Part shown: positions 1 through 64,000 of the stretch, piece after piece
How the letters are laid out: each line of letters begins with the position of its first letter
How positions within the stretch are numbered: position 1 is the stretch's first letter
Source: Candidatus Moraniibacteriota bacterium
Lineage (GTDB): Bacteria; Patescibacteriota; Minisyncoccia; Moranbacterales; GCA-2747515
Reading direction: 5' to 3'
Assembly: GCA_016699795.1 (NCBI GenBank)
Contig: CP065011.1
Coordinates: 687,318 to 751,317 of the forward strand
Length of the DNA: 64,000 nucleotides
Notes under the pieces: model-generated
The model's database searches: none
The model's input: only the letters and a program-made list of their open reading frames with translations
What the model was told of the DNA's origin: nothing
Program-made: the position numbers and the translations under genes

Positions 1-692
1 CTCCCCGAGAAGAAATAGAAAAGGCGGTAGAAAGAAGTATTCGATGGGCACTTCGATGTAAAGAAGAGTATGAAAAACAATGTCGACTTCGAGCATTGGA
101 AAATGACAAAATACCTCTTTTGTTCGGAGTAATTCAAGGAGGACCTTATCGAGATTTGAGAAAAAAAAATGTGGAGGGAATACAAGAATTTGATTTTGAT
201 GGTTATGGATTTGGAGCGAGGCATATTGATGAACAAGGAAATTTTTTGAGTGATATTATTTCCTATACAGCTTCTATTTTACCTCAAGATAAACTTCGAT
301 TTGCATTAGGAGTGGGGACTCCTCTTGATATAATCCGATGTTTTTTGGCCGGTTGGGATATGTTTGATTGTGTTATTCCAACAAGAGAGGGAAGGCACGG
401 AAGAATTTTCTTTTTTAAAAAAGAAGAAATAAATTTGAATGAACCTACGAAAATAGATTCCTCTTGGTATGATACATTTTCCGTAATGAATAAAAAATAT
501 CAAGATGATACTCAGCCACTAGAAGAGGGTTGTGATTGTCATACATGTTTATCTCGATATTCTCGAGGATATATTCAACATCTCTTTCGTGCTCAAGAAA
601 TGCTTGGTCCGAAATTGGCCACTATTCATAATTTACGTTTCTTTTCTCGACTTATGGAAAAACTTCGAAAAAAGAAAACGGAGAAAGATTGA
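1..692 (+). CDS. tgt: queuine tRNA-ribosyltransferase, 5'-partial (frame open from window start, in frame with listed ORF 96..692)
   Basis: LFGVIQGG motif and CDCHTC zinc-binding motif typical of Tgt; reading frame is open from position 3 upstream of the TTG listed as start, so the gene begins before the window. Confidence 0.85.
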   Translation, partial: PREEIEKAVERSIRWALRCKEEYEKQCRLRALENDKIPLLFGVIQGGPYRDLRKKNVEGIQEFDFDGYGFGARHIDEQGNFLSDIISYTASILPQDKLRFALGVGTPLDIIRCFLAGWDMFDCVIPTREGRHGRIFFFKKEEINLNEPTKIDSSWYDTFSVMNKKYQDDTQPLEEGCDCHTCLSRYSRGYIQHLFRAQEMLGPKLATIHNLRFFSRLMEKLRKKKTEKD

Positions 693-806
693 TTTTTTGT
701 CGTTTTTTATTTTTAGGTGTATACTAAAAATAATATATATTTTGTAATTAAAGGTGGATAATTTTTAGTATAAAAAATCCACGATGAAATCAAAAAAAGA
801 AAAAGT

Positions 807-2741
807 ATGAGTGGATTGAAGAACTCCCTTTTCCCGGTTCTCGGGGTATTTTTTTCCAAAGGAATAACGTATCTTTTTGTTCGACAGAAAGAATCAAAAA
901 CAAAATTTCTTTTGAAAGGCGAATTGAATAAAGGAGATGGATTTTCTCTTTTGGAAAAAGATCTTGTAATTATTGATTTGGAAGAAAAAGAAGAAGATAT
1001 ATCTTTGTGTCGTGATTTTCGTTGTTTTAATGTTTCAGGAAGAACGCTTCGATTTGCTCTTACTTATATAAGTCTTGCTTCAGGGAGGGCAGAGCTTCGG
1101 ATTGCCCACTCCATGGATATGATACATTGGAAGACGGTATCTATACTTCCTTATATTCATTCCCCGGGAGCTCTTATTTATATAAAAGAATCAAATCAAT
1201 ACATTCTCTATCATGGGAAAAATTCTCTTTCTTCTTCCTTTTCTTTTGATTTACGAACATTTGAAACTAAAGGAGTCGCCTCTTCACTTCCCCCTATGAG
1301 CACGAAGAACACTCTTCGCGTTGCTGATGTGAAACGTGTCCCGGAAGGTTTATTAGTTCTTTATTTTGCATATAGTGAAACGGAGCTATTTCAAGCAAAA
1401 AATTGTGCTATTTATGGAGTACTTTTCGATAGAAAATTACCAGAAAAAATTCTTTGGCAAAGTGAAGAACCTCTTTGGGTTGTTTCTGATCGACATGCTG
1501 AACTTCGAGATCCGATATCTTTGGTGTTTCTTGATGATGAACATATTATTTCCTATTGGAGGGGAATGGATAATAAGTTGTACGCGTTTCAACATTGGAT
1601 AGGTGCTAAACAAAAAAAATCTCTCAAAAGAAAAGAGCTCAAAGAAACTGTTCATAAAGAAATTTCTTTGCCTTTAGAAAACCCACAGCCTTTGATTCAA
1701 CGACATATTGAAAATCCTATACTTTTACCAAAGAACGAAAATGAGTGGGAAACAAAGGCGGCTTTTAATCCCACAGCACTCTGTGATGACGAAGGTCGTG
1801 TACATATTGTTTATCGAGCTATTGGAGAAGGAGATGTTTCTGTTTTGGGATATGCCTTGAGTTATGACGGCGTTACTATTTTTGAACGGGAAGAAAAACC
1901 AATGTATGTGCCAAGAACGGTACATGAAGGCCTCTGCGAAAATGTTTTAAAAATGAGTGATTCTCTTTTTTCTCCTTATTCTTCTGGAGGAGGTGCTTGG
2001 GGAGGGTGTGAAGATCCTAAACTTACCAGAATAGAGGATACTGTCTATATGACATATGTAGCCTATAATGGTTGGGGACCTCCTCGTATAGCGTTAACTT
2101 CAATTCCTATGGAGGACTTTTTGAATCGAAATTGGGAAAATTGGAAGTACCCTATTCTTATCTCTCCTCCTGGAAAAGTTGCAAAAAGCGCGGCGATTTT
2201 GCCGGAAAAAATCAATGGTAAGTATGTTGTTTTTTATAGAATATTTCCCGATGTATTGGTGGATTTTGTTGATTCCCTTGATGATTTTGATGGAGAAAAT
2301 ACTTTCTTACAAAATATTCACCAAATAAGTCCAAGAGAGGGATTTTGGGATGCGGGAAAGTTTTCTTTTGGAGCTGCTCCTATTCGAACAAGTGAGGGTT
2401 GGTTGGTTATATACCATGCAGTAACAGGACGCCAAGAGTGGCCAGGAAGTGATCTTCGCTACAAAATAGGGGCCATGCTTTTGGACTTAGAGCATCCTGA
2501 GCGTGTTATCTGTCGAAGTTCTCGCCCTATATTAGAGCCAGATCTTGATTATGAAAATGGAGGTTGGAAAGCGGGTGTAATTTATCCATGCGGAGCTATA
2601 GTGCGAGAAGATATTTTGTATGTATATTATGGAGGTGCTGATACCGTGACGTGCGTTGCATCTGCTCCACTTCAGGAATTTTTGAAAATACTTTTGCAGT
2701 ATGGAGATCCTGAACTTACTCTTATAGAGGAAACATTTTGA
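807..2741 (+). CDS. GH130-like (DUF377, beta-mannoside phosphorylase family) protein with two tandem beta-propeller-type domains
   Basis: Second half has NPILLP..WE..AFNP..RVHIVYRAIG and C-terminal LYVYYGGADT signatures of GH130; N-terminal half is a more divergent copy; 644 aa is about twice a single GH130 domain. Confidence 0.6.
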   Translation: MSGLKNSLFPVLGVFFSKGITYLFVRQKESKTKFLLKGELNKGDGFSLLEKDLVIIDLEEKEEDISLCRDFRCFNVSGRTLRFALTYISLASGRAELRIAHSMDMIHWKTVSILPYIHSPGALIYIKESNQYILYHGKNSLSSSFSFDLRTFETKGVASSLPPMSTKNTLRVADVKRVPEGLLVLYFAYSETELFQAKNCAIYGVLFDRKLPEKILWQSEEPLWVVSDRHAELRDPISLVFLDDEHIISYWRGMDNKLYAFQHWIGAKQKKSLKRKELKETVHKEISLPLENPQPLIQRHIENPILLPKNENEWETKAAFNPTALCDDEGRVHIVYRAIGEGDVSVLGYALSYDGVTIFEREEKPMYVPRTVHEGLCENVLKMSDSLFSPYSSGGGAWGGCEDPKLTRIEDTVYMTYVAYNGWGPPRIALTSIPMEDFLNRNWENWKYPILISPPGKVAKSAAILPEKINGKYVVFYRIFPDVLVDFVDSLDDFDGENTFLQNIHQISPREGFWDAGKFSFGAAPIRTSEGWLVIYHAVTGRQEWPGSDLRYKIGAMLLDLEHPERVICRSSRPILEPDLDYENGGWKAGVIYPCGAIVREDILYVYYGGADTVTCVASAPLQEFLKILLQYGDPELTLIEETF

Positions 2742-2780
2742 AAAAATTAATGAGGCCTATTATTTATTTTTCTATAGCAT

Positions 2781-4703
2781 ATGAGAATTAAACGTCATCC
2801 CAATAATCCTCTCCTCGGACCCGACATTGATCACGAATGGGAATCTGAAGCGGTATTCAATCCTTGTGTCGTAGAAAGAAATGGGGAAAAACATTTTTTT
2901 TATCGAGCATTATCCGTTTTGAAACCGCACAATGGAGTGGAAATGAAAGTTTCTACTATTGGATATGTAAAGGGTGATGGAGATTGTTTGTCAGAAAGAA
3001 GTCTTCTTATTGAACCTCAAGAAGTTTGGGATTCTTTTGGTTGTGAAGATCCTCGAGTTACTTATATAGATGGTAAATATTATATTTTTTATACAGCACT
3101 TTCAAATTTCCCCCATACTCCAGAAGGAATAAAAATAGGAGTGGCAATATCGAAAGATCTTAAAACTTTTGAAAGACATTTAGTAACACCTTTTAATGCG
3201 AAGGCAATGGCGTTATTTCCAGAAAAAATAGGAGGAAAATTTGTTGCTGTTTTGAGTGTTGATACGGATCGATTGCCCGCTAAAATTGCCATAGCTGAAT
3301 TTGAAAAAGAAGAGGATATGTGGTCGAATGAATATTGGAAGGAATGGTATGAACATATCGATGAACATCTTTTGGATTTACAAAGAAAATTTCGAGACCA
3401 TATTGAAGTGGGCGCTGCCCCAGTAAAAACTGATGCTGGTTGGGTTTTCGTACATTCTTATATCTATGATTACAAAACAAACAAACCAAATTTTACGGTA
3501 GAAGTAGCTTTATTGGATCGGGAAAATCCTCGAAAAATTTTGGGACGAACACCTTCCCCAATACTATACCCAGAAAAAATGTACGAGCTAAATGGACAAG
3601 TTCCTCAAATCGTTTTTCCTTCTGGAGCACTTATTCAGGATGATATTCTTCATATTTATTACGGAGCAGCAGATACCCGCTGTTGTGAAGCTTCAGTTCA
3701 TTTAGCAGATCTTTTGGAGCAATTACAACAACATCCACCACGGATTAAATGTAAGCGTTTTGAACAAAATCCTATTATTTCTCCTCTCAAAGATCATTCA
3801 TGGGAAACAAAATATACTTTGAATCCAGGGGCTATTCGCTTGGAGGGATCAACACATATATTGTATAGAGCGATGGGTGAGGAAGATACTTCGGTATTGG
3901 GTTATGCGAGATCATCGGACAATGTACATATCGAAGAGCGTTTGAGTGATCCTATTTATGTACCAAGGAAAAATTTTGAAATTAAAAAAAAGGAAGGTTT
4001 TTCTGGTTGTGAAGATCCACGACTTACTTTGATAGATGATCGTATTTATATGTGCTATACAGCTTTTAATGGACAAGATACTGCGGGCGTTGGATTTACC
4101 TCTATTGCAAAAGATGATTTTCTTTCACGAAAATGGTTTTGGGAAGAACCTAAACTTATTTCTCCCGCAGGAAGATTTGATAAGAATGCATCTCTTTTAT
4201 CCAAAAAAGTTTATGGAAAATATATTTTTCTTCATAGGCTTGATGATTGTATTTGGGGAGATTATAGAGATAGCCTTGACATTTCTCAAGAGATAAATCC
4301 TTTGGGAGGAGAGATTCTTATGGATGTTCGCCCTGAATCTTGGGATAGTTTGAAAATTGGTATTGCTGGACCACTACTTCCTCTTAACGAAGAAGGAACC
4401 CAATGGTTACTCCTTTATCACGGAGTATCTAAATATGATAGTCAATACCGTATCGGAGCTGCTATTATAGAAGTTCTTCCTGGAGATGCGAATATAACGC
4501 ATCGATTGCCTTATCCTATCCTTGAGCCAGAAGAGGAATATGAACATCAAGGATATCGACCTGGAACAGTTTTTGCTTGTGGTTCAGTGGAATCTGAAGA
4601 AAAAATTTATATTTATTATGGAGCAGCTGATCAATATTGTGCAGGAGCTTTTGTTTCAAAGAAAAAACTTGTAGAAGAAGTTATGAAATTTTCAGTGAAA
4701 TAA
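2781..4703 (+). CDS. GH130-like protein, two tandem GH130 domains (paralogue of upstream gene)
   Basis: HPNNPLLGP..WESEAVFNP..FFYRA at N-terminus and NPIISP..WETKYTLNP..ILYRAMG in second half; both halves end with IYYGAAD-type motif. Confidence 0.65.
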   Translation: MRIKRHPNNPLLGPDIDHEWESEAVFNPCVVERNGEKHFFYRALSVLKPHNGVEMKVSTIGYVKGDGDCLSERSLLIEPQEVWDSFGCEDPRVTYIDGKYYIFYTALSNFPHTPEGIKIGVAISKDLKTFERHLVTPFNAKAMALFPEKIGGKFVAVLSVDTDRLPAKIAIAEFEKEEDMWSNEYWKEWYEHIDEHLLDLQRKFRDHIEVGAAPVKTDAGWVFVHSYIYDYKTNKPNFTVEVALLDRENPRKILGRTPSPILYPEKMYELNGQVPQIVFPSGALIQDDILHIYYGAADTRCCEASVHLADLLEQLQQHPPRIKCKRFEQNPIISPLKDHSWETKYTLNPGAIRLEGSTHILYRAMGEEDTSVLGYARSSDNVHIEERLSDPIYVPRKNFEIKKKEGFSGCEDPRLTLIDDRIYMCYTAFNGQDTAGVGFTSIAKDDFLSRKWFWEEPKLISPAGRFDKNASLLSKKVYGKYIFLHRLDDCIWGDYRDSLDISQEINPLGGEILMDVRPESWDSLKIGIAGPLLPLNEEGTQWLLLYHGVSKYDSQYRIGAAIIEVLPGDANITHRLPYPILEPEEEYEHQGYRPGTVFACGSVESEEKIYIYYGAADQYCAGAFVSKKKLVEEVMKFSVK

Positions 4704-4787
4704 AATTTTTGCAAAAAAGTATAATGCGAAATATATTCTTTTAGAAAGAAAAAATTGAATACACAGATTATATATAATAGGTTTTCT

Positions 4788-5231
4788 ATGAGAAAAAAAA
4801 TATTAAAAAAAATGCTACTCGTTTTTATTTTTGGTTTGATTTTTAGCATCCCTGTGATTTCAAAGGCCGCTCCGACAGGGGAGGGTGAGGGATTAGTTCC
4901 TTGTGGAGCTACTTCAAAACATTCAGATATGTGCAATTTATGCCATCTCGTCGTGGGAGTTGATAATATCGTTGATTATGTTTTGATGGTATTCGCAATT
5001 ATTGGCTTTCTTATGCTTGTTGTTGGAGGTATTACCTATATTGTTTCGGGAGGGAATCAATCAATAATAGGAGCTGCAAAAAAAACTATCTGGAGTGCTC
5101 TTGTAGGCTTTGCGATTGTTCTTTTGGCTTGGGTTATTATAAATACTGTTCTTCTTTATTTACTACCTCTCTCGGGTAATACGATTGGAGAAAAACTAAA
5201 AGCATGGTCTGAATTTAGTTGTGAGACTTAG
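4788..5231 (+). CDS. small secreted/membrane protein, signal peptide plus Cys-rich segment plus two C-terminal TM helices (VirB2/TrbC-pilin-like topology)
   Basis: MRKKILKK..signal peptide, CGA..CNLCH cysteine cluster, two hydrophobic helices; start chosen at internal Met 4788 rather than ORF start 4755. Confidence 0.4.
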   Translation: MRKKILKKMLLVFIFGLIFSIPVISKAAPTGEGEGLVPCGATSKHSDMCNLCHLVVGVDNIVDYVLMVFAIIGFLMLVVGGITYIVSGGNQSIIGAAKKTIWSALVGFAIVLLAWVIINTVLLYLLPLSGNTIGEKLKAWSEFSCET

Positions 5232-5457
5232 GATCTTTTTTAGACATTCAAAAAAATACAAATGTGTTTTTAGTAAGGATTATAAAATTTCGTTCGTAAA
5301 TTTTTAAAATCTTTCTGTCTTTTTGAAAATTTTTAAAGAGAATAAAAATAATAGAGAAAGTGGTGACTTTCTTTAGATAAATTTTGTTTCGAAGTCTTTT
5401 ATTTTACTTAAAAAGATACTTATTTTTTGAGAGTACTTTTCGATTTTACAGAAATCT

Positions 5458-6306
5458 TTATTTTGCTTTTTCTGGAGGAATGTCAGTTGGAGAGATAGAA
5501 GCTATAATATCATCATATCCACCATCAAGTGTATAAACTTGAAAAAATCCCATATCAAAAAGACGAACACCTGCCTGAAAACTTTCTAAAGCATTGGATC
5601 CAAAAACAACAATAGTTTGTCCTCGAGAAAGAGAATCTTTTTCAATTTCAAGTTTTTGAAGAGGGATATTTTTGGTGATATCAAGATGATCTTTTGTATA
5701 ATCAGAGGGATTACGCACATCGATAGTGAGAATATTTGTTTTCGAAGTAATAAAGGTAAGTATTTCTGAAGATTTTATATATTCAACTTTCGTTTGATCT
5801 ATAGGATTTGTAGGGTCACCTGCGCGAAGAGTAGGGTAGGAGGCATTTTTCCAAGCTTCAAAACCGCCAGAGAGTGAAAAAACTTTTATACCTGGTAGTG
5901 CTGTTGTGAAATATTTAGTAATAACGGAGAGGCTTTCTGATTTCTCAGCATAAGTTACTAAAAGAATAACTTTTTTTGTTTCATTTTTGGAGCGAAGTGT
6001 TTCTATGTATTTCGTAATTTCATTTTGAGTGAGATTGATTGAATTAATAAGATGTTCTCTATAAAAATCAGATTCTGAACGGAGATCAAGAGCTTCTAGA
6101 TTTCCAGATCCTAAGAGCATATTAGCTTCTTTAAGGGATATAAATTCAATATCTTTAAGAGAATAAACAGGTTCTTCTCCTTTTGGATCAGTAATCTTTT
6201 CTTGAGAGAAGCGAGGAATACCAAAAGAAAAAATGAGTGTTATTGCAATAAGGATAACTCCCACAAGAAGAACATAAGCTTCATTATTTTTTTGAGGGGC
6301 GGACAT
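5458..6306 (-). CDS. membrane-anchored tandem rhodanese-like domain protein (no catalytic Cys evident)
   Basis: N-terminal TM helix; two rhodanese-like repeats (LDLRSESDFYREHL.. and IDVRNPSDYTKDHL..) but positions of the active-site Cys loop lack cysteine. Confidence 0.6.
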   Translation of the reverse strand: MSAPQKNNEAYVLLVGVILIAITLIFSFGIPRFSQEKITDPKGEEPVYSLKDIEFISLKEANMLLGSGNLEALDLRSESDFYREHLINSINLTQNEITKYIETLRSKNETKKVILLVTYAEKSESLSVITKYFTTALPGIKVFSLSGGFEAWKNASYPTLRAGDPTNPIDQTKVEYIKSSEILTFITSKTNILTIDVRNPSDYTKDHLDITKNIPLQKLEIEKDSLSRGQTIVVFGSNALESFQAGVRLFDMGFFQVYTLDGGYDDIIASISPTDIPPEKAK

Positions 6307-6330
6307 ATTTTAATTTTTTAGAATTATTTT

Positions 6331-7302
6331 TTAAAAAAGAAGAGTATTTAGTGTATTCCTATAGCCAGAAAGAAATAAATCTGAGGAAATAGGGTTTTTC
6401 CCTTCAACTTGAATTTTTTTTATGATAATACTTTTTCTATCCCCGGTAACAACGAAAAGTTTTTTTTCGAACTGTTGTATTGTTCCAGGAGGATTGGAAT
6501 GAATAGTTATACTATCGGTAGTAATGTCAAGAAATTTTATACGTAAAGATTTATCTTTTATTTTTAGGAAAGCATGAATTCCCGGCCAAGGAGTGAATGC
6601 TCTAAAGGTATTATACACGGAATCTGCCGTTTGATTCCAGTTAATATGGCCGTCTTCTTTGTGTATTATTTTGCAGTAGGTAGCTAATTTATCATCTTGC
6701 TTCTTTGGCTCAATACAGTTTTTTATCCAATCGGGCAATATCTCTAAGACGAGCTCCGATCCTAAATAAGCAAGTTTTGGGGTAAGTGTTTCGGTTGTAT
6801 CATTTTTCTCAATAAGAATACTTTTACTTTTAAGTATGGGTCCTGTATCGAGACCTGGCTCCATAATCATGAGAGTTATGCCTGTTTCTGTTTTTCCATC
6901 TAAAATTGCATTTTGAATAGGAGAAGCGCCTCTATAGAAAGGAAGAAGGGATGCATGTATATTGAGACATCCTTTTTTGGGAAGAGAAAGAAGTTCTTTG
7001 GGAAATATTTTTCCGTAGGCACAAACAATGGCTATATCTGTTTGAAAGGAAGAATAGAGGGAAAAAAAATCAGCATCTAATTTTTTTGGAGTAAGTGTGG
7101 GTATGTTTAAGGATTGAGCATTTTGCTTAACAATACTTGAAGTAAGTATTTTTTTTCTTCCAACAAGTGCATCTGGTTTAGTAACGATGACAACAGGAAG
7201 ATGACCAGCTTTAACAAGGGCTTTGAGAAGTATGTTTGAAAATTCTGGAGTGCCAAAAAAACCTATTCGCAAAGATAATTTATCGTTTTTTATTTTGTTC
7301 AT
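6331..7302 (-). CDS. fmt: methionyl-tRNA formyltransferase
   Basis: RIGFFGTPEFS, HASLLPFYRGASPIQ, C-terminal Fmt domain; start placed at Met giving MNKIKNDKLSLRIGFFG (7302), which overlaps def stop as in def-fmt operons. Confidence 0.85.
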   Translation of the reverse strand: MNKIKNDKLSLRIGFFGTPEFSNILLKALVKAGHLPVVIVTKPDALVGRKKILTSSIVKQNAQSLNIPTLTPKKLDADFFSLYSSFQTDIAIVCAYGKIFPKELLSLPKKGCLNIHASLLPFYRGASPIQNAILDGKTETGITLMIMEPGLDTGPILKSKSILIEKNDTTETLTPKLAYLGSELVLEILPDWIKNCIEPKKQDDKLATYCKIIHKEDGHINWNQTADSVYNTFRAFTPWPGIHAFLKIKDKSLRIKFLDITTDSITIHSNPPGTIQQFEKKLFVVTGDRKSIIIKKIQVEGKNPISSDLFLSGYRNTLNTLLF

Positions 7303-7753
7303 GATAGCGGTCAAGAATAATAATTCCATTAAGATGATCAAGTTCGTGTTGGACGGCTCGGGCCAAGAGTCCAGATGCTCGCATTTTTCGTTCAACACCT
7401 TCTTCATCGGTATAGCGAACCGTTACTTTCCAATGACGTTCGATGGGAAAAAATTTTCGAGGAATACTCAGACACCCTTCATCATCGGTGTGCATATTTC
7501 GGGAGAAAGATGTGATTTTTGGATTAATGAGTGTATGGAGGTTTCCATCAACGTCAATGACGCATATTTGTAAAGCTTTTCCTATTTGTTGGGCCGCAAG
7601 ACCCACACCCTTAGATTCGTACATAGTTTTCGTCATTTCTTTTGCAAGCTGACGCATACTTTCCAGATCTGAAGTGGATATTTTGGTTCCCGTCGTTTCG
7701 AGTACGGGATGAGGATAGAATGTGAGGGGAAGAGTAGTATTTTTCATACGCAT
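7280..7753 (-). CDS. def: peptide deformylase
   Basis: GVGLAAQQIG, EGCLSIP and HELDHLNG metal-binding motifs. Confidence 0.9.
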   Translation of the reverse strand: MRMKNTTLPLTFYPHPVLETTGTKISTSDLESMRQLAKEMTKTMYESKGVGLAAQQIGKALQICVIDVDGNLHTLINPKITSFSRNMHTDDEGCLSIPRKFFPIERHWKVTVRYTDEEGVERKMRASGLLARAVQHELDHLNGIIILDRYHEQNKKR

Positions 7754-7839
7754 AAAAGGGATAGTATTATTGAAGAAAAAATAAAATAAACTTGTGTAAG
7801 GAAATTATTTTATAAAAACCTTAGTATAAGGGGATTATC

Positions 7840-9807
7840 TCATACAATTCCTTCAGAATCAATATCTGAGACCCAATTGATAGGAAGTGATTGAAGATCT
7901 TTTATGATTTCCTTTTCAAGAGGATTTGTCCAAATAGTAAAAATTTTTAGAACAAGAGCAAGGTGCTGAAAATGGAGATCTTTTTTTTGAATAGGAATAA
8001 AAGATTCTCCAAGATTTAGAATATCTGATGAATATTTTGAAAAAATTTTTCGAATAAAATCAGATTGTTTAAGGAGAAGCGTAGTATCATTATGTTTGCC
8101 TAAGAGTGTTATTCTTTTTGCAAAGGGAGGGTATTGTAAAACACGACGTTCTTCGAGAAGTTCTGTTTCGAAAGAATCTTTTCCTTCTTGAGAAAGGAGC
8201 GCTTTAATGACTCGGTGATGAGGTTGGTATGTTTGAAGTGTGAATGTGAGTGATTTTTCGGCCAGGTGAGAAAAAAGGTGGAAAGCATTTTCTTCCGCAA
8301 GATAATCAGGCCATTTCCAGAAAGAATCTGTATCAATAACGCCGGATCCTCCTATTCTTTTTCCAAAATATCGATAGATGGCTGTGGGTGTTCCTATAAT
8401 AATGTCATTTTTTGAGAAAAAATCATCCGTTCTTTCTAAATTCTTTATATCTGAATCAATTCGCATGATTGAAGCGTGAGGAAACTGTTGTTTTATGAGC
8501 TTTTCTACTGTTTGAGTTCCTTCGATTTTTCGAGTAAATTCCATTTCATGACAGGAAGGACAATGAGCAAATATATCTAAAGTGTAGGAACAATGACCGC
8601 AATAATAAGTTCCATTAGAACGTGCTATAAGAGCATGATCGCACTTTGGACAAGAGAGTATGTTCTTACATTGATTACAAACATTAAGAGCTCCCATTCC
8701 TCGTCGAGAAACAAGGAGGAAGAAATTACGTTTTTTTTCAAGAGTTCTTTGAATAGTATTTTTAAGGTCATTGGAAATATGAACTGATCCAAAAGGAATC
8801 TTTTTATTTTTTGTATAATATTTCTTTTGAAGAATTTTTCTTGGGTACGTGACGTGAAGAGATGGTATAAATCTCGTTTGAATTTTTTGGATGAGCCATT
8901 TTTCTTTTTTTGCAAGGAAAAGGGAAGAGATGCTTATAGTAGTGCTTGTAAAAAGAAGTTGAGCAGAATAGATATCGGCAAGTTTTCGAACAACTCTTTT
9001 TGTGTCATAACGAGGTGTTATTTCTCTTTGTTTATGAGAAGATCTTTGTTCTTCTTCCAAGATAATAAAACCGAGATTTCTAAAAGGACAGAAAAGAGCG
9101 CTTTTGGTTCCAAGTATGAATCGAATTTCTTTTTTTTCTTTTATTGAAGTAAGGGCGAAAAATTTCTTTCTTGGAGTGAGAGATCCATGAAAAATCACGA
9201 ATGTTTTTGGATCCAAAAATTTTTTTATGAAAGATTCGGCAAAAAAAAGAGATGCTTTATCTGGAAAAAGTATAAGATGTTGTTTTTCAGGTTTTGTTTT
9301 TTCTCGTAATGCGAAGAAAATAGCTTGTAATCTTTCTTCACTAGGAGGACTTATAAGGAGTGAATGCCTTTTCTTTTGAAAAAGATCAAGGAAGGAAGTT
9401 TCAACCTCGAGATAATTTTTTGGAAGATAAAGCTGTCTGAGAGGAAGATGAGAAAGAGATTCTTTTTCAGGTTTTTTTGGTTTTTTGGGAAGAAGAAAAG
9501 ATCGGAAGATTTTTTCAGGAGGGGTGAGATATTCTTCTGAAAAGAAACGTGCAAGCTGAATTTGCTTTTTTGTAAGCATATTTTTTTGAAGAACTTTTCT
9601 AATGGCTCGGTACTTTCTTTCTTCTGGCTGTTTTTTGTGAAGAGAAACAACAATTCCGGAAAGAATTCTTCGACTAAAAGGAATTTGCACATAATCCCCA
9701 CACTGAATATTTTTGTCGCAAGTATAGGTAAAGAAAATATATTTTTGTATACCAAAAATTTTAGCAAAAACAGCCACATCAGCAAAATATTGTAATTCAG
9801 ATTTCAT
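7840..9807 (-). CDS. priA: primosomal protein N' (PriA)-like, zinc-finger retained, Walker A degenerate
   Basis: CPKCDHALIARSNGTYYCGHCSY..CPSCH Cys4 zinc-binding region and overall PriA architecture; expected GxTGSGKT is replaced by SPPSEERL, DEEH by LEEEQ. Confidence 0.6.
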   Translation of the reverse strand: MKSELQYFADVAVFAKIFGIQKYIFFTYTCDKNIQCGDYVQIPFSRRILSGIVVSLHKKQPEERKYRAIRKVLQKNMLTKKQIQLARFFSEEYLTPPEKIFRSFLLPKKPKKPEKESLSHLPLRQLYLPKNYLEVETSFLDLFQKKRHSLLISPPSEERLQAIFFALREKTKPEKQHLILFPDKASLFFAESFIKKFLDPKTFVIFHGSLTPRKKFFALTSIKEKKEIRFILGTKSALFCPFRNLGFIILEEEQRSSHKQREITPRYDTKRVVRKLADIYSAQLLFTSTTISISSLFLAKKEKWLIQKIQTRFIPSLHVTYPRKILQKKYYTKNKKIPFGSVHISNDLKNTIQRTLEKKRNFFLLVSRRGMGALNVCNQCKNILSCPKCDHALIARSNGTYYCGHCSYTLDIFAHCPSCHEMEFTRKIEGTQTVEKLIKQQFPHASIMRIDSDIKNLERTDDFFSKNDIIIGTPTAIYRYFGKRIGGSGVIDTDSFWKWPDYLAEENAFHLFSHLAEKSLTFTLQTYQPHHRVIKALLSQEGKDSFETELLEERRVLQYPPFAKRITLLGKHNDTTLLLKQSDFIRKIFSKYSSDILNLGESFIPIQKKDLHFQHLALVLKIFTIWTNPLEKEIIKDLQSLPINWVSDIDSEGIV

Positions 9808-9853
9808 AAAATCATTGTGAATGGCTTTTTTGTGTTTGACAAGATAAAATTAT

Positions 9854-10687
9854 TTAAAAAATCTCGTGTTTATCTTTTGAAATGGTTTTTTCTTTTATTA
9901 ACTTTTTGAGTTGGGGAAGTATGTTTTTTGTTGCTTTTTCCCCGAAAAGAATTTTATCCTGACCATTAACAAATGTATACCATCGATTTTTTTCAAGATT
10001 AATTTCTATGGTGATATCAGCACTTTCTGAATTAAGAAGCGCTAAATGATGCCGAAGAATACGAAGGGAATCATTAGCTATATCGTACCAACCAGGTTTC
10101 CATTGTATATTTAAGTAATGCTTGTCTAAATTGACAGCAATAACAATATCAGCTCCCATACCCCGTACGATTCTCGCTGGTACAGGAGAAGATAATCCTC
10201 CATCAGCAAGAATTTTCCCTTCTTTTTCTGTTGGTTTGAATACAAGAGGAATGGACATACTTGCTTTAATAGCCGATGCCATAGCACCCTTATTAAGAAG
10301 AACACATTCTCCAGTTTTTAAATCAGTAGCTACGGCAGTAAAAGGAATTCGGCATTTTTCTATAGTTTTTTCTTTGAGGGTATCGTTGAGAAAACTTTCA
10401 ACTTTCCCTCCATTAAGAAGTCCATGCCGAAGATTGGGATCGAAAAGTACAGAAAGGAGCTTTCTCCAATTTGTTCCAGAAGCAAGAGATTCTATTTCAG
10501 ACACAGACAATCCTGATGCATAATATCCTCCTATCATAGAGCCAATACTAGACCCTGCTATGCAATGAATAGGAATATTATTTTCTTCTAAAATCTTAAG
10601 AACTCCAATATGGGCTAAACCTCTCGTTCCTCCACTTCCTAATGCGAGGCCGATAATAGGGGATGAGGAGGATGATTTTTCTGGCAT
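9854..10687 (-). CDS. patatin-like phospholipase
   Basis: GSGGTRG oxyanion motif and GSSIG (GxSxG) nucleophile motif, DGG near C-terminus; start set to Met 10687. Confidence 0.8.
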   Translation of the reverse strand: MPEKSSSSSPIIGLALGSGGTRGLAHIGVLKILEENNIPIHCIAGSSIGSMIGGYYASGLSVSEIESLASGTNWRKLLSVLFDPNLRHGLLNGGKVESFLNDTLKEKTIEKCRIPFTAVATDLKTGECVLLNKGAMASAIKASMSIPLVFKPTEKEGKILADGGLSSPVPARIVRGMGADIVIAVNLDKHYLNIQWKPGWYDIANDSLRILRHHLALLNSESADITIEINLEKNRWYTFVNGQDKILFGEKATKNILPQLKKLIKEKTISKDKHEIF

Positions 10688-10903
10688 ATAATTTTTTGTG
10701 AAGAAGTAGAAATATTTTTTGAAAATATATACTGGTGGACTGTTACCAATTTCCATTTTCTATTGCAATTTTCAAATTTTCACTGCAAATTCGATAAAGA
10801 TTTCATTTACGAAAAGAGATTGACAATAGTTCTATACTAACTTTTATCCAAATAGAGTCTTTTGTCAAAATTTTAAGAGTATAGAGAAAGATGAAAAATT
10901 TTT

Positions 10904-10931
10904 TTGAAAAATCGTAAATATTGTGTATACT
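10904..10931 (+). promoter_or_regulatory. sigma70-like promoter TTGAAA-16-TG-TATACT upstream of 10956 gene
   Basis: TTGAAA at 10904-10909, 16-nt spacer ending in TG, TATACT at 10926-10931, 24 nt before ATG. Confidence 0.45.
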
Positions 10932-10955
10932 CTAAGAAAAGACTAAGATGGAAGT

Positions 10956-11504
10956 ATGGTACGAAAACTTTTTATAGGGATACAAATAGATGGAAGAGCA
11001 AATGCTGTAATAGAGAGAAATCTTAAAGAATTTTCTTCTTTTCAAGTTTTTTGGACAGAGGCCCAACAAAGATATATTACATTGCTTTTTTTGGGAAATG
11101 TAGATGATGAATATCTTCCTCATATAAGTGAGGGAATCCTTCGCGCTGTTGAGGGAATGGAGGTGTTTGATATTTTTTTAGAAAAAATTTCATCTGGTCC
11201 GGACAAGAACAATCCTAAATCAATTCGCGCTTGGGGTGAAGAATCTGATGAATTAAGTAAATTACATGATAGATTAGCAAAAGAATTAAATTCATTTGCG
11301 AAAATAGAAAAAAAACGTTTTTGTTCACACGTAACACTGGGACGATTTCGTCGCATAAAAAATAGGAGTGATTTAGGTGAAGAAGATTATTTTTTTGAAA
11401 AAAAAATTCATATTCCCGTTTCTGTTTCTACTGTAACACTTTTTGAAAGTGCGGAAGAAAATGGAAAAAGAGAATATTTCCCAGTAGATGTTTTTGATTT
11501 ATAA
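10956..11504 (+). CDS. 2H phosphoesterase family (ThpR/LigT-like RNA 2',3'-cyclic phosphodiesterase); first HxTx motif reads YITL
   Basis: Two-lobed 2H architecture with SHVTLGRF second motif; first motif position has Tyr instead of His. Confidence 0.5.
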   Translation: MVRKLFIGIQIDGRANAVIERNLKEFSSFQVFWTEAQQRYITLLFLGNVDDEYLPHISEGILRAVEGMEVFDIFLEKISSGPDKNNPKSIRAWGEESDELSKLHDRLAKELNSFAKIEKKRFCSHVTLGRFRRIKNRSDLGEEDYFFEKKIHIPVSVSTVTLFESAEENGKREYFPVDVFDL

Positions 11505-11536
11505 AAAAGAAAAAGTTTCGAAAAAAATAAAAATAT

Positions 11537-14005
11537 ATGGAATTTTTTTTGTGGTATTATCATGATGGATTAAAAAGCTTTTTCCGTGTTTGGAGAAATT
11601 ATCTTGAACACGGATGGGATTTTTTTTCTACGAAGGATCTCTTGAAAACACTCTTTTCTCCATGGAGAAAAGACATAACCCCCAAAACATGGAGAGGTCT
11701 TGCTCCCTTGAGATCAATGCGAAGATTTATAGAAAATATTTTTTCTCGATTTATCGGATTAATTGTTCGATTCTCAGTAATTATATTTACAATTGTTTGG
11801 GAATTTTTTATTTTCTGTATTGGTTCTATTCTACTTTTCATTTGGCTAAGCGCACCCTTTTTGCTTTTAGTTGGTCTTCCTTTGGGATTTCTCTTTGAAA
11901 CTTTTTTCTTACTTTTCTTTGTAACGTTTTTTGTTTTTCTTTTTTCTTTATTTTGTTTTTTTCAATCAAAGAAGGTGTTTTTTTCGAGAATGGATCTTGC
12001 TGACCTATACGAATTCCCAGTATTTTCACGAGTATTGGCGAGAGTGGATATAGATCGTTCTGAAATAAAAAAAGAGGATCTTCTTTCTAAGAAATCAATT
12101 ATTGCTTTTTTGGAAACGAAAAATGTTCGTTGGGAAAATTTTGTAAAAGCTCTTGATTGGGAAACTTCTTTGGCTGATGAAAAATTTCGAAAATCTTTAT
12201 TTTGGACTAAAAGTCAGCTTTTTCGTATTCAACCGATAGGAAGACAATGGAAATTTGGATACACACCTCAACTCGATGATGTGAGTGAAGATGTTATTTT
12301 TTCTTTATCTGGGGAATTTTCTTCTATGCGAGTATGCTCTCATAAGAGAAATCTTGAAGTTTTGACGCTTATTCTTTCAAGATCGGATCAAGATAATGCT
12401 CTTCTTGTAGGAAGATCTGGATCGGGACGAAAAACAATCGTGAATTGGTTTGCTAAATATATACATGAGAGGGTGCTTGAGGGATCTTTTCGAGACGTAA
12501 GAATTCTTCGCCCCAACATGGAACAAATTTTTTCTTTGGGATCTCAGATGGGATCTGTCGCGACTTATATTGAACATCTTTTTGCTCAAGCCGCATTTGC
12601 GGGCAATGTTATTCTTGTTATAGATAATCTTGAAAACTATATTGGTGAAGGTGCTATAAAAAATGGAAATCCTGACATTACTCCCACGTTAGAAAAATTT
12701 CTTCCTCTGGGAAGTTTTCGTCTTATCGCTACTGTTTCTGAAGAGGGTTTTCATTCTTACATAGAAAGAAATAGTTCCATCGTTAAACATATGGAACGTA
12801 TTGATGTGGAAGAAATTTCTGAAGAAACCGCTATAGATATTCTTTTGGACGAGTTTACTCAGCTCGAAGAGAAAGAAATTGTTTTTACGGTAAAAGCCTT
12901 TCGATACATTGTAAGTCAATCAGGAAGATTTAATTCTGGAGTTCCTCTTCCTGAACGAGCATTGGATCTTGCTAAAGAAGTCCTTATTTATAGATCGAAC
13001 CATCCCAAGGGAGGAAGAATTGATTCTCACGCTGTGAATGAATATATTACTCTTAAAACGGGAATACCTATCGGAGCTATATCAGAACAAGAGCGAGAAA
13101 AACTTACTGATTTGGAAGTCCTTATGGCTCAGCGCATAGTAGGACAAAAACATGCGGTTTCGCAGTTGGCGAAATCTCTTCGAAAAGCACGAAGTGGTGT
13201 TGAGGAGTCATTTCGTCCTATAGGATCTTTTCTTTTTCTTGGACCTACTGGAGTAGGAAAAACAGAGATGGCTAAAGTGCTCGCAACTACTTATTTTGGA
13301 GGAGATGCTCGTATGGTACGTTTGGATATGAGTGAGTTTCAATTGCCCTCTTCTTTGGGAGATCTTATTGGTTCGAGAGAAATGGAAATGACAGGAAAAT
13401 TAGCTTCTCTCGTTCGAGATAACCCTTACGGAGTTCTTCTCTTGGATGAATTAGAAAAAGCTGATCGCAGGGTTTTGGATATTTTCTTACAGATTTTGGA
13501 TGAGGGTTTTTTTACGGATGCATTTGGTTCGAAGGTTCGTTTTAATAATCTTATTATTATTGCCACATCTAATGCTGGATCTGTTTTGATAAAAGAATAT
13601 TATGAAAAAAATCCTGATGGAAATGTTGAGGAAATAGAAAAAAAGGTTTTAAGCGCAATGGTGAATGAAGGAACTTTTCGGGTAGAATTTCTCAATCGTT
13701 TTGATGATGTTATTTTCTTTTTTCCGCTTTCTCAAGAAGAGCTTTTGCAGGTTACTGAAATACTTTTAAAGGAATTTGCTCAAAATGTCTGGAAAAATAA
13801 ACATATACGAGTTTCTTTTGACACAGACATTGCTCAACTTATAGTTACTCATGGCTATGAAGCTTCGTTTGGAGCCCGATCTATTCGAAGATATATAACT
13901 GATTCGGTAGAAGCTTTTATTGTAGACGCTATAATTTCTCGGAGTATGAATGAAGGGGAAGAGCTTTTCGTTACGGCTAAAGATTTACAAATTATTTTTT
14001 CATAA
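11537..14005 (+). CDS. ClpA/ClpB-family double AAA+ ATPase with N-terminal transmembrane region
   Basis: D1 Walker A GRSGSGRKT, D2 GPTGVGKTE..DMSEF.., sensor GARSIRRY; N-terminal ~150 aa highly hydrophobic (multiple TM helices), no Clp N-domain. Confidence 0.65.
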   Translation: MEFFLWYYHDGLKSFFRVWRNYLEHGWDFFSTKDLLKTLFSPWRKDITPKTWRGLAPLRSMRRFIENIFSRFIGLIVRFSVIIFTIVWEFFIFCIGSILLFIWLSAPFLLLVGLPLGFLFETFFLLFFVTFFVFLFSLFCFFQSKKVFFSRMDLADLYEFPVFSRVLARVDIDRSEIKKEDLLSKKSIIAFLETKNVRWENFVKALDWETSLADEKFRKSLFWTKSQLFRIQPIGRQWKFGYTPQLDDVSEDVIFSLSGEFSSMRVCSHKRNLEVLTLILSRSDQDNALLVGRSGSGRKTIVNWFAKYIHERVLEGSFRDVRILRPNMEQIFSLGSQMGSVATYIEHLFAQAAFAGNVILVIDNLENYIGEGAIKNGNPDITPTLEKFLPLGSFRLIATVSEEGFHSYIERNSSIVKHMERIDVEEISEETAIDILLDEFTQLEEKEIVFTVKAFRYIVSQSGRFNSGVPLPERALDLAKEVLIYRSNHPKGGRIDSHAVNEYITLKTGIPIGAISEQEREKLTDLEVLMAQRIVGQKHAVSQLAKSLRKARSGVEESFRPIGSFLFLGPTGVGKTEMAKVLATTYFGGDARMVRLDMSEFQLPSSLGDLIGSREMEMTGKLASLVRDNPYGVLLLDELEKADRRVLDIFLQILDEGFFTDAFGSKVRFNNLIIIATSNAGSVLIKEYYEKNPDGNVEEIEKKVLSAMVNEGTFRVEFLNRFDDVIFFFPLSQEELLQVTEILLKEFAQNVWKNKHIRVSFDTDIAQLIVTHGYEASFGARSIRRYITDSVEAFIVDAIISRSMNEGEELFVTAKDLQIIFS

Positions 14006-14022
14006 GAAAAAAAATGGATATT

Positions 14023-14050
14023 TTGAAATTTTTCTAGTAAATGGTAAAAT
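14023..14050 (+). promoter_or_regulatory. sigma70-like promoter TTGAAA-16-TAAAAT upstream of fba-gap
   Basis: TTGAAA 14023-14028, TAAAAT 14045-14050. Confidence 0.4.
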
Positions 14051-14078
14051 GAAGATATAATTTTGGAATAAAAATAGT

Positions 14079-14933
14079 ATGATAGAGAATGTTGCAGATA
14101 TGCTTGTGGAAGCTCGTCGGGAAAGATATGCTGTTGGGGCTTTTAATGTTATGAATTTAGAAACAACACACGCTGTTTTGTTGGCTGCAAAGAAAATAAG
14201 AGTCCCGGTCATTCTTCAGTTTACAGAAAGTACTATGAGGTATATTGGGGGGCGTGCAATTTTTTATACAATTAAAAATCTTAGTGAATGGTATTATCCT
14301 GATGTTCGAGTGGGTATCCATTTGGATCATGGAAAAAATATAAAAGTAATTCAACGATGTTTGGAAATGGGACTTCCCTCCGTTATGTTTGACGGGTCTC
14401 GAAGAGACTATGAAGAGAATATTCGCCTTACTGCTGAAGTTGTTCGTATGGGACATAATCGAGGAGCCTCTGTTCAAGGAGAACTCGGTTCAGTTCCTTA
14501 TTCTAGTGAAATGAAAGATATTGAAATAGATTGGGATAAATATATGACAGATCCTGATCAGGCGAGAGACTTTGTGGCAAGAACGGGAGTAAATACTCTT
14601 GCCGTTGCTATTGGGAATGCTCATGGATTGGCTAGAGAACGAGTAACGCCTGATTATGATCGATTAAGTCGTATCGTTGAAAAAATAAATATTCCTATTG
14701 TTATGCACGGCGCTTCTGATTGGGAAAAAGATCGTGTTCACGAAGTCGTTTCTCGAGGAGTTTCTTGTTTTAATGTGGATACTAACTCTAGAGTAGCTTT
14801 TGCAGGGAGTCTTTCTCGGGCATTTCAAAAAGAAATAAAATTAAATACGGACTTGCGTCAAATCCTTGGAGATGCTCGAGACACCATGCAAGAAGCTGTT
14901 GAGAAAAAAATGCGAATGTTTTCTATGGAATAA
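14079..14933 (+). CDS. fba: class II fructose-bisphosphate aldolase
   Basis: N-terminal FbaA-type motif, GIHLDHG zinc site, characteristic class II FBA length. Confidence 0.85.
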   Translation: MIENVADMLVEARRERYAVGAFNVMNLETTHAVLLAAKKIRVPVILQFTESTMRYIGGRAIFYTIKNLSEWYYPDVRVGIHLDHGKNIKVIQRCLEMGLPSVMFDGSRRDYEENIRLTAEVVRMGHNRGASVQGELGSVPYSSEMKDIEIDWDKYMTDPDQARDFVARTGVNTLAVAIGNAHGLARERVTPDYDRLSRIVEKINIPIVMHGASDWEKDRVHEVVSRGVSCFNVDTNSRVAFAGSLSRAFQKEIKLNTDLRQILGDARDTMQEAVEKKMRMFSME

Positions 14934-14956
14934 ATATAAATAATCTAAAAATAAAT

Positions 14957-15949
14957 ATGAAAAAAATAGCTATAAATGGGTTTGGACGAATTGGTCGAGC
15001 TGCATTTAAAATTGCACTTTCTAAAAATGATATTAAAGTTGTTGCTATAAATGATTTGGCAGATGTCTCGTCTTTGGCACATCTTCTTAAATATGATACG
15101 GCGTACGGAAGATACGAAAGAGAAATTTCAAGCAAAGAAAAAACTCTTGTTGTAAATGGTGTTCAATTTCCGGTTTTTTGTGAATCAGATCCAAAGAATC
15201 TCCCATGGAGAGATCTTGATGTGGATGTTGTTTTGGAGTGTACTGGAAAATTTGTAAAACATGATGATGCAAAAATGCATCTTGATGCTGGAGCAAAAAA
15301 AGTAATTCTTTCAGCTCCTTCTAAAGGAGGCGAAGTCCCAACGGCTATTTTGGGAGTAAGTGATGAGTCGATATTTCAAGAGGGGGATTTTTTTTCTAAT
15401 GCATCTTGCACAACAAATTGCATTACTCCAGTAGTAGAAGTGATAGAAAGAATCTTTGGTATAGAAAAAGCTATGATGACAACTATTCATTCTTATACTG
15501 CTGATCAAAGACTTCAAGATTCTCCTCATGATGATATGAGAAGAGCTCGAGCTGCTGGGGCTAATATTGTTCCCACAACTACGGGTGCGGCTATTGCAAC
15601 AACGGAAGTTATTCCGAGTCTTTCGGGAAAATTTGATGGACTTTCAATGAGAGTTCCTACTATTGTAGTATCTTTGAGTGATATGACATTTGTCTTGAAA
15701 CGAAACACTACAGTTGAAGAAATAAATAATGCTTTAACAGAGGCTTCGAGAGAAAATCGTTATCGGGGAATTTTGGGAGTTACTGACAAACCTTTAGTTT
15801 CATCTGATTTTATAGGAGATTCTCGATCATCAATTGTTGATTTGGCACTTACTAAAGTGGTGGATGGTAATCTTGTGAAGGTGGTTTCTTGGTATGATAA
15901 TGAATGGGGATATTCTCAACGATTGGTTGAAATGGCACAAAAAGTATAG
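14957..15949 (+). CDS. gap: glyceraldehyde-3-phosphate dehydrogenase
   Basis: NGFGRIGR NAD-binding motif, ASCTTNC catalytic Cys region, WYDNEWGYS C-terminus. Confidence 0.95.
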   Translation: MKKIAINGFGRIGRAAFKIALSKNDIKVVAINDLADVSSLAHLLKYDTAYGRYEREISSKEKTLVVNGVQFPVFCESDPKNLPWRDLDVDVVLECTGKFVKHDDAKMHLDAGAKKVILSAPSKGGEVPTAILGVSDESIFQEGDFFSNASCTTNCITPVVEVIERIFGIEKAMMTTIHSYTADQRLQDSPHDDMRRARAAGANIVPTTTGAAIATTEVIPSLSGKFDGLSMRVPTIVVSLSDMTFVLKRNTTVEEINNALTEASRENRYRGILGVTDKPLVSSDFIGDSRSSIVDLALTKVVDGNLVKVVSWYDNEWGYSQRLVEMAQKV

Positions 15950-15999
15950 ATTGAAATTTCTTAGTAATATCCTGATTTAAAATTCTAAATACAGCCATT

Positions 16000-16026
16000 T
16001 TGAAGCAAAAACACTTCAATTTTATT
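16000..16026 (+). terminator. weak hairpin plus T-run after gap
   Basis: TTGAAG-8nt-CTTCAA followed by TTTTATT. Confidence 0.25.
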
Positions 16027-16284
16027 GGTTAAAGTTCTAGAATTTCGGTTTTAAGTTTAAAAAATTTTCTCAAAATATCTGGATATTCTGTTAAACTTTC
16101 ATCGAAATCACAGTAAAAATTTGAAAATCGCACTAGAAAACGGAGAGACCTTTAATATTTCTCAAAATTTTTGTGAATTTATTTCAGAAATTATTTGATT
16201 CATACTTTGAAATAAGAATTTTAAAAAACAATCTCTTGCATAAAGGGTCTTTTTAGGCTTGAATGAATTTTTAAGAATTATTAT

Positions 16285-17550
16285 ATGAATGAAATGAAAA
16301 AAATAGCAGAAATTATGGCGCCGGCTGGAAACTTTGAATCTTTAGAGGTTGCGATCCAGGCAGGGGCTGATAGTGTGTATTTTGGTGTGACACAACTGAA
16401 TATGCGAGCAGGATCTTCTTCGGCAAGTTTTGCTTTGAAGGATATAGAGAAAATCGTAGAACGCTGTAAAAAGGCAAAAGTAAAAACATATATTGCAGTA
16501 AATACACTTCTCTATGATCATGATATGGAAGTTGCTAAAAAAATAATTAATAGCGCCAAGGAATTTGGAGTGGATGCTGTTATTGCTTTTGACTTTGCTG
16601 TGTTGCAATACGCACAAGAAATTTCAATGCCGGCACATATTTCTGTTCAATTTTCTGTATCAAATTATGAAGCGCTTAAATTTTTTGCACCACTTACGAA
16701 TAGAGTAGTTTTGGCTCGTGAACTTACATTAGAGCAAATAAAAGCAATTCACGAAAAAATTCAAGAAGAACAACTTATGGGAAATGAGGGGCGATTGATG
16801 GAAATAGAAGCTTTCGCTCATGGGGCGCTTTGTGTAGCGCAATCGGGAAGATGCTATATGAGCCTTTTTACTGATAATGCTTCTGCTAATCGGGGTGTTT
16901 GTCGACAAAATTGTCGTGCTCAATATAAAGTTACGGATGTGGAAACGGGAAAGGAACTCGTTATTGATAATCACTACGTAATGAGCGCTTCTGATATTTG
17001 TACTATTGATTTTTTGGATAAACTTATTGACGCTGGTGTGAGTGTGCTGAAAATTGAAGGAAGGGGGCGTTCCCCAGAATATGTTTCTATTGTAGTTTCT
17101 ACATATAAAAAAGCTCTTAAAGATATTGAAAAAGGTAACTATACCCAAGAAAAAATAGAGAATTATTATAAAGATTTGAAGAAAGTTTTTAACCGAGGAC
17201 TTTCTCGAGGGAATTATTATCTTGGCCAAGAATTAGGTTCTTATAGCGGAAGCTATGGTTCACAGGCTCAGGAGTCTAAGGAATATATTGGGGAAGTGAC
17301 GAATTATTTTGGAAAAATATATATTGCTGAAATGAGAATGGATTCTGGAACTTTAGCGTGTGACGATGAGATATACGTTATCGGAGAAACTACAGGAATA
17401 CTTCGTATAAAGATTCAAGAATTAAGAATTGATAATGGTGAGAAAAGAAATAGCGTAGAAAAGGGTGGGCTTATAAGCTTTCCTTCAAAAGAAAAGCTTC
17501 GCAGAAAAGATCGTGTTTATAAAATTGTTTTGGCAAATCGTGAAAAATAA
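16285..17550 (+). CDS. peptidase U32 family protein
   Basis: MAPAGN..ADSVYFG.. N-terminal U32 signature and overall length/fold pattern. Confidence 0.8.
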   Translation: MNEMKKIAEIMAPAGNFESLEVAIQAGADSVYFGVTQLNMRAGSSSASFALKDIEKIVERCKKAKVKTYIAVNTLLYDHDMEVAKKIINSAKEFGVDAVIAFDFAVLQYAQEISMPAHISVQFSVSNYEALKFFAPLTNRVVLARELTLEQIKAIHEKIQEEQLMGNEGRLMEIEAFAHGALCVAQSGRCYMSLFTDNASANRGVCRQNCRAQYKVTDVETGKELVIDNHYVMSASDICTIDFLDKLIDAGVSVLKIEGRGRSPEYVSIVVSTYKKALKDIEKGNYTQEKIENYYKDLKKVFNRGLSRGNYYLGQELGSYSGSYGSQAQESKEYIGEVTNYFGKIYIAEMRMDSGTLACDDEIYVIGETTGILRIKIQELRIDNGEKRNSVEKGGLISFPSKEKLRRKDRVYKIVLANREK

Positions 17551-17650
17551 TTTTTTAAAAAAGGGGAGGTAAAAATTTGAAAATTTCATGATAGAAAGAG
17601 TTTGATGAGGATAGTTTCATAAAGGGAAGGTTTAAAAATACAGAGAAAAT

Positions 17651-19510
17651 ATGGATATTCAAAAAATTGAAGAAATTTCACGTAAAATTCGAAATTGGTG
17701 CGTAAAAATGACAACTATTGCGGGTTCAGGACACCTAACATCATCTCTTAGCGCTGTAGAAGCTATGGTGGTTTTGATGTTTTCCAAGAAGCATTTTTTT
17801 CGTTACGAACTAGAAAATCCTGAGCGTATAGATAATGACCGATTAATCTTTTCAAAAGGACATGCTTCGCCATTATTTTATTCACTTTGGGCTATGGCTG
17901 GTGGTGTGAATGTGGAAGATCTCAAAACATTCCGAACATTCGAAAGTGTTCTTGAAGGGCATCCCACAAGAAGATTTCCTTTTACGGAGGTTCCCACTGG
18001 ATCTCTTGGGCAAGGTATTGGTATTGGTGTAGGAGAAGCACTTTATGTAAAAAAATTTTTTAAGGAAAATCAGAATATTCCTCGTGTGTTTGTTCTCTTG
18101 GGGGATAGTGAATTGACTGAAGGTTCAGTTTGGGAATCAGCGATGATAGCTTCTCATTACAAACTTGATAATCTCGTGGCTATTGTGGATGTGAATCGTC
18201 TTGGTCAACGTGGAGAAACTGTAGATGGCTGGAATCTTAGTGTGATAGGAAAAAAATTTGAAGCATTTGGTTGGAATGTTGTAAATGTGGAAGATGGACA
18301 TTCTCCAGAACAAATTGAGAATGCTTACGAACTTGCAAGAGAAAAGAAAAAACCATGTGCAATACTTATGAAAACTTTGAAAGGAAAGGGAATTTCTTTT
18401 CTAGAAAATAAAAATAATTGGCATGGAAAAGCGCTTAATGATGATGAAGCAAAGCGGGCTTTGGAAGAAATTGATGATAGGAAAGAGGACTTTTTTTTGA
18501 AACTTCCGAAACCTGAAGAATATGAAAAGAGAGAGATTCTTGTTGATCTTTCAGAATATCAACAAGAAACTTTTACTAAAGGCTTACGAATGGCCCCTCG
18601 GAGAGTGTGTGGAAAGACTCTTGCTCGTATGGGGAAATATGATGAGCGGATCGTGGTTCTTGATGCAGAGGTGAGTAACTCTACTTCAAGCGAAGATTTT
18701 GGAAAGATATACCCAGAGAGATTTCTAGAAATGTTTATTGCTGAACAAAATATGGTTTCGGTCGCAACTGGCATGGCAAGACGTGGGGCGATACCTTTCA
18801 TTTTTACATTCGGAGCTTTTTTTTCTCGAGCATTCGATCAGATTCGTATGGCTGGCTATAGTGATGTCTCGATGATTTTCATTGGATCGCATGTAGGTGT
18901 TTCTATCGGTGAAGATGGTGTTTCGCAAATGGCTTTAGAGGATATGGCTATGTTTTCAACTATTGAAAATGTTCATATTTTTTCTCCTTCAGATGCTGTT
19001 TCTATGGAAAAATGTTTATATCTCGGAAAAGATTTAAAGGGGTTAACATATATTCGTTCTACGCGAGCTGAGCTCCCTGTTCTCTATCAAGAGAATGAAA
19101 TATTTTCCTTGGGCGGATCTAAAACACTTCAAGAAAGTAAGCAAGATGTTGTTACGGTTATTGTTTGTGGAATAACTGTACACGAAGCACTTCGTGCGTA
19201 TGAGATATTAAAAAAAGAGAATATCTTTATTCGTATTGTAGATGCTTATAGCATCCGGCCTTTAGATAAAGAGATGATTCTTCGAAATGGAGAAGAAACG
19301 AGTGCTATCATCACTGTAGAAGATCATAGAGGGCATGGAGGGCTTGCGGATGCTGTGAAAGAGATATTATGTGAAATTGAAGGAATGTCTGTAAGATTTC
19401 GATCCCTTGCTGTTCGTAAAAGGCCTCAAAGTGGAAAACCAGAACAACTTCTTCATTGGGAAGAAATTGACGCAGAGGCAATTGTAAAAACAGTAAAAGA
19501 TCTTTTATAG
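17651..19510 (+). CDS. tkt: transketolase (single-chain)
   Basis: GSGHLTSS..GHASP thiamine-PP binding N-domain, central pyrimidine-binding and C-terminal domains all present. Confidence 0.85.
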   Translation: MDIQKIEEISRKIRNWCVKMTTIAGSGHLTSSLSAVEAMVVLMFSKKHFFRYELENPERIDNDRLIFSKGHASPLFYSLWAMAGGVNVEDLKTFRTFESVLEGHPTRRFPFTEVPTGSLGQGIGIGVGEALYVKKFFKENQNIPRVFVLLGDSELTEGSVWESAMIASHYKLDNLVAIVDVNRLGQRGETVDGWNLSVIGKKFEAFGWNVVNVEDGHSPEQIENAYELAREKKKPCAILMKTLKGKGISFLENKNNWHGKALNDDEAKRALEEIDDRKEDFFLKLPKPEEYEKREILVDLSEYQQETFTKGLRMAPRRVCGKTLARMGKYDERIVVLDAEVSNSTSSEDFGKIYPERFLEMFIAEQNMVSVATGMARRGAIPFIFTFGAFFSRAFDQIRMAGYSDVSMIFIGSHVGVSIGEDGVSQMALEDMAMFSTIENVHIFSPSDAVSMEKCLYLGKDLKGLTYIRSTRAELPVLYQENEIFSLGGSKTLQESKQDVVTVIVCGITVHEALRAYEILKKENIFIRIVDAYSIRPLDKEMILRNGEETSAIITVEDHRGHGGLADAVKEILCEIEGMSVRFRSLAVRKRPQSGKPEQLLHWEEIDAEAIVKTVKDLL

Positions 19511-19575
19511 CGAAGGATTGCTTTGCGAATAGCTATAAATTTATAAAACAAAAAGATATAGACGGGACATACTTT

Positions 19576-20193
19576 ATGAAGATACATGATATAACACAAA
19601 TGCTTTCTCCTAAGATGTCGATTTATCCTGGAAACCCTCCGGTAGAGTTTGAAATATTTGAAGGAGAAACCTCGACTCATACTAAGGTATCTTTTGGAAC
19701 ACATACGGGAACGCATATTGATGCACCTAAACATGTTTTCAAAGATGGTCTTGGTGTAGATAAAATTCCTTTGGAAGCTCTTTATGGTGTGTGCCGAGTT
19801 CTGGATCTTTGTCAGGTAAAGGAATCTATAAAAAAATCTGATTTAGAACTTTACAATATACAAAAAGGAGAACGAATTTTGGTTCGTACAAAAAATAGCA
19901 CCCTTGATTCTTCATATTTTTATCCTGAATATATCTATTTAGATGGAGATGCTGCTGATTGGCTTGCAAAAAAAGAAATAGCACTTTTTGGTATTGATTA
20001 TCTTTCGGTTAAAAAGCGTGGAGGAGCTGATCATCGACCACATACAGCACTTCTTGAAAAAGGTATTATTATTTTTGAGGGATTATGTCTTCAGGATATA
20101 AAAGAGGGAACGTATGTATTTATAGGGCTTCCTCTTAAATTTGAAGGACTTGATGGAGCTCCTGCTCGAGTTATTCTGATAGAGGAAGAATAA
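19576..20193 (+). CDS. cyclase-family protein (kynurenine formamidase-like)
   Basis: HTGTHIDAPKH motif of PF04199 cyclase family. Confidence 0.75.
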   Translation: MKIHDITQMLSPKMSIYPGNPPVEFEIFEGETSTHTKVSFGTHTGTHIDAPKHVFKDGLGVDKIPLEALYGVCRVLDLCQVKESIKKSDLELYNIQKGERILVRTKNSTLDSSYFYPEYIYLDGDAADWLAKKEIALFGIDYLSVKKRGGADHRPHTALLEKGIIIFEGLCLQDIKEGTYVFIGLPLKFEGLDGAPARVILIEEE

Positions 20194-20448
20194 AAATTTT
20201 CTTGTATGAGATTAAGAAACTTTTTTAGTCTCTCTAAAATAAAAACTTTCTATTTTAGGTTTATGAAAATCGTACAAGAATTTATAGAACTGTGTCATAA
20301 ATGAGACAGGAATGTTTTTAAGTCATTTTGTTTTAACTCTAAGGCAAATCGAGGTAATGATACAATCTATTGTAAGAATATTTCACGTATGCTACATTAA
20401 AAATAGCTTTTTTAATAAAAAAATAAAATAAATACATAAATAATATAT

Positions 20449-21120
20449 ATGTCAAAAACATATCTAGGTTTCAAAAGTAAAAGAATATTCCTGTTTTCTG
20501 TTTTTCTTGCTCTTTGTACTATCTCTCTTTTTGTCTATCAGATGTCTGGAAAATTATTTCAAGGCTGGTTTATGAAAGAAGAATCAGCTAACAATCTTTC
20601 TTTAGAAAATAAAATAGAAACCATTACTATTATTCCTCAAGAAAAAACTATTCTCAATAGTGATTATTTCTTTATGGAACTCAAATTGGGAGACGTTCAT
20701 AAAGAAGAAGAAGCTACTTGGAAGTCTTCTGATACTACTATAGCTAATGTGTCAAATACTCCCGGAACAAAAGGTCAAGTGACTACGGGAGGAAAAGCAG
20801 GATCAGTTATTATTACTGCTGAGTATGAAGGGAAGATATACACAAGCAAGCTTCAAGTAGAAAATGCAGGATTGGAAGTTTCTTGTTTTCCTCGTAAAAA
20901 TCCTATAAAAGTAGGGGAAAAAGTTGAATGGGTTCTTCTCTACAAAGAAATAGGTGTCCCTAATTATACCTATGAATGGACAGGAGATATTACTTCGAAT
21001 ATTGCACTGCCTGAAACAAGTTTTGACACTCCGGGAATAAAAAATGTTCATGCAAAAACAGAAGATGTAGTAGGGAATATGGCAGAAGCTCAGTGTGATC
21101 CTCTGAAAGTAATACAATAA
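20449..21120 (+). CDS. secreted protein with Big_2 (bacterial Ig-like) and PKD-like domains
   Basis: N-terminal TM/signal segment; WKSSDTTIANVS..G.VTTGGKAGSVIITAEYEGK Big_2-like pattern; YTYEWTGD PKD-like. Confidence 0.55.
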   Translation: MSKTYLGFKSKRIFLFSVFLALCTISLFVYQMSGKLFQGWFMKEESANNLSLENKIETITIIPQEKTILNSDYFFMELKLGDVHKEEEATWKSSDTTIANVSNTPGTKGQVTTGGKAGSVIITAEYEGKIYTSKLQVENAGLEVSCFPRKNPIKVGEKVEWVLLYKEIGVPNYTYEWTGDITSNIALPETSFDTPGIKNVHAKTEDVVGNMAEAQCDPLKVIQ

Positions 21121-21139
21121 TTTTTTTAAAAACAGAAAT

Positions 21140-22879
21140 ATGAAGAATAAATATCTTTTTTCACTGGTTAAACCAATTATTTTTTTTGTAATATTTGTTT
21201 TTAGTTTTGTCTTTTCAGATTCTGTTTCAGCTGATTTGAGAGCAATATCGGGCACTTCTTATTGTCGTGGTCAGGATAATAAATATCCTTCGTGGGGTTA
21301 TCTTTGTGGTGAACAAGCGAATCTTTCTTCTATTGAACACGGGAAAACCTTTGAACCAGGAGATTCGGTTACTTTTAGAGGCTTTGTTCTAGCAAGAGAT
21401 ACGGATATCGCTTGTAAGGCTTCTGTTGGATTTGGTACACAATGGAGTGGGGAGGGTCCACAGGGGAATCAATGGAGTGAAAGTCCAGAAAGAATAAAAT
21501 ATGCTTTAGGTATTATACCGGGCAATCTCGTGGTTCATAGTGATGGGAAAACATATTGCGAATTTAATGAAACACTTACTATTCCCAATGTAGAATTTCG
21601 TGAGGATAAGAAATTTAGAGCTATGGTGTATGCTCTTTACCAAGAAGGGGGAATGAGCTCTTACTCAAATCGTGGTACATTTTGGGAACATGTCTATATT
21701 AATCCTCCAGGAGGAGAGCGTCCCGTAATGAGAATTCAACTTGATGCTCATGGTTGTTCCGCAGTTACCCTAGAAAGACTTAGTGTTTCAAAGGCTAAAA
21801 AAAATGCTCAGCCATGCACCTTTACTTCAACTCCAGATAATGAAGATTGGAATAGTCTCATTCTTACGACAGGTGCGGATGGATCGGGAAGTATCCCTCA
21901 GAGTAAGTCTATAAAAACGCCAGATTTTAATAATGGGAGATTAACATTAAATGTCTCTTGCGTAGATGATAATGGGCAATCAGCAAGTTCTTCCGTTGTG
22001 ACAACTTCTCAGACACCCTGCGCTTGTACTCCTCCTAAGCCAGTTAGTACACTTTGGCATCCAGGTGATAATGAAAATTTAACTGAATCTCAATCTTCGA
22101 AATATTCTGAATTTGATAATGAAGAACAATGCGAATTTTATTGTCCAACGGGATCTACTTGGAATGGATTTGCCTGCGTAGTTATTCCTTCCTATTCATG
22201 TACAGGGCTCGATCCCGCGAACGCCTTATTGTGTTCAGGCGACGATACTGATCTTTCTGAAAATAGAGCAAAAACTTTAGTAAATAGCTGTAGTCTTCCT
22301 GTAGGCTCAGCACCAAAATGCGAATTCATTTGTAAATTTGGATTTACTTTTGACTTAACTTCAAATTCCTGTATTGATAGTACCCCACAATACTCACTTA
22401 ACGTTTCAAAAGATGGTCCTGGGTCGGTGAGTTGTACACCTACTAATTGTTCTTCAACAAACGTCAATAAGGGAGTTTCTATTACTCTTAGAGCTACAAA
22501 GGACGCTAATGCAATTTTTAACGGATGGACTTCTGATGGAGAAAATAAATGTCCTAATATTCTTGAAAATTGTTCTTTTCTTATGACTAAGGACGAAACT
22601 ATAGTAGCTCATTTTGATTGTGAAAATGGTTATACTCTAATTGGAGGAATATGCCGAGCCGTTGAAGGAAAATGTAATACTACCTATACTACTTCTTGTT
22701 ATGAAGGGGATCTTTCCGAAAAGGGTGCTGATGAGCTTTGTATTAATTCGAGGTTTGGTTCTCCTAGTGATCCAAAATACGCTTCTGGAAAATGGTCATG
22801 GACATGTCAAGGAGGTACTGGAAGTGCTGTTACCTGCGAAACAAATCAATGCGCACGATACAAAGAAGTAACTCCCTAA
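21140..22879 (+). CDS. secreted cysteine-rich protein (EGF-like Cys spacing), hypothetical surface protein
   Basis: Signal peptide MKNKYLFSLVKPIIFFVIFVFSFVFS; repeated C..C..C patterns (CEFYCPTGSTWNGFAC, CEFICKFGFTF..SC). Confidence 0.5.
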   Translation: MKNKYLFSLVKPIIFFVIFVFSFVFSDSVSADLRAISGTSYCRGQDNKYPSWGYLCGEQANLSSIEHGKTFEPGDSVTFRGFVLARDTDIACKASVGFGTQWSGEGPQGNQWSESPERIKYALGIIPGNLVVHSDGKTYCEFNETLTIPNVEFREDKKFRAMVYALYQEGGMSSYSNRGTFWEHVYINPPGGERPVMRIQLDAHGCSAVTLERLSVSKAKKNAQPCTFTSTPDNEDWNSLILTTGADGSGSIPQSKSIKTPDFNNGRLTLNVSCVDDNGQSASSSVVTTSQTPCACTPPKPVSTLWHPGDNENLTESQSSKYSEFDNEEQCEFYCPTGSTWNGFACVVIPSYSCTGLDPANALLCSGDDTDLSENRAKTLVNSCSLPVGSAPKCEFICKFGFTFDLTSNSCIDSTPQYSLNVSKDGPGSVSCTPTNCSSTNVNKGVSITLRATKDANAIFNGWTSDGENKCPNILENCSFLMTKDETIVAHFDCENGYTLIGGICRAVEGKCNTTYTTSCYEGDLSEKGADELCINSRFGSPSDPKYASGKWSWTCQGGTGSAVTCETNQCARYKEVTP

Positions 22880-22924
22880 AAAGTACAAAAACGTAAGAAT
22901 TTAAAGAATAAAAACTTAGAATAG

Positions 22925-22954
22925 AAGACTCTTCCTGAGGGAGGAGTCTTTTTG
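22925..22954 (+). terminator. rho-independent terminator after 21140..22879
   Basis: AAGACTCTTCC-TGAG-GGAGGAGTCTT hairpin followed by TTTTTG. Confidence 0.5.
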
Positions 22955-23101
22955 AGAGAATGTGTGTTTTAAGGAGAGGGGATTTGGATGCTTATGGAAA
23001 CAACGTACGACGATTGTTCTCTTTGTATAACAAATGTAGGTTTGAGACTTTACTTTAAATCATTTTCTGTTAGTATATAAGGATTTTTTAAGATATATTC
23101 T

Positions 23102-24205
23102 ATGCGTTTAGCATGTTTGGTTTCAGGGGGTGTGGACAGCTCTGTAGCTCTGACTCTTGCCAAAGATTCAGGTCATGAAGTTCATGCTTTTTATCTTAAA
23201 ATTTGGCTTGAAGATGAAATGGCATTTCTCGGAGAATGTCCATGGGAAAATGACCTTACTTTCGTTCGTTCAGTTTGTAAAAAACTAAACGTTCCTCTTA
23301 CGATTGTTCCTCTTCAAAAAGAATATCATGATCGAGTTATTTCGTATGCACTTTCTGAGGTTCGAGAAGGGCGAACTCCTAATCCGGATATTATGTGCAA
23401 TTCTTTGATAAAATTTGGAGCATTTCAAGAATGGCTTGAAAAGAATGATACTTCGTTTGAAAAAATTGTTACTGGCCATTATGCCCGTTCAGGAGAATAC
23501 AAAAAAGTTCATGGAGAAACTTTTTCGATTATGAAACTTGCCTGTGATAGAGTAAAAGACCAGACTTATTTTCTCTCTCGACTCACAAAAGAACAACTTA
23601 GGAGAACGTGGTTTCCTTTGGGAGAATATGAAAAATCTAAAGTTCGAGAAATGGCAAAAGAGAAAAACCTCCTTACTTTCGATAGACCAGACTCTCAAGG
23701 TTTATGTTTTTTGGGAAAGATAAGGTATTCAAGTTTTATTAAACATCATCTCGGAACGATGATGGGAGATATTGTGGATATTTCTACAGGAAGGATTCTT
23801 GGAAAACATGAGGGTCACTGGTTTCATACCGTTGGACAACGACACGGATTAGACCTTTCTGGGGGTCCTTGGTATGTAGTGGGGAAGGATATTCAAAAAA
23901 ATAATATTCTTGTTTCTCATCGACTTAAAATGCCTGAAACGGAAAGAGCCTTTTTTGGTGTACGAAATACTTCATGGTTTTTGGACGAAGAAGATCTTCA
24001 AAAAAATTTCTTACAAAAAAAGCTTTTTTGTAAAATTCGACATGGAGAGAAAAGATATCAAGTTATTTTAGAAGGGGTTTCTCAAAATATTTCAGATTTT
24101 TCTGTTCGAATTCTTAAAGAAAAAGAAAGAGGAATTACACCTGGGCAATTTGCAGTTTTTTATTCTGATGATATGTGTTTAGGAAGTGGTGTAATTGTAG
24201 AATAA
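23102..24205 (+). CDS. mnmA: tRNA-specific 2-thiouridylase
   Basis: SGGVDSS PP-loop at N-terminus, conserved catalytic Cys region, length. Confidence 0.9.
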   Translation: MRLACLVSGGVDSSVALTLAKDSGHEVHAFYLKIWLEDEMAFLGECPWENDLTFVRSVCKKLNVPLTIVPLQKEYHDRVISYALSEVREGRTPNPDIMCNSLIKFGAFQEWLEKNDTSFEKIVTGHYARSGEYKKVHGETFSIMKLACDRVKDQTYFLSRLTKEQLRRTWFPLGEYEKSKVREMAKEKNLLTFDRPDSQGLCFLGKIRYSSFIKHHLGTMMGDIVDISTGRILGKHEGHWFHTVGQRHGLDLSGGPWYVVGKDIQKNNILVSHRLKMPETERAFFGVRNTSWFLDEEDLQKNFLQKKLFCKIRHGEKRYQVILEGVSQNISDFSVRILKEKERGITPGQFAVFYSDDMCLGSGVIVE

Positions 24206-24215
24206 AAGAAAAAGA

Positions 24216-24245
24216 GCAATCTTTAAAAAAGATTACTCTTTGTGA
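24216..24245. terminator. possible bidirectional hairpin between mnmA and minus-strand small ORF
   Basis: AATCTTT-AAAA-AAGATT inverted repeat. Confidence 0.25.
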
Positions 24246-24310
24246 ATGAAAGCGTCCTCGAATTGGATAGGATAGAAAGAATGGGAAAAGTTGATACTGG
24301 GAATTAAGTA

Positions 24311-24694
24311 TTAAGAAACCCAGAATATCAAGAGATCCCAGAAAATACTTATAAATCCTAGAAAGGCAGCTGCCCAATATTTTTTTATTAGGACTGCAAA
24401 GCCAGAGAGTATTACAAATAGCAAGGAAAGAACAGCATAAAGCCCAATAGAAGAACTCATTATAAAACCCTCTCTTTGTATTATGAGATCCAAGAAAATA
24501 CTTATAAATCCAAGGAAGGTAGCTGTCCAATACTTCTTTATTAAAGCAGCAAAGCCGGAGAGTATTACAAACAGCAAGGAAAGAACAGCGTAAAGTCCGA
24601 TAGAAGAACTCATTGTAAAACCCTCTCTTTGTGTGAAAAAAAAACATATTCGCCAAATAAAAGCGAACGAATTAGAAAATAAATGGATTTTCAT
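24311..24694 (-). CDS. small membrane protein made of two tandem copies of a 51-aa unit (two predicted TM helices each)
   Basis: Protein repeats QREGF-MSSSIGLYAVLSLLFVILSGFA-LIKKYW-A-FLGFISIF-DL twice; encoded by a 153-bp tandem DNA duplication. Confidence 0.4.
   Translation of the reverse strand: MKIHLFSNSFAFIWRICFFFTQREGFTMSSSIGLYAVLSLLFVILSGFAALIKKYWTATFLGFISIFLDLIIQREGFIMSSSIGLYAVLSLLFVILSGFAVLIKKYWAAAFLGFISIFWDLLIFWVS
24333..24638. repeat. 153-bp tandem direct duplication (2 copies, ~85-90% identical)
   Basis: gagatccc..ataaatcc..cagctg.ccaata..attacaaa.agcaaggaaagaacagc.taaag.cc.atagaagaactcatt.taaaaccctctctttgt repeats with period 153. Confidence 0.8.
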
Positions 24695-24790
24695 AATTTG
24701 TCAAGATGTTTTTTGTCTGATATAGTAAATAAAATTTTGAAAAACTCTATTTTTGAGAATACATTAAAGAAAGAAATTATTATATTTTTT

Positions 24791-25889
24791 ATGATACATG
24801 ATGATTATCCGGAAAGACTGACCTATTTACAAGATAAACTCCCGCTCGTGCGGGACTCTCTTTGACGTTCCTAAGAAAAAAGAAAAACTTAAAGAGCTCG
24901 AACAACTTTCTTTGGCTGGAAACTTTTGGGAAAATAATGATAATGCCAAGGCCATTCTTCAACAAGCAGAAGCTCTTCGAAAAATAATTATACGCTTTGA
25001 AAAACTCTCAGAAGACATTTCTGATATCAAGGAATTTTTGGAAATATCTAAAACAGATGAAGAAAAAAGACAGATTGGAGAAATGCTTCGAGTGGGAGAA
25101 AAGGAGATGGAGGATTTTGAAAGATTTGTACTTTTTTCTGGTGAATATGATGAAAACAATATTTTTCTTACCATACAAAGTGGAGCTGGTGGAGTGGATG
25201 CTCAAGATTGGGCGGAAATGTTGTTACGAATGTATCTTAGATGGTGTGAATTGTCCGATTATAACGCAAGGATTATTGATGAATCTCGGGGGACTGAAGC
25301 TGGGATTAAAAGTGTAACCGTTCAAATCGAAGGGATATATGCATATGGAAATCTTAAGCATGAAGCGGGTATTCATCGACTTGTCAGGCTTTCACCATTT
25401 AATGCGGACCAGCTTCGTCAGACATCTTTTGCTCGAGTTGAAGTATTGCCAATTATTGATTCTTTGAAAGAAATAATGATTGAAGAAAAAGACCTTCGGA
25501 TTGATACTTTTCGCGCTTCAGGGGCGGGGGGTCAACATGTTAATAAAACAGACAGTGCTGTTCGTATAACACATCTTCCCTCAGGAATAGTAACAAGTTG
25601 TCAGAACGAGCGATCTCAATCGCAAAATAAAGAGCGTGCTATAGCTCTTCTTTTGGCAAAACTTCATCAGCAAGCAATAGAAGTTAAAAAACAAGAAACG
25701 AATGAAATTCGAGGAGAAGCAAAAAGTGCGCAGTGGGGAAATCAAATTCGTTCCTACGTACTTCATCCTTATATGCTCGTAAAAGATCATCGAACAGGCG
25801 AAGAAACCCCACATACTCGAGAGGTTTTAAATGGAAGTATCGATCGTTTTATCCAGGCATCACTTCGAGGGCAGAAAAAACAAATGTAA
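24791..25889 (+). CDS. prfB: peptide chain release factor 2, requires programmed +1 frameshift at 24860-24866
   Basis: GGQ motif (SGAGGQHVNKTDSAVRITHLPSGIV); ORFs 24683..24865 and 24912..25889 are joined by the canonical CTT TGA C shifty stop; after +1 shift the frame reads LDVPKKKEKLKELEQLSLAGNFWEN continuous with downstream ORF. Confidence 0.9.
24860..24866 (+). promoter_or_regulatory. RF2 autoregulatory +1 frameshift site CTT-TGA-C
   Basis: Exact match to the conserved bacterial prfB frameshift heptamer; upstream GCGGGA is a weak SD-like element. Confidence 0.85.
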
Positions 25890-26001
25890 ATATTAAAGAA
25901 GACATTTAAATATTTTCACGTTTTCATTGACAAATAACCTAAATTGTGATTTAAAGAATAGGAGTTTTTTTACAACAACCCATAACCTATCGGAGATTTC
26001 A

Positions 26002-27108
26002 ATGAAACAATTTTTTGTTTCCGTTGTCGTAACTCTACTTTTTCTTTTGAATGCGGGATTAAGTAATGCTTCAGAAGAGAGTTTTACTCTTAGCAGAGGT
26101 GAGACTCTTTTCGCTCTCTGTGCCAAGATTCGTCCGAATATGACGAAGGATGCCTGCTCTAAGGAAATTCTTTTTGCTAATAAAGATCGACTCAATGCTT
26201 CGTGGAATACTGTTTCCGAAGTAGAGCTTTCTTTTGGAAAGAAACTTTGGGCAGGTTATGCATATAACCTTCCAAATGAATTTATTAGTAAAGCCACTGA
26301 CACTCCGTCACCGTCAGTACCAGCTAAAGAGGGGGATCTTGTCGTTCAAGAGAAACCGATTTCGCAGAAAGAAATCATTAAAGAATCTGGTGAAAAGAAG
26401 GAGGGGGGAAATTCTGTGGTGAAGACCCCAGAAACAAAGAATGACCTTTCTTCGGTGGTAAACCAAGAGAAAAAAACGGAAGGCGCAATAATTTCGATAG
26501 AGGTAACAAAACTAGAGGAAAATTTAAAGAAAAAGGATGCTATCCTTTTTCAGATTAAGGAGGAAAATTTTCGCCTTCAGCGAGAGTTTGATCGAGTGAA
26601 GCAATCCGAAGAAGCCTTGAAAGTTTCTTTGAAGGAGAATACTACTCGTTTGGAAAAACTAAATTCTTCTTCGGGAACACTTCTTCTTGTTTCTCTTGTA
26701 ACCTCTCTCCTTTTACTTCTCGGAGGAATAGGATTCTTTTTCTCTCGAAGGAATTTGAAGAAAAATGGATTTACTAGGAAAAAAAGGATAGATTCTTTCT
26801 ATCAAATTCCTAATGAAGAGTTAGAAGAAGATTCTCTTGAAGAAGAAACGTTGCAAAAAGAGAATGAGGAACTCAGGAGAAAAATCACTTCTCTAGAAGA
26901 GGAGAATGAAATTCTTTTCGAAAAAAAAGTTTATCTCTCTATTGGAGGAGAAACTCACGCCTTCGAGGTTAAAAGATTCATTCGGGATAAGTGGGGTGGT
27001 ATCGTTCCGATGATTGCCGTTGATGGGGGTGTTTTATACAAAGCTCAAGGGAAGAAAGTTCCAAAGCAATGGGAAGAACGCCTCAAAAATTTAAAAATGG
27101 CAGCTTAA
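26002..27108 (+). CDS. hypothetical membrane protein: signal peptide, coiled-coil ectodomain, TM helix, cytoplasmic tail
   Basis: Start at MKQFFVSVVVTLLFLLNAG; heptad-rich region (EENLKKKDAILFQIKEENFRLQREFDRVKQSEEALK), TM LLLVSLVTSLLLLLGGIGFFF. Confidence 0.5.
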   Translation: MKQFFVSVVVTLLFLLNAGLSNASEESFTLSRGETLFALCAKIRPNMTKDACSKEILFANKDRLNASWNTVSEVELSFGKKLWAGYAYNLPNEFISKATDTPSPSVPAKEGDLVVQEKPISQKEIIKESGEKKEGGNSVVKTPETKNDLSSVVNQEKKTEGAIISIEVTKLEENLKKKDAILFQIKEENFRLQREFDRVKQSEEALKVSLKENTTRLEKLNSSSGTLLLVSLVTSLLLLLGGIGFFFSRRNLKKNGFTRKKRIDSFYQIPNEELEEDSLEEETLQKENEELRRKITSLEEENEILFEKKVYLSIGGETHAFEVKRFIRDKWGGIVPMIAVDGGVLYKAQGKKVPKQWEERLKNLKMAA

Positions 27109-27145
27109 GTATAGGATAGAAAATCTATTCATACTCTTTTTTTAA

Positions 27146-27178
27146 AAACGCATTTTCTTTAGGAAGATGCGTTTTTTT
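27146..27178 (+). terminator. rho-independent terminator
   Basis: AAACGCAT..ATGCGTTTTTTT hairpin plus 7-T run. Confidence 0.55.
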
Positions 27179-27212
27179 CTTGCCAGAAAAGATATTTTTT
27201 GATAGTCTTTTT

Positions 27213-27239
27213 TTGTGGGGTTTTCTATTTTAAGATAAT
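27213..27239 (+). promoter_or_regulatory. candidate promoter for tRNA-Gln (TTGTGG-15-GATAAT)
   Basis: -10-like GATAAT 6 nt upstream of tRNA 5' end. Confidence 0.3.
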
Positions 27240-27244
27240 GTGTT

Positions 27245-27316
27245 TGGGGAATCGCCAAGTGGTAAGGCAACGGGTTCTGGTCCCGTCATTCGGGGGTTCG
27301 AATCCCTCTTCCCCAG
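27245..27316 (+). tRNA. tRNA-Gln (anticodon CUG)
   Basis: Cloverleaf: acceptor TGGGGAA/TTCCCCA, D-arm GCCAAGTGGTAAGGC, anticodon stem ACGGG/CCCGT with loop TTCTGGT, T-arm GGGGG-TTCGAAT-CCCTC; close to E. coli tRNA-Gln; CCA not encoded. Confidence 0.9.
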
Positions 27317-27325
27317 CTAAGATAA

Positions 27326-27353
27326 AAATCCCTCCTTTGTGGAGGATTTTTTA
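27326..27353 (+). terminator. rho-independent terminator after tRNA-Gln
   Basis: ATCCCTCC-TTTGT-GGAGGAT followed by TTTTTTATTT. Confidence 0.6.
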
Positions 27354-27354
27354 T

Positions 27355-27493
27355 TTGAGTATGAGAAGGGATTCGAACGGGTGGAAATGAGTCCTCGAAT
27401 GTCGACAGACGCGAATGAATGAGCGTTTGGCGCCACCCCGGACAACGAAACGTCGTTTCGACGGTGAGGCGAAAATCCCTCTTCCCCAGCAAT
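27355..27493. repeat. tRNA-Gln 3'-half fragments: inverted degraded copy (27362-27386) and direct 17-nt copy of the 3' end (27476-27493), plus perfect palindrome CGAAACG-T-CGTTTCG
   Basis: minus strand of 27362-27386 reads CACCCGTTCGAATCCCTTCTCA (cf. tRNA GGGGGTTCGAATCCCTCTTCCCCA); 27476-27493 AATCCCTCTTCCCCAGC identical to tRNA 3' end. Confidence 0.7.
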
Positions 27494-27576
27494 AAACCAA
27501 AACACATTCTTTCTAAATGAAGGTAAAAATTAAGAAATTTTAAAGGCATTTCTTGAAATGAAATGAACTAGGGGAA

Positions 27577-28239
27577 TTATACAATTACGCCATCTTTTAA
27601 ATTAATGTGACGTGAAGCAAAACTAGCTGTGAAAGTATCATGAGTAACTAAGATTATAGTTTTTCCTTCTTTTTCATTTAAGATTTTTAGGGTCTCCATT
27701 ACCTCTGAAGAGGAATGACTGTCCAAATTTCCCGTTGGTTCATCTGCTAGAATAATACTCGGATTATTAATAAGTGCTCTCGCAATAGCTACTTTTTGTT
27801 TTTGCCCTCCAGAGAGTTCATTGGGATAATGAGAAATCCGATCATGTATTCCAAATTTTTTAGCTAATTCAATAGCTTTTTGTTTATCTTCTTTGCCTGC
27901 GTATAAACTTGGTATAGTAATATTTTCGAGGACTGTTAAATCAGGGATTAAATTAAAATTTTGGAAAATAAAACCAATCAAATCGTTTCGAATTTCAGAC
28001 AAAGAATCTTCCGAAAGTTTGGAAACATCCATACCTTCCAAATAATATTCTCCAGTATCAGGGACATCCAAACACCCGATTATATTCATGAGAGTGGATT
28101 TACCACTTCCAGAAGGCCCCATTAAAGCTATAAATTCACCATTTTGTATAGAAATAGTAATAGTATGAATAACGGGAACTAATGTTTTGCCAAGTGTGTA
28201 ACCTTTGGAAACATTCTTCAGATAGATGCTGTTTTCCAT
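27577..28239 (-). CDS. ABC transporter ATP-binding protein (MacB/LolD-type)
   Basis: Walker [10 protein letters not shown], signature [15 protein letters not shown], Walker B ILADEPT. Confidence 0.9.
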
Positions 28240-28247
28240 AGGTATTT

Positions 28248-29438
28248 TTATTTGAGAATAACAACCTCATCTCCTTGTTCTAATCCGCTTTTTATTTCAA
28301 CCTTTTTTCCATTTGTGAAACCTGTTTGAATCTCTCGTTCGGAAAAATTATCACCATTTTTTAGAGTGACGGTTTGTTTTCCTTTGACGTTTTTTACGGC
28401 ACCATTAGAAATCATCAAAACATTTTTCGCTTCTTTCGAAATAATTTCTGCTGATCCAGACATGTCACTTAAAAATGTAGTATCTCCATTATTGAGTATC
28501 TGTATTATTACTTTATAACTAGACAAACCATTCGTATCTATTTCTGGCACTATAGAAATAAACTCTACTTTAGCCTCGAATTCTTTGTCGGGATAAGCAT
28601 CTAATGTTAGAGAAACGAGCATATCTTTTTGTGTTTTGAGAGCGTCAGTATCTTCTAATAAAGCTTCAAACCAAAAATTATCTTTATTGATAAGTGTTAT
28701 AAATCCAGCATTGTTATCTTCTGAATTTGTATTGTTTTGAGTTGCCACATCTCCAACATTGCCATGTATACTGTCTACGACAATATCATTTCTGGGAGCT
28801 ATTATATTGAAGGCATTGGTATTTTCTAAAGCCAAAGCATAGGTGGAAGAATTTTTTGATGATTCAAGTTTCGCTTTTTTATAATTTTCTTCCACTTGTT
28901 TCATTTGATATTTTGCATTATTAACATCAGCTTTGGCCGAAGAAACTTTTACTTTTTGGGCTAATGCTTGTGAGGAATTTTTCCCATTATCTTGAACATA
29001 CTCATCATACAAATCCTCTTCTTTATCTAATTGATCAAGAGCATCATCATAAGCAACCTTTTTTATCTTATAGTCGACGCCATTCTTGGAAAGCCTATCC
29101 AAATCAACGTAAGAAGCTTCCAATATTGATTTTGCTTGCAATGCTTGATTATTGCTCTTTTCGATATCGAGGCTGGCGAGAATTTGTCCTTTTTTGACGA
29201 TATCACCAAGCTTTACATTGATCGTGTCTACAATGCCTGAATTAAGAAAATTTAATTCCCATTTTTCATAGACAACTTTTCCATCCACCGAAAAAGAAAC
29301 AGCAACATTGCCACGAACAACTTTCTCAATGGTATATTCAGGGGTTTCAGTATTTTTTTTAAGATCGTTTTTCCAAAATTGCCAAATTCCTACAAAAAAA
29401 ATAAAGATAACAATAAAGATTATTACAATTTTTTTCAT
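28248..29438 (-). CDS. efflux periplasmic adaptor (HlyD/MacA-like membrane fusion protein)
   Basis: N-terminal TM anchor, long coiled-coil hairpin region, beta-barrel/lipoyl-like C-terminal segments, position in ABC efflux operon. Confidence 0.7.
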   Translation of the reverse strand: MKKIVIIFIVIFIFFVGIWQFWKNDLKKNTETPEYTIEKVVRGNVAVSFSVDGKVVYEKWELNFLNSGIVDTINVKLGDIVKKGQILASLDIEKSNNQALQAKSILEASYVDLDRLSKNGVDYKIKKVAYDDALDQLDKEEDLYDEYVQDNGKNSSQALAQKVKVSSAKADVNNAKYQMKQVEENYKKAKLESSKNSSTYALALENTNAFNIIAPRNDIVVDSIHGNVGDVATQNNTNSEDNNAGFITLINKDNFWFEALLEDTDALKTQKDMLVSLTLDAYPDKEFEAKVEFISIVPEIDTNGLSSYKVIIQILNNGDTTFLSDMSGSAEIISKEAKNVLMISNGAVKNVKGKQTVTLKNGDNFSEREIQTGFTNGKKVEIKSGLEQGDEVVILK

Positions 29439-29444
29439 GAAATT

Positions 29445-29945
29445 CTAATTTAAACCTTTTATTTTGACGGCTTCTATACCAGTTTCTGTTGCCCAAATGG
29501 ATAGATAAGTTCCTTTTTTTATTTCACTTAAATCTGATTTTAGTAATCCACCAGTACCCGTGCCATCAGCTTTGTAGATAGGGACACCAACAGGAATAGT
29601 TAGGGGGGTATCTTCAGTTTTAACATCTGCTAACTCTGAAGCACGAAGAGCCTGACGTTCTACCTCGGTTAATTTTTGTCTCTCAGCTTTCCTTTGTGCC
29701 ATTTGTTCTTCAGTTAAACTTTCTTTTCCAATTTCTTTTTTTATAATAATTTCATTTCCCTCAATCGAGGAAACAACACCATTTATTTCGGATGCACGAG
29801 TCGGAAGAGTCATTTCATCCTGTGATAAAAGTATATTCTTTTGGGATTCTGATTCAACAGTAATCTGATCTTCATTTGTTCCAATACATCCACTAAGGAA
29901 GAATACTGAAATTAAGAATGATCCAATGAGAGGTAACTTTTTCAT
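29445..29945 (-). CDS. lipoprotein of unknown function within efflux operon
   Basis: Lipobox LSGC after signal peptide MKKLPLIGSFLISVFF. Confidence 0.55.
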   Translation of the reverse strand: MKKLPLIGSFLISVFFLSGCIGTNEDQITVESESQKNILLSQDEMTLPTRASEINGVVSSIEGNEIIIKKEIGKESLTEEQMAQRKAERQKLTEVERQALRASELADVKTEDTPLTIPVGVPIYKADGTGTGGLLKSDLSEIKKGTYLSIWATETGIEAVKIKGLN

Positions 29946-29968
29946 AGCGTTATTTTTTATAATATTAC

Positions 29969-31207
29969 TTATTCGTATCTAATAGTATCTATAGGTTTGA
30001 GTTTAGCTGCTTTTAATGCCGGATAATAGCCAAAGAATATGCCAATGCTAACGGTAAAAATTGCGGAAAGTCCATAACTCCACCATATAAAAATAATATC
30101 TAATCCATATTTTTTCAATGCATAATAAAGAAGAGAGGCAAGGAGAAGGCCAATAAAAGCACTAAAAAAGCTTAAAATAAAAGCTTCTGTTAAAAAGTGA
30201 AAAAGAATATAATTTTTCTTTGCACCGATAGCTTTTCTAATTCCTATTTCTTTGGTTCTTTCTTTAACGACAATACTCATTACATTCATAATTCCAATAC
30301 CTCCAACTAATAAAACTACCAATCCAACACTTCCTAATAATAAGGCCATAGTTTGGGCGCTGTCTTTAGCTGCTTGCACATTAACACCCATATCTCTTAC
30401 GCGAAAATCTTCTGGCATATCCGGACGTAAATTGTGCTCTTCACGTAGGATAGCACTAACGTCCTCAATAGCGCTATTAATGCTTTTAATATCTTTGGCC
30501 TGTAAGTTTAAATTAAATTTACCATTTATACCGAGGACATAACGATAAGAAGAAAAGTAGGGCATAATAATGCTATCATCTAAAGAAATCGGTCCCAATG
30601 AACCACCTTTATATTTGGAAATGCCAATAATTTCAAATTGTTTTTTTCCTATTGTTATTTCTTGCCCGATTACATTAGGATTGGCTGTTCCAAATAATTC
30701 TTCTGCTACCGTTGAGCCAAGCACTGCTACTTTGAGGTGCGTATCCTCTTCTTCCTGAGAGAAAAAACGACCCCTTATTAATTCTATATTAGCTAAATCT
30801 TTAAGTTCAGTGGTGCTACCAAGAATACCAGCTTGATAGATAGTTTCTTTTGACTGAGTTTGAACTTTTCCTGTTAATTGGGGTACAGCAGAAGAAATAA
30901 AAGGACTTTTCATAACAGCTGAAACATCATCAATATTTAAGCGAGAAGCAGCACCTCCTTCAGTTGGAGATGGTGCATTAACGAGGATGGTCGTGACACT
31001 CATATTGGAATATTGTTTTTCGATTTCAGCCTTTGCGCCAGCTCCCATTTCGATCACAAGAACGATAGTGGCTGAACCAATAATTATTCCGAGAGAAGTT
31101 AGAAAAGAGCGAAATTTATTTTTATTTAAGCTTCGCCAAGCTATTTCGAGAGTTTTTAGGTAAACGTAGGCATTTTTTCCTATGTATTTTGAACGAAGTT
31201 TTTTCAT
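29969..31207 (-). CDS. ABC transporter permease (MacB/FtsX-like)
   Basis: N-terminal TM, large periplasmic domain, C-terminal FtsX-type 3-TM bundle; 412 aa. Confidence 0.8.
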   Translation of the reverse strand: MKKLRSKYIGKNAYVYLKTLEIAWRSLNKNKFRSFLTSLGIIIGSATIVLVIEMGAGAKAEIEKQYSNMSVTTILVNAPSPTEGGAASRLNIDDVSAVMKSPFISSAVPQLTGKVQTQSKETIYQAGILGSTTELKDLANIELIRGRFFSQEEEDTHLKVAVLGSTVAEELFGTANPNVIGQEITIGKKQFEIIGISKYKGGSLGPISLDDSIIMPYFSSYRYVLGINGKFNLNLQAKDIKSINSAIEDVSAILREEHNLRPDMPEDFRVRDMGVNVQAAKDSAQTMALLLGSVGLVVLLVGGIGIMNVMSIVVKERTKEIGIRKAIGAKKNYILFHFLTEAFILSFFSAFIGLLLASLLYYALKKYGLDIIFIWWSYGLSAIFTVSIGIFFGYYPALKAAKLKPIDTIRYE

Positions 31208-31387
31208 GAGATTTTCGATAGAATAGATTAGTATTGTAATAGGAAATGAAATCTATTTCAATTTTTGTTCAGTTGCAGAGTTAAAGTTATTTTTTGAAAG
31301 CTTGGTGTATAGCGAAAATCTTTTATAAAAGGTGAAATGCTTAAAAATAGATAAGAATAAAAATGATGAATATTTTTTAGTATTTAA

Positions 31388-32158
31388 TTAATGAGAAATA
31401 GCCTTTCTAGATTTTTTCTGAGCATGTTCTTTTTCAAAAGCTTCAAGAGCTAAATAAAGTGAGACCATAAGGAGCCCAACAATATCCCAGCCGATAAAAA
31501 TATAAGAAGGAACGCCAAAAATAGTATTTTCAACAGAATAAGACCAACGACTAATATTAACAGCAACAAGATCTCCCAATGCTCCGCAACCAAGGGCATT
31601 TATGCCAACAATAGCGAAGGGAGCGCTTCTTATTATAAAAACAAGAAAGATATCAATGAGAATAAATAAAATAAAGACAAGAGATGGCTCGCTCCAAAAA
31701 AAGTAAATACTTAAAATGGAAAAAATAAAAGCAAAAATAAATGCCAAAAAGATAGTGGAGGATTTTGGAGGATTATGGGGTAAAGATTGAAAAATTTTAA
31801 GAGTAAAAATTCCCTTATAAAGACTAATACAGAGAATGCTTATATTTCCCCAAACGAAAGGAAGATAGAGAGGAATTGAAAGAAAAGATGTTTTATCGTA
31901 AGTCCAAACATTCATGGAAATAAAAAACATTTCATGAAGGCTTCCAATAAGAGCAAATGTATAATAAACAATGAGGAGTTTTTTACTTTTGGAAGCATAA
32001 AGCGCAAGAATCCCAGAAAGTAATATGGGGATTGTTGCAAGCCAGGGAGTGTGCCCAAGAAGCCAAACAGAAAGTAAATTTATAAAAAGAAAACAAAGAA
32101 GAATGATAAAATTTTTGAGAGGTGAGTTTTTCTTATGAGAGAAAAGAAAAGAAAACAT
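31388..32158 (-). CDS. polytopic integral membrane protein, unknown function
   Basis: At least 7 hydrophobic segments; no recognisable catalytic motif. Confidence 0.5.
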   Translation of the reverse strand: MFSFLFSHKKNSPLKNFIILLCFLFINLLSVWLLGHTPWLATIPILLSGILALYASKSKKLLIVYYTFALIGSLHEMFFISMNVWTYDKTSFLSIPLYLPFVWGNISILCISLYKGIFTLKIFQSLPHNPPKSSTIFLAFIFAFIFSILSIYFFWSEPSLVFILFILIDIFLVFIIRSAPFAIVGINALGCGALGDLVAVNISRWSYSVENTIFGVPSYIFIGWDIVGLLMVSLYLALEAFEKEHAQKKSRKAISH

Positions 32159-32294
32159 AAAAAATAAATTACTATATTAGCAAAGATAGTATACAAGAGA
32201 GATGTGGAAGAAGAAAGATTTTTTATATACTTAAAATCATAGCATAAAGCTTGAAAATGAATTGTATAGATAGCCTCTTTAAAAAGAAAGTTTT

Positions 32295-32756
32295 TTATTG
32301 GTAGCTGAGGACGTCACGAAGTATCTCACTTGCATGTTCTTCGGGTTTAATTTTTTCGTATATTTTTTGGATTTTTCCTTCCGTATTAATAAGGAAAGAT
32401 ATTCTTTCTGTCCCCATATATTCACGTCCCATAAATTTTTTCTTTCTCCAAGCCCCAAACATTTCTACAAGTTTTCTGTCTTCATCAACAAGAAGGGGAA
32501 AGGGAATTTGATATTTTTCTCTAAATTTTTGATGAGATGTAGCATTTTGGATACTTACACCAAGAACTGAAATATTTGCTTCTTTAAATTCTTTCCAAGA
32601 ATCTCGGATGGCGCAAGCTTCTTTTGTACATCCGGGAGTGTCGTCTTTGGGATAAAAATAAAGAAGGAGCCAACGGCCAAGATATGTTTTTTGTGAGTAT
32701 TCGAAACCCTTTTCATCAAATGCTTGGAACTGTATTTTTTTGCCAATGGAAATCAT
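32295..32756 (-). CDS. bcp: peroxiredoxin Bcp (thiol peroxidase)
   Basis: PKDDTPGCTKEACA peroxidatic/resolving Cys motif. Confidence 0.9.
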   Translation of the reverse strand: MISIGKKIQFQAFDEKGFEYSQKTYLGRWLLLYFYPKDDTPGCTKEACAIRDSWKEFKEANISVLGVSIQNATSHQKFREKYQIPFPLLVDEDRKLVEMFGAWRKKKFMGREYMGTERISFLINTEGKIQKIYEKIKPEEHASEILRDVLSYQ

Positions 32757-33055
32757 ATTATTTTTTTGAATGTATATAGTATCTCGAGTATAGCAAAAAA
32801 AGAATGAAATACATAAAGGAGTTGTTACTAATTTTCATTTTTTACTGAGCATCGTTGAAGATTTCGTAACAGAAGAAAACTAACAATGATCTTATGTAAT
32901 AACTTTTCGCAAATAATAGTGTAACGATGTATACTAAAAAAGAAATTTTAGTAACCAGATTGTGCGGAGATTATGATGGTGTGAGGAACGCTTTTGCTTT
33001 TTTAATAATTTTTAAAAGCAATTTCAAAAAAAAGTAATAAAAACATATAAATACT

Positions 33056-34897
33056 ATGATAGAAAAATTTTTTGGTTCCCCATGGTATGCTGGAGGAAGT
33101 ATTATTATTTCTTCTCTTTTTTTAGGGATTGATATATTTTTTCCTTTCCCAATGAGTTCTTTTTTATTAGGAACAGCTGTTGTGATAGGAGGTGCTCCTG
33201 TTTTTCTTTTAGGAATTCGCTCACTTTTTCAATGGCATCTTTCTATAGAAGTTTTCAATGCATTTGCTATTATTTTTGCCTTTTCTATAGGAGAATTTCG
33301 ATCTGCTTGTTTTATTGTTCTTATGCTTGCATTCGCTTCGATTTTGGAATGGAGAACAGAAAGGCGCTCTTCTCGATCAATAGAAGAACTTTTAGCCCTT
33401 CGACCGCGTATCGCATTTCGTGAAAGGCAGGGAAAAATTCAAGAAATATCTGTAAATGAAGTTCAGAAAGATGATATTCTTCTTGTTCATACGGGTGAAC
33501 GAATTCCAGTAGATGGTGTTGTGATTTTTGGTTTTGGAAGTATAAATGAATCTTCAGTAACAGGTGAATCGAAATTAGTAGAAAAAATAGTTGGCGATTT
33601 CGTTTTGGGATCAACTCTTAATGAAGGAAATCCTTTAAGAATTCGTGCCACGAGAGTGGGAAAGGATTCAACTCTCGAAAGAATGATTGCTTTGGTTTTA
33701 GAAGCTGGTAAAAATAAATCAAAACCAGAGCGTTTGGCTGATCGTTTTGCTGGGATATTTCTTCCTTTCGTTTTACTTTTGGGTGCGATTGCTTTTTGGA
33801 TTACAAAAGACGCATCGGTAACAGCAGCGATTTTTCTTGTAGCATGTGCAGATGATATCGCCGTTGCTATTCCTCTTGCTGTTACAGCGACCATAGGATA
33901 TGTGGCGAAAAATGGCGTGATTGTAAAGGGTGGAGGACGTCTTTCTCTTTTGGCGCAAGTAAAAACTATTGTTTTTGATAAAACAGGAACACTTACATTT
34001 GGATCTTTAGAGCTTCGAGATATTCACATAGAACCATGGATTCCCCAGAAAGAATTTTGGAAATATTTAGCTATTGCTGAGAAATTTTCGGATCACCCTG
34101 TTGGACGCGCAGCATTTCGAAGGGCAAATCGAGAGTATGGAGAAGACGTTCCTGACTCAGATGCTGTGGAAGTTTTAAAAGGAGTGGGAATAACTGTTTC
34201 AGTAGAAGGAAAAAAAATATCAATAGGGAAAAATATTCTTTTTGAACCTTTTCTTTCCAAAGATTTACGAACGGCATTATTGGATACCTATGGACAAGAT
34301 TGGCTTTATTCGGCAGATGCTGTGGTAATAGATGAAAAAATAGCAGGATTTTTCGTTGTAGAAGACATTCCCCGATTAGAGTCAAAAGAAAGTTTAGAAA
34401 GACTTCGATCTTTGGGAATTGAGCATCTTGTGATGCTTACAGGAGATGATGAAAAAACTGCTCGAAAAATAGCTTCGGAATTGGGAATAACTGAAGTTTT
34501 GGCAGATATGACGCCAGAGCTAAAACTTCGTGTTATAGAAAAATTTTCAAAGAATTCTATTACAGCTATGATCGGCGATGGTGTGAATGATGCTCCATCA
34601 CTTGCCCGTGCTGATATTGGCATTGCTATGGGAGGAGGAACGGCATCAGCTATTGAAACGGCTGATATTGTTATTCTTTCTGATAATCTTTCTCATCTCG
34701 GTGATGCTATAGAGGTAGCCCGAAGAATGCGATCAGTCATATTTTTTGATATGGGTATTTGGTTTGTGACGAATATGATTGGAATAATACTTGTTTTTAT
34801 GGGAGTTTTCGGTCCAGCACTTGCAGCTTTCTATAATTTTTTTACGGACTTTTTGCCAGTAATTAATTCTCTCCGATTATTTTGGAAAAAAACATAG
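33056..34897 (+). CDS. P-type ATPase, P1B-like without N-terminal metal-binding domain; TM6 motif CAD instead of CPC
   Basis: DKTGTLT phosphorylation motif, TGES actuator motif, GDGVNDAPSLARADIGIAMG hinge; TM6 reads LVACADDIAVAIP. Confidence 0.75.
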   Translation: MIEKFFGSPWYAGGSIIISSLFLGIDIFFPFPMSSFLLGTAVVIGGAPVFLLGIRSLFQWHLSIEVFNAFAIIFAFSIGEFRSACFIVLMLAFASILEWRTERRSSRSIEELLALRPRIAFRERQGKIQEISVNEVQKDDILLVHTGERIPVDGVVIFGFGSINESSVTGESKLVEKIVGDFVLGSTLNEGNPLRIRATRVGKDSTLERMIALVLEAGKNKSKPERLADRFAGIFLPFVLLLGAIAFWITKDASVTAAIFLVACADDIAVAIPLAVTATIGYVAKNGVIVKGGGRLSLLAQVKTIVFDKTGTLTFGSLELRDIHIEPWIPQKEFWKYLAIAEKFSDHPVGRAAFRRANREYGEDVPDSDAVEVLKGVGITVSVEGKKISIGKNILFEPFLSKDLRTALLDTYGQDWLYSADAVVIDEKIAGFFVVEDIPRLESKESLERLRSLGIEHLVMLTGDDEKTARKIASELGITEVLADMTPELKLRVIEKFSKNSITAMIGDGVNDAPSLARADIGIAMGGGTASAIETADIVILSDNLSHLGDAIEVARRMRSVIFFDMGIWFVTNMIGIILVFMGVFGPALAAFYNFFTDFLPVINSLRLFWKKT

Positions 34898-34969
34898 AAA
34901 ATGAGAAATATATTTTGGAATTTTTCTTTTGTATGGTATTCTTAAAAAAGAAAATGTTCTCATTATTTT

Positions 34970-37900
34970 TTGGGAAATCACAACATGGGTATGGCTATTG
35001 AAAATGAAAATGAAAAGGGTGCGGAACAATTGGAAAAACAACAAAAACAGTTTAATGATAGAATAGTTACAGTAAGAAATTCCATACGAAATAAATTGCA
35101 AGAGACGCGAAAAAAAGAGGGTTTGGAAGAAGGAAATAATTCAGTCGAAAGAGAAAATCCATGGAAGCTTCTTTTTAATGATATAAACTATCATCAAGGA
35201 ATGTCTTCTCTTACAGAAGAACTGGTAATGGATTTTGAAAAAAGATTTCAGGAGCTTTCGGATAATTCTGTTGGAATGAAAAATGAAGCAACTTCGGAAA
35301 ATACAAAAGAAAAAATAGCAAATGATTTTTCTAAAGAGATTCAAGAAATGGAAGTATTGGATGTAAAACTCCAAGAAAAACAACGTAGTTTGGATGATAT
35401 TGATGAACAAATCGAAGAACTTCTTGGTCAGGGTAAAAATATTCAGTTGGATATAGATCAATTGGAAGAAAGAATGGGGACTATTCCGGAAAAAGAATGG
35501 TTTGAGGCTTTAAGAGATGTGGAAAATATAAATCATGATATAAAAACAAAACATAGAAGAAAAAGTGAAATTGAAAAAGAAGTAAATACTTTGCATTCGC
35601 AAGTTTTGGAACGTTTTGAAAAAATTCCCGAAGAAAAAAAACAAGAACTGAAATTGAGAGAAAGTCTTTTTTCTATAAGGATTTTTGGTGAGCATAAAGA
35701 GAAGAAAGTAAATAAAAATGAAGATATGGAGAATTTTTTGAGAGAAAAAGGTGAGCAATTACCCTCCGGGGAGTCTCAAAAAAAACAGGTGAATGAAAAA
35801 AGTAATCCTCAAGAGGAGGAAATAGTTCTTTCTTCTCATGATACGCAAGAAGGAAAGAAACATGAAGAACTTCGAGAAAAGATGAGTGATGCAATGCAGG
35901 AATTGGCGAAGAAAAAAACTGAAAGAGAGAGGTTTGTGGAGGAGAAACGAGAACTTGAAGATAGGAGTAGAAAATATGGCATAGAATTGAATGAAGATTT
36001 TGATAATATTGAAAAACAAATTGAAATAATTGAAAAAGATATACAAAAGCAAGAAGAGTTTGTGCAGGTGATGCAGAAAGAATTTGAAGGGGGTTTTGTG
36101 AATAATTCTGGAGGCACCCCGAATGATTTTGAAAAAGAAACTCTCTCACAGTCTTCAGGTGAAACTGAAAAAACACAAGAGGAAGAAAAAGAAAGTAAAG
36201 AAAGTGAAATTCTTGAGGGAGAGTATATTCCCAAAAACAAAGTTTCAGGGAGTTCGGAAAGAGAAGAGCGGGTTGTTATTAACGGTGAATACTCGAGAGT
36301 GGACGATAAAGAAGAAACAAACTCTTCGCAAAAATCCGAAAAAGGCGAGCAGCGTTTTTCTCCAGAAGAATTTTCAAATCGAAAACAACGTATAGAGGAT
36401 ATTCAAAAGAAAATTGATGGCTATGAGGAAGAGAAGAATAAATTACAAAAAGAATTAAATCTTTTGGGAGGTGAGCAAAAAGAAATCGAAGCAGAATTAA
36501 GTTCCTTGGAAGGGGGGATGAAACAAGAGGAGCGAGGCGGAAAGACTGTCTATAGAGGAACGCTTTCAGTGGGAGAGATTGAAGAATTAAAAAAGAGAAG
36601 AGATGAAAATAATCGAAAAATACAAGAAAAAAAGGCGTCTATAGAGGTAATTCAAATATCCATCCAAAATGCACAAGATGAACAAAAAGCTCTAAAAGAA
36701 AAGTTTATTGCGGATTTTGATATGTACGCGGGTAGAGTTTCTCCGGGGGAAGAAGCTCAGACATTACTTGATTTTTTTGAAGATGCGGAGAGATACCGGA
36801 AAGAACTTGATGGTTCTTTAGATATTTTGCCTAAGAATGTTTCTGAAAATAAGGAGGGACCATCAGAAAAAACAGAAGAAAAACCTCTTTCTGCTACGGA
36901 CGAAAAAAAGAACTCTGAGAAGGGGGATGAAGAAGGTGAATTTTTGCGAAAACTTACGAAGGATTTGGAAGATGCTCGAGAGGCATTTGCTTTGGATATG
37001 AAAAATCCCGAGAAGAAAAAAAAGTATGATGAATATTTGCAAAACTACAATAGCGAAGTGGCGAAAAGATTTTCGGATTATATGGAAGCGAAAGAATTTG
37101 AACAGATGATGCGTGCCAACGAAATAGGTGAACAAATAAAAATAAAAGAAGCGATAGCGGACGATCGATTGAAGGATGTTTCTTTTATGGGCAAGGCAAA
37201 AAATATGTTTATGAGTGGGATAGAGAAGTATCAAAAACTTCCATTCAAACAAAAAATTGCTCTTAGTGTTGGACTTATAGGTGCCGGAGCTTTAGGAGGT
37301 GCTGCTGTGGGTGCGACAGCAATAGGCATGACTGCTGCCGGACTTGGAATGCGAGCCCTTTCTTTTACATCGTCTTCTGTGGGTTTCAATACTTTTTTTA
37401 AGGATATTTCCGAAAAACTTTATAGTGGTGCAGATAGAGAAAGGGTTGATAATGCAAGAGATTCTTTCGGTGAAATTTATGGGAAAAAAAGTGAATTCTA
37501 TAAAGAAAATCCTTTAGAAAAAGCGAAATATATTCAGAATTTGTTGGGACAATCTTCTTCTCAAATTGCGGATCGAATAGAAAAAAGAAATTATCGAGAT
37601 AAATATTTACGATGGACAGGGTCGGTAGGATCCGCTCTTGCTTTAACTATGGCGTCTCGATGTTTGGGAGAAGCTGCTGCAAGTAAAATTGGAGAATGGT
37701 TTTCAGACGCGCCTACTTTAAAAATTTCCCCTGAATATATCCAAACGCCACCATCAGATCCTATTACAGGGGGTGGAATGGCGTTGGATGATGCATCTTG
37801 GAATAATGATTCAGATTTTCCAAATGGGGGTGATGATGGAGGACAAAGCTCGTTTACACCAGAAACTTCGCAGGGAGTTTCTTCGGAAACTATTCCTGGA

Positions 37901-39799
37901 GGGGGAGTTTCTTTAGATGAATCATCATGGGAGCAAAATCTTTCGGACAAGAGTCCTGATATGGAGAAGACATTTGAAACTGTTGAAATGAAAATGTCTC
38001 CTGAAGAATATGCGAAGGCACATCCAGAACTTTTTAAATCTTTGGAAGGACGTGTTTGGATGGATAATGATACTCAATTAAGAGTTGGTACTGATGGTAT
38101 GATAACGGGTGCTGATAGGAATGAATTAAGTCTTCGTTGGGGAGGTGGCGGTGATGGCGTAGACGCTCGAGGCAATTATGTTTTTAGTGTGGCTAAAATG
38201 ACTTCTGATGGTTCTTTTCATAAAGGATTGTCTGAAGATGCAATCAAGGCTATACAAAGTGGAGAATTAAAAATGATTTTTACTTTAAATGAAAACCTTC
38301 AGGGACAATATATAGAAGTTCCTGTAGAATCTAATGGAAACATTATAATTGATCCTCAATCTTCTGCAGGAAAAATATTATTTTCTCAAAATGGAGGAAG
38401 ATCTGTTTTCCTTGGACATACAGCAGAAGTTGGTATTTTTGGAGACGACGGAAAATTCACCGTTCTCGCAACTCATAAAGGAAACGGTTTGGAATCTATT
38501 ATGGAGAGCGTGCAGAATGAAATTCCTGAGGAAGTTACTTCGAATATTACTACAGAAACAGCTCTTCCTGAGGACTTGTCTATAAAACCATCTCCTGAAA
38601 TTCCTGAAAAAATGCATTTTGAGGAGTCAAGATTTTTTGGAGAAGATATGCAACATAGGGTAAAAAGTGGTGATCGAATATGGAATATTTTAGGAGAAAG
38701 GACAGAGAACTTTTTTTCAGATCGTCCAGATATTTCCTCTGAACAAAGGAAAATATTCATAGATTCTTTGAAAGATTCCTTAGAAAATATGAAGCCTGAG
38801 GAATTAAAAGCAGGAGGAATATCGAGTGGAAATATTGATAGAATTTTTGCAGGTCGCGATACTATTGATTTTTCAAAACTTCTCGATGATGAGGATTATC
38901 TTCGCGCCATAAAACAATCAGGTATTACTTTGGAGGCGCAAGAAACTATGGCAAGTGAAATACCTTCCCAAATAGAAGTAACTCCTGAGATAACGGAAGC
39001 ACCTGCCACGTCGTCAGAAGAAGTTTTACAAGCGCAACCAGAAATGGTTACAGAAGAATTTCCTTCAGAAACAGCCACAGAGGAAGTTCTTGAAACAGCG
39101 GAAGAAACAATCCCACAAGACGTAGAAACTTCTCCAATTCCAGAAACTTTACCAAAAGAAGAAATTCCTTCAGAAACAGATATAGAGGAAATTCTTGAGA
39201 CAGTGGAAGAAACAACTCCACAAGACGTAGAAACTTCTCCAATTCCAGAAACCTTACCAACACCAGAAATTCTTTCAATTGGAGAAAGTCGTCCTTTTGG
39301 AGAGTTAATCGGGGAGGGTCCTATTACGGAGCAAGGACTTAAGTCTTTGGGTTCTGTGGGAGAGGATATTTGGAAATATGTGAGCACTTCTTTGGAAAGA
39401 AATTATCTAGATGTACAAAACTCTACAATACAAGACACATTAAAGGCATTAGAAGTACAGAGACTTTCTGATGGTAGTATCTCTCTTGTTTCAGAAGGAG
39501 AGACGTCTTTTCTGGAAGTTATGAGAGAATTTCCCAAAGATGCTCTTGCTTTTGATAGATATGAAGAATTTTTTGATTCTATTTCAGATAAGGATAGAAA
39601 TGATATTTCCCTTATAGTGGAACAGAATATAAATGATCCTTCAAAATTTGAAAAAAATCTAAGAAGCATATTCTCTTTTAATGGAGTTTCAGAGAATAAA
39701 ATTGAAGAATTATTAAGATCAAGAATTGGTGAAAGTAGAGAACAATTTTTCCAAAGAACAGTAACTCAAATAGCTATGCTTAAAAATATTAGTAAATAA
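34970..39799 (+). CDS. giant (1609 aa) hypothetical protein: N-terminal acidic coiled-coil (~750 aa), Gly/Ala-rich TM segment, Gly/Asp-rich middle, C-terminal tandem PETLP repeats
   Basis: Continuous ORF; KIALSVGLIGAGALGGAAVGATAIGMTAAGLGMRALSF hydrophobic segment; EEVLETAEETIPQDVETSPIPETLP repeated twice near C-terminus. Confidence 0.6.
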   Translation: MGNHNMGMAIENENEKGAEQLEKQQKQFNDRIVTVRNSIRNKLQETRKKEGLEEGNNSVERENPWKLLFNDINYHQGMSSLTEELVMDFEKRFQELSDNSVGMKNEATSENTKEKIANDFSKEIQEMEVLDVKLQEKQRSLDDIDEQIEELLGQGKNIQLDIDQLEERMGTIPEKEWFEALRDVENINHDIKTKHRRKSEIEKEVNTLHSQVLERFEKIPEEKKQELKLRESLFSIRIFGEHKEKKVNKNEDMENFLREKGEQLPSGESQKKQVNEKSNPQEEEIVLSSHDTQEGKKHEELREKMSDAMQELAKKKTERERFVEEKRELEDRSRKYGIELNEDFDNIEKQIEIIEKDIQKQEEFVQVMQKEFEGGFVNNSGGTPNDFEKETLSQSSGETEKTQEEEKESKESEILEGEYIPKNKVSGSSEREERVVINGEYSRVDDKEETNSSQKSEKGEQRFSPEEFSNRKQRIEDIQKKIDGYEEEKNKLQKELNLLGGEQKEIEAELSSLEGGMKQEERGGKTVYRGTLSVGEIEELKKRRDENNRKIQEKKASIEVIQISIQNAQDEQKALKEKFIADFDMYAGRVSPGEEAQTLLDFFEDAERYRKELDGSLDILPKNVSENKEGPSEKTEEKPLSATDEKKNSEKGDEEGEFLRKLTKDLEDAREAFALDMKNPEKKKKYDEYLQNYNSEVAKRFSDYMEAKEFEQMMRANEIGEQIKIKEAIADDRLKDVSFMGKAKNMFMSGIEKYQKLPFKQKIALSVGLIGAGALGGAAVGATAIGMTAAGLGMRALSFTSSSVGFNTFFKDISEKLYSGADRERVDNARDSFGEIYGKKSEFYKENPLEKAKYIQNLLGQSSSQIADRIEKRNYRDKYLRWTGSVGSALALTMASRCLGEAAASKIGEWFSDAPTLKISPEYIQTPPSDPITGGGMALDDASWNNDSDFPNGGDDGGQSSFTPETSQGVSSETIPGGGVSLDESSWEQNLSDKSPDMEKTFETVEMKMSPEEYAKAHPELFKSLEGRVWMDNDTQLRVGTDGMITGADRNELSLRWGGGGDGVDARGNYVFSVAKMTSDGSFHKGLSEDAIKAIQSGELKMIFTLNENLQGQYIEVPVESNGNIIIDPQSSAGKILFSQNGGRSVFLGHTAEVGIFGDDGKFTVLATHKGNGLESIMESVQNEIPEEVTSNITTETALPEDLSIKPSPEIPEKMHFEESRFFGEDMQHRVKSGDRIWNILGERTENFFSDRPDISSEQRKIFIDSLKDSLENMKPEELKAGGISSGNIDRIFAGRDTIDFSKLLDDEDYLRAIKQSGITLEAQETMASEIPSQIEVTPEITEAPATSSEEVLQAQPEMVTEEFPSETATEEVLETAEETIPQDVETSPIPETLPKEEIPSETDIEEILETVEETTPQDVETSPIPETLPTPEILSIGESRPFGELIGEGPITEQGLKSLGSVGEDIWKYVSTSLERNYLDVQNSTIQDTLKALEVQRLSDGSISLVSEGETSFLEVMREFPKDALAFDRYEEFFDSISDKDRNDISLIVEQNINDPSKFEKNLRSIFSFNGVSENKIEELLRSRIGESREQFFQRTVTQIAMLKNISK

Positions 39800-39811
39800 A
39801 AACAATTTTTT

Positions 39812-40168
39812 ATGAATGAAATCATGACTTTTCCTTTGGAGGAAGAAACAAAAAAAGATATTCTTCGAGATCTCGGTGTAGAAAATATACCTCAAGAAAA
39901 ACAAGAAGAAATACTCTCAGGGATCGGAGAACTTCTTTTAAAAGAGATTTTCTTGGCGACGATAGATCGTCTGTCAAAGGAGCAGCAAGATGAATACGAA
40001 GAATTACTTTCCAAAGAAGTCTCTCCTGAAGAGGTTGAAAATTTTTTGAAAAATGCTATTCCTGATTATGAAATGGTTGTAGCTACTGTAACAAAAGATC
40101 TCATGGAAGATCTAAAGAAAGATGCGGGTGAAAATATTTCAGAGGAAATGAAAAACCTTGAAGAATAA
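39812..40168 (+). CDS. small acidic hypothetical protein (118 aa)
   Basis: Tightly spaced after giant ORF (12-nt gap), same strand; highly acidic, helical. Confidence 0.45.
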   Translation: MNEIMTFPLEEETKKDILRDLGVENIPQEKQEEILSGIGELLLKEIFLATIDRLSKEQQDEYEELLSKEVSPEEVENFLKNAIPDYEMVVATVTKDLMEDLKKDAGENISEEMKNLEE

Positions 40169-40249
40169 TTTTTCTAGAAATATTACTTATTTTGGTGTAT
40201 AGTGAAAAATAGATGAGAGTTGTTTTTTAATGAGAAATAGAATAATCAT

Positions 40250-40693
40250 ATGGCAGTAACACCTTATAATTTAGAACCGATAGAAGATGATTTGAAAATA
40301 AAAAATGAGTCTGTTTTGGAAAAAAAAGAAAATGAAGAAGAAAAAGAGATACTACCCGCAGCAGAAACGCTTGTTGAATCGGAAAATCCTTCTTTAAAAG
40401 AAGCGTCTTTTGAAAAGTTTTTGGAGAAAACAAAAATGCAAATAAGTGATCAAATGAATGCTTCTGAACAAGTTCATGCAAAAGAAAATGCGCATGTAGA
40501 TGAATTATTGGAAACGGATATTGCTACACGAATAACAAAACTTATCGCTGTAGCAGAAGAGCAAGGTATTACGCAGGCTTTTGAAATAGCATTAAAATTT
40601 GATGATCTTTATACTATTGATACATTGCACGATACTCTGTCTGGCTCTTTGTATGAAGAGCTAAAGAAAAAAGGTTTGATACACGAAGAATGA
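40250..40693 (+). CDS. small acidic hypothetical protein (147 aa)
   Basis: Same strand, acidic, no motif recognised. Confidence 0.45.
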   Translation: MAVTPYNLEPIEDDLKIKNESVLEKKENEEEKEILPAAETLVESENPSLKEASFEKFLEKTKMQISDQMNASEQVHAKENAHVDELLETDIATRITKLIAVAEEQGITQAFEIALKFDDLYTIDTLHDTLSGSLYEELKKKGLIHEE

Positions 40694-40757
40694 TGGTAGA
40701 ATAGAGGCTGAGAGTGGTTTCGAAAGAGGTGTTTAAGACAAAAACAAATGAAAAAAA

Positions 40758-43217
40758 ATGCAACAAGAAACTGTTAATATTATTTTCCTTTTTATTTCTA
40801 TAGCGTTAGGTCTTTTTGCTTTGGGAAGCGGTGCTTATATTATGTTGTCAGGACTATTTGGTCTCAAGAAAAAAATTGAGATGTCTTTGCAATTTAGTAC
40901 GGAATTAGTCCGGATGGTTTTAAATGATGTAAAGAGATCGGATGAACGAGAAGTGGGTCCTGAAAAATGGAGAGAAGAAATAGGTGCTATGGAACAACTT
41001 TTTTCTTCTTTCGCTAACATGCGTTCGAAGAGAGCTTTTCTTGGATCGTCTATACCTTTTATAATATCGTTAGAAATCGCCAATCCCTCTGATAGTGAAG
41101 AGATATTCTTTTATCTATCTTTTCCTCGAAAATATAGAGAGGATATCGAAAAACAAGTGCATAGCTTTTTTCCTCACGCATCTATTGAATCTATAGAAGA
41201 TTATACTATTTTTCGACCAAAGAGTTTTGTTGCCACAGCAACGTTGGCACTAAAATCAACCTCAGCATTGCCCGTACTTACATATCAAGAAATGAACACG
41301 GATCCTCTTAATGAGATAACTAATGCTATGAGCAAACTTCAGACTGAGACGGAAGGAGCTGCTTTGCAATTAATTTTATATCCAGCTGGAGGTTCTTGGC
41401 GAAATGAAGGACGAAGTATCGCTCATGAAATGCAACAAGGAAAACGATTAAAAGATGCAAGAAAACAATCTTTCCTTGCAAAATTAGGAGATGGATTAGG
41501 CTCAGTATTTCTGAGTGCTTTTTTGGGAAAAAAGATCGAATCTCAAAAAGATGATAAATATATACAACTCACTCCTGAAGAGCAGGATCTTGTAAAAGCT
41601 ATCGAACAAAAAACAAGGAAACCTGCTTTTTATACGAATATACGAATTCTTTCTTCTGGGGATACACAAGAAAGAGCGACACAAATTCTTTCTCAGATGG
41701 AAAATGCTTTCTCTCAATTTGAAAGATCGGATATTAACTTTTTTCGCATAAAAGAACGATCTGAAACAAAAAAAATTGGTTTTCAATACATAATGAGATT
41801 TTTTAATCGGCGGGGAGCTATGCTTCTTGGAGTTGAAGAGATTGCTAGTATTTACCATTTCCCCATATCATCTACGAAAACCCCGAAAATAAAATGGCTT
41901 AAGGCTGGAAGCGCACCTCCACCCACACTTATTCCTCGAGAGGGAATTTTATTAGGACATAATGATTATAGGAATGTCATAACGGATGTGAGGCTTTCTC
42001 AGGCTGACCGAAGGAGACATCTTTATGTCATAGGTCAAACTGGTGTTGGAAAATCTGTTTTTCTTACGGAGCTTATTAAACAAGACGTTCGAGAGGGCCG
42101 AGGCGTTTGCTATATCGATCCTCATGGAGATGCTATAGAAGAAATTCTTTCTGCTGTTCCTAAGGAGAGAATTGAAGATGTTATACATTTTGATCCTGCT
42201 GATACAGGGAGACCTTTCGGTCTTAATATGCTCGAATATGATAAACCTGAACAGAAGACATTTGTTATAAATGAGATGATTAATATTTTTGATAAATTGT
42301 ACGACCTACGTCAAACAGGAGGTCCAATGTTTGAGCAGTATATGAGAAACGCCATGCTTCTCATTATGGAGGATACTGAATCAGGATCGACACTTTTGGA
42401 AATTCCACGCGTTTTGTCTGACGAGCAATTTCGTCGCATGAAGCTTTCAAAATGTAACAATCCTATTGTAAAGAACTTCTGGATAAAGGAAGCAGAAAAG
42501 GCTGGTGGAGATGCAGCTTTAGCTAATGTTGTTCCTTATATAACTTCAAAATTGACACAATTTATTTCTAACGACATGATGCGCCCTATCATTTCACAGC
42601 AACGTTCCACTATTGATTTTCGAAAATGCATGGATGAAGAGAAGATACTTCTTATTAACCTATCAAAAGGAAGAATTGGAGAAATTAATAGTTATCTTTT
42701 AGGAATGATTATTGTTGGGAAAATTCTCATGGCTTCACTTTCTCGTGTTGATATATCTGAAAACGAACGAAAGGATTTTTATTTATACATCGACGAGTTT
42801 CAAAATGTTACAACAGATTCTATATCGCAAATTCTTTCAGAGGCAAGAAAATATCGATTAAGCTTGACCATCGCTCATCAATTTATAGGACAGCTTAGCG
42901 AGGGCATTTCTAAGGCAGTTTTTGGTAATGTGGGTTCAATGGCAGCATTTCGAGTTGGTCCGGAAGATGCAGAATTTTTAGAAAAACAGTTTGCTCCCAT
43001 ATTCTCAGCAAGCGATCTTCTTAATGTGGATAATTATAGTTGTTTTGTTCGTCTTCTGCTTAATAATGAATCAACGAAGCCTTTTAATATAAAAACATAC
43101 CCTTCAACTCAGGGAAATATAGATCAAGTTTCTTTAATAAAACAATATTCTCGCCTTCGATATGGGAGAGACGCTAAGATAATCGAAGAAGAAATACGAA
43201 ATCGTATTGTTATGTAA
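40758..43217 (+). CDS. membrane-anchored P-loop ATPase of the VirD4/TraD/TraG coupling-protein (AAA_10/DUF87-like) family
   Basis: N-terminal TM helices; Walker A GQTGVGKS, DPHGD motif (CYIDPHGDAIEEI), Walker B-like YLYIDEFQN, TIAHQ sensor; ~300-aa N-terminal domain of unknown function. Confidence 0.6.
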   Translation: MQQETVNIIFLFISIALGLFALGSGAYIMLSGLFGLKKKIEMSLQFSTELVRMVLNDVKRSDEREVGPEKWREEIGAMEQLFSSFANMRSKRAFLGSSIPFIISLEIANPSDSEEIFFYLSFPRKYREDIEKQVHSFFPHASIESIEDYTIFRPKSFVATATLALKSTSALPVLTYQEMNTDPLNEITNAMSKLQTETEGAALQLILYPAGGSWRNEGRSIAHEMQQGKRLKDARKQSFLAKLGDGLGSVFLSAFLGKKIESQKDDKYIQLTPEEQDLVKAIEQKTRKPAFYTNIRILSSGDTQERATQILSQMENAFSQFERSDINFFRIKERSETKKIGFQYIMRFFNRRGAMLLGVEEIASIYHFPISSTKTPKIKWLKAGSAPPPTLIPREGILLGHNDYRNVITDVRLSQADRRRHLYVIGQTGVGKSVFLTELIKQDVREGRGVCYIDPHGDAIEEILSAVPKERIEDVIHFDPADTGRPFGLNMLEYDKPEQKTFVINEMINIFDKLYDLRQTGGPMFEQYMRNAMLLIMEDTESGSTLLEIPRVLSDEQFRRMKLSKCNNPIVKNFWIKEAEKAGGDAALANVVPYITSKLTQFISNDMMRPIISQQRSTIDFRKCMDEEKILLINLSKGRIGEINSYLLGMIIVGKILMASLSRVDISENERKDFYLYIDEFQNVTTDSISQILSEARKYRLSLTIAHQFIGQLSEGISKAVFGNVGSMAAFRVGPEDAEFLEKQFAPIFSASDLLNVDNYSCFVRLLLNNESTKPFNIKTYPSTQGNIDQVSLIKQYSRLRYGRDAKIIEEEIRNRIVM

Positions 43218-43239
43218 TTTTATTTTTACAAGAATTCAG

Positions 43240-45630
43240 TTAAGGGAGAACTATTTTTAGTATATCTCCTGAAGTATTTTCTGTATAAATGGTATTTTCT
43301 TGGACTGCGAGTATTCGCTTTGTTTGAAAAAAAGATTTACTCATAAGCTGAGATTGTATTTCTCCGGTATCTTTTTTTGTGAGAACAAAACGACCATTTT
43401 CAGAATCAAGAATGAGAAAATTATTCTTTGTTATAGCAATATCTTTTGGATGAGGGGTGGGGGCTGAAGATGATTCTAAAGAAAAATTGGTTTTCTTTCC
43501 TTGAAAGTAAGATTCAATAGTTTCTTTATGGGTTATAAAATAGATACTTTCTTCCACATTCCACTTGAAGGGATTTTCTTGTATAGGTGTAGATTTGAAC
43601 CAAGTTGTGGATTTATCAAAACCTCCTGCTATACGAGGAAAACGAAGAATATTTTTGGTCTTAGTATCAAAGATGTACAGATAAGTAAGGTAGGACTCTA
43701 ATAGATGAGGACTTGTTCCTGATGGAAGTGGTATTTTGTTTTTTGTATAAGATTGTTTTGCAGGACTAAATTCATACAAATCATTATTTTTAGTAAGAAT
43801 AAAAAGAAGATTAAGATCTTCCATAAAAGTTGCAAGTGTAAATATTTCATTTCCATTGGGAGGAGGGTAAGATTCCATGGAATTATTTAAAAGGTTGAGA
43901 ATGACAACGGCATCAGAGGTGACAGCGAGAATCCGATTGTCCCAATACGTTACTTGTAATGTTTTATTTAAAATACTCGGAGGAATTCCTGAAATTGTTT
44001 CTATAGCATCTTCTTTTTGAAAAATAACATTTTTTTCTTTTTCCCATTGTTCTGTCCAAGTATCAGGAGACTCTTTTTGGTTTAAAACAAGAGCTGCTTC
44101 ATCAAATTCAGAAGATATATTTTCTTTTTTGTCGGGTATTATTTTAGGGAGAAAGAAGGGGATAAGAATCATTATTAAAAGAAGAAAAAGAGCGTAAATT
44201 TTTTGGCGTTTGTTTAAAGAGAAAAAAAGATGTTTTATTTTATAAAAACTTGGAAGAAACGTTGATTTTGAAGAAATTTCTAATGGTGAATGAATCGTAT
44301 CCTTCTTGTTTTTCAAAAAGAATAATTTCTCTTTTAAAAACAAGAGAATATTTTTTCTTATTTTTATTTTCTCCAAGAGATTTCTTGTTGAGGTCAAGAG
44401 AAGGGTAATGTTTTTTTTGGAAAAAGTTTTTTTATTTGTTAAAAAAAAATCTTTTATCTTTTTTTTTACGTTAGAAAAATCTCTCTTTTTAGATTTTTTA
44501 TCTTTTTTTTTAGAAGTGAAAGACTGAGCCTTCTTTTGAAGAATTTTTTGAATTTTTTTTGTTGCGTTTGTTAAAAGAGACTCGATTGTTTCCAAAGTAA
44601 GGAGCGCTCGTTCTTTCAGTGCTTCTATATGAGGATCTGAACCTGAATGTGTTTGTGAATCAAGAGATTCTTTTATGTGAATATTTCTTCCTTTACTTTT
44701 CTCTTCGGGTAAATTTTCTATCTGTGTAGAGATTTCTTCCTCTTTGTTTTCATTTTCTTCTAACAGGGAGTCTTTTAGAATTTCTTTAGAAAGAGCTTTT
44801 TTTAGGGATATATTTTTTTGCGTATCTAAGGTGTCTCTACCAAATAAATTTCTTGGCAAAATGAGATCATGAGAAGTTTTTGTATGAACTATGGGCGATG
44901 GTGTGTCATCTTGGATCATATCAAGAAGTATGGCTCCAGCGTGTTCGCATTCATTTACAAGGGCTGTATAAAGAAGGGTATAAAATGAATCATAATCTGG
45001 AGAACGTGAAATCTCTTTTTTGAGTTGTTCAGGAGAAAAAATCTTAAGAAGCTGACGATCACAGAGAAGAAAAATATCATGAGAAAGAATTTTTCCTGAA
45101 GCTATATCTTCAAATGTTCTCAGTGGATGGGGGGCACTCTCTTCTTCATTGGATTCTGTAAGATTAAGGAATTTGTTTTCTCGAAAAAGGAAAAGACGAC
45201 CTTTTCCACAAGAAGAAAAATGAATAGTATCCTTACTAATAACAACAATCACGCCATCAAGATTTTCTAGCCAAGAAACATTACCCTTGCGAAATGTTTC
45301 TCCAAGAATAATATCAATTATTTTTAGAGTTGATTCAAAACTGTCTTCAGCTGAACGTTGAGGTTTTGAATAATATTCTTTTTTTACAACTGAAGCTAAA
45401 TGATTTGTTATATAGAGAGCCTCTTTCTTTGAAGGATCTATTGAGAAAATACCAAAAATAGTCCCTAAATGTTTTTGAGTTATATTATTGGGAGAAAATT
45501 GAAAAACATCGAGAAAAGGTTCTCGTTTTTCCTGAGAAATAGTGATGGGTCGCAAACGAGGAATCATGCAAGTTAAGCATTTTCCCGAATCGCATTTTTT
45601 CTTTACCATACTGTTTTTAAAGTATAACAT
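43240..45630 (-). CDS. large hypothetical membrane protein (796 aa): cytoplasmic N-domain (possible degenerate PP2C/SpoIIE-like fold), basic linker, one TM helix, extracellular C-domain
   Basis: Pattern GIFSID..VVISKDTIHFSSCGKGRLFLFRENK..SHDIFLLCDRQLLK loosely resembles PP2C-like fold; TM IYALFLLLIMILIPFFLP. Confidence 0.4.
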   Translation of the reverse strand: MLYFKNSMVKKKCDSGKCLTCMIPRLRPITISQEKREPFLDVFQFSPNNITQKHLGTIFGIFSIDPSKKEALYITNHLASVVKKEYYSKPQRSAEDSFESTLKIIDIILGETFRKGNVSWLENLDGVIVVISKDTIHFSSCGKGRLFLFRENKFLNLTESNEEESAPHPLRTFEDIASGKILSHDIFLLCDRQLLKIFSPEQLKKEISRSPDYDSFYTLLYTALVNECEHAGAILLDMIQDDTPSPIVHTKTSHDLILPRNLFGRDTLDTQKNISLKKALSKEILKDSLLEENENKEEEISTQIENLPEEKSKGRNIHIKESLDSQTHSGSDPHIEALKERALLTLETIESLLTNATKKIQKILQKKAQSFTSKKKDKKSKKRDFSNVKKKIKDFFLTNKKTFSKKNITLLLTSTRNLLEKIKIRKNILLFLKEKLFFLKNKKDTIHSPLEISSKSTFLPSFYKIKHLFFSLNKRQKIYALFLLLIMILIPFFLPKIIPDKKENISSEFDEAALVLNQKESPDTWTEQWEKEKNVIFQKEDAIETISGIPPSILNKTLQVTYWDNRILAVTSDAVVILNLLNNSMESYPPPNGNEIFTLATFMEDLNLLFILTKNNDLYEFSPAKQSYTKNKIPLPSGTSPHLLESYLTYLYIFDTKTKNILRFPRIAGGFDKSTTWFKSTPIQENPFKWNVEESIYFITHKETIESYFQGKKTNFSLESSSAPTPHPKDIAITKNNFLILDSENGRFVLTKKDTGEIQSQLMSKSFFQTKRILAVQENTIYTENTSGDILKIVLP

Positions 45631-45724
45631 TTTTTTCTTTTTATGGGTAGTTGCTAAGAGAAAGGATTTTTTCTATACTTGAAATAAATACATTTGATTA
45701 AGTAATGATTGGTAAAAGAATGAT

Positions 45725-46339
45725 ATGGCAACGACAATTGATATTTTTGATGAATTGTTTGGATCAAAAGAAAAAGCGAGACTTATTCGTTTTTTTCTTT
45801 TCAATGAAAACCCAAATTTATCGGTAATAGAATTGGCTCAAAAAAATAAGCTGAAATTGGATGAAACTCGTAAAGCAATACGGTCATTGGTAAAAATTGA
45901 TATGCTTCGGGAGCAGATAAAAAAACGTCGAAAAGTATTTTCTCTCAATGAAAACTTTCCTTATAACGCACAATTGCATAATTTAATTTCTGCCTCAAAC
46001 ACTTTCGGACAATGCAAAAATCTTTCACGTCTTCGTAGATCAGCAGCGGTGAGATATGCTGCAGTAAGTGGATTATTTACGGATAACCCTAAATCTATTG
46101 TTGATCTTCTTGTTGTGGTAAGTGATTCTCGTCGTGCCAAGGTTCAACAAGCTATTGAATTTATTGAAGCGGAAGTTGGAAAAGAGATTCGTTATGTTCT
46201 TCTGGATGTAGAGGAATTTAAGTATCGAATGGAAATGCTTGATCGTTTTCTTAAGGATTTTTTCGAAGGAAAGCATGAAGAAATCGTAAATAAAATGCCA
46301 GGCCTTTCTCGAAACATACAATTATTGCAACAGAAATAA
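45725..46339 (+). CDS. hypothetical protein (possible wHTH plus minimal nucleotidyltransferase-like core)
   Basis: ORF only; weak GS..D.L.VVVSD pattern. Confidence 0.35.
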   Translation: MATTIDIFDELFGSKEKARLIRFFLFNENPNLSVIELAQKNKLKLDETRKAIRSLVKIDMLREQIKKRRKVFSLNENFPYNAQLHNLISASNTFGQCKNLSRLRRSAAVRYAAVSGLFTDNPKSIVDLLVVVSDSRRAKVQQAIEFIEAEVGKEIRYVLLDVEEFKYRMEMLDRFLKDFFEGKHEEIVNKMPGLSRNIQLLQQK

Positions 46340-46348
46340 AAAGATATC

Positions 46349-46729
46349 ATGTCTGAATCTTTAGACTCGTCACTTCGTTTGAGAGAATTTCTGGGAAACC
46401 ATTTTGTTCAATGGACTGTTCTTTTTGCTTTTATAGCAAATGGAATCTCTTGGATTCTTCTTATTTTATTTATAGAACCATCAGAAGCTCCTATTTTTCT
46501 TCGTTATAATATCTATTTAGGATCCGATCTTAGTTATGTAGTTCCTTGGTATGAATCCTATCGAATTTTATTATTTTCTTTCATTTTTTTCTTGTTAAAT
46601 TGCATTATTGCTTTTTTATTTTTTCGTAAAACGGATCGATTTACTTCTCATACAATTCTTTTGGGTAATATTTTTGTTCAATTATTTGTTGTTATTTCTG
46701 TAATAGCTATTGTTTTGGTGAATTTGTAA
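46349..46729 (+). CDS. small polytopic membrane protein preceding GT2 gene
   Basis: Four hydrophobic segments; abuts GT2 ORF by 7 nt. Confidence 0.45.
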   Translation: MSESLDSSLRLREFLGNHFVQWTVLFAFIANGISWILLILFIEPSEAPIFLRYNIYLGSDLSYVVPWYESYRILLFSFIFFLLNCIIAFLFFRKTDRFTSHTILLGNIFVQLFVVISVIAIVLVNL

Positions 46730-46735
46730 ATAAAT

Positions 46736-48466
46736 GTGAAAATTATGTCAGAACAAGAAAAAGTTTTTATATTTCCCGATCCTAAAACGAAAGATCCCGA
46801 TGAAAGATTTGTACAGAGAATTTTTGAAATTTTTCCTGGAGCAATAACATGGATGATTCTCTTAGGACTTCCATTATTGGCTTTTTTACAACCTATTTGG
46901 GTTGCGGTTTTCGTTATTGCTTTCGATCTTTTGTGGATACATAAAAGCTTTTATATTTCTTTGTATACTATTGCTGCATATAAAAGACTTCGAAGGGGGA
47001 TTAGTATCGATTGGTATGGTCTTTTAAAAGATACAGAAAATATAGTTGAATCCATTAAACGGCGGGAGCGAGAGATGAAAGATATTAAAAAAAATCTTCA
47101 GAAGCATTCTTTTTTTTCTTCTGAATTTAGAAAAATAAGAAATATTTTAAAAGATAGAAAATTTGAATTTTCTTTGATAAAGCCTCTTTCTGATAAACAA
47201 GAGGAAGTTATACAACACAAAGATATTGTTCATATTGTTTTATTTCCTACGGCAACCGAAGGTGCTGAGATTATTGAGCCTGCTATACGAGCTGTAAAGG
47301 AGAGTGATTTTCCTAATGAGCAAATTATTATCGTCCTTGCAACGGAGGAAAATGAAGAAAAGGAGAAAAGGGAAGAGAAAATTCGAATTCTTCGTAAGAA
47401 ATTCAAAAATGTTTTTCGAGATTTTTTGGTTACGGTGCACAAAGTTAAGGATGGAGAAATGAAATGCAAGGCATCAAATGCTACCTATGCGGCTAAAGAA
47501 TTATGCCTCTATTTGAATGAAAGAGATATTGATTATAAGAGAGTTATTCTTTCTAACTTTGATTGTGATACTGTTTGTCATAAGAAATATTTTTCAGCAC
47601 TTACTTTTCTTTATACAACAGATAAAGATAGGTTATGTCACGCATACCAACCATTGCCTATGTATAATAATAATATTTGGGATACAAATGCTATTGTTCG
47701 TATTGTTGTTTTTAATTCTACTTTCTGGCACATGTTCAAGAGTACGCGTGATCGAATGGTGACATTTTCATCTCACAGTGAACCTTTTGACACTATCGTG
47801 AAATTGAATTTTTGGCCTGTGAATATGATTAGTGAGGATTCAATTATTTATTGGAAAGGATATTCTTATTTTGATGGTAAATACACAACTAAAATTGTTC
47901 CATTACCTGTTTCTATGGATGCAGCATTGGCAGACACATATGGAAAAACTCTTGTTAATCAATATAAACAATTACGTCGTTGGGCGTATGGAATGGAGAA
48001 TCTCGCATTAATAATGAGGTCAAATTTACCGAATAAAAATATTTCTTTTTGGAAAAAATGGCTTGTTGCTCTGGAACTTGTAGAGGGGCATGTTCTTTGG
48101 GCAACTGCTCCTATTATCCTAGGATTTATGGGCTGGCTTCCACTTTGGTTTGGTGGAGCAGAGTTTAAAGAAAGCGTTTTAGCACATAATCTTCCTTTTA
48201 TTTCAGGAACACTTATGTCTATAGCGATGATTGGTCTCTTGATTATTGTATCTCTTAATTTTCTTCTTCTTCCACCAAAACCAAAAGAATATTCTCGATG
48301 GAGATATTCCTTTTTTGTTTTTCAATGGCTATTAGTTCCTTTTATGGGGCCGTTTTTTGCAGCACTTCCTGCTATAGATGCTCAAACACGTTTATTACTG
48401 GGAAAATATTTCGGCTCTTTTTGGGTTACTGAGAAGATTCGAAAAAAATCAATATCTATGCAATAG
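46736..48466 (+). CDS. processive family-2 glycosyltransferase (cellulose/chitin-synthase-like) with C-terminal TM helices
   Basis: QLRRWAYG (QxxRW) motif, DCD (D,D,D-type) motifs, N- and C-terminal TM segments. Confidence 0.65.
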   Translation: MKIMSEQEKVFIFPDPKTKDPDERFVQRIFEIFPGAITWMILLGLPLLAFLQPIWVAVFVIAFDLLWIHKSFYISLYTIAAYKRLRRGISIDWYGLLKDTENIVESIKRREREMKDIKKNLQKHSFFSSEFRKIRNILKDRKFEFSLIKPLSDKQEEVIQHKDIVHIVLFPTATEGAEIIEPAIRAVKESDFPNEQIIIVLATEENEEKEKREEKIRILRKKFKNVFRDFLVTVHKVKDGEMKCKASNATYAAKELCLYLNERDIDYKRVILSNFDCDTVCHKKYFSALTFLYTTDKDRLCHAYQPLPMYNNNIWDTNAIVRIVVFNSTFWHMFKSTRDRMVTFSSHSEPFDTIVKLNFWPVNMISEDSIIYWKGYSYFDGKYTTKIVPLPVSMDAALADTYGKTLVNQYKQLRRWAYGMENLALIMRSNLPNKNISFWKKWLVALELVEGHVLWATAPIILGFMGWLPLWFGGAEFKESVLAHNLPFISGTLMSIAMIGLLIIVSLNFLLLPPKPKEYSRWRYSFFVFQWLLVPFMGPFFAALPAIDAQTRLLLGKYFGSFWVTEKIRKKSISMQ

Positions 48467-48494
48467 ACGAGCGTTGTTTATTTGAAATATTTCT

Positions 48495-49541
48495 ATGCGA
48501 GAAATACCTCTTTTTTTAACTTTTTTTTCATCACTGAGCTTGTCAATTGTTCTTTTTTCTTTGATTATTTGGGCATACTTGTACACATCAATATTTTCTC
48601 GTTTCTATAGAAGAGAAAAAGGAAGATCTAGAAGTAAAATCTTTTTTCGATTAGGAGGATTTTTCGCTATTTTATTTTTTTTGGTAGCTCTTTTGGGAAA
48701 TTCTTACCTTGTACTTTCAATAGACATTATGTGGCTTTTTTGGGGATCTTTGGCTTTTCTCATTCTTGGTTTTTGGGATGACTTAAAGTCTATTTCTTGG
48801 AAATGGCAACTTTATTGGCAAAGTGTTATCATTTTTGTTATCATTTTTTTTGCAAAGATTCGAATAGAAAGTATCCCTTCTCTTTTTTTGGATGAGCGTA
48901 TATTTTTTGTTGAGAGATGGGAGATTTTAGGATATATTTTTGCTTTTTTATGGTTTTTATTGGTTATAAACTCTCTTAATTGGATTGATGGAATTGATGG
49001 TCTTGCGCCAGGGATAATTGTTATTTCCGGGGCTTCTATTGCTGCCGTCAGTCTTCGTCCGGAAGTTTTTCAACCGCCTATCTTTCTTCTCGCATGTATT
49101 CTTTGTGGTTCTTTTTTGGGTCTTTGGCTATTCAATATACATCCTGCTCATTTTTTTTCTGGAACAGCGGGAATTTTTGTGGCTGGTTTTATTTTGGCAT
49201 ATCTGTCACTTTTTTCTGGAGTAAAAATTGCAACCCTTTTTCTTGTTTTAGCCCTTCCAATTCTCGATGCTTTACGTGTTCTTTTTTGGAGAATAACCAC
49301 TTCACAATCTTTAACAAAGCCGGATAGAAATCATATTCATTACACATTGCTTGAATGGGGTTGGAATAAAAAGTATGTAAGTTTTTTTCTTTTAAGTATT
49401 GCAACATTTTTTTCTTTTTCAACATTCTTTTTTCAGACTCGAGGAAAAATAATGACAATTTGTATGATAAGTTTTATTTTTTTCGGTTGCTTAATAGCTG
49501 AGTATATGTACCGGAAAAAAGATAAAACCCCCGTCAGTTGA
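48495..49541 (+). CDS. polyprenyl-phosphate N-acetylhexosamine-1-phosphate transferase (WecA/MraY family)
   Basis: NSLNWIDGIDGLAPG motif and polytopic membrane topology. Confidence 0.8.
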   Translation: MREIPLFLTFFSSLSLSIVLFSLIIWAYLYTSIFSRFYRREKGRSRSKIFFRLGGFFAILFFLVALLGNSYLVLSIDIMWLFWGSLAFLILGFWDDLKSISWKWQLYWQSVIIFVIIFFAKIRIESIPSLFLDERIFFVERWEILGYIFAFLWFLLVINSLNWIDGIDGLAPGIIVISGASIAAVSLRPEVFQPPIFLLACILCGSFLGLWLFNIHPAHFFSGTAGIFVAGFILAYLSLFSGVKIATLFLVLALPILDALRVLFWRITTSQSLTKPDRNHIHYTLLEWGWNKKYVSFFLLSIATFFSFSTFFFQTRGKIMTICMISFIFFGCLIAEYMYRKKDKTPVS

Positions 49542-49550
49542 CGGAGGTTT
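49523..49550. terminator. 13-bp-stem hairpin spanning wecA-like stop; likely bidirectional terminator between convergent genes
   Basis: AAAACCCCCGTCA-GT-TGACGGAGGTTTT. Confidence 0.5.
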
Positions 49551-49583
49551 TATCCACTAAAGAACAAACATTATACAGGAAAA

Positions 49584-50294
49584 TTAAGGAGAGGAAACGA
49601 GAACGGAATATTTATGGAGATTCTTAATTTGCATATCCGTTAACCCTTTCGAGGCTTCAATAGCCTGACGAATTAAATCCTTAGAAAAATTAACCTGTGT
49701 GCCTACAGCAACTTTTCCCTTATGACCAACTGCTTTTCGAACATAATCTTCAATATAAATTTTATGTTCAGCTGTGAGTGATGCATCTGGGTTTTGAGTC
49801 AAATAATCAGCTGTCGCTTTTCTTGCCATATGAGTCAAACCATCGCCTCTCTGAGCTGTTATAAGAAAACCTCCCGAAGTCTCTTGACTGGGTGTTTCTT
49901 GTTTGGGCTGTTCGGGAATTTTTACTTCTTCCTTTTGCTCCTTGACTTCTTCAACGGCAACAATTTCTTGGGAAGTTTCTGTTTGCGCGGAACTTACTTC
50001 TTCCTTGGGTGTTTCAGCCTTTTCAGTTGAAGGTTCTTCTGTCAAAGATTCAGATTCGGTTATTTCTTCCTCATCAAACGCGTCTTCTTCGAGAAGTATT
50101 TGCTCTTGAGTAGGTTCATTGATGGCTATCTTGTTTTCTTGCCCACGCTTGGAGTAGGAATTAATTCCACCAGCAATAGCGAGAACAATAAAAACACTTA
50201 CGATGAGTCGAAGATTCTCTTCGAACCAAGCTTTTGTCTTGGATCCAGTCAATTCATCGGTTTCAGCGTCGCGTATTTCTTTATCTTTTGTCAT
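49584..50294 (-). CDS. membrane-anchored hypothetical protein with acidic linker
   Basis: Start moved to Met preceded by strong SD (GGAAAGGAGGTGGAAAAGA-ATG); TM LIVSVFIVLAIAGG; Glu/Thr/Pro-rich linker. Confidence 0.5.
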   Translation of the reverse strand: MTKDKEIRDAETDELTGSKTKAWFEENLRLIVSVFIVLAIAGGINSYSKRGQENKIAINEPTQEQILLEEDAFDEEEITESESLTEEPSTEKAETPKEEVSSAQTETSQEIVAVEEVKEQKEEVKIPEQPKQETPSQETSGGFLITAQRGDGLTHMARKATADYLTQNPDASLTAEHKIYIEDYVRKAVGHKGKVAVGTQVNFSKDLIRQAIEASKGLTDMQIKNLHKYSVLVSSP

Positions 50295-50703
50295 TCTTTT
50301 CCACCTCCTTTCCGTATTGCATTTCGAGACCTTCATTGAAGGTATTTTGCATATTTCTTGATATTCGACCTTTTCAGGGCTCATTGTACCTGCCCTTTTT
50401 AAAAGCGTCAAACAGAGAGGGATAATTATCGAAATTGGGAGGTTTTTTGCAAAGAAAATGATCATTTTTTATGTATAAATAAGGATTAATGGTGTTGTTT
50501 TAAAAATACTAAGATGATAACTTATGGATAAAGGGGGTTAATTTTAATTTTTGAAAAATATAGAAAGGTATGAAAAAAATAAAAAAGAAGAATAAAAGTT
50601 AAGGAAATATTTTCTTTATAAAGAGAATTTTTTAGATTTATTTTATTTTCCTTACGATTTTTAAAAAAGATGCTAGAATGAAAATATTATCTTTCTTAAG
50701 CAT

Positions 50704-52005
50704 ATGGTAAAAAAATGGTTAGAAATAATGCGTTCGAGTTTGTTTTTGAAAAATAGCTTTGTCTTGTTTCTTGGTGTTATGGCAACGAATTTTTTTAATT
50801 ACATCTTTCATTTTGCTATAGGAAGGATGGTAACTCCTTCTGTATATGGAGAAATGGAGATGATTGTGTCTTTACTTGCTATTGTTTCTGTTCCTGGCTC
50901 AGCAATAGCACTTATTGCAAGTCGCTATGCAGCGAATGCTAAAGCAAAAAATGATCCTGGTTTAAGTAAAGAAATCTTTCATTGGCTGAATGGGAAGATT
51001 ATTCGATATGGTTTGCCGGTGTTTGCTATTTCTCTTTTATCGACTCCCTGGGTAGCAAGTTTTTTGAAGGTTGAGCATGAGATTGCTATAATTTTTCTTT
51101 GGGCTATGATGTTTCTTTCTTTTTTTTCTTCTGTTTCGATAGGAATATTATCGGGTTGGCAAAGTTTTTCTTGGGTGGGTATTATAAATAGTGTGGGGAG
51201 TTTTTTTAAATTAATTCTTGGTGTTTTCTTTGTTTGGATGGGTTTTGCTGTTAATGGAATTATCGGATCTTTTCTCTTATCTTCTTTGATTGGATATATA
51301 TGCACCTTGTGGGTTTTTCAAAAAATTCAAAAAAATAATAAAGAACAGCATAAAGAGAAAGAAAGCTTCTCGGCAAAAGAATTAACCTCCATAAAGCCAT
51401 ACGCAATAAGAGTTTTTTTTGCATCTTTAGCACTTGCTTTGTTGGGAAATATCGACATGATTTCTGCTAAATATCATTTGGATAGTAATGTAGTAGGGAC
51501 ATACGGAGCGTTATTTATTGTTTCGAGGATTATTTTCTTTGTTTCTGGAATTCTTATTTCGGTCATGTTCTCGATGTCATCGGAAGAGCATGATAAAAAA
51601 GCATTAGGAATAAATAAGGGTCAATCAAAGATATTTTTTCATACAGCTTTTCTTATAGGGATTTTTTGTACAGGTTCTTTGATTTTCTTTTTTCTTTTTC
51701 CAGAGTTTGTTATGAAAGTTTTCTTTGGAAATACGTATATTCATGCGGCAAATTATTTGATATGGTTCGGCGTCGTGGCTGCTCTTTATACATTTGTGAA
51801 TCTTTTTATTCAGTATTTTCTTTCTATTAAAGAAACTCGAGTAGTTCGATGGTTACTTTTTATTTCTCTTTTGGAGATCCCATGTATATTTTTCTTTGGG
51901 TATGATATTTTGAGTATAGTAATGATTTCAGGATTTGCTCAGGTTTTAGTTATTGGTGTCGCTTTAATTTTCTTTTTAAGAGGCAAGAATTTTTTAAAAC
52001 GATAA
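50704..52005 (+). CDS. MOP-superfamily polysaccharide flippase (Wzx-like)
   Basis: 12-14 TM segments; N-terminal GRMVTPSVYGEMEMIVSL pattern typical of PF01943 polysaccharide biosynthesis proteins. Confidence 0.6.
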   Translation: MVKKWLEIMRSSLFLKNSFVLFLGVMATNFFNYIFHFAIGRMVTPSVYGEMEMIVSLLAIVSVPGSAIALIASRYAANAKAKNDPGLSKEIFHWLNGKIIRYGLPVFAISLLSTPWVASFLKVEHEIAIIFLWAMMFLSFFSSVSIGILSGWQSFSWVGIINSVGSFFKLILGVFFVWMGFAVNGIIGSFLLSSLIGYICTLWVFQKIQKNNKEQHKEKESFSAKELTSIKPYAIRVFFASLALALLGNIDMISAKYHLDSNVVGTYGALFIVSRIIFFVSGILISVMFSMSSEEHDKKALGINKGQSKIFFHTAFLIGIFCTGSLIFFFLFPEFVMKVFFGNTYIHAANYLIWFGVVAALYTFVNLFIQYFLSIKETRVVRWLLFISLLEIPCIFFFGYDILSIVMISGFAQVLVIGVALIFFLRGKNFLKR

Positions 52006-52022
52006 GAGTAAAGATTTTTAGT

Positions 52023-52958
52023 ATGAAAAAAATGATATCCCTTGTTATTCCTGCTTATAATGAAGAAAAAAACTTACCTCTTATAAAAAAGGCGATAGAA
52101 AAAGTTTTTAAAAAAATGTCGTATTCTTACGAGATCATTTTTGTAAATGACGGAAGCTCGGATAAAAGTCTGGAAGTACTTAAGAAGATTGCAGAAAAAG
52201 ATGACTATATCAAAATAATTGATTTTTCAAGAAATTTTGGTAAAGAAATCGCTACCAGTGCTGGGTGTCATATTGCAAAAGGGGATGCTGTGATAACTAT
52301 GGATGCTGATCTCCAGCATCCACCTGAGCTGATACAGAAATTTTTAGCTCTTTGGGAAGAAGGTGCTGAAGTTGTCTATACAGTCCGTAAAGAAACTTCC
52401 GGTGTGGGTTTTTTTAAGAAAATATCTTCTTCTCTTTTTTATTGGTTATTCAATAAAATATCGGATATGAAATCCGAATCAGGTGCGACAGATTTTCGTC
52501 TTATGGATAAGAAGGTGATAGACACCTTTCGACAGCTTCCTGAACGAGATCGGATGTTTCGAGGACTTATTGATTGGATGGGATTTCGTCGTGTGCGAGT
52601 AGATTTTGTAGCCGCAGAACGAGTAAATGGAAACGCTCGATATTCCTACGGGAAACTTTTTCATTTAGCTATGAATAGCTTCACATCATTCTCTCTTTTT
52701 CCACTTCGTTTTGCTGGATATCTTGGTATTTTCGTTGTATTGGTGAGTGGACTTTTGCTTTCGATAATGTTATTATCTAAGTTTTGGGATCCAGGATTAT
52801 TCACTTCTCTTGCTATATTTACCGTAGGTATTATCTTTCTTGTTGGAATTATCCTTATTTCTTTGGGTTTAATAGCTTTGTACATTGCTAGAATTCATAC
52901 GGAAGTATCTGGAAGACCCTTATACATTGTTCGAGAAAAAGTAAACATTAAAGAATAA
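52023..52958 (+). CDS. polyprenyl-phosphate glycosyltransferase, GT2 (ArnC/GtrB/DPM1-like) with two C-terminal TM helices
   Basis: VIPAYNEE..VNDGSSD..DADLQHPPE motifs; C-terminal hydrophobic hairpin. Confidence 0.85.
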   Translation: MKKMISLVIPAYNEEKNLPLIKKAIEKVFKKMSYSYEIIFVNDGSSDKSLEVLKKIAEKDDYIKIIDFSRNFGKEIATSAGCHIAKGDAVITMDADLQHPPELIQKFLALWEEGAEVVYTVRKETSGVGFFKKISSSLFYWLFNKISDMKSESGATDFRLMDKKVIDTFRQLPERDRMFRGLIDWMGFRRVRVDFVAAERVNGNARYSYGKLFHLAMNSFTSFSLFPLRFAGYLGIFVVLVSGLLLSIMLLSKFWDPGLFTSLAIFTVGIIFLVGIILISLGLIALYIARIHTEVSGRPLYIVREKVNIKE

Positions 52959-52960
52959 TA

Positions 52961-54040
52961 TTATTTTTTTGGGGTGTAGTGAATCTCATCTTCTTTAATA
53001 GCAAAATGACGCATAATAAGATCTTTAAAATCAAAAAGATCTTCCCCCATAAAAATCATTCGGGGAATGCTGTGATTTTTCTTCAGAGATGTAAGTGAAC
53101 AATCTCCGAAAGCACAATTAATAAAAAGGGGAGAATCTTTTTCTTTTACAACACCTTTTATGCGATAAAATTTTTCTTTAGGGAATTCTTTTAGAAGAAT
53201 GGGAAGAAGCGTTTCTCTATCAAAAATTTTAGTAGGGCGAATTTCTATAAGATCAACTTCAAATCCGTGATGATCCTGATTTATTTCAGAAGCACTTTCT
53301 TTTGCAGATTTTTCTGTGGTAAAGAGATTGCTATTGAGGCTAAAAATAATTTCAGGGTGAATATGCCCTCGATCCGTTTTTATTTTTGGAGTGTCAAGAT
53401 TTATTTCATAAAGATCGTCAAGATTTCTTTCTAGAGTAAATTCATCGAGATCCTCATGTTTATTGATAAGTATAAGATCAGTATATTTTGCCTGAATTTT
53501 GAGTGTGGGACTTTTGTGAACATATCCTTGAAAATTTTTGGCATCGATTACGGTAATAACGCCATCCATAACAAGAGAGGGATTCTTTCGTATTTCCCAA
53601 ACAACAGGCGCTGGAGTTGCTGATCCTGATGTTTCTATAATTATGCGATCAGGATTGGTTTTGGCGAGTTCCTTGAGTGCTTCAGAAAGTTGACCAATCA
53701 TAACATGACAAATGCAACCCTGAAGCATTTCCTTTACGGTCGCAGTTCGGGATTCTTGAGCGAGTTCTGTATCTACTTGGGTATTTCCCATTTCATTTTT
53801 TAGCCAAGCGATAGAATAATTTTTGGGCATCTCTTTAATAAGATTGGTGATGACTGTTGTTTTTCCAGCACCAAGATATCCTGTAAAAAGAGTGACCGGT
53901 ATTTTTTTTTCGAGTATTTTTTCGGATTGTTGTGAGGATGTTGTTAAGGAAGGGGAAGCTTTCTTTTTCAAAAAAACTTTCTTTTTTGTATCTTCAGAAA
54001 AAAGAAAAGGACTTTCCATAGGAGAATCGTTTTTGGACAT
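52961..54040 (-). CDS. COG0523 (CobW/ZigA-family) GTPase metallochaperone
   Basis: GYLGAGKTT P-loop, GCICHVM metal-binding motif variant, C-terminal CobW_C-like region. Confidence 0.75.
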   Translation of the reverse strand: MSKNDSPMESPFLFSEDTKKKVFLKKKASPSLTTSSQQSEKILEKKIPVTLFTGYLGAGKTTVITNLIKEMPKNYSIAWLKNEMGNTQVDTELAQESRTATVKEMLQGCICHVMIGQLSEALKELAKTNPDRIIIETSGSATPAPVVWEIRKNPSLVMDGVITVIDAKNFQGYVHKSPTLKIQAKYTDLILINKHEDLDEFTLERNLDDLYEINLDTPKIKTDRGHIHPEIIFSLNSNLFTTEKSAKESASEINQDHHGFEVDLIEIRPTKIFDRETLLPILLKEFPKEKFYRIKGVVKEKDSPLFINCAFGDCSLTSLKKNHSIPRMIFMGEDLFDFKDLIMRHFAIKEDEIHYTPKK

Positions 54041-54145
54041 AGAAATAGAGTTTAAAGACGAGAAATATCTTTTGAATTATAGGGTGTGCAAAAAAAAATA
54101 TCTTTATGATATACTATACCAGTAATTTTCTAAGTAAAAAAGAAT

Positions 54146-54883
54146 ATGACTAAAAAGGTTGGTTCGTTCCTATTTTTGATTATTGTGGTGGCGACATTAT
54201 CAGGCTGTTCTCTCTTGCCTGAAAAAACACAAGAAAATGAGGACTATAAAAAAATTGATTTAAATGAATTGAAGAAAACAATGCAATCAAACGAGGAATC
54301 TCCCACGCCTTCTGAAAAAGATGCGCAAAATAATACGCAAGAAGAAATAGCTAATGTAAATGAAAATATGAAACAATATAAGAGTGCTCCTGAAATGCAA
54401 ATTGATGTAAATAAAGAATACTCAGCAATTTTGCGTACGAGCCAGGGAGATATTAAAATTTCTCTTAACGCCAAACAAGCACCGATAACGGTAAATAATT
54501 TTATCTTTCTTTCTAAGGAGAAATTTTATGAAAACGTTATTTTTCATCGTGTGATAAAAGATTTTATGATTCAAGGAGGTGATCCAACGGGGACGGGCTC
54601 CGGGGGACCAGGATACTCCTTTAAGGACGAGTCTATTGTAGAAGAATATACAAAAGGAACGCTTGCCATGGCTAATTCAGGACCAAATACGAATGGAAGT
54701 CAATTCTTTATTATGCATGTGGATGTATCATTACCTAAAAATTATGTAATTTTTGGAAAAGTAATTTCAGGAATGGATGTTGTTGATGCGATAGCGTCCG
54801 CTCCAGTAAAGGCGGGAATGTTTGGAGAGGCTTCTACACCTGTAAATCCAGTGATTATTCAAAGTGTTGAAATTTCTGAATAA
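54146..54883 (+). CDS. lipoprotein peptidyl-prolyl cis-trans isomerase, cyclophilin type
   Basis: Lipobox LSGC; FHRVIKDFMIQGGDPTGTGSGGPGY cyclophilin signature. Confidence 0.9.
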   Translation: MTKKVGSFLFLIIVVATLSGCSLLPEKTQENEDYKKIDLNELKKTMQSNEESPTPSEKDAQNNTQEEIANVNENMKQYKSAPEMQIDVNKEYSAILRTSQGDIKISLNAKQAPITVNNFIFLSKEKFYENVIFHRVIKDFMIQGGDPTGTGSGGPGYSFKDESIVEEYTKGTLAMANSGPNTNGSQFFIMHVDVSLPKNYVIFGKVISGMDVVDAIASAPVKAGMFGEASTPVNPVIIQSVEISE

Positions 54884-54938
54884 TAATTTCTTTCTGCGAA
54901 CTTGCGTTTTTTCTTGTTTTTCCTTACTTTGAGAGTAT

Positions 54939-56747
54939 ATGGAAAAAATATCTACTTCGGAATTAACGAGAAATTTTTGTATTATTGCACATATTGATCA
55001 TGGAAAATCAACTCTAGCTGATCGATTTTTGGAAGTGACTAAAACGGTAGAAAATCGAAAAATGAAAGAGCAGATGTTGGATCAAATGGATCTAGAGAGA
55101 GAACGTGGAATTACTATCAAACTCCAACCTGTACGAATGAGATACGAAAAAGATGGTTTATTGTATACGTTGAACCTTATAGATACGCCGGGCCATGTTG
55201 ATTTTCAATACGAGGTTTCTCGTTCACTTGCTGCTGTCGAGGGAGCTATACTTTTGGTAGATGCTACGAAAGGAATACAAGCACAGACTTTGTCTAACCT
55301 GTATTTTGCAATGGAGCAGGATCTTACTATTATTCCTGTAATAAACAAAATTGATCTTCCGAATGCACAAGTAGAAAAAACAAAAAGGGAGATATCGCAT
55401 CTTTTGGGTTGTTCGGAAGAAGATATTTTATGCGCTTCAGGAAAAACAGGAATTGGTGTTGAAGCAATTCTTGATGCCGTCATAAAAGAAGTGCCCTTTC
55501 CAAAAGGAGAAAGAGAAAAACCTCTTCGGGCTTTGGTTTTCGATAGCCAGTATGATGATTATAAGGGGGTAATTGCTTATGTTCGAATTGTAGATGGAAA
55601 AATTGGTGTTGGAGAAAAAATTCGTATGATGGCGGCAGATGCTTATACAGAAGCTGGTGAAGTGGGAATTTTTACGCCAAAACTTTTCCCGCAAGAATTT
55701 TTGGAAGCCGGATTGATTGGATATATAGCCACGGGTTTTAAAAGTATCGAACAGTGTCGAGTGGGAGATACCATAACAAGCGCTTCAAAACTAATAGAGA
55801 CTATTCCTCTGGAGGGTTATCAAATTGTTCAGCCCATGGTATATGCTAGTCTTTATCCTAACGATGGGGAAGATTATAATGCTATGCGAGAATCTTTGGG
55901 TAAATTAAAATTGAATGACGCAGCCTTTAGTTTTGAACCAGAAAGTAATCCTGCTCTAGGACGTGGTTTTCGATGTGGTTTTCTGGGCATGCTTCATTTA
56001 GAAATTATTCGAGAACGCTTGGATCGAGAATATGCTTTTGAGCCAACCATAACAACTCCAAGTGTTGTGTATCAAGTTCTTTGTAAAGGTTGGAAAAATT
56101 CTGAAAGTATTTTTTCTGCTTTTGAATATCCAGATCCTTCCGAAATTGAAAAAACATTTGAGCCTTATGTGAAATTGGAAATAGTAACTCCACAAGAATA
56201 TGTTGGGGCTGTTATGGAATTATCAACAAAGGCAAGGTCCACCTATAAAAATACTCACTATTTGGATGAAACTCGTGTTGTAATGGAATTCGAAACACCT
56301 CTGGCTGAAATTATTGTGAATTTTCATGATGATCTTAAAAGTATTTCATCGGGATTTGCTTCAATGAATTATGAGCCAATTGGATATCGTGAAAGTGATT
56401 TGGTGAAATTGGATATTTTTGTAGCAGGAGATATGATAAGTGCTTTTTCTCGAGTTATACCCAAAGAACAAGTTTTTTCCGAAGGAAAACGAACGGTAGA
56501 AAAATTAAGAGATACTATTCCTAGACAGTCATTTGTTATCCCATTGCAAGCTTCTGTAGGAGGAAAGGTGATTGCTCGTGAAACTATACGTCCTTATAGA
56601 AAAGATGTTACGGCAAAATTATATGGTGGAGATATAACTCGAAAAAGAAAGTTGTTGGAAAAGCAGAAGAAAGGAAAGAAAAAAATGCAATCAATGGGAA
56701 AGGTATACATTCCTCCTCAAGCTTTTCTTTCTGTTTTAAAGCGATAA
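54939..56747 (+). CDS. lepA: elongation factor 4
   Basis: AHIDHGKSTL G1 motif, DTPGHVDF, NKID, C-terminal LepA-specific domain. Confidence 0.95.
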   Translation: MEKISTSELTRNFCIIAHIDHGKSTLADRFLEVTKTVENRKMKEQMLDQMDLERERGITIKLQPVRMRYEKDGLLYTLNLIDTPGHVDFQYEVSRSLAAVEGAILLVDATKGIQAQTLSNLYFAMEQDLTIIPVINKIDLPNAQVEKTKREISHLLGCSEEDILCASGKTGIGVEAILDAVIKEVPFPKGEREKPLRALVFDSQYDDYKGVIAYVRIVDGKIGVGEKIRMMAADAYTEAGEVGIFTPKLFPQEFLEAGLIGYIATGFKSIEQCRVGDTITSASKLIETIPLEGYQIVQPMVYASLYPNDGEDYNAMRESLGKLKLNDAAFSFEPESNPALGRGFRCGFLGMLHLEIIRERLDREYAFEPTITTPSVVYQVLCKGWKNSESIFSAFEYPDPSEIEKTFEPYVKLEIVTPQEYVGAVMELSTKARSTYKNTHYLDETRVVMEFETPLAEIIVNFHDDLKSISSGFASMNYEPIGYRESDLVKLDIFVAGDMISAFSRVIPKEQVFSEGKRTVEKLRDTIPRQSFVIPLQASVGGKVIARETIRPYRKDVTAKLYGGDITRKRKLLEKQKKGKKKMQSMGKVYIPPQAFLSVLKR

Positions 56748-56933
56748 GAAAAAGACTTCTTTTTTTATGTATGATATACTTAAAAAAAGAAATGGTACTA
56801 TTTTTTAAGCTTAAAAAAGATAGAGATGGTTTATAATTCAGAAAGTATTCATTCGATATTGTAAGGCGGGTAAAAACTCTAAGAAAAAATATGTTTTAGA
56901 GGTGGAGAATTAAAACTTTTAAGGATTAAAAAT

Positions 56934-57047
56934 ATGAATCGAAAAATGAAGAGAAAGATAGTAAAAATATTTTGGATCATTGCATCAGTTTTGATTATTA
57001 TTGCTATGGTAGGATTTCTTCTTGCTCCAGCTTTTTATTATAATTAA
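56934..57047 (+). CDS. possible 37-aa single-TM peptide
   Basis: ATG preceded by AAGGA; MNRKMKRKIVKIFWIIASVLIIIAMVGFLLAPAFYYN; below ORF-track length cutoff. Confidence 0.3.
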   Translation: MNRKMKRKIVKIFWIIASVLIIIAMVGFLLAPAFYYN

Positions 57048-57051
57048 AAAT

Positions 57052-57459
57052 ATGCGTTTTGTTTCTTTTTTTATAATTATTTTGGTAATCATTGGAGCAT
57101 TTTCAGGCGCATTCTTTTTGGGACGATCGGGTTATGAAGCATATCGAAAGAACCAAACTATAGAAGAAGAAATTGCTAGATTAGAAAGTGAAGCGAAGAG
57201 GCTTTCTGTAGAGAATGAAGAATTAGAAAAAAAGATTGTCTATTTTGGAACAGATTCATTTACTGAGCGTGAAGCTAAGGAAAAGTTAAATTTGAAACAT
57301 CCTGAAGAAAAAGTCGTTCTTGTAAAAGGAAGAGCTGTTGAAAACTTAGAAGAAGATCCAAAAAAACAAGATCCAAAAATTACAATAAATGGAAAAGAAA
57401 AGGATTACATTCCTCTTTATAAAAGATGGTGGACCATTTTCTTTTCTCCAAGGAAATAA
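57052..57459 (+). CDS. septum formation initiator family protein (FtsB/DivIC-like)
   Basis: N-terminal TM helix followed by coiled-coil IEEEIARLESEAKRLSVENEELEKKI. Confidence 0.6.
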   Translation: MRFVSFFIIILVIIGAFSGAFFLGRSGYEAYRKNQTIEEEIARLESEAKRLSVENEELEKKIVYFGTDSFTEREAKEKLNLKHPEEKVVLVKGRAVENLEEDPKKQDPKITINGKEKDYIPLYKRWWTIFFSPRK

Positions 57460-57491
57460 TAAATATATGTATAAAGATTTTTATTTACTCT

Positions 57492-58613
57492 ATGAAATTT
57501 AAAATAAAAAAAATAGCCGAAAAGAAGAATATTAAACGCATACTGACTTATTTACGACGCCCGCTAGTTCTCTTTTTTGTAATACTTTCTCTCGCGATTA
57601 TTCTTTTTTTGTTTTCTCTTGTTCGCGTGTATATGCGAAGTGATATTACTTTACATGAGCCTTCTTCTGGAATTTTTTGGTATCCAGCTCTTTGGATATC
57701 TCCTTTTTCTTTTATTTCTTACGAAGAAGTCGCAAGAGATGTATTAGCTATTCAGTCTCATTATAATAATCAAGATTTTTCCTCCGCTGGTTTTCGTGTG
57801 GACTTTTCTACTGAAGAAGGAAAAAAACGTCTGAAACTTCGTGAAAAAGAGCTTCTCAATATACTTATTGAGCAAAAAGCTTTTCAAAGAATTGTTCAGG
57901 ATGCTGATCTTCGCGTTACTGATCAAGAAGTTAACGATAGTGTGGAGCGAAAATTAAGCGAATTTGGGACAAAAGAAAATGTAAAAGAAACCCTCAATCG
58001 TCTTTATGGTTGGAATTTGGATGATTTTAAAAATTATATTGTAAAGAATGAAATTTATCGAGAAAAAGCAAAATTTGTTTTTTCTAAAAAAACTGATCAC
58101 GAGACTGATAAGGAGGCTAAAAAAACTATAGAAAAAGTAAAAGCGGAATTAGATTCCGGAGAAGATTTTGCTGTTTTAGCTGAGAAATACTCCGAAGGAG
58201 TGACATCAAAAAATGGGGGTCGTTTTGGCTGGTTGCTTTTAGGGGAAATTATGGAACCTTCTGTAGCAAAGGCTATTATTTCTATGGAAGCGGGATCAAC
58301 AAGTTCCATTATCGAGAGTGACTTGGGATATCACATTGTTAAAGTGCATGATTCGAAGAAAGATTCTTCAGGAATTCTTTATGATATAAGTCAAATATTT
58401 ATTAAAAAAATGACTTTTTCTCAATGGATTGAGGACTATATAAAAGCATTGAACGTCAAAGTTTTTCTTAAGGGATATACATGGGAAGCTTCAGAAGGGC
58501 TTGTTGTTTTTTCGGATGAAAATATGAAAACCTTTGAGTTGAATCTGCTCAATAATCAACAAATCCCGAAAAATGAAAGTGAAGATGTAAAAAAAGAATC
58601 TGAAAAGAAATAA
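57492..58613 (+). CDS. parvulin-type peptidyl-prolyl isomerase (PrsA/SurA-like), membrane anchored
   Basis: TM anchor; FAVLAEKYSEG..GGRFGWL..GYHIVKV PpiC rotamase motifs. Confidence 0.8.
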   Translation: MKFKIKKIAEKKNIKRILTYLRRPLVLFFVILSLAIILFLFSLVRVYMRSDITLHEPSSGIFWYPALWISPFSFISYEEVARDVLAIQSHYNNQDFSSAGFRVDFSTEEGKKRLKLREKELLNILIEQKAFQRIVQDADLRVTDQEVNDSVERKLSEFGTKENVKETLNRLYGWNLDDFKNYIVKNEIYREKAKFVFSKKTDHETDKEAKKTIEKVKAELDSGEDFAVLAEKYSEGVTSKNGGRFGWLLLGEIMEPSVAKAIISMEAGSTSSIIESDLGYHIVKVHDSKKDSSGILYDISQIFIKKMTFSQWIEDYIKALNVKVFLKGYTWEASEGLVVFSDENMKTFELNLLNNQQIPKNESEDVKKESEKK

Positions 58614-58755
58614 TGAAAGAAAATAATTTCTTTCTCGTATTAAAAAATTGTGGGAAGAAAAAAATTTTTTTTAAAGATTTTTTCTCTTTTTAGATTTGTA
58701 GTATAGTAAGAAAACGTTCTGATATTTTTTATAGATTTAAAATATTTTTACATAT

Positions 58756-60009
58756 ATGGATGAAGAAATTAAACAACAACAAGTATTTAATAAAGGATCT
58801 TTTCTTTTTTCTATTGTTCTTTCGATTCTTTCTGGTATATTGGGCGGTGTTTTCGTTTTACTTTTGGCAAATCCTATAGTAACAAAAGAATCTTTAGAGA
58901 AATCTCCTTTGGAGAATAATAAAGAAATGGAATCATCTAAAACTACGGTTATCGCTGAAGATGATGCTATTATTCAAGTAGTTGAAAAAGTTTCTCCTAG
59001 TGTTGTGAGTATTGTAGTTACGAAAGATCTCTCCCAAATGCAAAGATATTTCAGTAGTCCTTTTGATATGTTTTTTGGAGGAGATCCTTATGCACAAAAA
59101 AATGAAGAAGGTCCTTCCGAAATGCAACAAATAGGAGGCGGTACAGGATTTTTTGTCTCTTCTGAAGGTATGGTGGTAACCAATGCTCATGTAGTTGAAG
59201 ATACATCAGCAACATACACCGTAGTGACACAATCAGGCGATAAATACGAAGCCAAAATATTGGCTACGGATCCTACTCGAGATGTAGCAGTTATTAAAGT
59301 AGAAGGAACAAATTTTCCTGTAGCGGAATTGGGAGATAGTGAAGCTCTTCGTTTAGGTCAAACTGTTGTTGCTATTGGATATTCTCTTGGGGAATTCGCT
59401 AATTCAGTAAGTAAAGGTATTATTTCGGGAACACAAAGAAGTATTTTCGCTGGGTCTTCTCGCGGACAATCAGAACAGCTTAGCAATGTTATTCAGACCG
59501 ATGCCGCAATCAATCCAGGAAATTCCGGAGGACCTCTTTTGAATATTCAGGGGAAAGTTATAGGTGTTAATGTCGCTATGGCACAAGGCGCTGAGAATAT
59601 AGGATTTGCCCTTCCTATTAATTCTGTGCGAAAAGTTATAGATCAAGTTCGTGAAACCGGAAAAATTGTAACACCATTTCTGGGTATTCGTTATCTCATT
59701 ATCAATGAAGAAATTGCCAAAAAAAATAATCTTGAATATAACTATGGAGCGCTTATTATGAGAGGGGAACAACGGTCTGATTTGGCTGTAATGCCTGCTT
59801 CTCCTGCTGATCGCGCAGGTCTTAAAGAAGGGGATGTTATTTTGGAAATTGCGGGTGAGAAAATTACTGAAGAAAAACCTCTAAATTTTCTTATTTCAGA
59901 ACATAGCATTGGAGAAGAAGTAGCTTTTAAAGTTTGGAGCGATGGAGAGATAAAAGATATGACCATTCTCCTTGAAGCTCGAAAAGAAGATACAAAAGAG
60001 AAAAAATAA
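58756..60009 (+). CDS. htrA: HtrA/DegP-family serine protease with PDZ domain
   Basis: TNAHVV (His), D, GNSGGPL (Ser) catalytic triad motifs; C-terminal PDZ. Confidence 0.9.
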   Translation: MDEEIKQQQVFNKGSFLFSIVLSILSGILGGVFVLLLANPIVTKESLEKSPLENNKEMESSKTTVIAEDDAIIQVVEKVSPSVVSIVVTKDLSQMQRYFSSPFDMFFGGDPYAQKNEEGPSEMQQIGGGTGFFVSSEGMVVTNAHVVEDTSATYTVVTQSGDKYEAKILATDPTRDVAVIKVEGTNFPVAELGDSEALRLGQTVVAIGYSLGEFANSVSKGIISGTQRSIFAGSSRGQSEQLSNVIQTDAAINPGNSGGPLLNIQGKVIGVNVAMAQGAENIGFALPINSVRKVIDQVRETGKIVTPFLGIRYLIINEEIAKKNNLEYNYGALIMRGEQRSDLAVMPASPADRAGLKEGDVILEIAGEKITEEKPLNFLISEHSIGEEVAFKVWSDGEIKDMTILLEARKEDTKEKK

Positions 60010-60016
60010 AATAAAT

Positions 60017-60514
60017 ATGGAAGATATAATTGGAAGCCTCCCGTCTTTTTCCGAGTTTCTTACGGGGGATGTTGTCTTGTTCCTTGTTGTTATCGGTGGT
60101 GCTATTGCTTTGAGTATAATTTTTGGAAAGTCTCGCTTTGTTCGTTTTGTGTTGTCTATTTATTTGGCATATGCCTTTTTGGCAGTCTTTCCAAAATCTA
60201 TTCTTATTAAAATTCCTTATGGAGAAGCTCTTATTTTTTTAGGAGCACTTATTCTTCTTGTTTTTTTGGGAAAAAATCTTTTTAACATTTACTATCGTTC
60301 TGAAATTCAGGGATGGATACCCACCTTTTTCTTTGCCTTCTTTGTTTCGGGCTTTCTTTTGGGTATTTTTTTCCGTCTTCTTCCCGGGGATGCCTTCTTT
60401 TGGGATTTCCTATCCTATCGATCAGCTCAATATCTTATTGGTGAATGGACCTTTCTTATTTGGTTTATTGCTCCTTTGATTATTTTAACAATACTTAATA
60501 CGAGAAAATCTTAA
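60017..60514 (+). CDS. small polytopic membrane protein (CvpA-like?)
   Basis: Four TM segments; start set at Met 60017 just after htrA stop. Confidence 0.45.
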   Translation: MEDIIGSLPSFSEFLTGDVVLFLVVIGGAIALSIIFGKSRFVRFVLSIYLAYAFLAVFPKSILIKIPYGEALIFLGALILLVFLGKNLFNIYYRSEIQGWIPTFFFAFFVSGFLLGIFFRLLPGDAFFWDFLSYRSAQYLIGEWTFLIWFIAPLIILTILNTRKS

Positions 60515-60541
60515 TAAAAACTCCTATAAAAAGAGTAGGGT

Positions 60542-60570
60542 TTGACTTAGGTTAATTTCTTCGATATAAT
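60542..60570 (+). promoter_or_regulatory. canonical sigma70 promoter TTGACT-17-TATAAT for tRNA-Lys
   Basis: TTGACT 60542-60547, 17-nt spacer, TATAAT 60565-60570, 24 nt upstream of tRNA. Confidence 0.6.
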
Positions 60571-60594
60571 CGCATACGTATTTTTAGAATTTTT

Positions 60595-60667
60595 GCGCGC
60601 ATAGCTCAGTCGGTAGAGCAGTGGCCTTTTAAGCCAACGGTCGGGGGTTCGAATCCCTCTGCGCGCA
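60595..60667 (+). tRNA. tRNA-Lys (anticodon UUU)
   Basis: Acceptor GCGCGCA/TGCGCGC, D-arm GCTCAGTCGGTAGAGC, anticodon loop CTTTTAA, T-arm GGGGG-TTCGAAT-CCCTC; resembles E. coli tRNA-Lys. Confidence 0.9.
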
Positions 60668-60893
60668 CGAAGTAAGCGCTAAGCATGCAAACTGCTTTGC
60701 ATGCGTGAGGGATGAGAAAGACGGAACGATGTTTCGCATATGTATGTATGCGAAACCGTGAGTCGGGGTCGAGAAATATTTTCTTAAAATATATTCGTGA
60801 CCGAATCCCTCTGCGCGCACGAAGTAAGCGCTAAGCATGCAAACTGCTTTGCATGCGTGAGGGATGAGAAAGACGGAACGATGTTTCGCATGT
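60651..60893 (+). repeat. tandem direct duplication (~90 bp, period 152) containing the last 17 nt of tRNA-Lys plus downstream hairpins
   Basis: gaatccctctgcgcgcacgaagtaagcgctaagcatgcaaactgctttgcatgcgtgagggatgagaaagacggaacgatgtttcgcat occurs at 60651 and again at 60803. Confidence 0.85.
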
Positions 60894-60916
60894 ATGCGAA
60901 ATTTTTTTTGTTTTTT
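60884..60916 (+). terminator. rho-independent terminator at end of second repeat copy
   Basis: TTTCGCAT-GT-ATGCGAAA hairpin followed by TTTTTTTTGTTTTTT. Confidence 0.6.
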
Positions 60917-60980
60917 CCTTCGTACTCAACCTTTTCCCCTGCGAAGGCGGGGAATTATTTGATTCTTTTTCCTTTCCCGT

Positions 60981-61048
60981 CCTTTCGATCGACAAGTCTT
61001 CGAGGAGTGGAGACTTAGTCCGCCTTTGGCGGAAAACTTTCCGGATTT
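60981..61048 (+). repeat. structured repeat family B, copy 1
   Basis: cgacaagtcttcgaggagtggagacttagtccgcctttggcggaaaac ~85% identical to 62560-62630; contains hairpins AAGTCT..AGACTT and TCCGCC-TTTG-GCGGA. Confidence 0.7.
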
Positions 61049-61067
61049 CCTTTTCGTTGTTCGGATT

Positions 61068-61107
61068 CCTCCCCCTTAGAAAAAGGGGGATTGAGGGGGA
61101 TTTTTTT
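61068..61107 (+). terminator. G/C hairpin plus T-run (CCCCCTT-AGAAA-AAGGGGG ..GGGGGATTTTTTT)
   Basis: Inverted repeat followed by 7-T run. Confidence 0.35.
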
Positions 61108-61124
61108 CCGTCTTTGTGAGCATA

Positions 61125-61182
61125 GCGAAGTAATCCAGAAATTCAGATGGACCGCCACGTCGCGGACTCCTCGCGGAGACGG
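61125..61182 (+). repeat. structured repeat family A, copy 1 (core AATCCAGAAATTC.GATGGACCGCCACG-var-CTCGCGGAGACGG)
   Basis: Shares >85% core identity with copies at 61219, 61385, 62761, 62864. Confidence 0.75.
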
Positions 61183-61218
61183 AAAAAGAGTCATTGCGAG
61201 GAGGAGTCTTCGAGTGAA

Positions 61219-61274
61219 GTGGCAATCCAGAAATTCGGATGGACCGCCACGTCGAGGACTCCTCGCGGAATCGG
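61219..61274 (+). repeat. repeat family A, copy 2
   Basis: ggcAATCCAGAAATTCGGATGGACCGCCACGtcgaggactCCTCGCGGAATCGG. Confidence 0.75.
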
Positions 61275-61285
61275 AGATCCAGCAT

Positions 61286-61314
61286 TTCACAAAAAACACA
61301 AAATATTCTATACT
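61286..61314 (+). promoter_or_regulatory. strong sigma70-like promoter TTCACA-17-TATACT (copy 1 of duplicated promoter)
   Basis: Near-consensus -35/-10 with 17-nt spacer; identical architecture duplicated 171 bp downstream. Confidence 0.5.
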
Positions 61315-61384
61315 AAAAAAAGAAAAGAGAGATTTCCATCAAAGGCGAGATGAAACAATCCATTGATCCGTCTTTGCGAGTGTA

Positions 61385-61444
61385 GCGAAGCAATCCAGGA
61401 ATTTCGGATGGACCGCCACGGCTGAGTACAGCCTCGCGGAATCG
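61385..61444 (+). repeat. repeat family A, copy 3 (variable segment forms GGCTG-AGTA-CAGCC hairpin)
   Basis: gcgaagcAATCCAGGAATTTCGGATGGACCGCCACGgctgagtacagcCTCGCGGAATCG. Confidence 0.75.
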
Positions 61445-61456
61445 AAGATCCAGTAT

Positions 61457-61485
61457 TTCACAAAAAACACAAAACATCCTATACT
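61457..61485 (+). promoter_or_regulatory. strong sigma70-like promoter TTCACA-17-TATACT (copy 2), ~60 nt upstream of DUF1566 gene
   Basis: TTCACA 61457-61462, TATACT 61480-61485. Confidence 0.55.
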
Positions 61486-61548
61486 AAAAAAAGAAAAAAG
61501 ATTATTTCACAAACAAAAAAAAGAACATTTATTATACAATAAAATAGT

Positions 61549-62520
61549 ATGATGTTTACGAAAAAAAATACTCCCCCCAAACTACAAAGAACTCTTGATG
61601 GAATACGAAAAGAAAAAAACAATACTTATTCTATAAAAGAAAAAAAAGAAATCTCTCTTTCTTCTTTTTTTTCTTTCCTCTCCAAAAAAAGAAAACTCAC
61701 TTCTACTTTCCTCTTAACCATTCTTATCTTAGGAGGAGTCTCTTTTTTCTTTTCAAAAAATATAAAAGGAGCAACGTATGGATGGATTCAAAGTAGTTGG
61801 ATAGGAGGAGTAACAGTAAATACTGCTACACATACCAATAATCAAGAAAACTGGACGGAGTATGCTTCCAAAGATTCTAATATTCAAGCAGATGCAAGTG
61901 GTGTAACGATTACGGGGACGAATAATAGTTGGGTAGAGACGAGTGATGCGGACTTTAACGATGGATCATTTGCCCAAACCTATACAACGGGAAATGCTAT
62001 TTATACCCAAAAACCTTTTGGTGCTACTTGCACTACGAATGCACAATGCTCTAATGGAGGGGATGAGGGAACTACTGGGGGACTCTGCTCAGGAGGAATA
62101 TGTACCGATCCCTGGCAGACAGGACCATGTGCTGGTATCTATGTTCATGCCTACAATGCATCGGGAACGTATATGTGGAAAACAACACAAACTAACTGTG
62201 ATACTCCTCAGTGCGGACTCAATGGAGGACAAAATGATGATAATCTCGTCGCCGATAATTCCGTAGATTTCTCACTGTACCCTGCGCGAAATGCATGTAA
62301 GAATATGGGAGAAGGAGGAAGGCTTCCTACTCTTTTAGAGTTTCAGTGTATTTATACCAACCGAGCTGTTTATGATGACTATGGTGGACTTTCGACTTAT
62401 CATTGGTTAAACACAGAAAATTCTACTACGTACGCACACTATTTTGACAGTACTGTTGCTCGTGGAGGAGTTTATCATAAGACGAACAGCTATTCCGTCA
62501 GGTGTGTTCGTGGACAATGA
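61549..62520 (+). CDS. secreted DUF1566 / Lcl C-terminal (Fibrobacter major paralogous, C-type-lectin-fold) domain protein with Cys/Gly-rich middle
   Basis: N-terminal TM/signal anchor; C-terminus GGRLPTLLEF..YHWLNTE..YSVRCVRGQ matches DUF1566 hallmarks (RLPT..EL and terminal VRCVR). Confidence 0.65.
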   Translation: MMFTKKNTPPKLQRTLDGIRKEKNNTYSIKEKKEISLSSFFSFLSKKRKLTSTFLLTILILGGVSFFFSKNIKGATYGWIQSSWIGGVTVNTATHTNNQENWTEYASKDSNIQADASGVTITGTNNSWVETSDADFNDGSFAQTYTTGNAIYTQKPFGATCTTNAQCSNGGDEGTTGGLCSGGICTDPWQTGPCAGIYVHAYNASGTYMWKTTQTNCDTPQCGLNGGQNDDNLVADNSVDFSLYPARNACKNMGEGGRLPTLLEFQCIYTNRAVYDDYGGLSTYHWLNTENSTTYAHYFDSTVARGGVYHKTNSYSVRCVRGQ

Positions 62521-62559
62521 TCCCCTCTCTTTTTTTCGACCGACAAACTTTCTTCCCTT

Positions 62560-62630
62560 CGTCTTTTCGACCGACGAGTCTTCGAGGAGTGGAGATTTGG
62601 TCCGCCTTTAGCGAAAAACTCTCAGGATTT
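62560..62630 (+). repeat. structured repeat family B, copy 2
   Basis: cgaccgacgagtcttcgaggagtggagatttggtccgcctttagcgaaaaac; partial third copy ttcgaccgacaaac at 62536. Confidence 0.7.
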
Positions 62631-62760
62631 TTTTCTTTTTCCCCGTGAAGACGGGGATCCAGTATTAAAGGAGTACAGAAGAGAAATTTCTCCACTCGTT
62701 CGCGCTGCTCACTCGGTCGAAAAGACGGAAATCCGAGTCATTGCGATCCCGCCGTGGCGG

Positions 62761-62828
62761 GAGAAGCAATCCAGGAATTCGGATGGACCGCCACGCTTTC
62801 TCGAAGACTCGAAATCTCGCGGAGACGG
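62761..62828 (+). repeat. repeat family A, copy 4
   Basis: gagaagcAATCCAGGAATTCGGATGGACCGCCACGctttctcgaagactcgaaatCTCGCGGAGACGG. Confidence 0.75.
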
Positions 62829-62863
62829 AAAATGCGTCATTGCGAGGAGCGAGTCCGCGAAGT

Positions 62864-62919
62864 GACGAAGCAATCCAGAGTTAATTTCTGGACCGCTTCG
62901 CAGAGCCTCGCGGAGACGG
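62864..62919 (+). repeat. repeat family A, copy 5 (diverged core)
   Basis: gacgaagcAATCCAGagttaatttcTGGACCGCttcgcagagcCTCGCGGAGACGG. Confidence 0.6.
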
Positions 62920-62989
62920 AGTTGAAGATATGTAAAGATGACAAAAAACTTTGGAAATATTCTTTTTTCTATGGTATGCTGTATCTTGT

Positions 62990-64000
62990 ATGAATAGAGT
63001 AAAACAAAAGAAACAGAGAACCTTCTTTTGGATGTATGCGATCGTTTTTTCTTTCGCTTGTTTTGGTATGTTCTCGGGTGAAGTGAGGGCGTATACTATC
63101 AAAACATCGTACACTTCTTCCGTACAAGAATACCCCGCCTCCACGCGATTTGGCACACTCACCTGGACCGATACCTTTACAGGAAATAATCCTGCAACAT
63201 TGGGTTCCAATACCACTATAGAAGTTCGTGGAGGTAACATCCTCGTACCTGATGGATCATGGACTGCGTGGGTAAATATTTCCAAAGGAGGAAGTCTTTC
63301 TCCTATCGATTGGAATCGTTGGGTACAGTATCGAATAAACTTTGACTATGAAGATCCCAATGCCGTCCCCGGAGTTTCCGACGTAACGATTTCTACGTAT
63401 TCGGGAATGCTTACGTCTTCTATTTATGATACAAAAAATTTTACCACGAGAGTGAAATCGCTTTCTTGGGATGAGGTACTTCCCGGTGGAGGCGCAAATG
63501 CTATTTTTCAGATTCGTACTTCACCCAACAATGTGACATGGAGTCCATGGTGCGGACCAGATAATGGCACGTCAGGAACATGTAATAGTTCCGCATGGTT
63601 TGGAGATTCTTCGGGTGCGGAGAATGTAGAAACATTGTTTAGTGGAGTGGATGTATCGGGAATTCAACGAAATCGATATATTCAGTGTCGTTTGGCTCTT
63701 TTTTCCGATGGAGCGAATATCCCGAGCGTTTCTCGTATCTTGGTAGATTATGAAAATGATGAGATGCTTCCTCCTTCTTGGTTAGGAACAGAGAAACTCT
63801 ATAGGGGATCTGTCAAAGACACCGGAGGACCTTCTCGTTTTTCCTCTCTTTCTTTTACGGCGATTCCTTCAGGAAATGCTACGATAAAAATGTTTCTTCG
63901 AGCAGGAAACGTACCAACTCCTGATAATTCATGGAGTGAATTTGTAGAAGTCTCTAATGGAGGATCAGCAGATTCTATCTCGGGCAATCGCTATGTTCAA
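62990..64000 (+). CDS. secreted hypothetical protein, 3'-partial (runs off window end); not in ORF track because no stop within window
   Basis: ATG at 62990, open frame for 337 codons to position 64000; MNRVKQKKQRTFFWMYAIVFSFACFGMFSGEVRA signal peptide; Thr/Ser/Asn/Trp-rich. Confidence 0.6.
   Translation, partial: MNRVKQKKQRTFFWMYAIVFSFACFGMFSGEVRAYTIKTSYTSSVQEYPASTRFGTLTWTDTFTGNNPATLGSNTTIEVRGGNILVPDGSWTAWVNISKGGSLSPIDWNRWVQYRINFDYEDPNAVPGVSDVTISTYSGMLTSSIYDTKNFTTRVKSLSWDEVLPGGGANAIFQIRTSPNNVTWSPWCGPDNGTSGTCNSSAWFGDSSGAENVETLFSGVDVSGIQRNRYIQCRLALFSDGANIPSVSRILVDYENDEMLPPSWLGTEKLYRGSVKDTGGPSRFSSLSFTAIPSGNATIKMFLRAGNVPTPDNSWSEFVEVSNGGSADSISGNRYVQ

Follow-up and report, generated by a model that had tools for sequence, protein, structure and literature searches.

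Five copies of a widespread palindromic repeat flank a DUF1566-type gene in a Candidatus Moraniibacteriota genome

Described palindromic repeats and the repeat unit of the window

Genomes of CPR bacteria (Patescibacteria) are small, and mobile DNA is commonly said to be scarce in them. Among the closest systems described in other bacteria are the MITEs of the IS630/Tc1-mariner type, for instance the Correia/NEMIS elements of Neisseria and RUP of Streptococcus pneumoniae; known MITE families are usually genus-specific. The REP elements and BIMEs of enterobacteria and pseudomonads consist of GC-rich extragenic palindromic units that, together with short motifs, form variable intergenic mosaics. 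REP and Correia elements can act as cis-acting RNA structures that block exonucleases, cause termination or insulation of transcription, or provide RNase processing sites. A further example are the palindromic repeats Br-REP1 and Br-REP2 of Bradyrhizobium (Alphaproteobacteria), which are found in 3′ UTRs and intergenic regions and whose flanking palindromes vary in abundance between genera (PMC5082802).

In the stretch of 64 kb analyzed here (the window), five copies of a palindromic unit are confined to one island of 1.8 kb. A preliminary description of the sequence had reported five copies at these positions, and this was borne out by pattern counts (core pattern with at most three mismatches, 3 matches versus 0.00 expected; tail CTCGCGGARWCGG, 5 matches versus 0.05 expected) and by a covariance model, R1, built from 35 copies (5 from the window and 30 from other contigs). 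Over the whole window, R1 yields exactly five matches, all on the plus strand, with scores of 40–57 bits (E 2.6e-8 to 7e-13). As the window copies are part of the training set these matches are partly self-made, and the informative part is therefore that no further match exists in 64 kb, the runner-up scoring 12 bits.

The unit measures 79–98 nt in the window and 79–126 nt among the aligned family copies, instead of the 55–65 nt given previously; a 5′ arm, GTC(A/T)TTG(C/T)GA(G/T), which pairs with the “tail,” and the first of two variable hairpins had been overlooked. The complete layout is GTC(A/T)TTGCGAG, hairpin 1, G(T/A)(G/A)GCAATCCAG, loop, TGGACCGCCACG, hairpin 2, CTCGCGGAGACGG. The element has a [G + C] content of 54–59%, and the island is indeed richer in GC than its surroundings, though modestly so (0.39–0.46 versus about 0.31–0.39 elsewhere). 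The spurious peptides F(G/R)WTATSRTPRG attributed to the repeats are present in the ORF list. Clustering, spurious ORFs and broken assemblies are features shared with REP/BIME sequences; in contrast to their single hairpin of 20–40 nt, the unit described here spans 80–100 nt and has four helices.

Upstream of the DUF1566-type gene, copy 1 (61106–61184; R1 51.3 bits, E 2.9e-11) has a complete outer stem and an RNA fold with z = -4.2, and its hairpin 1 has shrunk to ..AGCGAAGT.., a near-match to the mini-hairpin GCGAAGC of copy 3. Copy 2 (61186–61276; 40.0 bits, z = -4.0) lies in tandem to copy 1; its hairpins 1 and 2 are mutually complementary and it consequently folds as one long hairpin. Copy 3 (61366–61447; 53.2 bits) is a recombinant detected in the repeat families D14 and D6, with a 5′ half resembling copy 1 and a 3′ end resembling copy 2, and its fold is no improvement on shuffled sequences (z = -1.1). 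Downstream of the gene, copy 4 (62733–62830; 57.5 bits) folds weakly (z = -0.4) and is preceded by the partial 3′ end of another unit (about 62700–62735), while copy 5 (62832–62921; 56.8 bits, z = -4.0), in tandem to copy 4, has lost hairpin 2 and carries a central stem altered on both sides (CGAAGC/GCTTCG). The conserved core first proposed for all copies does not apply to copy 5, which reads AATCCAGAGTTAATTTCTGGACCGCTTCG instead, and the arrangement in pairs on both sides of the gene is correct for the downstream side, whereas the upstream side has two tandem copies plus one.

Fold, covariation and strand symmetry

The unit folds into a four-way junction without unpaired junction bases. Its helices are the outer stem (GTCTTTGCGAG/CTCGCGGAGAC), the central arm (GTGGC-AA-TCCAG / CTGGA-CC-GCCAC) and two variable hairpins, one before and one after the central arm. 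In the alignment of 35 copies, 87% of the cells pair, compared to 36–49% with slid partners, and both-sided changes are present at 14 pairs. None of 500 shuffles reached the observed covariation score; the fold, for which the preliminary description had proposed such a check, is real and covaries in both variable hairpins. This covariation implies that some single-stranded form, either RNA or DNA, is under selection. Well-preserved copies reach z = -5 to -8, with RNA and DNA parameters alike. A double change in the right arm (TT>CC with AA>GG) was considered as proof of an alternative two-hairpin fold and rejected; the intermediates CC+AA and CC+GA occur in other taxa, so that the coupling of the right arm is not strict.

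Stable, covarying folds of this kind could reflect a cis-acting RNA structure within the neighboring mRNAs or the tRNA transcript, in which the cloverleaf-like fold may have one of the functions named above for REP and Correia elements. Consistent with this, z-scores reach -8, both variable hairpins covary, and the copies are intergenic, often 5–70 nt past a stop codon, with about two thirds of them (roughly 2:1, on crude gene calls) on the strand of the upstream gene. Within the window, the five copies are co-oriented with every flanking gene, and promoter-like sites follow about 10 nt downstream of copies 2 and 3. However, the free energies of the two strands are equal, and the variable pairs contain wobble without strand bias (31 GU versus 43 AC cells). 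Seven of 53 scored copies, a count in which identical loci recur, are antisense to both neighboring genes, the conserved bases are in the stems and conserved loops are absent, the element is not followed by a T-run, it matches no Rfam family, and the flanking genes are unrelated. Moreover, the window copies score 40–57 bits with R1 versus 60–104 bits in relatives, and two of them fold poorly. The equal folding of both strands, the mixed orientation and the unrelated flanking genes speak for a DNA repeat of the REP/BIME/MITE kind rather than an RNA gene; the small structured RNA family suggested initially is not supported, and a cis-acting RNA structure as the identity of the core appears unlikely to us. 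The share of copies on the strand of the upstream gene leaves room for a role at the RNA level.

Distribution of the family and its relation to MITEs

The same variant is present in five Moraniibacteriota MAGs (GTDB species representatives), and the element was found at 91 metagenome loci; R1 gave 227 matches, often several per locus and in a single orientation. Searches beyond the window, as had been recommended, show the core in numerous genomes and metagenomes, where its loci are unrelated. The genes neighboring the copies are unrelated (prfA/prmC, an ABC transporter, a DUF4143 ATPase), and the 3′ region of prfA, which lacks cores in the window orthologue, has three of them in L066. The family is dispersed in multiple copies over non-orthologous sites. 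In Novosphingobium, Methylosinus and the cyanobacterium Aulosira, the core is found in a fully palindromic form, and the left arm (27 nt) is almost identical among CPR, Alphaproteobacteria and Cyanobacteria; the element is therefore not confined to the CPR.

This distribution also bears on the possibility that the copies are nothing but duplicated local leader DNA that has diverged and does not constitute an element, which the preliminary description had named as the case against its own proposal. The five window copies can be traced to one block duplication plus a tandem duplication, and the element is absent elsewhere in the 64 kb, in agreement with such an origin. Nevertheless, this possibility is refuted by the recurrence of the unit in numerous genomes and metagenomes of other organisms, where the loci are unrelated and some of them show terminal inverted repeats (TIRs) and target duplications, and we regard it as highly improbable.

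With Rfam 15, only tRNAs exceeded the gathering thresholds in the window (nothing relevant up to E = 10), and nothing exceeded them in 12 related loci. The searchable literature, queried with raw sequence, peptide motifs and keywords, returned no match beyond primer coincidences; the designation of the repeat as undescribed thus holds as far as Rfam 15 and the searchable literature reach. Identity with Br-REP1/Br-REP2 was rejected, as their consensus (CCGGAATCTCGAGATTCCGG; CGAGATTCCGGGTTCGGCTCTTCGAGCCGCCCCGGAATGA) mismatches the core (PMC5082802). Viral contigs and a phage collection contained no match to the element, and hence gave no sign of a phage origin.

In other Moraniibacteriota-like contigs, the core is located inside MITEs of ~160 nt with TIRs (TACCATTTCTAAAT...). 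Near-identical copies of these MITEs have unrelated flanks. The TIRs of the relatives (L043, L050, L051, L073, L078, L082, L098, and L104) read TACCATTTCT.../...AGAAATGGTA, with flanks of the form TNA|...|TNA. The two TNA flanks are the same in L043, L050, L051, L073, L082, L098, L084, and L078, one base apart in L104 and L026, and non-matching in L032; eight flank pairs were found by script (7/8 identical) and the L078 MITE was read by eye. The middle base of the flanks agrees in 11/11 read. Beside the MITE in L078 lies an insertion sequence (966–2097) that encodes HTH_23 and DDE_3 domains (IS630-family) and whose ends, TACCATTCCTAAAA / TACTACTTCTAAAA, resemble the MITE ends. This is the sole autonomous IS630-like copy seen, and is flanked by a TA duplication versus TNA for the MITEs; it is a candidate mobilizer. 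An origin from IS5/IS1031 (TNA), suggested by the flanks, was set aside as the less likely one once the DDE_3 insertion sequence with matching ends had been found. A second MITE type contains the same core with the TIR GAGTTTGATC and a TA duplication in CTAG.

These relatives resemble known MITEs in being ~160 nt, non-coding, multi-copy and intergenic, in carrying TIRs and short flanking duplications that contain T..A, in termini similar to those of an insertion sequence encoding a DDE_3 transposase on the same contig, and in forming long hairpins when single-stranded. They differ in the TNA, instead of plain TA, that flanks the TIR-bearing copies, and in a sequence-conserved four-way-junction interior common to different TIR types and distant phyla. 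The window copies differ further, as they occur in tandem arrays and have neither TACCATTTCT/AGAAATGGTA ends nor any other TIR outside the core. No target-site duplication surrounds them and no transposase is encoded in the 64-kb window, so that their mobility would have to be read from the relatives only. Of the interpretations offered initially, a REP/MITE-like mobile repeat is the one supported, by relatives with TIRs, target-site duplications and an IS630-family partner; it does not extend to the window copies themselves, which are TIR-less cores multiplied by local duplication. We infer that the family spread by transposition, and that the window copies are immobile and drive local rearrangement.

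The near-identity of the left arm across phyla, unusual for selfish repeats, hints at a constraint for which the DNA-repeat model does not account. Conceivably, though we think it improbable, the arms of ~27 nt together with the four-way junction constitute a functional module of ancient origin, recognized as a cruciform or cloverleaf by some host or transposon factor of wide distribution, captured repeatedly by MITE lineages and kept near-identical by selection instead of recent transfer in CPR, Alphaproteobacteria, Gammaproteobacteria and Cyanobacteria. The question posed is what holds a multi-copy intergenic palindrome constant across phyla.

Local duplications, the DUF1566 gene and the tRNA-Lys locus

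The window copies arose by duplication of a mosaic block of ~300 nt and a tandem duplication of 171 nt. Mosaic block A (60905–61290, plus strand, as are all features below) contains a degenerate core-like unit, an accessory hairpin and the dimer of copies 1 and 2, and aligns with its paralogue, block B (62521–62940), at a mean column identity of 76%. The degenerate units form repeat D7; copy A (60975–61048) is 87% identical to 62560–62630 and lies in a region with a weak R1 match (8.3 bits, 60975–61101), and copy B was placed at 62557–62630 by repeat analysis and block alignment. The accessory hairpin module, CCCCCTT..AAGGGGG ATTGAGGGGGATTTT (61057–61105), adjoins cores in L066, L102 and L118 too, and a second module, CCCCGTGAAGACGGGGATCCAG..., with a half-element (62641–62730) is 80.6% identical to L118 3303–3410. 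The tandem duplication, D6 (61261–61501, 93% identity), holds twice the 3′ end of the core and a promoter-like site, TTCACA-17-TATACT (10/12 in a promoter scan at 61286–61314 and 61457–61485); the same promoter is found in L118. Abutting window copies share a conserved junction (D8), and the repeats D6, D8, and D14 are further evidence of local duplication beside blocks A and B.

Mosaics with accessory hairpin modules around the cores are reminiscent of BIMEs. Unlike in REP/BIME sequences, clustered cores are in direct instead of alternating orientation (window, L008, L066, L102), and a GTAG head is not conserved, GTAG being present in some hairpin-1 variants only. Taken together, the five elements are probably TIR-less cores of a widespread palindromic interspersed repeat, organized as a BIME-like mosaic at the DNA level and locally duplicated. 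According to this model, the core would be the interior of ~160-nt MITEs mobilized in trans by a transposase in related Moraniibacteriota, while the copies in the low-GC genome studied here would stem from duplication instead of independent insertion. A mosaic block made up of a degenerate core, a GC hairpin and a core dimer would have been duplicated so as to lie on either side of the DUF1566 gene, and the further, 171-nt tandem duplication would have added one more copy for a total of five. The repeats would be selfish or structural DNA whose homology promotes duplication and deletion nearby as well as gene shuffling, and effects on transcripts (stable 3′/5′ structures by promoters) may be a by-product. 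A MITE/BIME-like system in Moraniibacteriota shows that CPR genomes do carry non-autonomous repeats, which disrupt short-read assemblies, give rise to spurious ORFs and point to places where genes were gained or lost, the losses here including a cassette of a diversity-generating retroelement (DGR) next to its target gene. Proper description of the core, which has no Rfam entry, would remove many false “hypothetical proteins.”

The gene between blocks A and B (61549–62520) belongs to the DUF1566/Lcl_C family and is a homologue of a DGR variable protein. The label DUF1566 is sub-threshold in Pfam for the window protein itself (Lcl_C, E = 0.006) and is upheld by its homologues, which carry PF07603. 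The gene is an orphan DGR target, and its protein has two paralogues. In L118, TR-avd-RT sits in the slot taken by block B in the window. In the window, neither Avd, RT nor TR was found for the gene, nor a second copy of its 3′ end, and the repeats were accordingly rejected as DGR parts (TR/VR); L118 speaks against it as well, where the core is upstream of the target gene and off VR and TR. L118 is the one relative in which the association of core and DUF1566 gene recurs. Since other copies flank prfA/prmC, an ABC transporter or an ATPase gene, the link is not general. The intergenic region before the large gene holds copies 4 and 5 in the window and no core in L118.

As another alternative, the core could be a conserved site for binding or recombination, whose cruciform or four-way DNA junction would be recognized by a widespread protein. 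Different MITEs would retain such a site as cargo, and it would allow the genes it flanks to be exchanged like cassettes. The stem sequence is conserved across phyla while the hairpins vary, the junction has no unpaired bases, at least two MITE types with unrelated TIRs contain the same core, the DUF1566 gene lies between direct repeats of the mosaic block, and the DGR cassette of L118 is missing precisely at the position of block B. On the other hand, neither a candidate protein nor, beside the copies examined, a recombinase was found, and ordinary homologous recombination between repeats can explain the rearrangements. Integron attC sites are likewise imperfect palindromes; they border gene cassettes and function as single strands in folded form. 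Here the sequence is conserved, not the structure alone, and the flanked gene comes with a promoter-like site of its own. By inspection, the attC core sites R″(RYYYAAC)...R′(GTTRRRY) are absent from the aligned copies, and the attC reading was rejected. The recombination/targeting motif suggested initially gains no decisive support from these data. We consider a dedicated binding or recombination site doubtful, even more so than a cis-acting RNA, and prefer the locally duplicated DNA repeat.

The island is absent from sister genomes, a comparison proposed in the preliminary description: synteny is lost at 60514 and the element is not present. ARAGORN and the Rfam tRNA model detect only tRNA-Gln and tRNA-Lys in the window, and a tRNA-like nature of the element was therefore rejected. 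At the end of synteny lies tRNA-Lys(UUU) with a 152-nt tandem duplication of its 3′ end (60595–60891). The 3′-end duplication reported earlier for this tRNA (60595–60668) is confirmed, as 90 nt are 100% identical between 60650–60739 and 60802–60891.

Extent and fold of the repeat unit

The repeat copies that the preliminary description had placed on both sides of the DUF1566 gene are present, as established by reading positions 60500–64000 and by a repeat finder. Within the window the conserved core is found only at this island: its pattern, with at most 3 mismatches, has 3 matches (0.00 expected), and the tail pattern has 5 (0.05 expected). The unit length of about 55–65 nt given earlier proved too short, as alignment of the copies with their flanks reveals a longer, self-pairing unit of 79–98 nt (61106–61184, 61186–61276, 61366–61447, 62733–62830, and 62832–62921; copies 1–5). 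Its 5′ part runs from (C)CGTC(A/T)TTG(C/T)GAG through a variable hairpin 1 to G(A/T)(A/G)G(C/T)AATCCAG and a loop, and its 3′ part from TGGACCGC(C/T)(A/T)CG through a variable hairpin 2 to CTCGCGGA(G/A)(A/T)CG(G/A). What had been described as the tail is the pairing partner of the 5′ arm of the unit. The spurious peptides attributed to the repeats are indeed found in the ORF track. A covariance model (R1) from 35 copies of the type found in CPR bacteria, the five window copies among them, gave exactly five hits in the 64 kb, all on the + strand and scoring 40–57 bits, with the next best hit at 12 bits.

The fold proposed from these 35 copies is a four-way junction in which every junction base is paired. 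It comprises a P1 stem of 12 bp, in which two U.G pairs (+ strand) are invariant, the two hairpins, both of which are variable, and a central arm (CGTGGC-AA-TCCAG / CTGGA-CC-GCCACG). Paired cells amount to 87%, compared with 36–49% when the partners are slid, and the covariation score was reached by none of 500 shuffles. Compensatory covariation, which had been raised for the variable hairpin, was found, with changes on both sides in 14 pairs that include all six of hairpin 2. Well-preserved copies adopt exactly the four-way shape (z = −5 to −8) with either RNA or DNA parameters. The opposite strand folds equally well (for instance −52.7 vs. −54.2 kcal/mol for the metagenome copy L050), and among the variable pairs the G.U cells (31) do not exceed the A.C cells (43), which are wobbles if read on the other strand. 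Good folds are obtained in the window for copies 1, 2, and 5 (z about −4) and poor ones for copies 3 and 4 (z −1.1 and −0.4), and relatives score 60–104 bits with R1, above the range of the window copies. The family members in the window are thus somewhat decayed.

Distribution, probable mobile forms and interpretation

The HtrA-like and DUF1566 proteins encoded in the window match, with 100% identity, NCBI entries (locus tags IPN70_) from a Candidatus Moraniibacteriota MAG with a 1.19-Mb contig. The family extends beyond this genome. A scan of GTDB (one genome per species, with a pattern across three conserved blocks) recovered the element in five Moraniibacteriota MAGs only, chance hits in high-GC genomes aside, and in metagenomes a scan with the left arm as anchor recovered 91 loci of two kinds. 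The CPR type, whose right arm reads CTGGACCGCCACG...CTCGCGGAGAC, lies on contigs of 36–59% GC, and a fully palindromic type (GTCATTGCGAG..GAAGCAATCCAG..CTGGATTGCTTC..CTCGCAATGAC) on contigs of 55–75% GC. The latter also occurs on replicons of Novosphingobium, Methylosinus, Methylocystis, Halomonas, and the cyanobacterium Aulosira, at places that are all outside annotated genes and that number at least 40 on Novosphingobium pSA1. R1, which contains CPR-type copies only, scores 39.7 bits in Novosphingobium and 27.9 bits in Aulosira, equally on both strands. Over the 27 positions of the left arm, window copies 1 and 3 (GTCTTTGCGAGTGTAGCGAAGCAATCC) show 2 differences from Novosphingobium. Perfect palindromes of CPR-type arms (GTCTTTGCGAG...CTCGCAAAGAC; CTGGATTGCTTC) were observed on two other contigs (L102, 3435–3548 and 7853–7985; L118, 3466–3560). 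Palindromic arms and the GG/CC variant thus coexist in related low- and mid-GC contigs, and for this reason the asymmetric CPR type looks derived from the palindrome, by transitions that would have affected the right arm only. The palindromic form is familiar from the spurious ORFs it creates, which end in ...LAMT or ...ARNDG, and is not known to have a formal name.

The surroundings of 53 CPR-type copies were surveyed with crude gene calls, some identical loci being counted repeatedly. These copies are intergenic, often a few tens of bases 3′ of a stop codon; about two thirds share the strand of the upstream gene and 7 of the 53 are antisense to both neighbors. The neighboring genes are unrelated, such as prfA/prmC (L066), an ABC transporter (L102), and a DUF4143 ATPase (L008). 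At the DNA level the window copies are closest to L066, in which prfA is followed by three cores and the same CCCCC-hairpin module as in the window; behind the window orthologue of prfA (69% amino-acid identity) there is only a plain spacer of 110 nt.

When copies were aligned with 160-nt flanks, the core proved to lie, in many Moraniibacteriota-like contigs, within a unit of about 160 nt whose left border is TACCATTTCTAAAT...CTCCCT and whose right border is AGGGA...TTTAGAAATGGTA; outside these ends the flanks are unrelated. Both ends of this MITE abut TNA (TTA, TGA, TCA), identical on the two sides in 7 of 8 pairs found by script and in the L078 MITE, whose flanks were read by eye. L104 and L026 have a one-base difference between their flanks and L032 has no match, and the middle base agrees in all 11 that were read. 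At 360 nt from the L078 MITE lies a 1.13-kb element (966–2097; ends TACCATTCCTAAAA / TACTACTTCTAAAA, flanked by TA) that encodes HTH_23 and DDE_3 proteins of the IS630/Tc1-mariner type, and the MITE ends resemble its ends. This insertion sequence, on a Moraniibacteriota-like metagenome contig, is apparently intact, with imperfect terminal inverted repeats (TIRs) of about 30 nt and HTH_23 and DDE_3 ORFs whose overlap resembles that of ORFs joined by a frameshift. The high-GC contigs L049 and L084 carry the same 'TACCA...' ends and TNA flanks. In a second MITE type the ends are GAGTTTGATC and the duplication is TA, within CTAG (L071, L079, L092, L105). As both end types enclose the same core, at least two MITE types have this interior in common. 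No TIRs or flanking duplications were found at the five window copies, and no IS630-like transposase is encoded in the window. Runs of heptamer-like repeats (ACAACTG / ACAACTC / ACAACCG ...) adjoin many MITE copies (L013, L014, L043, L050, L078, and L083) and could be the source of the TNA target, or part of yet another repeat.

We consider it reasonably probable that the element is a REP/BIME/MITE-like palindromic repeat, on the basis of the symmetric fold, the sequence-conserved stems with free hairpins, the mixed orientation, the unrelated neighbors, the relatives bearing TIRs and target-site duplications, the local duplication, and the positional variation between relatives. It is accordingly filed with the bacterial interspersed palindromic repeats and MITEs. 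On the same grounds it would be neither a dedicated RNA gene nor a regulator of the DUF1566 gene. An effect on the RNA level, such as stabilization or insulation of transcripts, is possible as a side effect. The repeat reading does not explain the near-identity of the core across phyla or its carriage by different MITE types, which are the basis of a less probable reading of the core as an ancient functional module. No Rfam 15 family matches the element, and full-text literature searches yielded no description of the core sequence or of MITEs in CPR bacteria. The nearest published items are Br-REP1/2 (PMC5082802), which differ from the core in sequence.

Local duplication and the DUF1566 locus

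The island contains two paralogous blocks, A (60905–61290) and B (62521–62940), that are 76% identical. In each, a degenerate core-like unit (repeat family D7) is combined with a GC hairpin module and with a core dimer whose junction is conserved. In addition, a 171-nt tandem duplication (61261–61330 / 61432–61501) has doubled a core 3′ end together with a promoter-like site. Copy 3 arose by recombination between copies 1 and 2. The five copies therefore stem from very few founders, multiplied by local duplication. Next to the cores of four unrelated loci from different organisms (window 61057–61105; L066 9118–9175; L118 3262–3320; L102 ~187) there is a second conserved palindromic module, CCCCCTT(N)AAAAGGGGG and then ATTGAGGGGGATTTT, with 88–92% identity between loci.

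The DUF1566/Lcl_C gene (61549–62520) is a homologue of a genuine variable protein of a diversity-generating retroelement (DGR), and its 3′ end (GTCAGGTGTGTTCGTGGACAATGA) is still VR-like. The 64 kb contain neither a TR nor an Avd or RT gene, and the gene could be either a VR-bearing orphan or a remote DGR target. An orthologous gene (57% identity) is found in the low-GC relative L118 (DUF1566/DGR locus 3624–6861), where the hairpin modules and the promoter seen in the window again lie 5′ of it, together with one core of the palindromic type (42 bits). There the gene is followed by a genuine DGR with a 143-nt VR (4463–4605) that is 90% identical to the TR (4883–5025) and differs from it at TR adenines, then by bAvd and RVT_1, and then by a homologue of the window gene starting at 62990. 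In the window, block B is all that occupies the corresponding slot, and in L118 the intergenic region that matches contains the hairpin module and no cores, so that cores 4 and 5 represent a presence/absence difference.

The promoter-like site TTCACA-17-TATACT (10/12 match) occurs twice in the window (61286–61314 and 61457–61485) and is conserved 5′ of the orthologous gene in L118 (3560–3590), each time about 10 nt past a core. The large protein encoded from 62990 to beyond the window end at 64000 is homologous to that at L118 7056–8123 (32% identity, E 6e-41); it is secreted-looking, has no Pfam matches, and in both genomes is encoded 3′ of the DUF1566/DGR locus. Elsewhere in the same genome, two paralogues (IPN70_05320 and IPN70_04085) show 76–82% identity to the N-terminal half of the DUF1566 protein and end in Fib_succ_major (PF09603), which indicates a small family of modular surface proteins.

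The tRNA-Lys gene and the synteny break

In two sister genomes (HtrA 80–82% identical) the gene order is kept up to 60514 (cobW, PPIase, lepA, divIC, rotamase, htrA, membrane protein) and diverges beyond, as seen against L117 from 7424 and the end of L114; the downstream genes of the sisters differ. In neither sister was the element found within 8 kb, and neither has a tRNA-Lys at the break point. The higher GC content reported for the island is real but modest. From the tRNA onward GC lies 4–10 points above the rest of the window, as would be expected of horizontally acquired or rearranged DNA.

The duplication noted at the 3′ end of tRNA-Lys(UUU) is likewise present: it is a 152-nt tandem duplication starting in the T-arm (60650–60739 = 60802–60891, 100% identical), and integration or excision at the tRNA may have left it as a scar. 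Between the repeats lies a stretch that resembles the 5′ half of the T-arm with an insertion of about 32 nt, and a hairpin and T-run terminator (60883–60910) ends the second copy only. Independent short-read assemblies of the same genome and of a sister break at most about 200 nt from the island start (L112/L113, the Logan SRR11674012 contig end corresponding to window position ~60631; L114 end), which fits the repeats or the tRNA duplication as an obstacle to assembly.

Follow-up and report, generated by a model that had tools for sequence, protein, structure and literature searches.

A likely fossil variable region of a diversity-generating retroelement in a lectin-fold surface protein gene of Candidatus Moraniibacteriota

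The C-terminal segment of a surface protein of Candidatus Moraniibacteriota, a tiny bacterium of the Patescibacteria (CPR), is most likely a fossil variable region (VR), the orphaned target of a diversity-generating retroelement (DGR), because the DGR cassette is absent from the locus; we favour this reading with modest confidence. The gene lies near the end of the stretch of DNA analysed here (64 000 nt, hereafter the window) and is an orthologue of the DGR variable proteins of the CLec2 or 'category d' class. Mutagenic retrohoming from a downstream template repeat (TR), through an adjacent bAvd and reverse transcriptase (RT), rewrites the last ~45 codons in its relatives. The VR sequence now found in the window would then reflect past diversification, since frozen and overlaid by ordinary substitutions, and its product would today act as a binding protein of fixed specificity. 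We thus see in the window protein nothing out of the ordinary: it belongs to a known system and is probably inactive.

The open reading frame (ORF; positions 61549–62520, + strand) is present as the initial annotation had given it. Its 323-aa translation, which carries the C-terminus quoted there, is identical to NCBI protein QQS60943.1 (IPN70_03575), a hypothetical protein from a Candidatus Moraniibacteriota MAG, on a contig of 1 186 598 bp. The N-terminal 50 aa are rich in Lys and Arg (14 K+R versus 4 D+E) and lead into a single hydrophobic transmembrane or signal-anchor helix (aa 50–68, positions 61696–61752, +; Kyte–Doolittle maximum 2.05; helix 51–71 in the AlphaFold2 model), beyond which the ectodomain holds ten cysteines. 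The protein had been described as secreted, but these three features together fit a signal-anchored surface protein better than a freely secreted one. The Cys-rich, confidently modelled part of the ectodomain (aa 181–323, positions 62089–62517, +) ends in a C-type-lectin-like Lcl_C/DUF1566 fold, and we therefore picture an N-in, signal-anchored protein whose disulfide-rich ectodomain would present this fold as a ligand-binding head. The first 220 nt of the gene (61549–61768, +) are dense in homopolymers, with six runs of at least seven A/T or at least six C, that is, ~27 per kb compared with 3 per kb in the window. The syntenic orthologue at the locus that we call L001 requires two frameshifts in the exactly equivalent homopolymer stretch (L001:9500–10000), a pattern that could represent slipped-strand phase variation or homopolymer sequencing errors.

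The neighbouring genes are of the housekeeping kind and encode LepA, a PpiC rotamase, an HtrA-type protease and a small membrane protein, and are followed by a tRNA-Lys(UUU) gene (60595–60668, +) just upstream of the target gene. The description of this place as a repeat-laden, promoter-duplicated island beside a tRNA was borne out by 90-nt, 71-nt and 70-nt duplicates. A 152-nt unit that starts with the last 19 nt of the tRNA is tandemly repeated, such that 60650–60739 and 60802–60891 are 100% identical over 90 nt. The 71-nt repeat brackets the gene, with its upstream copy at 60978–61048 (+) and a second, 87% identical copy just downstream at 62560–62630. The promoter-like segments (61261–61535, +) comprise 70-nt duplicates (61261–61330 and 61432–61501), each with TTCACA-17-TATACT (61286–61314 and 61457–61485), and a third site at 61506–61535; the stretch 61281–61325 is conserved upstream of the L001 orthologue. 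We considered the tRNA-Lys gene as the attachment site of an island and rejected it: the copy of its 3' end lies just 152 nt downstream and no further copy occurs past the gene, which argues for a local tandem duplication rather than an att pair around the gene.

Several compositional features of the window are recorded here as separate observations. GC-rich dispersed repeats occur in this AT-rich genome at 60978–61470 and 62560–62925, with CAATCCAGGAATTCGGATGGACCGCCACG and GTCATTGCGAGGAG among their cores; the window has them in the island only, and they are partly common to L001 (L001:13643–13989, 10675–10725 and 19266–19303). An Rfam search of the window returned two tRNAs only, the GC-rich repeats being without a match. 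The GC content of 62001–64000, which covers the target gene, the repeats and a large surface protein gene, is 0.43–0.46, compared with 0.30–0.39 in the rest of the window. Elsewhere, tandem duplications lie within ORFs at 24326–24631 (two copies of 153 nt, 88% identity) and 39052–39261 (two copies of 105 nt, 90%), and a 1609-aa ORF (34970–39799) shows unusually strong GC and AT skew.

To place the protein in a family we compared it with homologues from a protein collection (numbered P) and with the loci that encode them (numbered L), the pairs being P0002 = L002, P0003 = L001, P0005 = L138, P0009 = L139/L140 and P0014 = L141. On the window protein itself, Pfam PF07603 (Lcl_C) scores 17.3 bits (E 0.006) and does not reach the gathering threshold of 34.9 bits, whereas the homologues P0002, P0003, P0005, P0009 and P0014 score 38.9–50 bits. 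A 65-sequence family profile matches the solved C-terminal domain of Legionella Lcl (8q4e) with an E-value of 1.2e-13. From residue 181 onwards, most 10-residue blocks of the AlphaFold2 model have a mean pLDDT > 90. The model's top match in the PDB is again 8q4e (Foldseek E 5.8e-5, probability 1.00), and dozens of C-type lectin-like snaclecs (snake-venom C-type lectins) rank next. The DUF1566/C-type-lectin fold proposed at first, weak when judged by Pfam alone, is thus secured by the homologue scores, the family profile and the fold search, and we assign the window protein to DUF1566 by homology and fold. Its low Pfam score is attributable to changes at two scaffold residues, a Phe and a Gly. 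What did not hold was the supposed richness of the last 40 codons in codons of the diversifiable kind: these make up 16 of the 40, compared with 62 of 211 elsewhere in the gene (p = 0.20), and AAY codons show no enrichment (3/40 versus 20/211).

The closest non-paralogous relatives in the protein collection are P0002, with 57% identity over its full length, and P0003, with 69% over 63% of the query; that collection holds no near-identical strain variant of the window protein. P0002, the best full-length homologue of this kind, is followed in L002 by bAvd and then by an RVT_1 reverse transcriptase. Its VR spans 143 nt (L002:4463–4605) and has a TR copy 420 nt downstream, from which it differs at 14 positions; 12 of these are TR adenines and the other two lie at the edges. 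The same order of target, TR, bAvd and RT recurs in L138, L139/L140 and L141, and in these relatives the TR lies 280–500 bp downstream of the VR; L126 also carries bAvd and RT downstream of the target, with a TR that is not cleanly resolved. Over the last 105 nt, the VR/TR pairs of L002, L138, L139 and L141 show 0–1 non-adenine positions among 11–20 mismatches. The TRs of L002, L138 and L139 encode nearly one peptide, TENSTTNAYNVNFNNGNTNNNNKTNSNYVRCVRGK, and that of L141 encodes a shorter variant with a VRCVK end. Direct VR/TR, bAvd and RT evidence from homologues thus upholds the earlier suggestion that this family uses its DUF1566 heads as DGR variable proteins with the VR at the extreme C-terminus, and the VR coordinates first proposed for the window gene, 62380–62517, agree with the VR of the best homologue. 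The CLec2 or 'category d' class (DUF1566, DUF823, Fib_succ_major) accounts for 14% of surveyed DGRs (Wu et al., 2018; PMC5758913).

The cassettes of the relatives also have neighbours of a particular kind. RhuM or Bro-N genes lie directly 3' of the RT in three of them (L138:3259–3936; L139:13009–13317; L141:12014–12403 and 13857–14696), and L141 has a GIY-YIG nuclease ORF between bAvd and RT. RhuM and Bro-N genes are typical of prophages, and these neighbours together hint that the DGR cassette may be mobile.

No such cassette accompanies the window gene. We scanned both strands of the 64-kb window for a TR with an adenine-tolerant method, which scores only mismatches at non-adenine template positions and recovers the TRs of L002, L138, L139 and L141; the best candidates had at least eight non-adenine mismatches per 60 nt, and all were A-rich tracts. 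Relaxed BLASTN and self-comparison of the window returned only short chance or low-complexity matches as TR candidates, and tblastn searches of the 64 kb for the RT and Avd of L002 gave no match with an E-value better than ~1. The initial annotation had likewise reported neither TR nor RT in the window, and Avd can now be added.

The place where the relatives carry TR, bAvd and RT is occupied in the window by an intergenic spacer (62521–62989) with GC-rich dispersed repeats only. Next comes a gene for a large secreted or surface protein, which runs off the window after its 5' part (62990–64000, +) and has homologues at both of the related loci: 75% aa identity to a 1376-aa fn3/Pur_ac_phosph_N protein that follows P0003 in L001, and 32% identity (E 6e-41) to the ORF next after the RT in L002. 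The repeats at 62561–62921 are collinear with L001:13753–13989, just upstream of the large gene of L001, and this collinearity together with the synteny indicates that the spacer is the large gene's own upstream region rather than a decayed cassette. The locus thus reads target–[TR-Avd-RT]–large surface protein in L002, with a similar arrangement in L141, and target–large surface protein in L001 and the window. Together they form a three-way series: the cassette is present in L002; it is absent in L001, where the VR still matches a TR; and it is absent in the window, where the VR is no longer TR-like.

Within the gene, the VR-equivalent (62380–62517, +) is homologous to the VR of the DGR-linked orthologues and carries two changes at scaffold positions, Phe to Ser301 and Gly to Ala304. 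Compared with L001, few parts of the gene diverge as strongly as the blocks of this segment: their identities are 0.47 and 0.33 in aa (gene mean 0.70) and 0.56 and 0.47 in nt (gene mean 0.71). One other block, codons 31–45, is as low. The IMH-like 3' end, GTCAGGTGTGTTCGTGGACAATGA (62497–62520, +), is conserved: identity to L001 is 88% over the final 42 nt of the gene and, over the final nine codons, 100% in aa and 89% in nt, and GTCAGGTGTGTTCG(T/C)GG(A/G)CAATGA is common to the window, L001 and L002. A divergent VR followed by a conserved IMH-like end is the footprint of a hypervariable segment. That the end is conserved and the ORF intact counts against a fossil, and the same footprint would be left by an active remote target, in which a DGR at another, unlinked place in the 1.19-Mb genome would rewrite 62380–62495 in trans from a diverged, AAT-rich TR with adenines at the Phe and Gly codons. 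We regard this as somewhat unlikely.

Compared with the L002 TR, the window VR has mismatches at 19 of 42 adenine sites and 24 of 63 non-adenine sites (OR 1.3, p = 0.54). Against the TRs of L138 and L139 it has 27 and 29 non-adenine mismatches (OR 1.2–1.3), so that there is no adenine bias against any of these three family TRs (p 0.54–0.70). The L001 VR, set against the same L002 TR, has mismatches at 17 of 42 adenine sites and at none of 63 non-adenine sites, and for the L138 VR the figures are 22/42 and 9/63 (OR 6.6); across species, comparisons of other VRs with each other's TRs gave ORs of 2.0–6.6, significant in six of eight. At similar gene divergence the skeleton of the window VR differs at 24 of 60 positions and that of L138 at 9 of 60 (Fisher p = 0.004, with approximate denominators). 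The non-adenine mismatches of the window VR (24–29, depending on the TR) fall mostly at third codon positions (18–21, with 6–8 at first or second positions), which speaks for the remote target and against the fossil, as the genome is AT-rich and a separate, AAT-rich TR for the window gene could explain most of the mismatches. The encoded scaffold points the other way. The TR-encoded peptides are nearly invariant in the family. Seven scaffold codons are free of adenine in all three of the L002, L138 and L139 TRs; four other VRs keep all seven, and the window keeps five, the two that it breaks being those at Ser301 and Ala304. In content, the window VR does not look like a product templated by a TR of the family type.

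The sequence beyond the gene also sets the window apart from its relatives. A GAGATTTTGGAATTTTT motif occurs 8–15 nt past the stop codon of the DGR-type targets in L001, L002, L138 and L139 (L002:4605–4680, L138:855–935, L139:10870–10915, L001:10640–10665), and in L002, L138 and L139 it is followed by a GC-rich hairpin whose 4-nt loop reads GTGA, GTGG or GATA; the two may form a target-recognition element or a terminator. Downstream of the window gene both motif and hairpin are absent and homology stops at the stop codon, an absence that weighs against a remote target. Post-VR structure in the window does not exceed that of shuffled controls (z = 0.03 and +1.4), and since a strong post-VR hairpin is significant in L138 only (z = −4.8), this comparison is supportive at best. 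Taken together, the view of the window copy as a candidate DGR target stands as far as family membership goes, and falls short in the cis cassette, the adenine bias, the intact scaffold and the downstream motif.

For a DGR elsewhere in the genome, the indirect signs are negative. RTs and targets diverge in step in this family (L002 and L138 have targets that are ~64% identical and RTs that are 70% identical; in more distant pairs the RTs are 55–58% identical), from which a cognate RT is expected to be ~65–70% identical to that of L002. Of the best 120 RT matches, a single one, on a 1.7-kb ENA contig, has an identity in this range. No protein of the source contig is among these 120 matches (down to 51% identity) or among 13 Avd matches, and other proteins of the source genome are present in the database that was searched; the searches cover close relatives of the cognate RT and Avd, and a divergent or pseudogenized DGR would escape them. 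A search of the literature for the genome or the locus tag in conjunction with DGRs found nothing.

In favour of a remote DGR, there are documented precedents (Wu et al., 2018; PMC5758913), and there is the syntenic L001, whose pattern also counts against the fossil reading. Within about 10 kb of the L001 target there is neither RT nor TR, and yet its VR (L001:10526–10630) fits the L002 TR perfectly, as an adenine-only derivative of a TR of that type. The P0003 VR in L001 thus looks, by its sequence, like a remote DGR target, and a cassette-less locus with an adenine-only VR implies that remote targeting occurs at this locus type. As side observations, L001 and L002 come from different samples, and their nt identity is 93–96% in the first 30 codons compared and ~50% in mid-gene.

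The third reading, under which the gene was never a DGR target, would make it an ordinary, fast-evolving DUF1566 head in a paralogous surface-protein family, similar to DGR targets only by shared fold ancestry. Many DUF1566 homologues fit such a picture: distant ones on the long contigs L124, L125, L127, L131 and L137 lack both RT and TR within 10 kb, and the 'VR' is kept in some orthologue pairs, similar in L124/L125 and identical in L136/L137. The window VR, with its lack of adenine bias, fits as well. Nevertheless, the closest non-paralogous relatives (P0002, P0003 and P0005) all have DGR-type VRs, the locus is syntenic with the cassette-bearing L002, and the divergence falls exactly in the VR while the IMH-like end is conserved, such that we consider this reading distinctly improbable. 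More generally, the presence of a DUF1566 domain in Patescibacteria is not proof of diversification, a point that is useful for annotation.

The window protein also has paralogues in its own genome, and is one of four proteins with a common anchor and different lectin-type heads: itself, QQS61037.1 (IPN70_04085), QQS61275.1 (IPN70_05320) and QQS61678.1 (IPN70_01980). The first ~105 aa (window 61549–61865, comprising the anchor and a GATYGWIQSSWIGG module) are identical in all four, and the heads differ: three are of the Fib_succ_major type and one is DUF1566. The paralogues P0004 and P0187 match each other completely over the C-terminal 240 aa, the VR-equivalent included, and are therefore not being diversified, a point in favour of the fossil reading. 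They differ from each other only at aa 89–145, where P0187 partly resembles the window protein, a mosaicism that suggests gene conversion. A further possibility, which we judge unlikely, takes one of two forms: either an atypical, unlinked DGR still acts on the gene as a remote target, with a TR that also mutagenizes the normally protected Phe and Gly positions, or the four paralogues, with their same anchors, swapped heads and mosaic middles, may diversify by gene conversion now that the DGR is lost.

On our preferred reading of a fossil VR, the series formed by L002, L001 and the window is an example of the way in which a DGR target may be orphaned and drift thereafter, and it reveals no new mechanism. 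The system that the window gene resembles most is that of the CLec2 or 'category d' variable proteins, such as LdtA of Legionella pneumophila, which likewise carry a C-terminal DUF1566 head on a surface-anchored protein. As in that class, the VR of the window family lies in the last ~45 codons and ends in ...VRCVRGQ, and close orthologues have TR, bAvd and RT immediately downstream. The window copy differs from it in having no TR, bAvd or RT in 64 kb and a VR that is off the family TR skeleton, and in its anchor, which is a signal anchor, whereas the LdtA-type proteins have a lipoprotein anchor. In fold, the best match to the window protein, by profile as well as by structure, is the C-terminal domain of L. 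pneumophila Lcl (8q4e, PF07603), although the two share only 18% identity and the window protein alone does not reach the gathering threshold of Pfam. Lcl, a collagen-like adhesin, is not known to be a DGR target. The remaining comparison is with remote DGR targets, for example the seven non-adjacent targets of the Treponema DGR, which the window gene resembles as a target-type gene without an adjacent cassette, and its syntenic orthologue in L001 behaves exactly like a remote target. Such targets differ from a TR of the same genome at adenines only, and the 64 kb of the window contain no such TR for the gene.
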